Source: Candidatus Electronema aureum
Lineage (GTDB): Bacteria; Desulfobacterota; Desulfobulbia; Desulfobulbales; Desulfobulbaceae
Assembly (NCBI GenBank): GCA_004284765.1
Contig: NQJD01000036.1
Span: 1-24,552 of the forward strand
Direction of reading: 5' to 3'
DNA: 24,552 bases
The notes under the pieces are model-generated. The model was not told the origin of the DNA. It worked only from the letters and a program-made list of their open reading frames with translations, and made no database searches. Below are positions 1 through 24,552 of the stretch, piece after piece. Within the stretch, counting starts at the first letter, position 1; each line of letters opens with the position of its first letter. Position numbers and translations under genes: made by a program.

Positions 1-3
1 CTT

Positions 4-1086
4 TCATAAGAACGGCGTTTGGCTGGCGGGCATTCGCCCTCTGAAAACTGAGACCAAGTCGGAAGTCAACTTTTTCAATATTATATTGTTTTTAATGGTA
101 AATTCAATGTGTTTTTTAGGGAGCCGTCCGCTTTGCCACTCATGGTTCACCATTACCGTTGTCCTCGGGTTACTCCCGGAAGCGGAACCGATTATCGGCA
201 AAATATCTTTAAGTTCTCCCTGAAAGTCAGGAGAAATACGTTTAAGGACTTTCTCTCCAAAGTCAACCATCCGCTCTTTGTGCGGCGGTATATGAAACGG
301 AAGCTGAACTATCTTGTCGAGATAAGAGTGCCCTTCAAAATCGGCAATGCCGTATTCTGCACTGTACCTATGCTGCAAGTATCCCTCAATCACGCTTCGC
401 GCAACACCGAGAATAAATATAAATCCCGGCTGCGCAAGAACCAGCTTGATACTTTCCAACAGACTAATTGCCAGATCAGGAAAGCAGCGATCAAGATCAT
501 CTATTATGATAACTATTCGAAAATTTTTATTTTCTGAAAGTGCGGACAGCCTTTCAAACGCCTCATAGTAAAGGCTTCTATCAAGCAGAGGATCAGAAGT
601 GAGCTTTTCGTCCCGCTCAATCATGTCTTTTGCCACAAAGGATGCTTCTACTTCAGCGAATACCGGAAGTTTGATCGTTGATTTTACAGAAAATCCAGAA
701 GCAGCAGCAAGAAGCGATCTGATCAGTGTCTTGCCGCCTTCAGCTAATTTTTCCGTGAACGTCTTATTTCGTTCGAGTTCTCGAATAATTGTCGCGACAA
801 GTGGAACAATCGGATGTTCCTCACGTTCATATCGCCAAGCGTTAAACCAAACGGTTACAACGTTCTCTTTTTCATCCAAATATGACTGGATGAGACGCAT
901 CAAACTCGTTTTTCCTGTACCCCATTCCCCAAAAACACCAATAGTGAATGGTCCCGGCGTACCAACAGCAGCATCCCCTAATACTTTAGAATATGTGGAG
1001 AATCCGAGTCCATCTAAATCGGTGGAATTTCCTTCACCAAGAGCTTCATCCGTAAGCAATACTAACTGCGCCGTATCTGAATCCAT
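4..1086 (-). CDS. KAP family P-loop NTPase (short, no TM insertion)
   Basis: ORF 4..1104. Walker A GEWGTGKTS, FNAWRYE, Walker B IIIDDLDRC, YLDKIVQLPFHIP and NPR motifs. The track start at 1104 is TTG. The first ATG (MDSDTAQ) at 1086, with AAGG upstream, is preferred. TGA stop at 4-6, next to the window edge. Confidence 0.8.
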   Translation of the reverse strand: MDSDTAQLVLLTDEALGEGNSTDLDGLGFSTYSKVLGDAAVGTPGPFTIGVFGEWGTGKTSLMRLIQSYLDEKENVVTVWFNAWRYEREEHPIVPLVATIIRELERNKTFTEKLAEGGKTLIRSLLAAASGFSVKSTIKLPVFAEVEASFVAKDMIERDEKLTSDPLLDRSLYYEAFERLSALSENKNFRIVIIIDDLDRCFPDLAISLLESIKLVLAQPGFIFILGVARSVIEGYLQHRYSAEYGIADFEGHSYLDKIVQLPFHIPPHKERMVDFGEKVLKRISPDFQGELKDILPIIGSASGSNPRTTVMVNHEWQSGRLPKKHIEFTIKNNIILKKLTSDLVSVFRGRMPASQTPFL

Positions 1087-1153
1087 AGAGTAACCTTTTA
1101 TCAAAGGATCAGTCTGTTCGATTATCTGCTCAAAACGTTCTGCTAATTCTTCC

Positions 1154-1171
1154 GGCAGCCGTCTGGCTGCC
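1154..1171. other. Perfect hairpin GGCAGCC-GTCT-GGCTGCC (7-bp stem, 4-nt loop) upstream of the KAP gene
   Basis: Inverted repeat read directly from the sequence. No flanking T-run, so function is unknown. Confidence 0.5.
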
Positions 1172-1188
1172 CATTCCCGGCTGCAAAC

Positions 1189-1398
1189 GCCTCACAGCAC
1201 GCTTTCCGCGCTTCATGTCACGCTTGAAACGTCACGCGGCACGCATGATATGCCTCACGGCACGCTTTCCGCGCCACATATCACGCTTGAAATGCCTTGC
1301 AGCACGCTTTCCGCGCCACATGTCACGCTTGCAACATCACGCGGCACGCATGATATACCTCACGGCACGCTTGACATGCCGCATTGCAAGCGTCAAAT
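1189..1398. repeat. Phased tandem array of ten 21-bp units (105-bp higher-order duplication) sharing a CACGC core
   Basis: CACGC occurs at 1198, 1219, 1240, 1261, 1282, 1303, 1324, 1345 and 1366, exactly 21 bp apart; the tenth unit has CAAGC at 1387. Unit classes are X GCCTCACRGCACGCTTTCCGC, Y GCCACATRTCACGCTTGAAAY and Z RTCACGCGGCACGCATGATAT, in the order XYZXY | XYZXY'. Block 1189-1293 repeats as 1294-1398. Confidence 0.9.
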
Positions 1399-1427
1399 GC
1401 CCCGTTGCCAGCGGGCGGCAGGGCATT
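1396..1427. other. Bulged hairpin AATGCCC..TGCC-loop-GGCA-GGGCATT abutting the repeat array
   Basis: 7-bp outer stem (1396-1402 / 1421-1427) plus 4-bp inner stem (1406-1409 / 1417-1420), 7-nt loop. Lies downstream of the panD stop on the minus strand, with no U-tract. Confidence 0.4.
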
Positions 1428-1490
1428 CTCAAGCGAAGAAAGTCCGAGTTGCGCACTGCGAGCCGCCTTGAACGCTTCTGAAGCGAAGGC

Positions 1491-1853
1491 TCATATATCA
1501 AGCCGTTTCCGCACCTTGTTCTTTTCGTCGCAGAGCAGGATGGTCGGCTCGAAACCGGCCAGCTCGCTCTCATCATATTGGCCATAGGTGACAATGATCA
1601 CCAAATCGCCGACATGCCCCTTGCGGGCCGCCGCGCCGTTCAGGCCGATCACGCCGGAGCCAGCCTTGCCCCGGATGGCGTAGGTTTCAAAACGCTCGCC
1701 GTTGTTGATATTATAGATATTGACCTGCTCGAATTGAACAATGCCAGCGGCATTCATCAAATCTTCGTCAATGGTCATGCTGCCGTCGTAGTTCAGATCC
1801 GCCTGAGTGATTGTCACCCGGTGAATCTTGGATTTAAGCATTGTGCGCTGCAT
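1491..1853 (-). CDS. panD: Aspartate 1-decarboxylase proenzyme
   Basis: MQRTMLKSKIHRVTITQADLNYDGSMTID, with the self-cleavage Gly-Ser site in YDGS. Length of 120 aa is typical. Confidence 0.95.
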   Translation of the reverse strand: MQRTMLKSKIHRVTITQADLNYDGSMTIDEDLMNAAGIVQFEQVNIYNINNGERFETYAIRGKAGSGVIGLNGAAARKGHVGDLVIIVTYGQYDESELAGFEPTILLCDEKNKVRKRLDI

Positions 1854-1874
1854 GAAAAAAAATACCTTTGTATT

Positions 1875-2330
1875 TTAACTTTCAAAAACTTTTTTAAAGT
1901 CAACAGATACGCCGTCTGACTCAACAATCTCTTCATGAAACAATTTTTGTTCGTTATCACTAACGATAAAAATGCTTCTTCCATAAGGCTCGACAGTCCA
2001 GACTGTTTTAATCCCGGCTCTGACCAGCACTTTCGCCTTCTCAAGCAATTCTTGAATGTTCTGGCTTGACGAGATTACTTCAATTGCTAAAACAGGCAAT
2101 TCTTTCATCCGAAGAATATCTTCAAAAAAGTTTGGCTTGATTTTCTCTTTCTTGAAAACAGAGATATCAGGAGTCAGCCCGTTCTCGATATCCAGCGTCA
2201 ATTCTGGCAGTGGCTGCAAGGATTCATCTCGAAGAAGCTGACGCATGATTTGTGCGCAGATATAGCTGTGATTGAGCGAAGGCATTTCTTGCACCTGGTT
2301 TTCCAAAACTGCTTGTGTATCTTCAAGCAT
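1875..2330 (-). CDS. Uma2 (DUF820) family PD-(D/E)xK endonuclease-like protein, N-terminally short
   Basis: PDISVF and LAIEVISSS motifs, followed by AGIKTVWTVEP, fit the Uma2 core. The track start at 2339 is GTG. The ATG at 2330 is preceded by AAGGTGA at 5-nt spacing. Overlaps the cupin stop (ATGCTTGA). Confidence 0.6.
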   Translation of the reverse strand: MLEDTQAVLENQVQEMPSLNHSYICAQIMRQLLRDESLQPLPELTLDIENGLTPDISVFKKEKIKPNFFEDILRMKELPVLAIEVISSSQNIQELLEKAKVLVRAGIKTVWTVEPYGRSIFIVSDNEQKLFHEEIVESDGVSVDFKKVFES

Positions 2331-2670
2331 GATTGTCACCTTCTCTACCAGAATAATGCACCGCTATCCAAATTGTCAGCCTATCCGGGTCTGTCCAAGC
2401 AACCTTATGCTTATCATGGGCGGGAATATGCAGATAATCCCCTTTGTTCAGCGTTACCTGTTTGCCATTTTCAAACAAAATCGTTCCTGCGCCTTCAAGA
2501 ACAAGCACCCACTCGTTTTCTTCCTGATCGTACCAGCCTGATGTGGGCGACGTATGCCCTTTGGAAACAATGCGCTCGATGCGGATATTTTTATTTTGCA
2601 GGAGAACATCAAAGACCTCTTTCCTTGGCTCTGATGGAAACGATGTGAAGATATTTTCAAGCATCGACAT
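2323..2670 (-). CDS. Small single-domain cupin protein
   Basis: IRIERIVSKGHTSP..WYDQEENEWVLVLEGAG..GDYLHIPAHDKHKVAWT is a typical cupin beta-barrel signature, with His residues in the usual motif positions. Confidence 0.75.
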   Translation of the reverse strand: MSMLENIFTSFPSEPRKEVFDVLLQNKNIRIERIVSKGHTSPTSGWYDQEENEWVLVLEGAGTILFENGKQVTLNKGDYLHIPAHDKHKVAWTDPDRLTIWIAVHYSGREGDNHA

Positions 2671-2845
2671 CTTTTTGAATAAGTTGTTTGGATAACCTGT
2701 CCTTCGCTTCTTTCAATTCGGCTTCTGTATCTTCTGCGAATTTCCAGGCGAGAAAACTTGAAAAAGAAAAACATGCAGATAATGCGAGAAAAATTCTCTT
2801 AAAAAGAGAAGCCAAGAGAGCAGGGAAGACTAACCCTGCAGCCAA
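2657..2845 (-). CDS. Hypothetical 2-TM fragment (distal half of a split membrane ORF)
   Basis: The only possible start is TTG at 2845, with no SD. It is in the same frame as ORF 2891..3139, and the 45 nt between them are open and encode SIFLLLLSIIIFYSF. Probably not an independent gene. Confidence 0.3.
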   Translation of the reverse strand: MAAGLVFPALLASLFKRIFLALSACFSFSSFLAWKFAEDTEAELKEAKDRLSKQLIQKDVDA

Positions 2846-2890
2846 AAAAGAATAAAAGATAATTATAGATAATAGTAAAAGAAAAATTGA

Positions 2891-3139
2891 TTATAACCTA
2901 TAACGGATTTCATGCTGAACAGCATCGTCTCTCTCTTTGCTATTGGAAGCAAGTTTGTTTACTTGCTCTTCCCATGCCTTTTTACGAGCTAATGACTTAT
3001 TTTTCCACCATCCACTTTTTGAGAAAAAATTATCTATCGCACCCCTCAGATAAGATGAGAATACATTGATAGCGATGCCAGCAATCACCACGCTGAACCA
3101 CCATACAGGATTAGAAAGTTCGGTAAATATCCGTTCCAA
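2891..3139 (-). CDS. Hypothetical small membrane protein (1 TM plus a charged helix), proximal half of a split ORF
   Basis: TTG start at 3139 preceded by GGGGTGAT. The TM segment is VWWFSVVIAGIAINVFSSY. There is no ATG anywhere in the ORF. Ends at TAA 2891-2893. Confidence 0.4.
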   Translation of the reverse strand: MERIFTELSNPVWWFSVVIAGIAINVFSSYLRGAIDNFFSKSGWWKNKSLARKKAWEEQVNKLASNSKERDDAVQHEIRYRL

Positions 3140-3156
3140 TTTATCACCCCGCCATA

Positions 3157-3792
3157 TTATTTTTCTGCAAAAATCAGCTTGACGATAATTTCTTTCATTT
3201 TCTTCAGGATGCTGAAGATATCCTTGATGTCATCTTTTGTTGCATCATAGGCCAAGCTGCCTGCATAATCGTTTCCTTGCAGCACAACAAAAAACCAGAG
3301 CCGACCCATGACATAGCAACCATACATCGGCTTGCCGTCATGGTTCAGTTTCTGCGCCGCCATCATCGTGACCAGCAATTGCCCCAGTGGGTCGCCGGAT
3401 GCCTCATGCTCTTTCTTGAATTCGTGGATGAAGAAATACGGATGTTTGGGATAACGTCTGCCGCTGGCGACAAAGAAATCAACCATGCCGGAAAGAGTAT
3501 CGTTATCTATCGCTACAGATATTTCCCGTTCTATGAACGACTGATATTGCTCTTCGTCAAAATTAACGGCTGCCAGCAAGGGGAAGATGAACTTTCCTTT
3601 TAGCTCGCTTTCATTCCAATCCCAAACATGATCGAGCAGCTTTTCGCGCAACTCAGCTATCACAGCTTCTTCATCTGGCGTAAGTGGCGCAGCGGCATTC
3701 AGCCACTGATTCAGAGACTCAAGCTGCTTGCACGGATTGAGCGCAAAGGTTTCTTCAACTTCTGCAATCGTCCACTTGGAGAATGATTTCAT
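3157..3792 (-). CDS. HsdR_N-like / PD-(D/E)xK nuclease-fold protein (stand-alone, 211 aa)
   Basis: Pattern [13 protein letters not shown] .. GMVDFFVA .. [10 protein letters not shown] .. [11 protein letters not shown] matches the E..(D)..(E-x-K)..Q layout of type I restriction enzyme R N-terminal-like domains. The start overlaps the panC stop (ATGA at 3789-3792). Confidence 0.55.
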
Positions 3793-4637
3793 AGCACCAA
3801 TCCATTATCAATCAGCCGCACTCTGCCACCGATCTTCACTGCCAAGGCTATCACAGTCTTTTCATCAATTTCGGCAACCTGCTGCAAGGTATCTTGATGA
3901 ACAAAGCTGATGTAATCCACCTCTGTTTCCGGGAAAGAGTGGATGAAGTCCCGAAGCACGGTAGTCAGCCGCTCCGTACTCCGCTCGCCCTCTGCTGCAA
4001 TTGTGCGGGCCAAAGCGAGGGCGCGGGAAAGACTGAGCGCGGATTCCCGCTGCTGTGGCAGAAGATAGGTATTACGGGAACTCATCGCCAGCCCGTCCGC
4101 TTCACGGACAATGGGATGCGCGACAATCTCCACGCCCAGATTGAGATCAGCGGTCATTCGGCGAATTACGGCGAGCTGCTGAAAATCTTTTTGGCCAAAC
4201 ACAGCTACGTCAGGTTGAACGATATTGAAGAGCTTACAGACTACTGTAGCCACGCCAGCGAAATGACCGGGCCGAGAAGCCCCACAAAGCTGCCCAGTCA
4301 ACTCCGCGCCAACCGCCACCGTCGTGCTAAATCCAGCAGGATACATCTCCGCCGCTATTGGTGCAAAGAGAACGGATACGCCCGCCGCTTCGACCATTGC
4401 GCAATCCCGCTCAAAATTTCTCGGATAGGCGGCTAAGTCCTCCTGCGGACCAAACTGGGTCGGATTGACAAAAAGACTCACCGCCACGAAATCAGCAAGC
4501 TGCCCGGCGCGGCGCATCAGGCTGAGGTGGCCTTCATGGAAAAAGCCCATTGTCGGCACCAAGCCGATGCGATGCCCCGCCTTGGCCTGCTCTTTGGCCC
4601 AAGCGGTCATCTCGGCAGGATGGCGGATAATTTGCAT
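3789..4637 (-). CDS. panC: Pantoate--beta-alanine ligase
   Basis: [20 protein letters not shown] (HIGH-type motif) and full-length PanC-like sequence of 282 aa. Confidence 0.95.
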
Positions 4638-5363
4638 TTACTTCAGCAGACGATTCAAGCTACCCTGCACAATTTCCCGCTCAGGAAAACTCTGCGCAAC
4701 AGCCTTACCCTCTTTCTTTTTGCCCTCGCCTAACTCAATCAGGCCCATGTACTGCTGGTACATTTGCACCGCTTTGTCTTTTTTGTTCGTAGCCTCATAA
4801 ATCCGACCTAAGCTGTCCAAAGCCATCGCCTCAAAGCCTTTGAAACCCTTCAGCTGCTGATACACGCCTTCCGCCTTGTCGAACTGTTTTTCTTGCTCAT
4901 AAAGGCCGCCCAAATTGACCAACAGTAGCGGCTTGAGCGGACTTTTTGCTGTGGTCTCTGCATCGACAACAGTCAGCTTGGTGATTGCCTCTTTGGTTTT
5001 GCCTTCTGCCTGCTCAAGATGAGCCAGCGCGATTTTGCTCCACGTTGCAGAGGGCGTGGAGTCGTATTCGTCGGCTACTTTCTGAAGCGCGGCTTTTTTC
5101 AGCTGCGCATCTTTAAGCTCAATAGCTTGATCATAGGCTAAAGCGGCTTTATTCAGAGTGTGTTCACGCCAAGAGCCGTAGAGTGAAACTACCGTGACAA
5201 CTACTGCTGCCGAGCCAGCCACTCGCCAAATAGTTTTTTGATTTTTCTGAAGAAAAGTGATCAGGGCCGGAGGCAGATGAAGCTGATCAAGGATGCCGGG
5301 AGTGCCGACAGCAGCTTGTTCTTGCAGGGTGACATTAAAAACGTTCTTGGGTTTGCTGTCCAT
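4638..5363 (-). CDS. Membrane-anchored TPR-like protein (YfgM-like architecture)
   Basis: N-terminal TM segment (WRVAGSAAVVVTVVSLYGSW), then TPR-like helical repeats (ALAYDQAIELKD.., LGGLYEQEKQFDKAEGVYQQ). Its TAA stop abuts the panC ATG. Confidence 0.75.
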   Translation of the reverse strand: MDSKPKNVFNVTLQEQAAVGTPGILDQLHLPPALITFLQKNQKTIWRVAGSAAVVVTVVSLYGSWREHTLNKAALAYDQAIELKDAQLKKAALQKVADEYDSTPSATWSKIALAHLEQAEGKTKEAITKLTVVDAETTAKSPLKPLLLVNLGGLYEQEKQFDKAEGVYQQLKGFKGFEAMALDSLGRIYEATNKKDKAVQMYQQYMGLIELGEGKKKEGKAVAQSFPEREIVQGSLNRLLK

Positions 5364-5687
5364 GCTCTTTTCTCAACGTTGGGTGGTTTGTGATCTGACT
5401 TTCTCCTGCGGGGTAGCAGCAGCCTCAACTCCTGCTTGCGCGAATAAAGCAATTATTATACCGTGCGTCCTGAAAAAGACATTAATCTTTTGCAGATTCG
5501 AGACTCATTTTGCCGCTTTCGCTCATGAACAACAACAAGCTCGATGAAGTTGCGTGGCCTCACTGCGGCCTGTGTCGCCAGTAACACATGACGACTCATA
5601 TCCTATACTTCCGACCAAAGTGCTACTCCTCCGCCAGAGAAAGATTGGCTGCTTAGTGACAATCAGAACGCTGGAAGGAGATCAATC

Positions 5688-6059
5688 CTACAACTTGCTA
5701 TTCTGACAGCCAGAGCTGACGCATTCCCGCAGGCGGTCTTGCAAAAATTGCGAGCGTTTGACAGTGACAGAGGTGGCGCAGTCGAGATTGATATAAAATT
5801 GATCAGCTTCATGCTTTGAGCAGCGGCTATTTCGTTCACTCATCCAGTCTAATTGACCAGTCTTGAGTTTTCTTTTACCATCTTCATTTAATTTATCGCT
5901 CAGTTTTTTGTAGTTTTCATTCAATTCTTTGTCAGCTTCCTGATAAACTTTGTTTAAGCAATATAAGCCGTCAAAGTCATTCTTTGGATTGTCGCAAGCT
6001 GAGTTGGCAAATGCGGTGTTTGAACAACACAAAATTAAAGTCACGATCAGTTTTTTCAT
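5688..6059 (-). CDS. DUF1311 / LprI-family periplasmic protein
   Basis: Signal peptide MKKLIVTLILCCSNTAFA. Conserved Cys pattern with ADKELNENYKKL .. QLDWMSERNSRC, typical of the lysozyme-inhibitor LprI-like domain. Confidence 0.8.
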   Translation of the reverse strand: MKKLIVTLILCCSNTAFANSACDNPKNDFDGLYCLNKVYQEADKELNENYKKLSDKLNEDGKRKLKTGQLDWMSERNSRCSKHEADQFYINLDCATSVTVKRSQFLQDRLRECVSSGCQNSKL

Positions 6060-6162
6060 TCTGTTTACCTATTTATTTTTTACTGTAAAAGCAGTCTCTT
6101 TGCCCACTGAATTCTCCGTTGTGCCAATAGCAGATTACTGTTCTTGCTTTGCGCTAATGTAT

Positions 6163-6522
6163 TCATCGTACCAAACAACATGAACTACAGCCTGCAGATG
6201 TGTCAACTTGTTGTCCCAAGACCATCGCTTTCCACGCCGTGATGCCGCCCTCCAGATAACAGGTATCCACCTTTCTTTTCTGAAGGAATTCCGCCACCAT
6301 CTTGCTTAATGCACCACCCTTGAGACAATAAACAACGACCCGGCGGCCTGCTGGTATCTCGGCACCCCACTGCTCCAGCTCTTCATAGTCGTACCATTTT
6401 GCGCCAGAGATCATGTCGGGATCGTTCTTGTAGTCCTGCCTACGGCGCACATCAAGGATCAGTACGTCATCGTTGTTCTCCAGCAGGTATTTCAGCTCTT
6501 CCGGCTTCACCGTGTTTTCCAT
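6163..6522 (-). CDS. Single-domain rhodanese-like sulfurtransferase with a Cys-rich C-terminal tail
   Basis: LILDVRRRQDY .. VVVYCLKGGALS .. LEGGITAW. Internal ATG at 6522 preceded by GAGGA. The longer track ORF (to 6726) overlaps the kinase 3' end. Confidence 0.85.
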   Translation of the reverse strand: MENTVKPEELKYLLENNDDVLILDVRRRQDYKNDPDMISGAKWYDYEELEQWGAEIPAGRRVVVYCLKGGALSKMVAEFLQKRKVDTCYLEGGITAWKAMVLGQQVDTSAGCSSCCLVR

Positions 6523-6577
6523 GTTGCATTCCTCGCTGTGAGCGATTTTTTTTATTACAAAAAATAGAGCAGATACG

Positions 6578-9500
6578 CTAACTCTTACCGCAGCCTGCGG
6601 CAAGAGCCTCCCGTCGTGCCACTGCCGAACTACTATCCTCCGGCTCTGGCACGATCTCCTGCTTGGCTGCTGCCATACAGCGAGACATGGTTGTAAACAT
6701 TTCCTTTTCATCAAAAGGTTTACCAATATGATCGCTCATGCCTGCGGCGCGGCTTTTCTCACGATCATCGGCCATAACGTTTGCGGTAAGGGCGATAATC
6801 GGCAGGTATTTGTATTGCAACTGCTTTCTGATTTCAGCGCAGGCGGTGTAGCCGTCCATGACTGGCATCTGAATATCCATCAACACGCAGTCGAAGCTGT
6901 CATTTTCCAGCTTTTTCAATGCCTCTGCTCCGTTATTGGCGATGGTAACTTTGATGTCCTTGCGGCAGAGCAAAATCTTCGCCAGCTCCTGATTCATCTG
7001 GTTATCTTCGACTAAAAGCACTCTCAAGCCGCGCAGATCAAAAAAATCCAGCTCGGCATTTTCCGTTTGTTGCGTGTCCTTGCCCTGATGTACCACCGGC
7101 TCAAAGGGCAGAATGAAATAAAAACGTGAGCCTTTACCCTCGCTTTCGAGCCAGATACTTCCGCCCATCAGTTCGACCAAGTTTTTGCTGATTGAAAGAC
7201 CAAGGCCAGTGCCGCCAAAACGGCGGGTGGTAGAGCTATCCGCTTGGCTAAAGGACTGAAAGAGCCTGCTTTGTTGCTCTGGAGTCATACCAATACCGGT
7301 GTCAGCGACACAAAACTGAAGAACAACCTTTGCTTGCTCTTGCTCCAACCGCTCGACACTGACCTTAACCTCGCCTTTGCTGGTGAATTTAACCGCGTTA
7401 TTGCCAAGATTGATCAGAATTTGGCCAAGTCGGAGCGGATCGCCTTGCACTCTGGCAGGCACATTAGCTGCAACCTCAATATCTAATTCCAGTCCTCTTT
7501 CCTCTGCCTTGAGGCCAATAATGTCGGAAAGGTTGTCGAACACCTTCTGGAGACAGAAGGTAATTTCCTCGATCTCTAACTTGCCCGCCTCGATCTTAGA
7601 AAAATCGAGAATGTCATTGATAATACCGAGCAAAGAAAGCGCAGAATTATAAACTTTTCCGATATAATTCTGTTGCTCTGGGCTGAGTTTAGTCTCTAAC
7701 GCCAAGCGGGACATACCGATGATCGCGTTCATCGGTGTGCGAATTTCGTGGCTCATGTTGGCTAAAAAATCCGATTTGGCGTGGTTAGCGGCTTCGGCCC
7801 GCTCTTGCGCCTCGGCCAATTTTTGGGTGATAAATTCGTATTCGGTGATATCCTCAAGTATGCCGTCAATCGACAACAGACGGCCTGTTTGCTCGCGTAC
7901 CGGATGCGAGGACACGCGGATGGTGCGCAGATTGCCGTCTGGGTGGATGAACTGCATATCGTGCTGGACAAAGTCGGTTTTGTTCTCGCGGATGCGAGAC
8001 AGATGCAAACGAGCCTGATCGAGCGATTCCGGCAGCCATTTGATCTTTTCAGCCCAAGAATTACCACCAGATACTTCTTCTTTAGCGTAACCGAAGACTG
8101 AAACTACCCCATCGCTGGAGTACGTCCACTCTTCAGCATCCGGTTTTTGACTGAAGACCACGAACTTTTCACCGATGTCATCAACTAACCTTTGGTATTT
8201 TTCCTGATTTTGCTGAAGTATCTGCTCCTCAAGTTTCCGCTGGGTGATGTCTCGCACCACCTGAATAATGGCCTCTCCGCCCTCGCTGGCTATAAACTTA
8301 GCCGCCGCTATTTCAAAAATTCGCCCGTCAAAAGCCCCCGGCAGATAGCAAACTGATTTTTCCCCTGCTAAGGCCTCACCTACCTGCTCACGACACCAAG
8401 GATAATGACCATCCTTTACCAGACCGCAGCAGCCGGATTCAGTCAAATCGCCAAACCAGTTGATCATAACTTGATTCATGTAGCGCACTTTGTGGTGCTC
8501 ATCGATAATGACCAAGCCCAGACCAATGCGGGCCAGCGCGTCGATAATCGCAGTTGCCTGTGCCTGTGCGCTCTTTAGTTCTGAAACTCTATCCTTTAAT
8601 TCATCGGTGCGTTCTTTGATCTGCTGTTCCAACCCGGCGTTGATCCTGCGAATAGAGCCTTCAGCCAAGGCTAATTTCCAAGCACTGAAACAGATGACCA
8701 CGGCCAAGAGCAGGGCTATTACCGCTGTTTTTTTGAAAATATCAAATCTGATTTCGTCAATGGTAGCTTTGTCAGTCCAAGAAACCACTTTCCACAGACT
8801 GCGGTTTTCTTGCGGCATGATTCCATTGCGGTCTTTGAATGGACAAATCGTGTTCCAAACCCAGAGACCATCACGATGAAGTAGGGTACCCTCTTCGCTG
8901 CGGCTGATTTCGCTCCAGACTTTTGGTGCGCGCTGAGATAGGTTATCTGTGGGAACTGGTCCTTCTAACCGGCGACCTTCGCTGTTAAAAATTGAGACAT
9001 GATCCCTGATTTTTGAGATTGTTTCAGTAAAGCTGTGCAGCATCTCTTCGGCAGAACAGTTGAAAACCAGAACGCCGTGCCTGCGGCTTTGCTCATCAGC
9101 CAGCGGTGTAGCAACTCGGATGGTCAGCTTGGCAGATTCCTGTTGTTCATTGATTTCTGGTTCAGAAAGGAAAACCTTGCCTGGCTCCAACAGAGAAGCT
9201 GCGAGAAAATAAGACTGGTCTGCCTTGCGGCGCAGGCTGTGCAGCGGCGCAATTTGCGGCTTGCCAAAAACGTGATCCACCCGTACCCGCTCCATGCCCG
9301 TACTGTCAATCCAGCGAATTTGGATATATGCCTGCGTTTGATCATAGACATCCTTGTTCAGCAGGAACAGGATAAAATCATTGGCTAACTGGCGCAGGTT
9401 TTCCTCGGTCGGTGTAGCGACTTGCTCCAGTACAGTCTGCTGCCCAGCAAGATGAAGCAAATCAGAACTGATCGAACGTAGGTGAGTGGTCAGCAAAGCT

Positions 9501-9691
9501 GTACCTTGACTTACGTGCAGAGTTTCCTGAGTTTGGAGACTTTCTAACTCGGCTTCTAACTGAATGCTAGCGTAAAACCATGCACCAGCCAGCAGGAGCA
9601 AAAAGGCCGGAACTATCCGCTTGACAAACAGTGCATCCTGAATTCGCCTGACGGTCTTTATGTATATCCGTTTCATCGCTCTGTCTTTCAT
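6578..9691 (-). CDS. Hybrid sensor histidine kinase (periplasmic sensor, 2 PAS-like, HisKA, HATPase_c, REC)
   Basis: Two TM segments (about aa 27-44 and 322-343) flank a ~280-aa periplasmic domain. H-box [10 protein letters not shown] (His648 codon at 7748-7750), N/G boxes ([25 protein letters not shown]), and receiver VLLVEDN..LMDIQMP (Asp939 codon at 6875-6877)..KPF. Confidence 0.95.
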
Positions 9692-9820
9692 CTGCCTGTC
9701 GTTCCGACTTTTACCCTGACCTGCTGCATAAAATAACCTGCCAGATGAGCAAGATGCACTATGTCATGCTTTACTGCGCCCCGTCAATACAAATTTCAGT
9801 TGTTTCCGGCCCAGCGAAGC

Positions 9821-9857
9821 AATAAAAAAGGCAGGATGCCGATGAGCACCCTGCCTT
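9821..9857 (-). terminator. Rho-independent terminator of acs
   Basis: Minus-strand RNA AAGGCAGGGUGCU-CAUC-GGCAUCCUGCCUU (12-13 bp stem including G-U pairs, tetraloop) followed by UUUUAUU, 25 nt after the acs TAA. Confidence 0.8.
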
Positions 9858-9881
9858 GGAGAGGCCATGTAGCTTTTCGGC

Positions 9882-11867
9882 TTAGGCCATGCCTTTCCGT
9901 CCTTCAACGAGGTTATCAACCACCGAAGGATCAGCCAAGGTGGAAGTGTCGCCGAAGTTGTCAAAATCGTCAGCAGCAATCTTGCGCAGAATGCGGCGCA
10001 TGATCTTGCCAGAGCGAGTTTTTGGCAGCCCCGGTGCCCACATGATTACTTCCGGGGTGGCAATCGGCCCGATTTCCTTGCGCACATGGTTGCTCAACTC
10101 TTTCTTCAGCGCGTCTGACTCAGTGGCGGAAGCCATCAAGGTAACATAGGCAAAGATGCTCTGGCCTTTGATCGGATGCGGCATTCCAACCACCGCAGCC
10201 TCAGCGACCGCTGGATGAGAAACCAGCGCAGATTCAATCTCAGCCGTGCCAAGACGATGGCCAGAGACGTTGATTACGTCGTCCAAACGGCCCATGACCC
10301 AGAAGCAGCCGTCCTCATCCTTACGCGCCCCGTCCTCTGGGTCGTAAGTGTTGGCATAGCGGCTGAAATACGCTTTTTTGAAGCGTGCGGGATCACCGAA
10401 CACACCGCGCAGCATACCCGGCCAAGGCTTGCGAATGACGAGATGGCCGCCTTCGTTCGGACCAGCCTCGCGTCCTTGCTCATCATAGATGGCCGCATCA
10501 ATACCAGGCAGCGGATAGGTGGCCGAGCCAGGCTTGAGGGTGGTTGCATACGGCAGCGGCGAAATCATGATGCCACCGGTTTCGGTCTGCCACCACGTAT
10601 CAACAATAGGCAGCTTTTCTTTGCCGATGTTGATGTGATACCACATCCATGCTTCCGGGTTGATCGGTTCGCCCACTGAACCCAATACGCGCAGGCTGGA
10701 CAAATCCCAACGTTTGACCGGCTCCTCGCCTTCACGCATCAGTGAGCGGATGACAGTAGGGGCGGTGTAGAAAATATTGACCCGGAATTTTTCCACGATT
10801 TTCCAGAAGCGATCTGGTCCCGGCCAAGAAGGTACGCCCTCAAACATGATTGAGGTTGCGCCAAGACCGAGCGGCCCGTAGAGAATGTAGGAATGCCCAG
10901 TAACCCAACCGATGTCCGCTGTACACCAATAAACATCGTTATCCTTGAGATCAAAGACCCACTGGGTGGTGTGCATGGCGTAGGTCAAATAGCCGCCAGT
11001 CGTATGCACAACTCCCTTCGGCTTGCCGGTGGAGCCGGAAGTATAAAGGATAAACAAGATATCCTCGGCATCCATGGACTCTGGTGCGCAGGTGCTGGAG
11101 ATATCAGCTGCGCCCACTTCCTCATGCCACCAGCAGTCACGGCCTGCCTTCATTTCGACTGCATTGCCTGCCCGACGCACCACGATGCAGCTTTCGACCG
11201 AAGGACAGGTGGCTAAAGCGATATCAGCGTTGGGCTTGAGCGGAATGGTCTTGCCAGCGCGAAGTACAGCATCAGAGGTGATCAGTACCTTAGCTTTGCA
11301 GTCTTCAATCCGACTTTGCAGGGCAATGGCGGAGAAACCAGCAAAAACCACCGAGTGAATCGCACCAATACGGGCGCAGGCCAGCAGAGAGATAGACAAT
11401 TCCGGGATCATCGGCAGATAAATCGCCACCCGGTCGCCCTTTTTCACGCCTTTCTTTTTGAGGACATTGGCGAAGCGACAAACCTCGGTGTGCAGCATCT
11501 GGTAGGTATAGACTTTGACATCGTCTTCCGGCTCGCCTTGCCAAATGATCGCGGCCTTGTTGCGGCGGCCATCGGTCAGATGACGGTCTAAGCAGTTGAC
11601 AGACATGTTCAGCTTGCCGCCCTCAAACCACTTGATCTCAGGCTTGCTGAAATCGCAGTTCATCACCTTGTCCCACTTTTTATCCCAAGTAACTAACTCG
11701 CTGGCTCGCTCGGCCCAGAAACCTTCTGGGTCTTCCATCGAGCGTTTGTAAATCGCCTGATACTCCTCCATAGATTTGATGTAGGCCTGCTCGCGTCCTG
11801 CGACAGGCGGGGCAAAAGAAACGCCTTCTTTGAGTAGGCTTTCAATTTTGTCTTGGTTTTCAGCCAT
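9882..11867 (-). CDS. acs: Acetyl-CoA synthetase (AMP-forming acetate--CoA ligase)
   Basis: Full-length Acs-like sequence with [11 protein letters not shown] and WWQTETGG motifs. ATG at 11867 preceded by GAAGGAGA. The track start at 11882 is 5 codons upstream. Confidence 0.95.
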
Positions 11868-12051
11868 GAAGTTCTCCTTCAATACGAGTTGGTTGATCTG
11901 AGGATGAAAATCCCGCCGTTGAATGGCAGGCTGCCGACTATAAATTTAATGTATGCAAATAATCAAATCTTCTCCTTTTTGTCAAGCAGAACCGTCTGGC
12001 GGCGGTGGAATAAAGAGAACTTTGTGGCAGATAACCATAAACGTAGGTGAA

Positions 12052-13599
12052 TTACAAAAGCAGCTTGTACACAGCAGGGAGCCAAGGGTAGGGACTTGTA
12101 TCCTCTGGAACACTGGAAATATATTCGTATGCACCTATATCTACCCGATTTCCTGATATACGGGGCTTTCCAGCATAGTCGAAGGGTATCGATTCTGTTG
12201 CGTTACTGTCGCCATCTTGATCGAAGATATCTACGGGTAAGGAGGCAGTATCACCTCTGTCAATGGCTGGCGATGCGACCTGTAGGCGAAAATTTGTTTC
12301 TGCTGTATCGACGAACAGCGGGTCTGCCTTCATATCTACGCTACTGCTAATTCTGTTGTTGTCCGCTGCCCCCAAAACACCCCAGAGGAGATTGTTGCTC
12401 ACTGCAACAGCAGAAGTTGTGGTAGGAATAGATGATATCTGATAACCGCCGTTCTGCCAAGCGATGTTGTTACGGATAGTCAGACCTGTGATGCTCGGAT
12501 TCTCCACATAAATAGCACCGTACCAGTTAATGGATACTCCGTTGTGGGCCAATGTGTTGTTCATTACCACGATATTCTCTATAGGCTCAGTCCCTGAATA
12601 GCTAGATTCATCAGCAAAACAAATGCCTGCCCTGTAGTTATCGTGAATTATGTTGTTGAAAATGCGAATATTGCGAAGCAGTCCGCCACGTTCCGACCCA
12701 ACATAGAGACCAAAGGTGTCAATATGATGAATGTGATTTGCATAAACATCAATATTCTCGGTAAGCTGATCCCAAGCATCAATGTAAACACCGGGACGGT
12801 TGGTATTCAAGTCCCATATTTCATTGTGGTGTACTGAGCCATTTTTTGACCCTTGCTTGATGTCAATTCCCTCACCACCAGTTGTTCCCGACTTTCGGTT
12901 ATGAACAAGGTTTCCTTTAACTTCAAAACGATTCACCCCAGCAACAGTGATCATTTCATTTGGTCCACCCAGATTTGTATCTTCTACCTCATTATTCTCA
13001 ATGATGATGTCAGCAGAAGGGAGTCCAAGTTGGACACTTTTAGTGAACACTTGGATACCAGAAGAGTCAGTGTGTAAAACATGATTTTTTTCAATGATGA
13101 TATGGCGAGAGTTTTCCACATAAATGCCAATACCTTCTGCATTATCGTCCACATTTTTCACTGTAATACCTGAGATGCGGATATATTCTTTATTCCGAAT
13201 GTTGATCAATCCTCCAGCTGTCAGCAGTCGAGCATTACCACCGTCCAGCACTGGCGTGTGGCCATTATATGCTGCAAAGGTGATATATCCGGCAGCAGCA
13301 TTGCCAGAATTGACTGGTGACAAATATTTAACAGTGGGATGGTTATTCATGGCGTATATGCCATTTTTTATGTATGCCGTATCCCCAGCGATCAAAATCG
13401 CCGCTGCCTTTTGCACCGTGGCCCACGGCGCATCTGCGGTGCCGGAATTGGCATCATTACCAGCTACGGCATCGACATAATAAACCGCTGACCACGCGGT
13501 CTGCACGCCTATTATCATCAGAACAAAGAAAGCTGCGTAACAATGTTGCAGTATGCTCAATAAAGTCAATTTTACCATCGTGTCACCGTCGTTCTTCAT
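12052..13599 (-). CDS. Secreted right-handed parallel beta-helix repeat protein (DUF1565-like N-terminus, DIGAYE C-terminal motif)
   Basis: Signal peptide ending AWSA, then YYVDAVAGNDANSGTADAPWATVQKA, repeated N-x-I/V beta-helix rungs, and C-terminal GKPRISGNRVDIGAYEY. The ATG overlaps the protease stop (ATGA). An alternative start is at 13578. Confidence 0.85.
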   Translation of the reverse strand: MKNDGDTMVKLTLLSILQHCYAAFFVLMIIGVQTAWSAVYYVDAVAGNDANSGTADAPWATVQKAAAILIAGDTAYIKNGIYAMNNHPTVKYLSPVNSGNAAAGYITFAAYNGHTPVLDGGNARLLTAGGLINIRNKEYIRISGITVKNVDDNAEGIGIYVENSRHIIIEKNHVLHTDSSGIQVFTKSVQLGLPSADIIIENNEVEDTNLGGPNEMITVAGVNRFEVKGNLVHNRKSGTTGGEGIDIKQGSKNGSVHHNEIWDLNTNRPGVYIDAWDQLTENIDVYANHIHHIDTFGLYVGSERGGLLRNIRIFNNIIHDNYRAGICFADESSYSGTEPIENIVVMNNTLAHNGVSINWYGAIYVENPSITGLTIRNNIAWQNGGYQISSIPTTTSAVAVSNNLLWGVLGAADNNRISSSVDMKADPLFVDTAETNFRLQVASPAIDRGDTASLPVDIFDQDGDSNATESIPFDYAGKPRISGNRVDIGAYEYISSVPEDTSPYPWLPAVYKLLL

Positions 13600-14702
13600 A
13601 TAGCTTCTAAAACCACCTTAATATCCACTTGCCCGTTATCCCGCTGCAAAGTCAGCGTCACGGCTTCCCCGGCTTCATGCTTTTCAACCTCGTCGCGGAG
13701 CTGGTTCCAGCTTTTCACCGGCTCACCGTTCACCGCCACGATGATATCACCAAGAATCAGCCCGCCGCGCACCTGCTGGGTTCCGCGAATACCCGCTTTT
13801 TCTGCCGAAGAACCTGACTCTACACTTAGAACCAGAAGACCATCCAGATTCAATTCTTGCATCAACCGCTGATTGGCGATGCTGATGCCTAAGCCGGGCC
13901 GAAAGAGCTTGCCGTGCTTGATGATTTGCGGCACCACTCGGTTGACTTCATGCACCGGCACCGCAAAACCTACGCCAGAACTCGCGCCCGATGGGCTATA
14001 AATGGCTGTGTTCACGCCGATCAATCGTCCTGCGCTATCCAAAAGTGGCCCGCCGGAATTACCGGGGTTGATGGCCGCATCGGTTTGTATCACGTTGCGG
14101 ATGGTGCGATTGGTCACAGATTTAATCTCCCGACCCAGCGCACTCACCACGCCGGTGGTCAGGGTTTGATCGAGACCAAAGGGATTACCGATTGCAAAAA
14201 CCTTCTGTCCTACCTGTAAATCCTCGGATTCGCCGACCATTATCGGACGCAACTTATCTGCTGGCGCAGTTATTTGCAGAACAGCTAAGTCGCGGTCGGG
14301 TGCTGCACCGACTAACGCGGCTTTCCAATTGCTATGATCGGCCAGCGTGACCTCAATTCGGTTTGCATCTGAAATCACATGATAATTGGTAACAATTCGG
14401 CCTTGTTTGTCCCAGATGAAACCAGAACCAGTACCTTGCGGAATTTCGTAAATATTGAGGCTGAATAGACTGCGCTGCACGGCGATGGAGGTGATATAAA
14501 CCACTGAAGGCGAGGCGGCTCTGAAAACCTCAATGGTGTTTCGCTCGTCCGCGCCGAGATCGCTTCTTGGCACTACCGGACGGGATTCAGCATTGCGGTC
14601 AAGGCCGCCGAATTCCGGGTGCAGCGTGTGGTAGGTGAGATAAATTCCGGCAAGAGCAATCAACAGTACCGTAATCGGACTGGGAGAGCGAAGAAAGCGC
14701 AT
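13596..14702 (-). CDS. HtrA/DegS-like S1C serine protease with one PDZ domain, membrane-anchored
   Basis: N-terminal TM segment. The catalytic motif GNSGGPLLD is seen; the assignment of the His (TNYHV) and Asp (DLAV) of the triad is inferred from S1C family order. C-terminal PDZ-like region. Confidence 0.9.
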   Translation of the reverse strand: MRFLRSPSPITVLLIALAGIYLTYHTLHPEFGGLDRNAESRPVVPRSDLGADERNTIEVFRAASPSVVYITSIAVQRSLFSLNIYEIPQGTGSGFIWDKQGRIVTNYHVISDANRIEVTLADHSNWKAALVGAAPDRDLAVLQITAPADKLRPIMVGESEDLQVGQKVFAIGNPFGLDQTLTTGVVSALGREIKSVTNRTIRNVIQTDAAINPGNSGGPLLDSAGRLIGVNTAIYSPSGASSGVGFAVPVHEVNRVVPQIIKHGKLFRPGLGISIANQRLMQELNLDGLLVLSVESGSSAEKAGIRGTQQVRGGLILGDIIVAVNGEPVKSWNQLRDEVEKHEAGEAVTLTLQRDNGQVDIKVVLEAI

Positions 14703-14732
14703 GGCATTGTCAATCAGGAATTGAGGAGCATG

Positions 14733-14933
14733 TTAGTCGAGCAAACCGCTACGTTGAGCAATAAAACAGAGCAGTAGCCCAAATGCTAAGGCAGTCAGGC
14801 CCATAGTTCGCAGTTTGTCAGGATGCGTTTCAGCCAACTGCCGGAGCCATTGCTGCATTGCTTCGGGAAAGGCCATGTAGGGAATGCCTTCAAAGATCAG
14901 CACCAAGCCGATCAGCGTAATCAGTGTTTTCAT
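14733..14933 (-). CDS. DUF2065 (YjeT-like) small membrane protein
   Basis: MKTLITLIGLVLIFEGIPYMAFPEAMQQWL..RTMGLTALAFGLLL matches the DUF2065 pattern. ATG at 14933 is preferred over the track start at 14969. Confidence 0.7.
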   Translation of the reverse strand: MKTLITLIGLVLIFEGIPYMAFPEAMQQWLRQLAETHPDKLRTMGLTALAFGLLLCFIAQRSGLLD

Positions 14934-14985
14934 AGGTGCCAGCCTACCAAAAGAAAGATGCGGTTGCAATCATCATGCAAACATA

Positions 14986-15015
14986 TTGACAAACAGCGGC
15001 AGAAAAAAGTAATCT
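14986..15015 (+). promoter_or_regulatory. Candidate sigma70 promoter for purM (TTGACA-N18-TAATCT)
   Basis: Hexamers read at 14986-14991 and 15010-15015, 70 nt upstream of the purM ATG. Confidence 0.35.
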
Positions 15016-15085
15016 CGGCAACAGTCAGTCGCGCAGCTGGTTGCTCTGCGGCTGTTTTTTATGGACTTCAGGCATCGACAGAGAA

Positions 15086-16156
15086 ATGACACATACAGAA
15101 GCTCCCGCATCACCACGCTACAGCGAGGCCGGGGTGGACATCGACAAGGGCAACGCCTTTGTTTCCCGCATCAAAAATATCGTTCGCGAGACCCACAGCC
15201 GCACGGTGATTGACGATATCGGCGGCTTTTCCGGCCTGTTCAGCATCGGCAACGCCAACTTGAAAGACCCAGTGCTGGTGGCCTCCACCGACGGCGTGGG
15301 TACCAAGCTGAAAATTGCTCATTTGTGCAACAAACATGACACCATCGGCATCGATTTAGTGGCGATGTGCGTGAATGACGTGATCGTCTGTGGGGCCAAG
15401 CCACTCTTTTTTCTCGATTACTTCGCCTCCTCCTCGCTGGATTTGGAAGTAGCTACCGACGTGATCAAAGGCATCGCCGCAGGTTGTAAGCAGGCCAGCT
15501 GTTCGCTGATCGGCGGCGAGACCGCTGAAATGCCCGGCATGTATCAGCCCGGCGACTACGACTTAGCGGGCTTCACGGTCGGCATCTGCGACCGCGACGC
15601 GATCATCGACAAAAGCAGCATCCGGGCGGGTAATAAAATCATCGGTTTGGCCTCTTCTGGTCTGCACTCCAACGGCTTTTCCTTGGTACGCAAGATCGTG
15701 TTCGAGGAGCTGGGTTTGAACGTAACCGATCAGGTGGCAGAACTCGGCTGTACACTGGGTGAAGAGTTGCTCAAACCGACCCGCATTTACGTGGCCAGCG
15801 TTCTCCGGGTGCTGCGCAATCACAAGATCAATGCAATGGCCCACATCACTGGCGGCGGGTTCTTCGATAACATCCCCAGAGTGCTACCGGAAGGATGCAA
15901 AGCGGTGATCGAAAAAGGCAGCTGGAACCTGCCGCGTATTTTTCCCTTTTTGCAAAAAAAAGGCAAGGTCTCAGAAACGGAGATGTACCGCACCTTCAAC
16001 ATGGGCATCGGCATGATGGTAGTGGTCAGCGAAGCGGATGCAGAGCCGGTCATGCAGCAATTCCGAGCAATGGGCGAACAACCCTTCCTGATCGGCGAAA
16101 TCGCGGCGGCTAAAAAAGATGAGGCCCAAGTGGTCATCAACGGGCTGGCCATTTAA
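15086..16156 (+). CDS. purM: Phosphoribosylformylglycinamidine cyclo-ligase (AIR synthetase)
   Basis: YSEAGVDIDKGNAFV, ASTDGVGTKL, GGETAEMPG. ATG at 15086 is preferred to the track start at 15041. Confidence 0.95.
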   Translation: MTHTEAPASPRYSEAGVDIDKGNAFVSRIKNIVRETHSRTVIDDIGGFSGLFSIGNANLKDPVLVASTDGVGTKLKIAHLCNKHDTIGIDLVAMCVNDVIVCGAKPLFFLDYFASSSLDLEVATDVIKGIAAGCKQASCSLIGGETAEMPGMYQPGDYDLAGFTVGICDRDAIIDKSSIRAGNKIIGLASSGLHSNGFSLVRKIVFEELGLNVTDQVAELGCTLGEELLKPTRIYVASVLRVLRNHKINAMAHITGGGFFDNIPRVLPEGCKAVIEKGSWNLPRIFPFLQKKGKVSETEMYRTFNMGIGMMVVVSEADAEPVMQQFRAMGEQPFLIGEIAAAKKDEAQVVINGLAI

Positions 16157-16164
16157 GCCAAACA

Positions 16165-16187
16165 CTGCGGCGGGTCAGCCGCCGCAG
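16165..16187. terminator. GC-rich hairpin between convergent purM and mog (possible bidirectional terminator)
   Basis: CTGCGGCGG-GTCAG-CCGCCGCAG, a 9-bp stem. The mog stop lies in the loop. No U-tract on either strand. Confidence 0.35.
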
Positions 16188-16681
16188 TCCGTTGCATCTC
16201 CCTTGATCTTGCGGATGCCATGCTCTAAAGCAGATAACACCGCGTGCAGATTCTCTTTTGCCGCCCTTTCGCTGCCCGGCAGGTTGATGATCAAGCATTG
16301 TCCCCGAATCCCGGCTATGCCCCGTGACCAGACTGCTTGCACGGTTTTAGCCAAGCTGGCTTGGCGCATGGCTTCGCCGAGTCCAGGAACCTCCCGCTCA
16401 ATCACCCGCCGGGTAGCCTCTGGCGTGTGGTCAGAAGGAGAAACCCCGGTACCGCCGGTGGTGACGATCAAATCAAGCTGCTTCTTGTCCGCCCATTCCA
16501 TCAAAGTGGAGACAATCAACTCCTCGCAGTCAGGAATGATTTTATACGCCGCAAGAGTGAAACCCTGTGCGACCAGCATTTCCTTCAGTAGCGGCCCGGC
16601 GGTATCCTGTCGCTCTCCGCGTGACCCTTTGTCGCTCAGAGTGAGAACGCCACAGATATAGGGGACTTGGTTCATGTGCAT
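16175..16681 (-). CDS. mog: Molybdopterin adenylyltransferase (MogA/MoaB family)
   Basis: LTLSDKGSRGERQD, VTTGGTGVSPSDHTPEAT, EVPGLGEAMRQASL, INLPGSERAAKE. Confidence 0.9.
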   Translation of the reverse strand: MHMNQVPYICGVLTLSDKGSRGERQDTAGPLLKEMLVAQGFTLAAYKIIPDCEELIVSTLMEWADKKQLDLIVTTGGTGVSPSDHTPEATRRVIEREVPGLGEAMRQASLAKTVQAVWSRGIAGIRGQCLIINLPGSERAAKENLHAVLSALEHGIRKIKGDATDCGG

Positions 16682-16719
16682 AAATCCTCAGTTTATGATC
16701 CACGTCTATCATGAAACTA

Positions 16720-16748
16720 TAGACAGCGATGATGCTCCTCATTATAAC
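16720..16748 (+). promoter_or_regulatory. Candidate sigma70 promoter for glyS (TAGACA-N17-TATAAC)
   Basis: Hexamers at 16720-16725 and 16743-16748, 34 nt upstream of the glyS ATG. Confidence 0.35.
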
Positions 16749-16781
16749 CTTTCCAGCAAGAACCTTTAACGACTTCCAGCA

Positions 16782-18854
16782 ATGACACAACTCCTTTTTG
16801 AAATCGGCACGGAAGAAATCCCGGCCAGCTACATTCGGCCCGCGCTGGCCTTTTTGGAGCAGACCGCTCAGGACAAATTCAAGGAACTCGGCCTTGCTTT
16901 TGGTAAGGTGCGCAGCGCAGGTAGCCCGCGTCGTTTGACCATTGCGGTTGATGGCTTGCAAGCGCAGCAGCAAACCAGACGGCAGGAACATGTTGGCCCA
17001 GCCAAGCAGGCCGCCTTTGACGCGAACGGTCAACCGACCAAGGCCGCTTTGGGCTTTGCTCGCTCCAGAGGCATCGCGGTTGAGGAGCTGCACATCATCG
17101 CCATGCCCAAGGGCGAGTACCTGATGGCCGTGGAAGAAATCCAAGGTCGCGCCACCGCAGAATTACTGCCTGCTCTGCTGGAGGAGCTGCTTCGCGCCAT
17201 TCCTTTTCCCAAATCCATGCGTTGGGCGGACAGCAAATTGACCTTTGCCCGACCTGTGCAGTGGCTGCTGGCCTTGTACGGCGGCAAGGTGGTGGATGTG
17301 GTCGTGGAAGACCTGCGGGCAGGTGACATTACCCGTGGTCATCGTTTTATGAGTCCAAGCCCGGTGCAAGTACAAAACTTTGATGATTATATCGAGAAGC
17401 TTGCGGCCAAGTCGGTGTTTGCCGATATGGACAAACGGCGGGCAATGGTCGTGGAAGAGGTCAAAAAAGCGATACGCGAGCAGGCCGGAGATAGCGCGGT
17501 GCCGCTGATCGACGAAGGCTTGTTAGACATCGTTACCAATTTGGTAGAAAAGCCACACGGGGTTTGCGGTACCTTTGACCAAAAATTTCTCGCTCTGCCT
17601 GCCGAGGTACTAATCACCTCCATGCGCGAGCATCAAAAATATTTCCCGGTCGCCGACCAGAGCGGCAGACTGTTGCCTTATTTTGTCGCCGTCAACAACA
17701 CTGCTATTGCCGACCGCGCGCTGGCGGTCAGCGGCCATCAGCGCGTCCTCCGCGCTCGCTTAGAAGATGCCCTCTTTTTCTTCAACGAAGACAAAAAGAA
17801 GCCGTTGGCGAGTCGCATAAACGGTTTGGCGGGAATCATTTTTCAGCATAAACTCGGCACGATGACTGAGAAAAGCGCACGTGTTGGCGAGCTGACCGCC
17901 TATCTTGCCGATCAACTCGCTCCGGCCATGAAGGTGGATGCTTTGCGGGCTGCGGAGTTGTCCAAGGCCGATCTGCTCACCGCGATGGTGGGCGAATTTC
18001 CAACCTTGCAGGGCATCATTGGGCGAGCGTATGCTCTGCTTGATGGGGAAAAGCCAGAGGTGACCGATGCCATCCGCGAGCATTATCTGCCGGTGCGGGC
18101 AGGCGGCGAACTGCCGCATTCGCTGATTGGGGCGATAGTAGGCATTGCTGACCGAATTGACACCATCATCGGTTGCTTCGCCATCGGCGAACGACCAACC
18201 GGCAGCAAAGATGCCTTTGGCCAGAGGCGGCTGGCTCTCGGCCTGATCAACATCATCCGCAGCCTGAACCTGCGGCTTTCGCTGATTGAGTTGGCGCAGC
18301 AGGCATTGAGCGGATATGCAAACGAGATCGAGCCGAAGGCAGATACGTTAGCTGAGGCGATGGCTTTTATTCGCCTACGCTTTGAGAATGACTTGATTGC
18401 AGCAGGAAAAAGTCAGGCGGCGGTTGAGGCAGCAAGTTCGGTGCGTTTTGATGATCTTAATGACTGCATCGCCCGAATTGAAGCCCTCGAAACCATGCGC
18501 GGCAGCGAGGAATTTGCGGTGCTGGCCGGTTCCTTTAAACGGATCAACAACATCATTAAAGACAACCGAGAAACAGCGGTGGAGGAATCGCTGCTGACTG
18601 AGGCGGCGGAAAAGGAGCTTTTTGCTATCTGCGCAGCCGTCAGCAAGAAGGTACAACCGCTGCTCGCCCAGCGCGACTACAGCCAAGTCTTGGCGGCCAT
18701 GCTGACCATGAAAGAACCGGTGGACCGCTTTTTTGAGCAGGTGATGGTGATGGATGAAAATCCAGCAGTGCGCACCAACCGACTGAATCTGCTCACCGGC
18801 TTGGCTGCGCTTGTCCGGCAGGTGGGAGATATTTCCCGGATGCATGTGGAGTAG
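16782..18854 (+). CDS. glyS: Glycine--tRNA ligase beta subunit
   Basis: MTQLLFEIGTEEIPASY N-terminus and a full-length 690-aa GlyS-like sequence. Confidence 0.95.
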   Translation: MTQLLFEIGTEEIPASYIRPALAFLEQTAQDKFKELGLAFGKVRSAGSPRRLTIAVDGLQAQQQTRRQEHVGPAKQAAFDANGQPTKAALGFARSRGIAVEELHIIAMPKGEYLMAVEEIQGRATAELLPALLEELLRAIPFPKSMRWADSKLTFARPVQWLLALYGGKVVDVVVEDLRAGDITRGHRFMSPSPVQVQNFDDYIEKLAAKSVFADMDKRRAMVVEEVKKAIREQAGDSAVPLIDEGLLDIVTNLVEKPHGVCGTFDQKFLALPAEVLITSMREHQKYFPVADQSGRLLPYFVAVNNTAIADRALAVSGHQRVLRARLEDALFFFNEDKKKPLASRINGLAGIIFQHKLGTMTEKSARVGELTAYLADQLAPAMKVDALRAAELSKADLLTAMVGEFPTLQGIIGRAYALLDGEKPEVTDAIREHYLPVRAGGELPHSLIGAIVGIADRIDTIIGCFAIGERPTGSKDAFGQRRLALGLINIIRSLNLRLSLIELAQQALSGYANEIEPKADTLAEAMAFIRLRFENDLIAAGKSQAAVEAASSVRFDDLNDCIARIEALETMRGSEEFAVLAGSFKRINNIIKDNRETAVEESLLTEAAEKELFAICAAVSKKVQPLLAQRDYSQVLAAMLTMKEPVDRFFEQVMVMDENPAVRTNRLNLLTGLAALVRQVGDISRMHVE

Positions 18855-18863
18855 AAAATAAAA

Positions 18864-18890
18864 AAAGGCTGCCTGTTGTAGGCAGCCTTT
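18864..18890. terminator. Bidirectional rho-independent terminator between convergent glyS and the cytochrome c gene
   Basis: AAAGGCTGCC-TGTTGTA-GGCAGCCTTT. An A-run lies upstream and a short T-run downstream on the plus strand, and the minus-strand reading is followed by a long U-tract. Confidence 0.8.
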
Positions 18891-18914
18891 GTACCATCTT
18901 AGCTGGTTAGCTCG

Positions 18915-19355
18915 CTACTTTTTGGTGTGGCAAGTAGGGCAAGCCATCAGCATGACCGGAGGAGTCTTGGTACTCTTCTTGTCTTTATGGCAGCCTTGGC
19001 AACGGCCATGACCTGCACGCTGAATCGGGGAGATACCAGGAACTTTACCGTCCAAGGAAATACCATCAGCCTTTTTGTTGTGGCAGGTATTGCATTTTTG
19101 CTTTTTGGTTTTGGCTGCATCGTATTTTTCCTGCTTGCCGTCCGCAGTCTTACCGTGATGGCAGATACCGCAGTCCTTCAGGCGGTTTTGATGATCACGA
19201 TGCGGGAAATAAGCAGGATTCATAGAAGCATCAGTACCATCAGTAATAACTTGGTGTTCCGCTCCCTGATTATTATCTTGGGCAGAGGTGATCGTGATAA
19301 AACCTGCGCCGCACATTAAAGCCAGAGCTGCACCAAAAACTAATGTCTTCTTCAT
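18915..19355 (-). CDS. Periplasmic tetraheme cytochrome c (c3 / class III-like)
   Basis: Four CxxCH motifs (CGICH, CNTCH, CQGCH, CPTCH). Signal peptide MKKTLVFGAALALMCGAGF. ATG at 19355 preceded by GGAGGA. The track ORF start at 19478 is not supported. Confidence 0.85.
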   Translation of the reverse strand: MKKTLVFGAALALMCGAGFITITSAQDNNQGAEHQVITDGTDASMNPAYFPHRDHQNRLKDCGICHHGKTADGKQEKYDAAKTKKQKCNTCHNKKADGISLDGKVPGISPIQRAGHGRCQGCHKDKKSTKTPPVMLMACPTCHTKK

Positions 19356-19449
19356 GACAAATTCCTCCACAAAATAGTATAAAAATGTAACGAAACACAT
19401 GGCAATAAAATAAAAAATATTGCCTGATTTATTTTCTTTCGTCACACTG

Positions 19450-19478
19450 ACGATAGCGCGGTGGATTTGTTTTGTCAA
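19450..19478 (-). promoter_or_regulatory. Candidate sigma70 promoter for the cytochrome c gene (TTGACA-N17-TATCGT)
   Basis: The reverse complement of 19473-19478 is TTGACA and of 19450-19455 is TATCGT. The implied ~90-nt leader contains hairpin GGCAATA..TATTGCC (19401-19424). Confidence 0.4.
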
Positions 19479-19516
19479 GCAAAGAGAAAGAACTTTTTCA
19501 TCAACGCAGAGGCGGA

Positions 19517-20368
19517 TTAATTAGAACCATAGCTGTGCAATCCAGCTAAAAGGTAGTTTACTCCGAAATACGTGAAGAAAACCGAAATAAAACCAATTAT
19601 TGCCAGCCAAGCGATACGGCTACCGTTCCAGCCACGCGTAAAGCGGGCATGGAGAGTGAGGGCATAAACAAACCACGTGATAATCGACCAAGTTTCTTTA
19701 GGATCCCAGCTCCAATAGGTACCCCAAGCCTCGTTAGCCCAAACCGCGCCAGTGATGATGCCTGCGCTCAACCACATAAAGCCGAAAACGATGGTTTTGT
19801 GAATTACGTCATCCAAGGTTCGCAATTCTGGTAAGCTGCCGATCAAAGTATCTGCGGAAAATTTTCGATCATGGCCGAATTGTTTAAGCAGATACATAAT
19901 GCCCAACCCAGCAGCAACGGCAAAAGCTCCATAACCAATAAAACAGGTGATGACATGCGCGATCAGCCAGTTCGATTGAAGAGCCGGAACCAGCGGGCTG
20001 ATGTCCCTGCTGAGACCTTTGTCCACCGAAGTATAAGCCAACGTGATAAAAGGGATGGGCATGGCAAACGCCCCGATTACCGGCAGCTTGAACTTGATCT
20101 CCAACAGAACGTAAAAAATAGCCGCGCACCAAGCAAAGAAGAGCAGCGATTCGTACATGTTGGTTAATGGCGCATGGCCGATGCCCAACGTATAGGATTC
20201 CTGCCAGCGCAGACCGAGACCAACGGTTTGGGCAAGAATGCCAAGGACAGCCAGTCCCAGCCCAACTTGCCCTACTTTTTTATTCCGAAAAACAAAGAGG
20301 CCGATGTAGCAGACCGAAGACAGCAGATACGCTATAGTCGTGATGCCGAAAAGCTGCGAGCTATTCAT
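19517..20368 (-). CDS. ccsA: Cytochrome c biogenesis protein CcsA/ResC (system II heme handling)
   Basis: Polytopic membrane protein with the Trp-rich WWD-type motif WGTYWSWDPKETWSIITW. Confidence 0.9.
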   Translation of the reverse strand: MNSSQLFGITTIAYLLSSVCYIGLFVFRNKKVGQVGLGLAVLGILAQTVGLGLRWQESYTLGIGHAPLTNMYESLLFFAWCAAIFYVLLEIKFKLPVIGAFAMPIPFITLAYTSVDKGLSRDISPLVPALQSNWLIAHVITCFIGYGAFAVAAGLGIMYLLKQFGHDRKFSADTLIGSLPELRTLDDVIHKTIVFGFMWLSAGIITGAVWANEAWGTYWSWDPKETWSIITWFVYALTLHARFTRGWNGSRIAWLAIIGFISVFFTYFGVNYLLAGLHSYGSN

Positions 20369-20396
20369 AATTTCGATTTCTCAGCAAATGAGGAGG

Positions 20397-21797
20397 TTAG
20401 TTTGAGCTGTCGTTTTTGCTGCTGAAACCTTCAGCCAGCGCGGCCAAGGTCTTTTCAAAGCCGAGGCTATTTTTATTAGCATTGCCGATGAAAACAACTA
20501 CCGCTCCACCGTTCACCTCATGCACATAGGCCCAAATTTTGCGATGTGACATGAAAAAAGCCGCATACAAACCGAGCAGCATCAGGGCGCAGCCGCTATA
20601 AACCCACCATACGCCGGGGTCTTTGGAAACCTGAAGACCAGTGGCATAATGCGGGCCAATTTTGAGTTCATATTTGGTGCTGGGCCGCTCGACAATCACC
20701 GGCCTACCGTAACTCATAGGGAACATGGACGGCGGTCCCTGCGAATCCATCAGCCACATCTGCATTTCAGTGCTTGTACCTGTACCGTTCTCGGCAGGCA
20801 CACTGCGGGCCTCTTGAATGCGCAGCATCCCTTGGCCGCCTTCTTCTTGCCAGCTGTGCGTGGCATCCCATTGCTCCGGGTTGACCGGAAAGACTGTTTT
20901 TTTACCAGTAGTCAGGTTGGTCAAATGAATGATCGGCCTGTGCATATCGTTGTAGCTGGACTGATAAAAGGTGATTCCTTTGTAAGTCAGCGGCTTATTG
21001 ACCTCAATATTGGTAGTTAATACCTCTTTGCCTTGCTCAAGCACGGTCAAGCCAGAGACAAAATCCTTAGGCATCCCGTTATCATAAAAATGAATGTCAA
21101 AAAAATTACAGCGCACCGTGAAACCAAGGGGAATTTCACTTTCGTCATCATAGGAAAAAATACGCTCGGTACTCCGCAGTTCCGGCAATAATACTCCACC
21201 TTTAAAGGCGAACTGCGGATTTTTGAAAATTTTCTTCGCTACTGTTGGCGAGCCGATAACCGCGCCGAGCAGAATGATCAAAATCGAAATATGGACAACA
21301 TACACGCCGTAGCGAGTCCAGCCGCCTTTTTGAGCAAAGAACAAGGTTCCATCTTCCTTGTCGCGGCGGGCGGCCTTCCATCCTTTTCCACTGAGATAAC
21401 CAAGAAGGTGCTGTGCCGCTGTTTCCACCGAGCCACCACGCTGTACCTTATGCTGCATTTTCATCTTGAGCAGCTGCTCTGTGGCCGTGCCCAAGTTATC
21501 CTTGCGCACCACGCGGATCACACCCGGCAGCCGATCAATACTGCACACAGTCAGGTTCAGACTGAACGCACCCAGCAAGGCGAGAAACCAGACTGAGTTG
21601 TACATGTCGTCCAGATTGAAGGCATCAATCACTGCGGCGCCTGTTTTTCCCCAAGTTTCAGCGTAATGCTCAGGAGGCTTATTCTGCTGAACAACCGTGC
21701 CGATAATGGAGGTCGATGCGAGCAGGCCAATAAGGAGCAGGGCTAACTGCACTGAGGCGAGAAAAGCCCAAACTGGATTTTTTGCTTTGGCAGCCAT
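20397..21797 (-). CDS. ccsB: Cytochrome c biogenesis protein ResB/CcsB
   Basis: N-terminus FLASVQLALLLIGLLASTSIIGTVVQQ, a large periplasmic loop and C-terminal TM segments. Located directly upstream of ccsA. Confidence 0.9.
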   Translation of the reverse strand: MAAKAKNPVWAFLASVQLALLLIGLLASTSIIGTVVQQNKPPEHYAETWGKTGAAVIDAFNLDDMYNSVWFLALLGAFSLNLTVCSIDRLPGVIRVVRKDNLGTATEQLLKMKMQHKVQRGGSVETAAQHLLGYLSGKGWKAARRDKEDGTLFFAQKGGWTRYGVYVVHISILIILLGAVIGSPTVAKKIFKNPQFAFKGGVLLPELRSTERIFSYDDESEIPLGFTVRCNFFDIHFYDNGMPKDFVSGLTVLEQGKEVLTTNIEVNKPLTYKGITFYQSSYNDMHRPIIHLTNLTTGKKTVFPVNPEQWDATHSWQEEGGQGMLRIQEARSVPAENGTGTSTEMQMWLMDSQGPPSMFPMSYGRPVIVERPSTKYELKIGPHYATGLQVSKDPGVWWVYSGCALMLLGLYAAFFMSHRKIWAYVHEVNGGAVVVFIGNANKNSLGFEKTLAALAEGFSSKNDSSN

Positions 21798-21858
21798 TAG
21801 TTAAGACGATATTAAAATGAGAAATACAAGTGAACTTCAGGCAAAAAGACATGCAGTA

Positions 21859-21910
21859 GCTTGAATCATTCAAGCATGGGCCGGAAAAACTGTCAATCTT
21901 TTTCCCGGCC
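21859..21910 (-). promoter_or_regulatory. Two adjacent hairpins with an embedded promoter-like TTGACA-N17-TTGAAT upstream of resB
   Basis: Palindrome GCTTGAAT-C-ATTCAAGC (21859-21875) and hairpin GGGCCGGAAAAA..TTTTTCCCGGCC (21878-21910). The minus-strand TTGACA (21891-21896) sits in the loop of the second hairpin, and TTGAAT (21868-21873) sits in the first. Confidence 0.3.
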
Positions 21911-21935
21911 AGAAGAGCAGGAAGTAGGGCGCAGG

Positions 21936-22235
21936 TCAGAAAAGGCCGTCTGCTGGCGAATCATCCGGCGGATCAGTATCCGGCTCATCTCCAGCAAAGA
22001 TATCCGGCGTGAACAAATCCTGCGGAGATCGACCCGTTTTGGCGTATTTCAACTCAGGGAAAACATGTTCTCGGATTTTTTCAATTTCAGAGGACAAGCC
22101 GCTGTCCTCGCGGCAGATTCTGCACTCTTTGATATGGCTGTCCACAAACTGCATCATGCGGCCAGGAGCCATAGTTTCCTGCTTGACGTGCGTATGCCAT
22201 TCTTTGACCAGACGGAGCAGCTGATTGCATTGCAT
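21936..22235 (-). CDS. Small cytoplasmic protein with a zf-HC2 (ZAS-like) H-x3-C-x2-C motif and an acidic tail
   Basis: Cys3, then His34-IKE-Cys38-RI-Cys41 (codons checked at 22134-22136, 22122-22124, 22113-22115). C-terminus DEPDTDPPDDSPADGLF. No TM segment. Confidence 0.55.
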   Translation of the reverse strand: MQCNQLLRLVKEWHTHVKQETMAPGRMMQFVDSHIKECRICREDSGLSSEIEKIREHVFPELKYAKTGRSPQDLFTPDIFAGDEPDTDPPDDSPADGLF

Positions 22236-22295
22236 AGAAAACGGTGACTGTTCTCAGAGGGTTAAGAGAGGAAGACTCAGATGGATAACCGTTTC

Positions 22296-22325
22296 ATTAT
22301 AATAAAAAGTTGTTTTTCAGGTCAA
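22296..22325 (-). promoter_or_regulatory. Candidate sigma70 promoter for the small ZAS-like ORF / resB-ccsA operon (TTGACC-N18-TATAAT)
   Basis: The reverse complement of 22320-22325 is TTGACC and of 22296-22301 is TATAAT. About 55 nt upstream of the ATG at 22235. Confidence 0.45.
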
Positions 22326-22552
22326 TAGTTATTATATAAATAGACTCATCTGTATCTTATTCTTGTGGTAAATTTGTCTATATTGTCACACGGTATAGCA
22401 ACTCAGGGTGTTACTGCGAAAGCGGAAAAAATGCTAACTCGCTGCTTTTCCGAACCGCAAATTCGATGTGCCAAGTGAAGCACTTGTTTTTTATGCACAT
22501 GCGCCATTTTGCACTGCTTTCCTCCCACCTTTCGTCTTGTTGAGCGAAAAAT

Positions 22553-23959
22553 ATGCGCATTCAGCCCGTCATCTTGGCCGGTGGTACCGGTACCCGGCTT
22601 TGGCCCCTTTCTCGCGAGCTGTATCCTAAGCAGCTGCTTTGCCTGATCGGCGAACATTCCCTCCTCCAGACCACTCTAATTCGGGTCAGTCTCCTGCCCG
22701 ATATTCTGCCGCCGGTCATTGTTGTGGGTGAGGAACACCGTTTTTTGACCAAAAGCCAAGTAGATGCCTTGAATCTCTTTCCTCAATATCAGCTACTCTT
22801 GGAGCCACTGGGAAAGGATACCGCACCGGCTGTCTGCGGCGCAGCTCTGTTTTGCCGCCAGCAGGCACAGGAGGACATCCTGCTACTGGTACTGCCTGCT
22901 GATCATCTTATTGCCAAGCCTGATGCTTTTATCGAAGCGGTAGCCAAGGCACAGGAGCAGGCTGCGCAGGACAAATTGACCACTTTCGGCATCGTTCCTG
23001 ATCACCCAGAAACCGGCTACGGCTACATTCGTCGGGCGGCAGACGGCGCAGTACAGTCCTTTGTCGAAAAACCCAATCTGGCTACCGCCCAGCGATACCT
23101 TGCTGAAGGCGGCTGGCTCTGGAACAGTGGCATGTTTGCTTTTCCGACGGATAAAGTGCTGGCTGAATTCCGCCTGCACGCCCTAGAAATATTGCGCTGC
23201 ATGGAAAAGGCGGTGGAAGGCGGCAAGACTGACGGCGTGTTTTTTCGCTTTGATGCCGAGGCGATGCAGAAGTCTCCCGCCAAATCTGTGGATTACGCCC
23301 TGATGGAAAAGACCACCTGCGCGGCAGCGGTAGAAGCCGATTTTGGCTGGAGTGATATCGGCTCATGGCAGACACTGTGGGAAGTGGCTGATAAGGACGA
23401 GCGGGGCAACGTGGTCAGCGGTGACGTACTGCTGGAGGATGTAGAAAACTGCTTGATCCGCTCTGAAGATACCTTAGTGGCAGCGGTGGGGTTGCGCGAC
23501 ATCATCGTGGTAGAAACGGCAGACGCAGTGCTGATCGCACCTCTCAATCGTTCGCAGGATATCAAAAAAATTGTCAATATGCTGAAAAAAAGCGAGCGAG
23601 CCGAGTTCCGCACCCATCGCACTGTGTATCGGCCTTGGGGCAGTTACACCACCTTGGAGATACAAGAACGCTTTCAGATCAAGCGGATCACTGTCTCGCC
23701 CGGCGCACGGCTTTCTTCTCAAATGCACCATCATCGTCATGAACACTGGGTCGTGGTGCGCGGCACAGCTAAAGTAGAAAACGGCGACCAGATTTTTCTT
23801 CTTCGCGAGGATGAATCAACCTACATCCCGCTGGGTACGCTGCATCGACTGGAAAATCCCGGTGTGATCCCGCTGGAGCTGATTGAAATCCAAATCGGTA
23901 GCTATCTCGGCGAAGATGACATTGTCCGCTTTGATGATGTGTATGGGAGGAATGGATGA
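22553..23959 (+). CDS. manC: Bifunctional mannose-1-phosphate guanylyltransferase / mannose-6-phosphate isomerase (type II PMI-GMP)
   Basis: MRIQPVILAGGTGTRLWPLSR N-terminus and C-terminal cupin region RPWGSYTTLE..KRITVSPGARLSSQMHHHRHEHWVVV. Confidence 0.95.
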   Translation: MRIQPVILAGGTGTRLWPLSRELYPKQLLCLIGEHSLLQTTLIRVSLLPDILPPVIVVGEEHRFLTKSQVDALNLFPQYQLLLEPLGKDTAPAVCGAALFCRQQAQEDILLLVLPADHLIAKPDAFIEAVAKAQEQAAQDKLTTFGIVPDHPETGYGYIRRAADGAVQSFVEKPNLATAQRYLAEGGWLWNSGMFAFPTDKVLAEFRLHALEILRCMEKAVEGGKTDGVFFRFDAEAMQKSPAKSVDYALMEKTTCAAAVEADFGWSDIGSWQTLWEVADKDERGNVVSGDVLLEDVENCLIRSEDTLVAAVGLRDIIVVETADAVLIAPLNRSQDIKKIVNMLKKSERAEFRTHRTVYRPWGSYTTLEIQERFQIKRITVSPGARLSSQMHHHRHEHWVVVRGTAKVENGDQIFLLREDESTYIPLGTLHRLENPGVIPLELIEIQIGSYLGEDDIVRFDDVYGRNG

Positions 23960-23988
23960 ATCGAGGGCTGAAAAATGTATATTAGGAC

Positions 23989-24345
23989 TTACGCAGTTGC
24001 ATAAAGATTGATAGGCTCAAGCGTATAAATCGGTTTCGTCAAATACGCCCGAACAGCGTCACGGATGATGGCAGCCTTTGCCTCGAACCAAGAAATTCCT
24101 TTGACAAAACAATGATATTCAATGCGGAGAAAGGCCCGCAATGCCAGTTCGATGTAATTACGTTGCGCGTTTTCTGACCGCGCCTGACAGCGTTCAATCC
24201 CGCAAAATTGTTTAACTCGCGATGGTACGTTTCAATCATCCAAGATAATTCAGCATATTTGAGCCGCATGAGATCGCTCATATCGAGGTCACTGCTGGCC
24301 CTGTATAGCATTTCAGTTTTTAGATCGTCTGGAAAACCGTCTCGA
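23989..24345 (-). pseudogene. C-terminal remnant of an IS4/IS701-like (DDE_Tnp_1-type) transposase, frameshifted
   Basis: KYAELSWMIETYHRELNNFAGL, then a frame change near 24196. After it the frame reads ERCQARSENAQRNYIELALRAFLRIE..TKPIYTLEPINLYATA, ending at TAA 23989-23991. A 1-nt deletion restores GLERCQARS. The N-terminal two thirds are missing. Confidence 0.6.
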
Positions 24346-24552
24346 CGCAAACGCTTAAACTCTTGATGCCGTCAGCTGTTTTTTTAATTTTCGCCTTCAT
24401 GGAAGCCCAAAATTTTTCTATCGGGTTTAAATCAGGGGAATAAGGCGGCAAAAAAAGCAGCCTGCAAGAAAACTTTTTCACAAGCTCCTTCGTTTTTTCT
24501 GATTTATGAAAACTTGCGTTGTCCATCACAACAAGAGAATTTTTGGGAATTT
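24320..24552 (-). mobile_element. IS630-family DDE transposase, C-terminal part (continues beyond the right window edge)
   Basis: VVMDNASFHKS .. LLFLPPYSPDLNPIEKFWASMK signature. The frame stays open from the window edge (IPKNSLVV..), and the stop is at 24320-24322. Confidence 0.8.

What the first reader, a model, noticed from the sequence alone, without database searches (positions are those of the whole stretch)
1875..3792. Five accessory ORFs threaded into the panC-panD operon with overlapping stops and starts: candidate nuclease/membrane/cupin module
The minus-strand order runs as follows:
- TPR gene TAA, directly abutting the panC ATG.
- The panC stop overlaps the HsdR_N-like PD-(D/E)xK start (ATGA).
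- A 17-nt gap carrying GGGGTGAT leads to the small 3-TM membrane ORF.
- A 14-nt overlap leads to the cupin.
- An 8-nt overlap (ATGCTTGA) leads to the Uma2 PD-(D/E)xK-fold protein.
- A 21-nt gap leads to panD.

panC and panD are commonly neighbours in one operon. Here 1.9 kb of unrelated, visibly more AT-rich coding sequence sits between them, with no room for its own promoters or terminators. Two nuclease-fold proteins, a membrane protein and a small ligand-binding barrel resemble a sensor/effector conflict module, but match no named defence or TA system I know. Expression would be tied to an essential CoA-precursor operon, which is an unusual arrangement.
Basis: partly seen in the sequence, partly recalled or inferred. 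Interest (0 to 1): 0.7.

Follow-up and report, generated by a model that had tools for sequence, protein, structure and literature searches.

The report
Mixed accessory genes between panC and panD
In this cable bacterium, the two vitamin B5 genes panC and panD are separated by three intact unrelated genes and one broken one.

Summary
The window comes from Candidatus Electronema aureum, a cable bacterium. The "3-TM membrane ORF" is cut by an in-frame TAA at 2891-2893, so the "five ORFs" are three intact genes plus two fragments of one disrupted gene.

Comparison of about 17 cable-bacteria loci shows that only the small cupin is always present between panC and panD. The other occupants come and go:
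- The 211-aa PD-(D/E)xK-fold protein is usually present, absent in two lineages, and catalytically dead and fused to the cupin in one.
- Uma2 occurs only in Electronema-type loci.
- The membrane gene is intact only where the 211-aa gene is absent.
- Other species carry HicAB, AbiJ, a 68-aa membrane protein or a beta-helix plus RlaP pair in the same interval.

Non-cable Desulfobulbales have panC and panD adjacent. Outside cable bacteria, homologues of the 211-aa protein (73 loci) and of the cupin (two checked) are never together or next to pan genes.

The best reading is stepwise accretion of stand-alone genes that are read through from the panC operon. E. coli offers a precedent, with the rpnC nuclease gene between panC and panD. 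A functional nuclease-cupin pair is not excluded.

The parts
4638..5363 (-). TPR_21-family protein (241 aa). This is the first gene of the conserved TPR-panC block, and its stop abuts the panC start.
   Evidence: ORF; PF09976, 1.5e-13. It is syntenic upstream of panC in cable bacteria and in non-cable Desulfobulbales.
3789..4637 (-). panC, pantoate-beta-alanine ligase (282 aa).
   Evidence: PF02569, 4.9e-105. dN/dS against orthologues is 0.08-0.15.
3157..3792 (-). 'PDDEXK211', a 211-aa stand-alone PD-(D/E)xK-fold protein. Its family has no Pfam model. The putative catalytic residues are D105, E124 and K126, plus Q138. Its start overlaps the panC stop (ATGA).
   Evidence: - PADLOC profile PD_DExK ('Cas-associated'): 7e-17.
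- Pfam: only sub-threshold PDDEXK_9 matches.
- AF2 model: pLDDT 91.8, pTM 0.90.
- Foldseek PDB hits: chains of mammalian mitoribosome large-subunit structures (top hits), Cas4 (8d3l), HsdR fragment (3h1t), Exo5, AdnAB, MGME1, SduA.
- E124, K126 and Q138 are invariant and D105 is at least 90% conserved across 32 homologues.
- dN/dS is 0.06-0.10.
- The family has 1132 cluster representatives at 50% identity with E<=0.001; among the 150 best listed, most are single-domain proteins of 200-230 aa.
2657..3139 (-). Disrupted 'mem160' gene. This is a roughly 160-aa predicted 3-TM membrane protein interrupted by an in-frame TAA at 2891-2893. It leaves an 82-aa ORF (2891-3139, TTG start, one TM) and a 62-aa remnant (2657-2845) with no convincing start.
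   Evidence: - The in-frame stop is seen.
- Intact 154-163-aa homologues exist (P0241, P0243-P0245, L181). Close homologues P0241 and P0242 have K at the stop position; other homologues vary there.
- L090 and L096 carry independent frameshifts.
- Hydropathy profile.
- Window versus L090: pN/pS is 0.07 for the N-terminal half and 0.35 for the C-terminal half, on small counts.
2323..2670 (-). Small single-domain cupin (115 aa, or 113 aa from the ATG at 2664). It is the one constant occupant of the panC-panD interval in cable bacteria.
   Evidence: - Cupin_2 1e-10.
- Match to the C-terminal half of TIGR03890, 4.4e-25, below that model's cutoff.
- PDB 2OPK 'hypothetical protein', 1.5e-26.
- 1302 homologues.
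- Present in every cable-bacteria locus that covers the interval.
- dN/dS is 0.05-0.23.
1875..2330 (-). Uma2-family putative restriction-endonuclease-fold protein (151 aa from ATG 2330, or 154 aa from GTG 2339). It overlaps the cupin stop by 8 nt.
   Evidence: - PF05685, 2.7e-14, 53.5 bits against a cutoff of 27.
- PADLOC candidate PDC-S03, 3.3e-10.
- Orthologues sit at the same position in L178, L179, L175 and L092, the last one interrupted.
- Absent from all Electrothrix loci.
1491..1853 (-). panD, aspartate 1-decarboxylase (120 aa), 21 nt after the Uma2 stop.
   Evidence: PF02261, 6.9e-52; dN/dS 0.10-0.16.
4..1104 (-). KAP-family P-loop NTPase (366 aa) downstream of panD. It is a further lineage-specific, defence-type insertion next to the cassette and is not part of the panC-panD interval.
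   Evidence: - PF07693, 6.2e-39.
- PADLOC PDC-S20 3.4e-33, QatA-like, PifA-like.
- In four other cable-bacteria loci (L085/L086, L091, L181, P0241 contig) panD is followed directly by the DegT aminotransferase; in L085/L086 two small ORFs lie between them. In this genome the DegT gene lies beyond KAP.

Best explanation
The 1.9-kb insert is not one system. It is the local state of a variable patch that built up between panC and panD in the cable-bacteria lineage.

Shown:
- Non-cable Desulfobulbales have TPR-panC-panD contiguous.
- Every cable-bacteria locus examined carries a small cupin in the gap, usually followed by a 68-aa two-TM protein (p68).
- Around this core, other genes are gained, lost or broken lineage by lineage. 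These are the 211-aa PD-(D/E)xK protein, the 160-aa membrane protein, Uma2, a HicAB toxin-antitoxin pair, and a beta-helix plus RlaP pair. An AbiJ gene sits just upstream of panC in one locus, and a KAP NTPase sits just downstream of panD in this genome.
- This genome has the 211-aa gene, a nonsense-disrupted membrane gene, the cupin and Uma2, and has lost p68.
- In a neighbour-joining tree the 211-aa gene appears to have entered once. The cable clade is monophyletic and nested among Beggiatoa, Achromatium and Parabeggiatoa sequences at up to 75% identity.
- Since then the 211-aa gene has been inherited with panC under purifying selection as strong as that on panC and panD.

Inferred:
- The genes lack their own promoters. 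They are transcribed by read-through from the TPR-panC promoter and translated through coupled or closely spaced starts (ATGA, ATGCTTGA, Shine-Dalgarno-like GGGGTGA and GGTGA).
- Each intact product acts on its own. The 211-aa protein and Uma2 would be solitary Mg2+-dependent nucleases of the kind found scattered in giant and filamentous bacteria, possibly with a defence or DNA-maintenance role. The cupin would be a small ligand-binding barrel of unknown ligand.
- Sitting inside a compact operon upstream of panD makes clean deletion unlikely, which would favour persistence.
For: - Source organism and identical copies of the locus.
- Outgroup loci L003, L004 and L012 have TPR-panC-panD with 52-120-nt gaps, and none of the 80 panC loci encodes any cassette protein.
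- Variable composition in cable-bacteria loci:
  - L178 (proteins 84-98% identical; PDDEXK211 92%) has the same order without the membrane gene.
  - L179 has HicAB, PDDEXK211, cupin, Uma2 and p68.
  - L085 and L095 have PDDEXK211, cupin and p68.
  - L181 and the P0241 contig have an intact membrane gene, cupin and p68, and no PDDEXK211.
  - L088 has the fusion plus p68, beta-helix and RlaP.
  - L175 has an AbiJ gene between TPR and panC.
  - L090 and L175 have no panD downstream.
- HicA and HicB are confirmed by Pfam; AbiJ and Abi_C.
- Membrane gene: in-frame stop here, independent frameshifts in L090 and L096, intact homologues of about 160 aa elsewhere.
- 73 non-cable PDDEXK211 loci have no cupin, pan gene or Uma2 nearby and no neighbour family shared by more than 5 loci. 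Some carry tandem paralogues.
- The two non-cable cupin contexts checked are unrelated.
- dN/dS values. Neighbour-joining tree.
- No excess of promoter-like or terminator-like sites and no flanking repeats.
- Precedent: rpnC lies between panD and panC in E. coli K-12, with two separate introductions reported in PMC5350276.
Against: - PDDEXK211 and the cupin are adjacent, often with overlapping stop and start (TAATG, ATGA), in 13 cable-bacteria loci from at least two genera, and they are fused in one species. This is what a functional pair would look like.
- PDDEXK211, cupin and Uma2 are kept together in five Electronema-type loci.
- Co-transcription and translational coupling are inferred from spacing only. 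No expression data were available.
- All cable-bacteria loci are orthologous, so neither linkage nor independence can be judged from independent events.
- No function has been shown for any of the products.
Confidence: 0.6

Rival explanations
1. PDDEXK211 and the cupin (with or without Uma2) form a genuine two-part module specific to cable bacteria. The nuclease would be the effector, and its activity would be gated or partnered by the small cupin as a ligand sensor. The module would be expressed with the pantothenate genes. The membrane gene and the other occupants would be incidental.
For: - The two genes are adjacent with 1-4-nt overlaps or short gaps (7-19 nt) in every cable-bacteria locus that has both genes and no membrane gene between them.
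- A single-ORF fusion exists in Electrothrix YB6, seen in a complete genome and in a Logan assembly.
- Both genes are under strong purifying selection.
- The catalytic residues E124, K126 and Q138 are invariant and D105 is at least 90% conserved in 32 homologues.
Against: - The association traces to one evolutionary origin, since all the loci are orthologous.
- 73 non-cable PDDEXK211 loci have no cupin, and the two non-cable cupin contexts checked have no PDDEXK211.
- Two cable lineages keep the cupin without PDDEXK211.
- In this window and in L090 and L096 the membrane gene lies between the two.
- In the fusion protein the nuclease motif is destroyed (E124V, K126S, Q138R) and the branch is long. 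The fusion therefore looks like decay or repurposing, not a Rosetta-stone link.
- Other longer family members carry no cupin.
- The PADLOC library has no match for the cupin.
Confidence: 0.2
2. The constant core of cupin plus p68 is a cable-bacteria-specific accessory of pantothenate or beta-alanine metabolism, for example a sensor, transporter subunit or maturation factor. The nuclease-fold genes would be hitchhikers.
For: - The cupin is present between panC and panD, or directly after panC, in every cable-bacteria locus covering the interval, including those without PDDEXK211.
- p68 follows in 10 loci.
- The cupin is conserved at 56-85% identity across cable bacteria, with dN/dS 0.05-0.23.
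Against: - Cupin homologues at 64-66% identity in Azohydromonas and Smithella are not near pan genes.
- None of the 80 panC loci from other lineages encodes this cupin nearby.
- p68 is missing from this window, L178, L175 and L090.
- In L090 and L175 the cupin is not followed by panD.
- As far as I know, no pan pathway step uses a cupin; this rests on my own knowledge.
Confidence: 0.1
3. One reading: all five ORFs act together as one new sensor/effector conflict system: two nucleases, a membrane protein and a cupin.
For: - The genes are tightly packed on one strand with overlapping junctions.
- Two of the proteins match PADLOC profiles: PD_DExK at 7e-17 and PDC-S03 at 3.3e-10.
- Defence-type genes (KAP NTPase, HicAB, AbiJ, GmrSD) cluster around this site in cable bacteria.
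Against: - The membrane gene is broken here and absent from L178, whose proteins are 84-98% identical.
- No other locus carries all the components intact.
- Each family occurs without the others.
- The cupin and the membrane protein have no PADLOC match.
Confidence: 0.03

Closest known systems
rpnC (yadD) between panD and panC in Escherichia coli K-12
   Same: An accessory nuclease gene occupies the panC-panD interval of an otherwise conserved pantothenate cluster. It has been reported as introduced twice independently into that intergenic region (PMC5350276). Rpn proteins are toxic DNA endonucleases with antiphage activity (PMC10400941, abstract).
   Different: - rpnC belongs to a different family (Transposase_31/YhgA-like PF04754) with no sequence match to the window proteins.
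- It is a single gene on the opposite strand with its own intergenic spaces.
- The cable-bacteria genes are co-oriented, overlap their neighbours and number up to seven families.
Uma2 family (Pfam PF05685, formerly DUF820; PADLOC candidate PDC-S03)
   Same: Window ORF 1875-2330 scores 53.5 bits against a cutoff of 27 and matches PDC-S03. It is a single-domain protein of typical size that occurs as a solitary gene.
   Different: Here it is embedded in a biosynthetic operon with an 8-nt overlap to the upstream gene. No function has been shown for the family; the name 'putative restriction endonuclease' is an annotation only.
Stand-alone PD-(D/E)xK nucleases of the Cas4/RecB/HsdR-N type (PADLOC 'PD_DExK, Cas-associated' profile PDLC01472)
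   Same: The fold and the D...ExK...Q motif match. The PADLOC profile scores 7e-17. Foldseek finds Cas4 (8d3l), the HsdR fragment 3h1t, Exo5, AdnAB and MGME1.
   Different: - No Pfam or NCBIfam family is reached, and HsdR_N is not matched.
- There are no cas genes or restriction-modification genes in the window.
- The four cysteines that ligate the Cas4 iron-sulfur cluster are not evident; this is by reading only.
- The family is distinct, comprises about 1100 clusters, and consists mostly of proteins of about 210 aa.
Small 2OPK-type cupins (Cupin_2 PF07883; C-terminal half of TIGR03890 Nif11/cupin proteins)
   Same: It matches PDB 2OPK (112 aa, 'hypothetical protein') at E 1.5e-26 over the full length. 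Cupin_2 is above its cutoff. The family is widespread, with 1302 homologues.
   Different: It lacks the Nif11 domain and falls below the TIGR03890 cutoff (88 against 159 bits). No canonical HxH metal motif is visible in the sequence. Its function is unknown.
Defence islands and chromosomal hotspots for variable accessory genes
   Same: At one conserved chromosomal position, different relatives carry different small conflict-type genes: HicAB, AbiJ, Uma2, a KAP NTPase, a GmrSD gene upstream, and an RlaP nucleotidyltransferase.
   Different: - No integrase, tRNA or flanking repeats are present.
- The genes are threaded inside an operon, with overlapping stops and starts.
- Part of the content (cupin, p68, PDDEXK211) is old and vertically inherited, not in rapid turnover.

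Membership tests
Uma2 (PF05685) | The sequence matches the Pfam model above the gathering score. | tested here: met
   53.5 bits against a cutoff of 27, E 2.7e-14, residues 12-138.
Uma2 (PF05685) | Restriction-endonuclease-like fold with acidic active-site residues retained. | not tested
   - No structure was predicted for this ORF.
- The PDB sequence search found nothing.
- A D (PDISVF) and an E (IEVISS) are conserved among the window, L178, L179 and L175 orthologues, by reading only.
   No HsdR_N hit at E<=0.1 for the window protein or for any of 32 family members. Only PDDEXK_9 matches (13 of 32 members, best E 3.2e-4), with the window protein below its cutoff.
PD-(D/E)xK nuclease superfamily | An alpha-beta-beta-beta-alpha-beta core with D...(D/E)xK residues on the central strands. 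| tested here: met
   - AF2 model with pLDDT 91.8.
- Foldseek matches to Cas4, HsdR (3h1t), Exo5, AdnAB, MGME1 and SduA.
- E124, K126 and Q138 are invariant and D105 is at least 90% conserved in 32 sequences.
PD-(D/E)xK nuclease superfamily | Metal-dependent nuclease activity. | not testable with these tools
   This needs a biochemical assay.
Cupin_2 (PF07883) | The sequence matches the Pfam model above the gathering score. | tested here: met
   41.6 bits against a cutoff of 27.2. Full-length homologue of PDB 2OPK at E 1.5e-26.
Cupin_2 (PF07883) | Canonical metal-binding motif 1, G(X)5HXH(X)3-4E(X)6G. The motif is taken from general knowledge of cupins. | tested here: inconclusive
   By reading, the segment WYDQEENEWVLVLEG has no HxH, while His residues occur in HIPAHDKHKV. 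No structure or metal analysis was done.
Nif11/cupin protein TIGR03890 | A full-length match above the NCBIfam cutoff, including the N-terminal Nif11 domain. | tested here: not met
   88.3 bits against a cutoff of 159.45. Only model positions 69-171 (the cupin half) are matched.
Named multi-gene anti-phage system (PADLOC-DB v2) | All components of a described system are present together. | tested here: not met
   Only single-profile hits were found: PD_DExK 'Cas-associated' and PDC-S03 (a candidate whose name suggests a single-gene class). There is nothing for the cupin or the membrane ORFs, and no cas genes in the window.
Conserved multi-gene module (general criterion) | The same gene set co-occurs in non-orthologous or independently acquired loci. 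| tested here: not met
   - 73 non-cable PDDEXK211 loci lack the other families.
- Cupin contexts differ.
- Composition varies among the orthologous cable-bacteria loci.
Type II toxin-antitoxin pair | Two small adjacent genes that match known toxin and antitoxin families. | tested here: not met
   No toxin-antitoxin family is matched by any window ORF. HicA and HicB are present only in the relatives L091, L093, L096 and L179.
panC-panD operon | Both genes lie on one strand and are expressed as one transcript. | not testable with these tools
   Same strand, with no excess of terminator-like sites between them. No transcript data were available.

The most novel reading that the evidence does not exclude
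PDDEXK211 and the cupin are a previously undescribed two-component nuclease module fixed in the ancestor of cable bacteria. The nuclease would have been acquired from giant sulfur bacteria. Its expression would be hard-wired to CoA-precursor synthesis, and it would be functionally antagonistic to, or redundant with, the 160-aa membrane protein, which is intact only where the nuclease is absent. More broadly, the panC-panD junction would be a recurrent landing site for PD-(D/E)xK nuclease genes in distant phyla (rpnC in Enterobacteriaceae; PDDEXK211 and Uma2 here).
Probability: 0.12. Interest if true: 0.55.

Novelty: new member of a known kind. Interest (0 to 1): 0.3.

Why it matters
- It shows that a tidy, overlapping, same-strand gene string inside a housekeeping operon can be an accretion product and not a system. 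This is a caution for guilt-by-association discovery of defence systems.
- It defines an unnamed PD-(D/E)xK family of about 1100 sequence clusters. The closest relatives outside cable bacteria that carry an organism name are mostly giant sulfur bacteria (Beggiatoa, Parabeggiatoa, Achromatium, Thioploca, Thiomargarita), which is consistent with gene flow between these co-habiting filamentous organisms.
- It adds a second, independent example, after E. coli rpnC, of nuclease genes lodged between panC and panD.
- If the nuclease-cupin pair proved functional, it would be a lineage marker of cable bacteria with unknown biology.

Tried and rejected
- A profile search of the PDB sequences with the PDDEXK211 alignment gave only chance-level hits to tuberin.
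- A PDB sequence search with Uma2 gave nothing.
- An AF2 model of the 345-aa fusion protein, built to look for a docked nuclease-cupin arrangement, was too poor to use (pLDDT 60, pTM 0.36).
- tblastn of PDDEXK211 against plasmid and phage collections gave no match. PHROGs gave only weak hits of unknown function.
- Rfam found no RNA family in 1-6500.
- A repeat search found no direct or inverted repeats bounding the cassette, so a transposon or integrative element with recognisable ends was rejected.
- Longer family members were scanned for independent cupin fusions and none was found.
- Literature searches on cable-bacteria genomics found no mention of this locus, the cupin, pantothenate genes or nucleases. 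A search for the locus-tag prefix CDV28 returned only irrelevant papers.
- Recoding of the in-frame stop was considered and rejected. The codon is TAA, not TGA. Close homologues have AAA there. Two related lineages carry frameshifts at other positions.


Full report
**Source and observation.**
The 211-aa protein of the window is found, identical, on the 2.94-Mb record OW818638.1 (GCA_942492785.1). Sources name this protein as from Candidatus Electronema aureum. It also occurs on three short Logan contigs with the same gene order. The window is therefore chromosomal DNA of a freshwater cable bacterium (Desulfobulbaceae). The remainder of the window is housekeeping: acs, a hybrid histidine kinase, an AIR-synthase-family protein, glyS, cytochrome c maturation genes and manC.

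On the minus strand the ORFs are:

| Gene | Coordinates |
|---|---|
| TPR | 4638-5363 |
| panC | 3789-4637 |
| 211-aa ORF | 3157-3792 |
| 82-aa ORF | 2891-3139 |
| 62-aa ORF | 2657-2845 |
| cupin | 2323-2670 |
| Uma2 | 1875-2330 |
| panD | 1491-1853 |

- TAA directly abutting ATG
- ATGA overlap
- 17-nt gap with GGGGTGAT
- 14-nt overlap
- ATGCTTGA overlap
- 21-nt gap

The cassette is AT-richer than panC and panD (42.3% against 55.9% and 53.4% GC). The GC3 of the 211-aa gene (0.54) is unremarkable for this window. Only Uma2 (0.42) and the membrane fragments (0.32-0.37) are clearly low.

**The error in the observation.**
The 82-aa and 62-aa ORFs lie in the same frame, separated by a TAA at 2891-2893 and 45 nt. 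Read through with a sense codon, they give a 160-aa protein. It has an N-terminal hydrophobic segment and a broad hydrophobic region at residues 80-126, about three TM segments in all.

- Intact homologues of 154-163 aa exist (P0241, P0243-P0245, and L181 in Ca. Electrothrix laxa). Close homologues P0241 and P0242 have K at the position of the stop; other homologues vary there.
- Electronema sp. JC (L090) has AAA at that codon but carries a +1 frameshift about ten codons upstream.
- L096 has a different frameshift plus further indels.
- The TAA is identical in the NCBI record and two Logan assemblies of this organism.

The "3-TM membrane ORF" is therefore a disrupted gene, and the "five ORFs" are three intact genes and two fragments. 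Between the window and L090, the N-terminal 72 codons show pN/pS of 0.07 (3 non-synonymous, 11 synonymous changes). The C-terminal 77 codons show 0.35 (7 and 6). The counts are small. They are compatible with a still-useful 82-aa single-TM product and a decaying remnant.

**What the individual proteins are.**

*The 211-aa protein* reaches no Pfam or NCBIfam family.
- It has only a sub-threshold match to PDDEXK_9, and 13 of 32 family members behave the same way.
- It matches the PADLOC profile 'PD_DExK, Cas-associated' at 7e-17.
- An AlphaFold2 model from 32 homologues is confident (pLDDT 91.8, pTM 0.90).
- Foldseek against the PDB returns chains of mammalian mitoribosome large-subunit structures as the top hits. 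From my own knowledge these correspond to mL37 and mS30, which have restriction-endonuclease-like folds.
- Further Foldseek matches are Cas4 (8d3l), the HsdR fragment 3h1t, Exo5, AdnAB, MGME1 and SduA.
- E124, K126 and Q138 are invariant and D105 is at least 90% conserved in the alignment.

It is therefore a PD-(D/E)xK-fold protein with an intact catalytic signature. The specific label HsdR_N is not supported. An exhaustive profile search finds 1132 cluster representatives (678 at E<=1e-10). Among the 150 best listed, most are single-domain proteins of 200-230 aa. None of ten longer members scanned carries a cupin.

*The cupin* is a full-length homologue of the structural-genomics protein 2OPK (E 1.5e-26). 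It has 1302 homologues.

*Uma2* is a clear family member and matches the PADLOC candidate PDC-S03.

**Comparative test 1: outgroups.**
A scan of species-representative genomes with PanC returned 80 loci. The nearest are non-cable Desulfobulbales, with PanC 59-64% identical. L003, L004 and L012 have TPR-panC-panD contiguous, with gaps of 52-120 nt. None of the 80 loci encodes any of the cassette proteins. The 1.9 kb is thus an insertion relative to the ancestral arrangement.

Interrupted panC-panD pairs also occur elsewhere, with unrelated genes (L078, L080). In E. coli K-12, the nuclease gene rpnC lies between panD and panC on the opposite strand. Kingston et al. [quoted passage not shown]

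**Comparative test 2: orthologous loci in cable bacteria**.

| Locus | Content after panC |
|---|---|
| Window | PDDEXK211, mem160 (nonsense), cupin, Uma2 |
| L178 (proteins 84-98% identical) | PDDEXK211, cupin, Uma2 |
| L179 | HicA, HicB, PDDEXK211, cupin, Uma2, p68 |
| L175 | PDDEXK211, cupin, Uma2, then unrelated genes; AbiJ lies between TPR and panC |
| L092 | PDDEXK211, cupin, Uma2 (interrupted), p68 |
| L091 | HicA, HicB, PDDEXK211, cupin, p68 |
| L096 | HicA, HicB, PDDEXK211, mem160 (frameshifted), cupin |
| L090 | PDDEXK211, mem160 (frameshifted), cupin, then pyrK and pyrD |
| L085, L095 (Electrothrix) | PDDEXK211, cupin, p68 |
| L088 (Electrothrix YB6) | PDDEXK211-cupin fusion, p68, beta-helix, RlaP |
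| L181 (E. laxa), P0241 contig | intact mem160, cupin, p68; no PDDEXK211 |

HicA, HicB, AbiJ and Abi_C are confirmed by Pfam.

The only constant occupant is the cupin. p68 is a 68-aa protein with two hydrophobic segments. It is the next most frequent occupant (10 loci) and is missing from the window. No locus other than this organism's own carries the window's set. The closest relative, L178, lacks the membrane gene altogether.

**Comparative test 3: non-orthologous homologues.**
A metagenome scan with the family alignment gave 80 loci. The 73 loci that are not cable-type carry PDDEXK211 homologues (40-75% identity) without any cupin, Uma2, panC or panD in the flanks. Clustering of 296 neighbouring ORFs finds no family shared by more than 5 loci. 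Four loci have tandem paralogues.

The cupin homologues from Azohydromonas and Smithella (64-66% identical) lie next to an ABC-transporter binding protein and a C_GCAxxG_C_C protein respectively. PDDEXK211 has no match in the plasmid or phage collections.

**History of the 211-aa gene.**
Its dN/dS against cable-bacteria orthologues is 0.06-0.10, like panC (0.08-0.15) and panD (0.10-0.16). The cupin gives 0.05-0.23. Its amino-acid divergence tracks that of PanC: 88-91% against L090, L175 and L091 (PanC 84-87%) and 78% against Electrothrix (PanC 71-72%); L092 is lower at 77%.

In a neighbour-joining tree of 120 homologues the cable-bacteria sequences form one clade. That clade is nested among Achromatium, Beggiatoa PS and Parabeggiatoa sequences (no bootstrap support, so indicative only). 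Identity to Beggiatoa PS is 75%, far more than expected between Desulfobulbaceae and Gammaproteobacteria by descent. Transfer between cable bacteria and giant Gammaproteobacteria has been noted for other genes (PMC10580974).

**The fusion.**
Electrothrix YB6 encodes a 345-aa ORF made of PDDEXK211 (60% identical) joined to the cupin (61% identical). This would normally count as evidence of a functional link. However, the fusion has V, S and R at the otherwise invariant E124, K126 and Q138, and it sits on a long branch.

In relatives the two genes overlap by 1-4 nt (TAATG, ATGA), so a small change suffices to fuse them. I read the fusion as weak evidence at most. An AF2 model of it was uninformative.

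**Expression.**
Consensus promoter and terminator scans show no excess over shuffled sequence (7 against 4.9 and 3 against 5.7). No Rfam family is present, and no repeats bound the cassette. Shine-Dalgarno-like sequences precede the membrane ORF (GGGGTGA) and Uma2 (GGTGA).

Co-transcription with panC and panD is therefore plausible, but it remains an inference. In this genome the premature stop sits about 220 nt upstream of the cupin start. Any translational coupling from the membrane gene into the cupin should therefore be lost here. In L090 and L175 panD is not downstream at all, so the linkage to panD is not obligatory.

**Conclusion.**
The sequence observation is right apart from the missed stop codon. 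The interpretation as one five-gene conflict module is not supported.

The best explanation (confidence about 0.6) is a lineage-specific patch of independently acquired genes threaded into the TPR-panC...panD transcription unit. It combines:
- an old core (cupin and p68),
- a nuclease-fold gene probably acquired once from giant sulfur bacteria,
- later Electronema-specific additions (Uma2),
- recurrent visits by small conflict genes (HicAB, AbiJ, KAP NTPase).

The main rival (about 0.2) is that PDDEXK211 and the cupin work together. A metabolic role for cupin plus p68 (about 0.1) and the original five-gene system (about 0.03) are less likely.

The finding is a new instance of known kinds of things: solitary PD-(D/E)xK and Uma2 genes, a small cupin, and a variable hotspot. 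E. coli rpnC provides a published parallel. Interest is modest.

Noticed in passing
window 1184-1401: A degenerate tandem array lies in the 386-nt spacer between the panD stop and the KAP NTPase start. It has a 21-nt period (7.4 copies, 60% matches) and also reads as a 105-nt unit in 2.1 copies at 83%. It is rich in the motif AAGCGTG. A 44-nt imperfect inverted repeat (1291-1334 and 1384-1427) overlaps it. Function unknown.
   Followed up: partly
window 4-1104: A KAP-family P-loop NTPase (PADLOC PDC-S20 3.4e-33, with QatA-like and PifA-like matches) lies directly downstream of panD. In four other cable-bacteria loci (L085/L086, L091, L181, P0241 contig) panD is followed by a DegT-type aminotransferase gene, directly or after two small ORFs, so this is probably another lineage-specific, defence-type insertion.
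   Followed up: partly
L176, L181 and the P0241 contig, compared with the window, L090, L096 and ten other cable-bacteria loci: There is an apparent mutual exclusion. The 160-aa membrane gene is intact only in loci that lack PDDEXK211. Where PDDEXK211 is present, the membrane gene is absent or disrupted, by three different mutations that all fall within codons 68-83. The sample is small and not phylogenetically independent.
   Followed up: partly
window 2657-2664 and 2323-2330: Both overlapping junctions, membrane gene to cupin and cupin to Uma2, read ATGCTTGA, so both downstream proteins begin with MLE. This may be coincidence or a trace of how the genes were joined.
   Followed up: no
L092 2755-3283 and 4279-4446: The Uma2 orthologue is interrupted by an insert of about 115 nt that shifts the frame. 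A second, partial panD-like fragment (68% identity) lies about 360 nt downstream of the intact panD.
   Followed up: no
L175 2593-3517: An AbiJ-type abortive-infection gene is inserted between the TPR gene and panC. It is called as two overlapping ORFs: AbiJ_NTD3 (139 aa) and Abi_C/HEPN-like (178 aa). This breaks the TPR-panC abutment seen in the other loci.
   Followed up: partly
L163, L165, L167, L170: PDDEXK211 homologues occur as tandem paralogue pairs (36-42% identical to the query) in metagenomic contigs of unknown origin. One 434-aa protein (P0252) contains two copies in a single ORF.
   Followed up: no
L180 (E. coli K-12, NC_000913.3 146314-148795): rpnC lies between panD and panC. Taken together with the cable-bacteria loci and L078/L080 (Acidobacteriota), this suggests the panC-panD junction is interrupted repeatedly in distant lineages. 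Whether nuclease genes are over-represented there was not tested.
   Followed up: partly
L088 1641-3356: In Electrothrix YB6 a GmrSD-type (DUF262/DUF1524) restriction gene lies about 1 kb upstream of the TPR-panC block, separated from it by one 253-aa ORF. This adds to the defence-type genes around this chromosomal site in cable bacteria.
   Followed up: no
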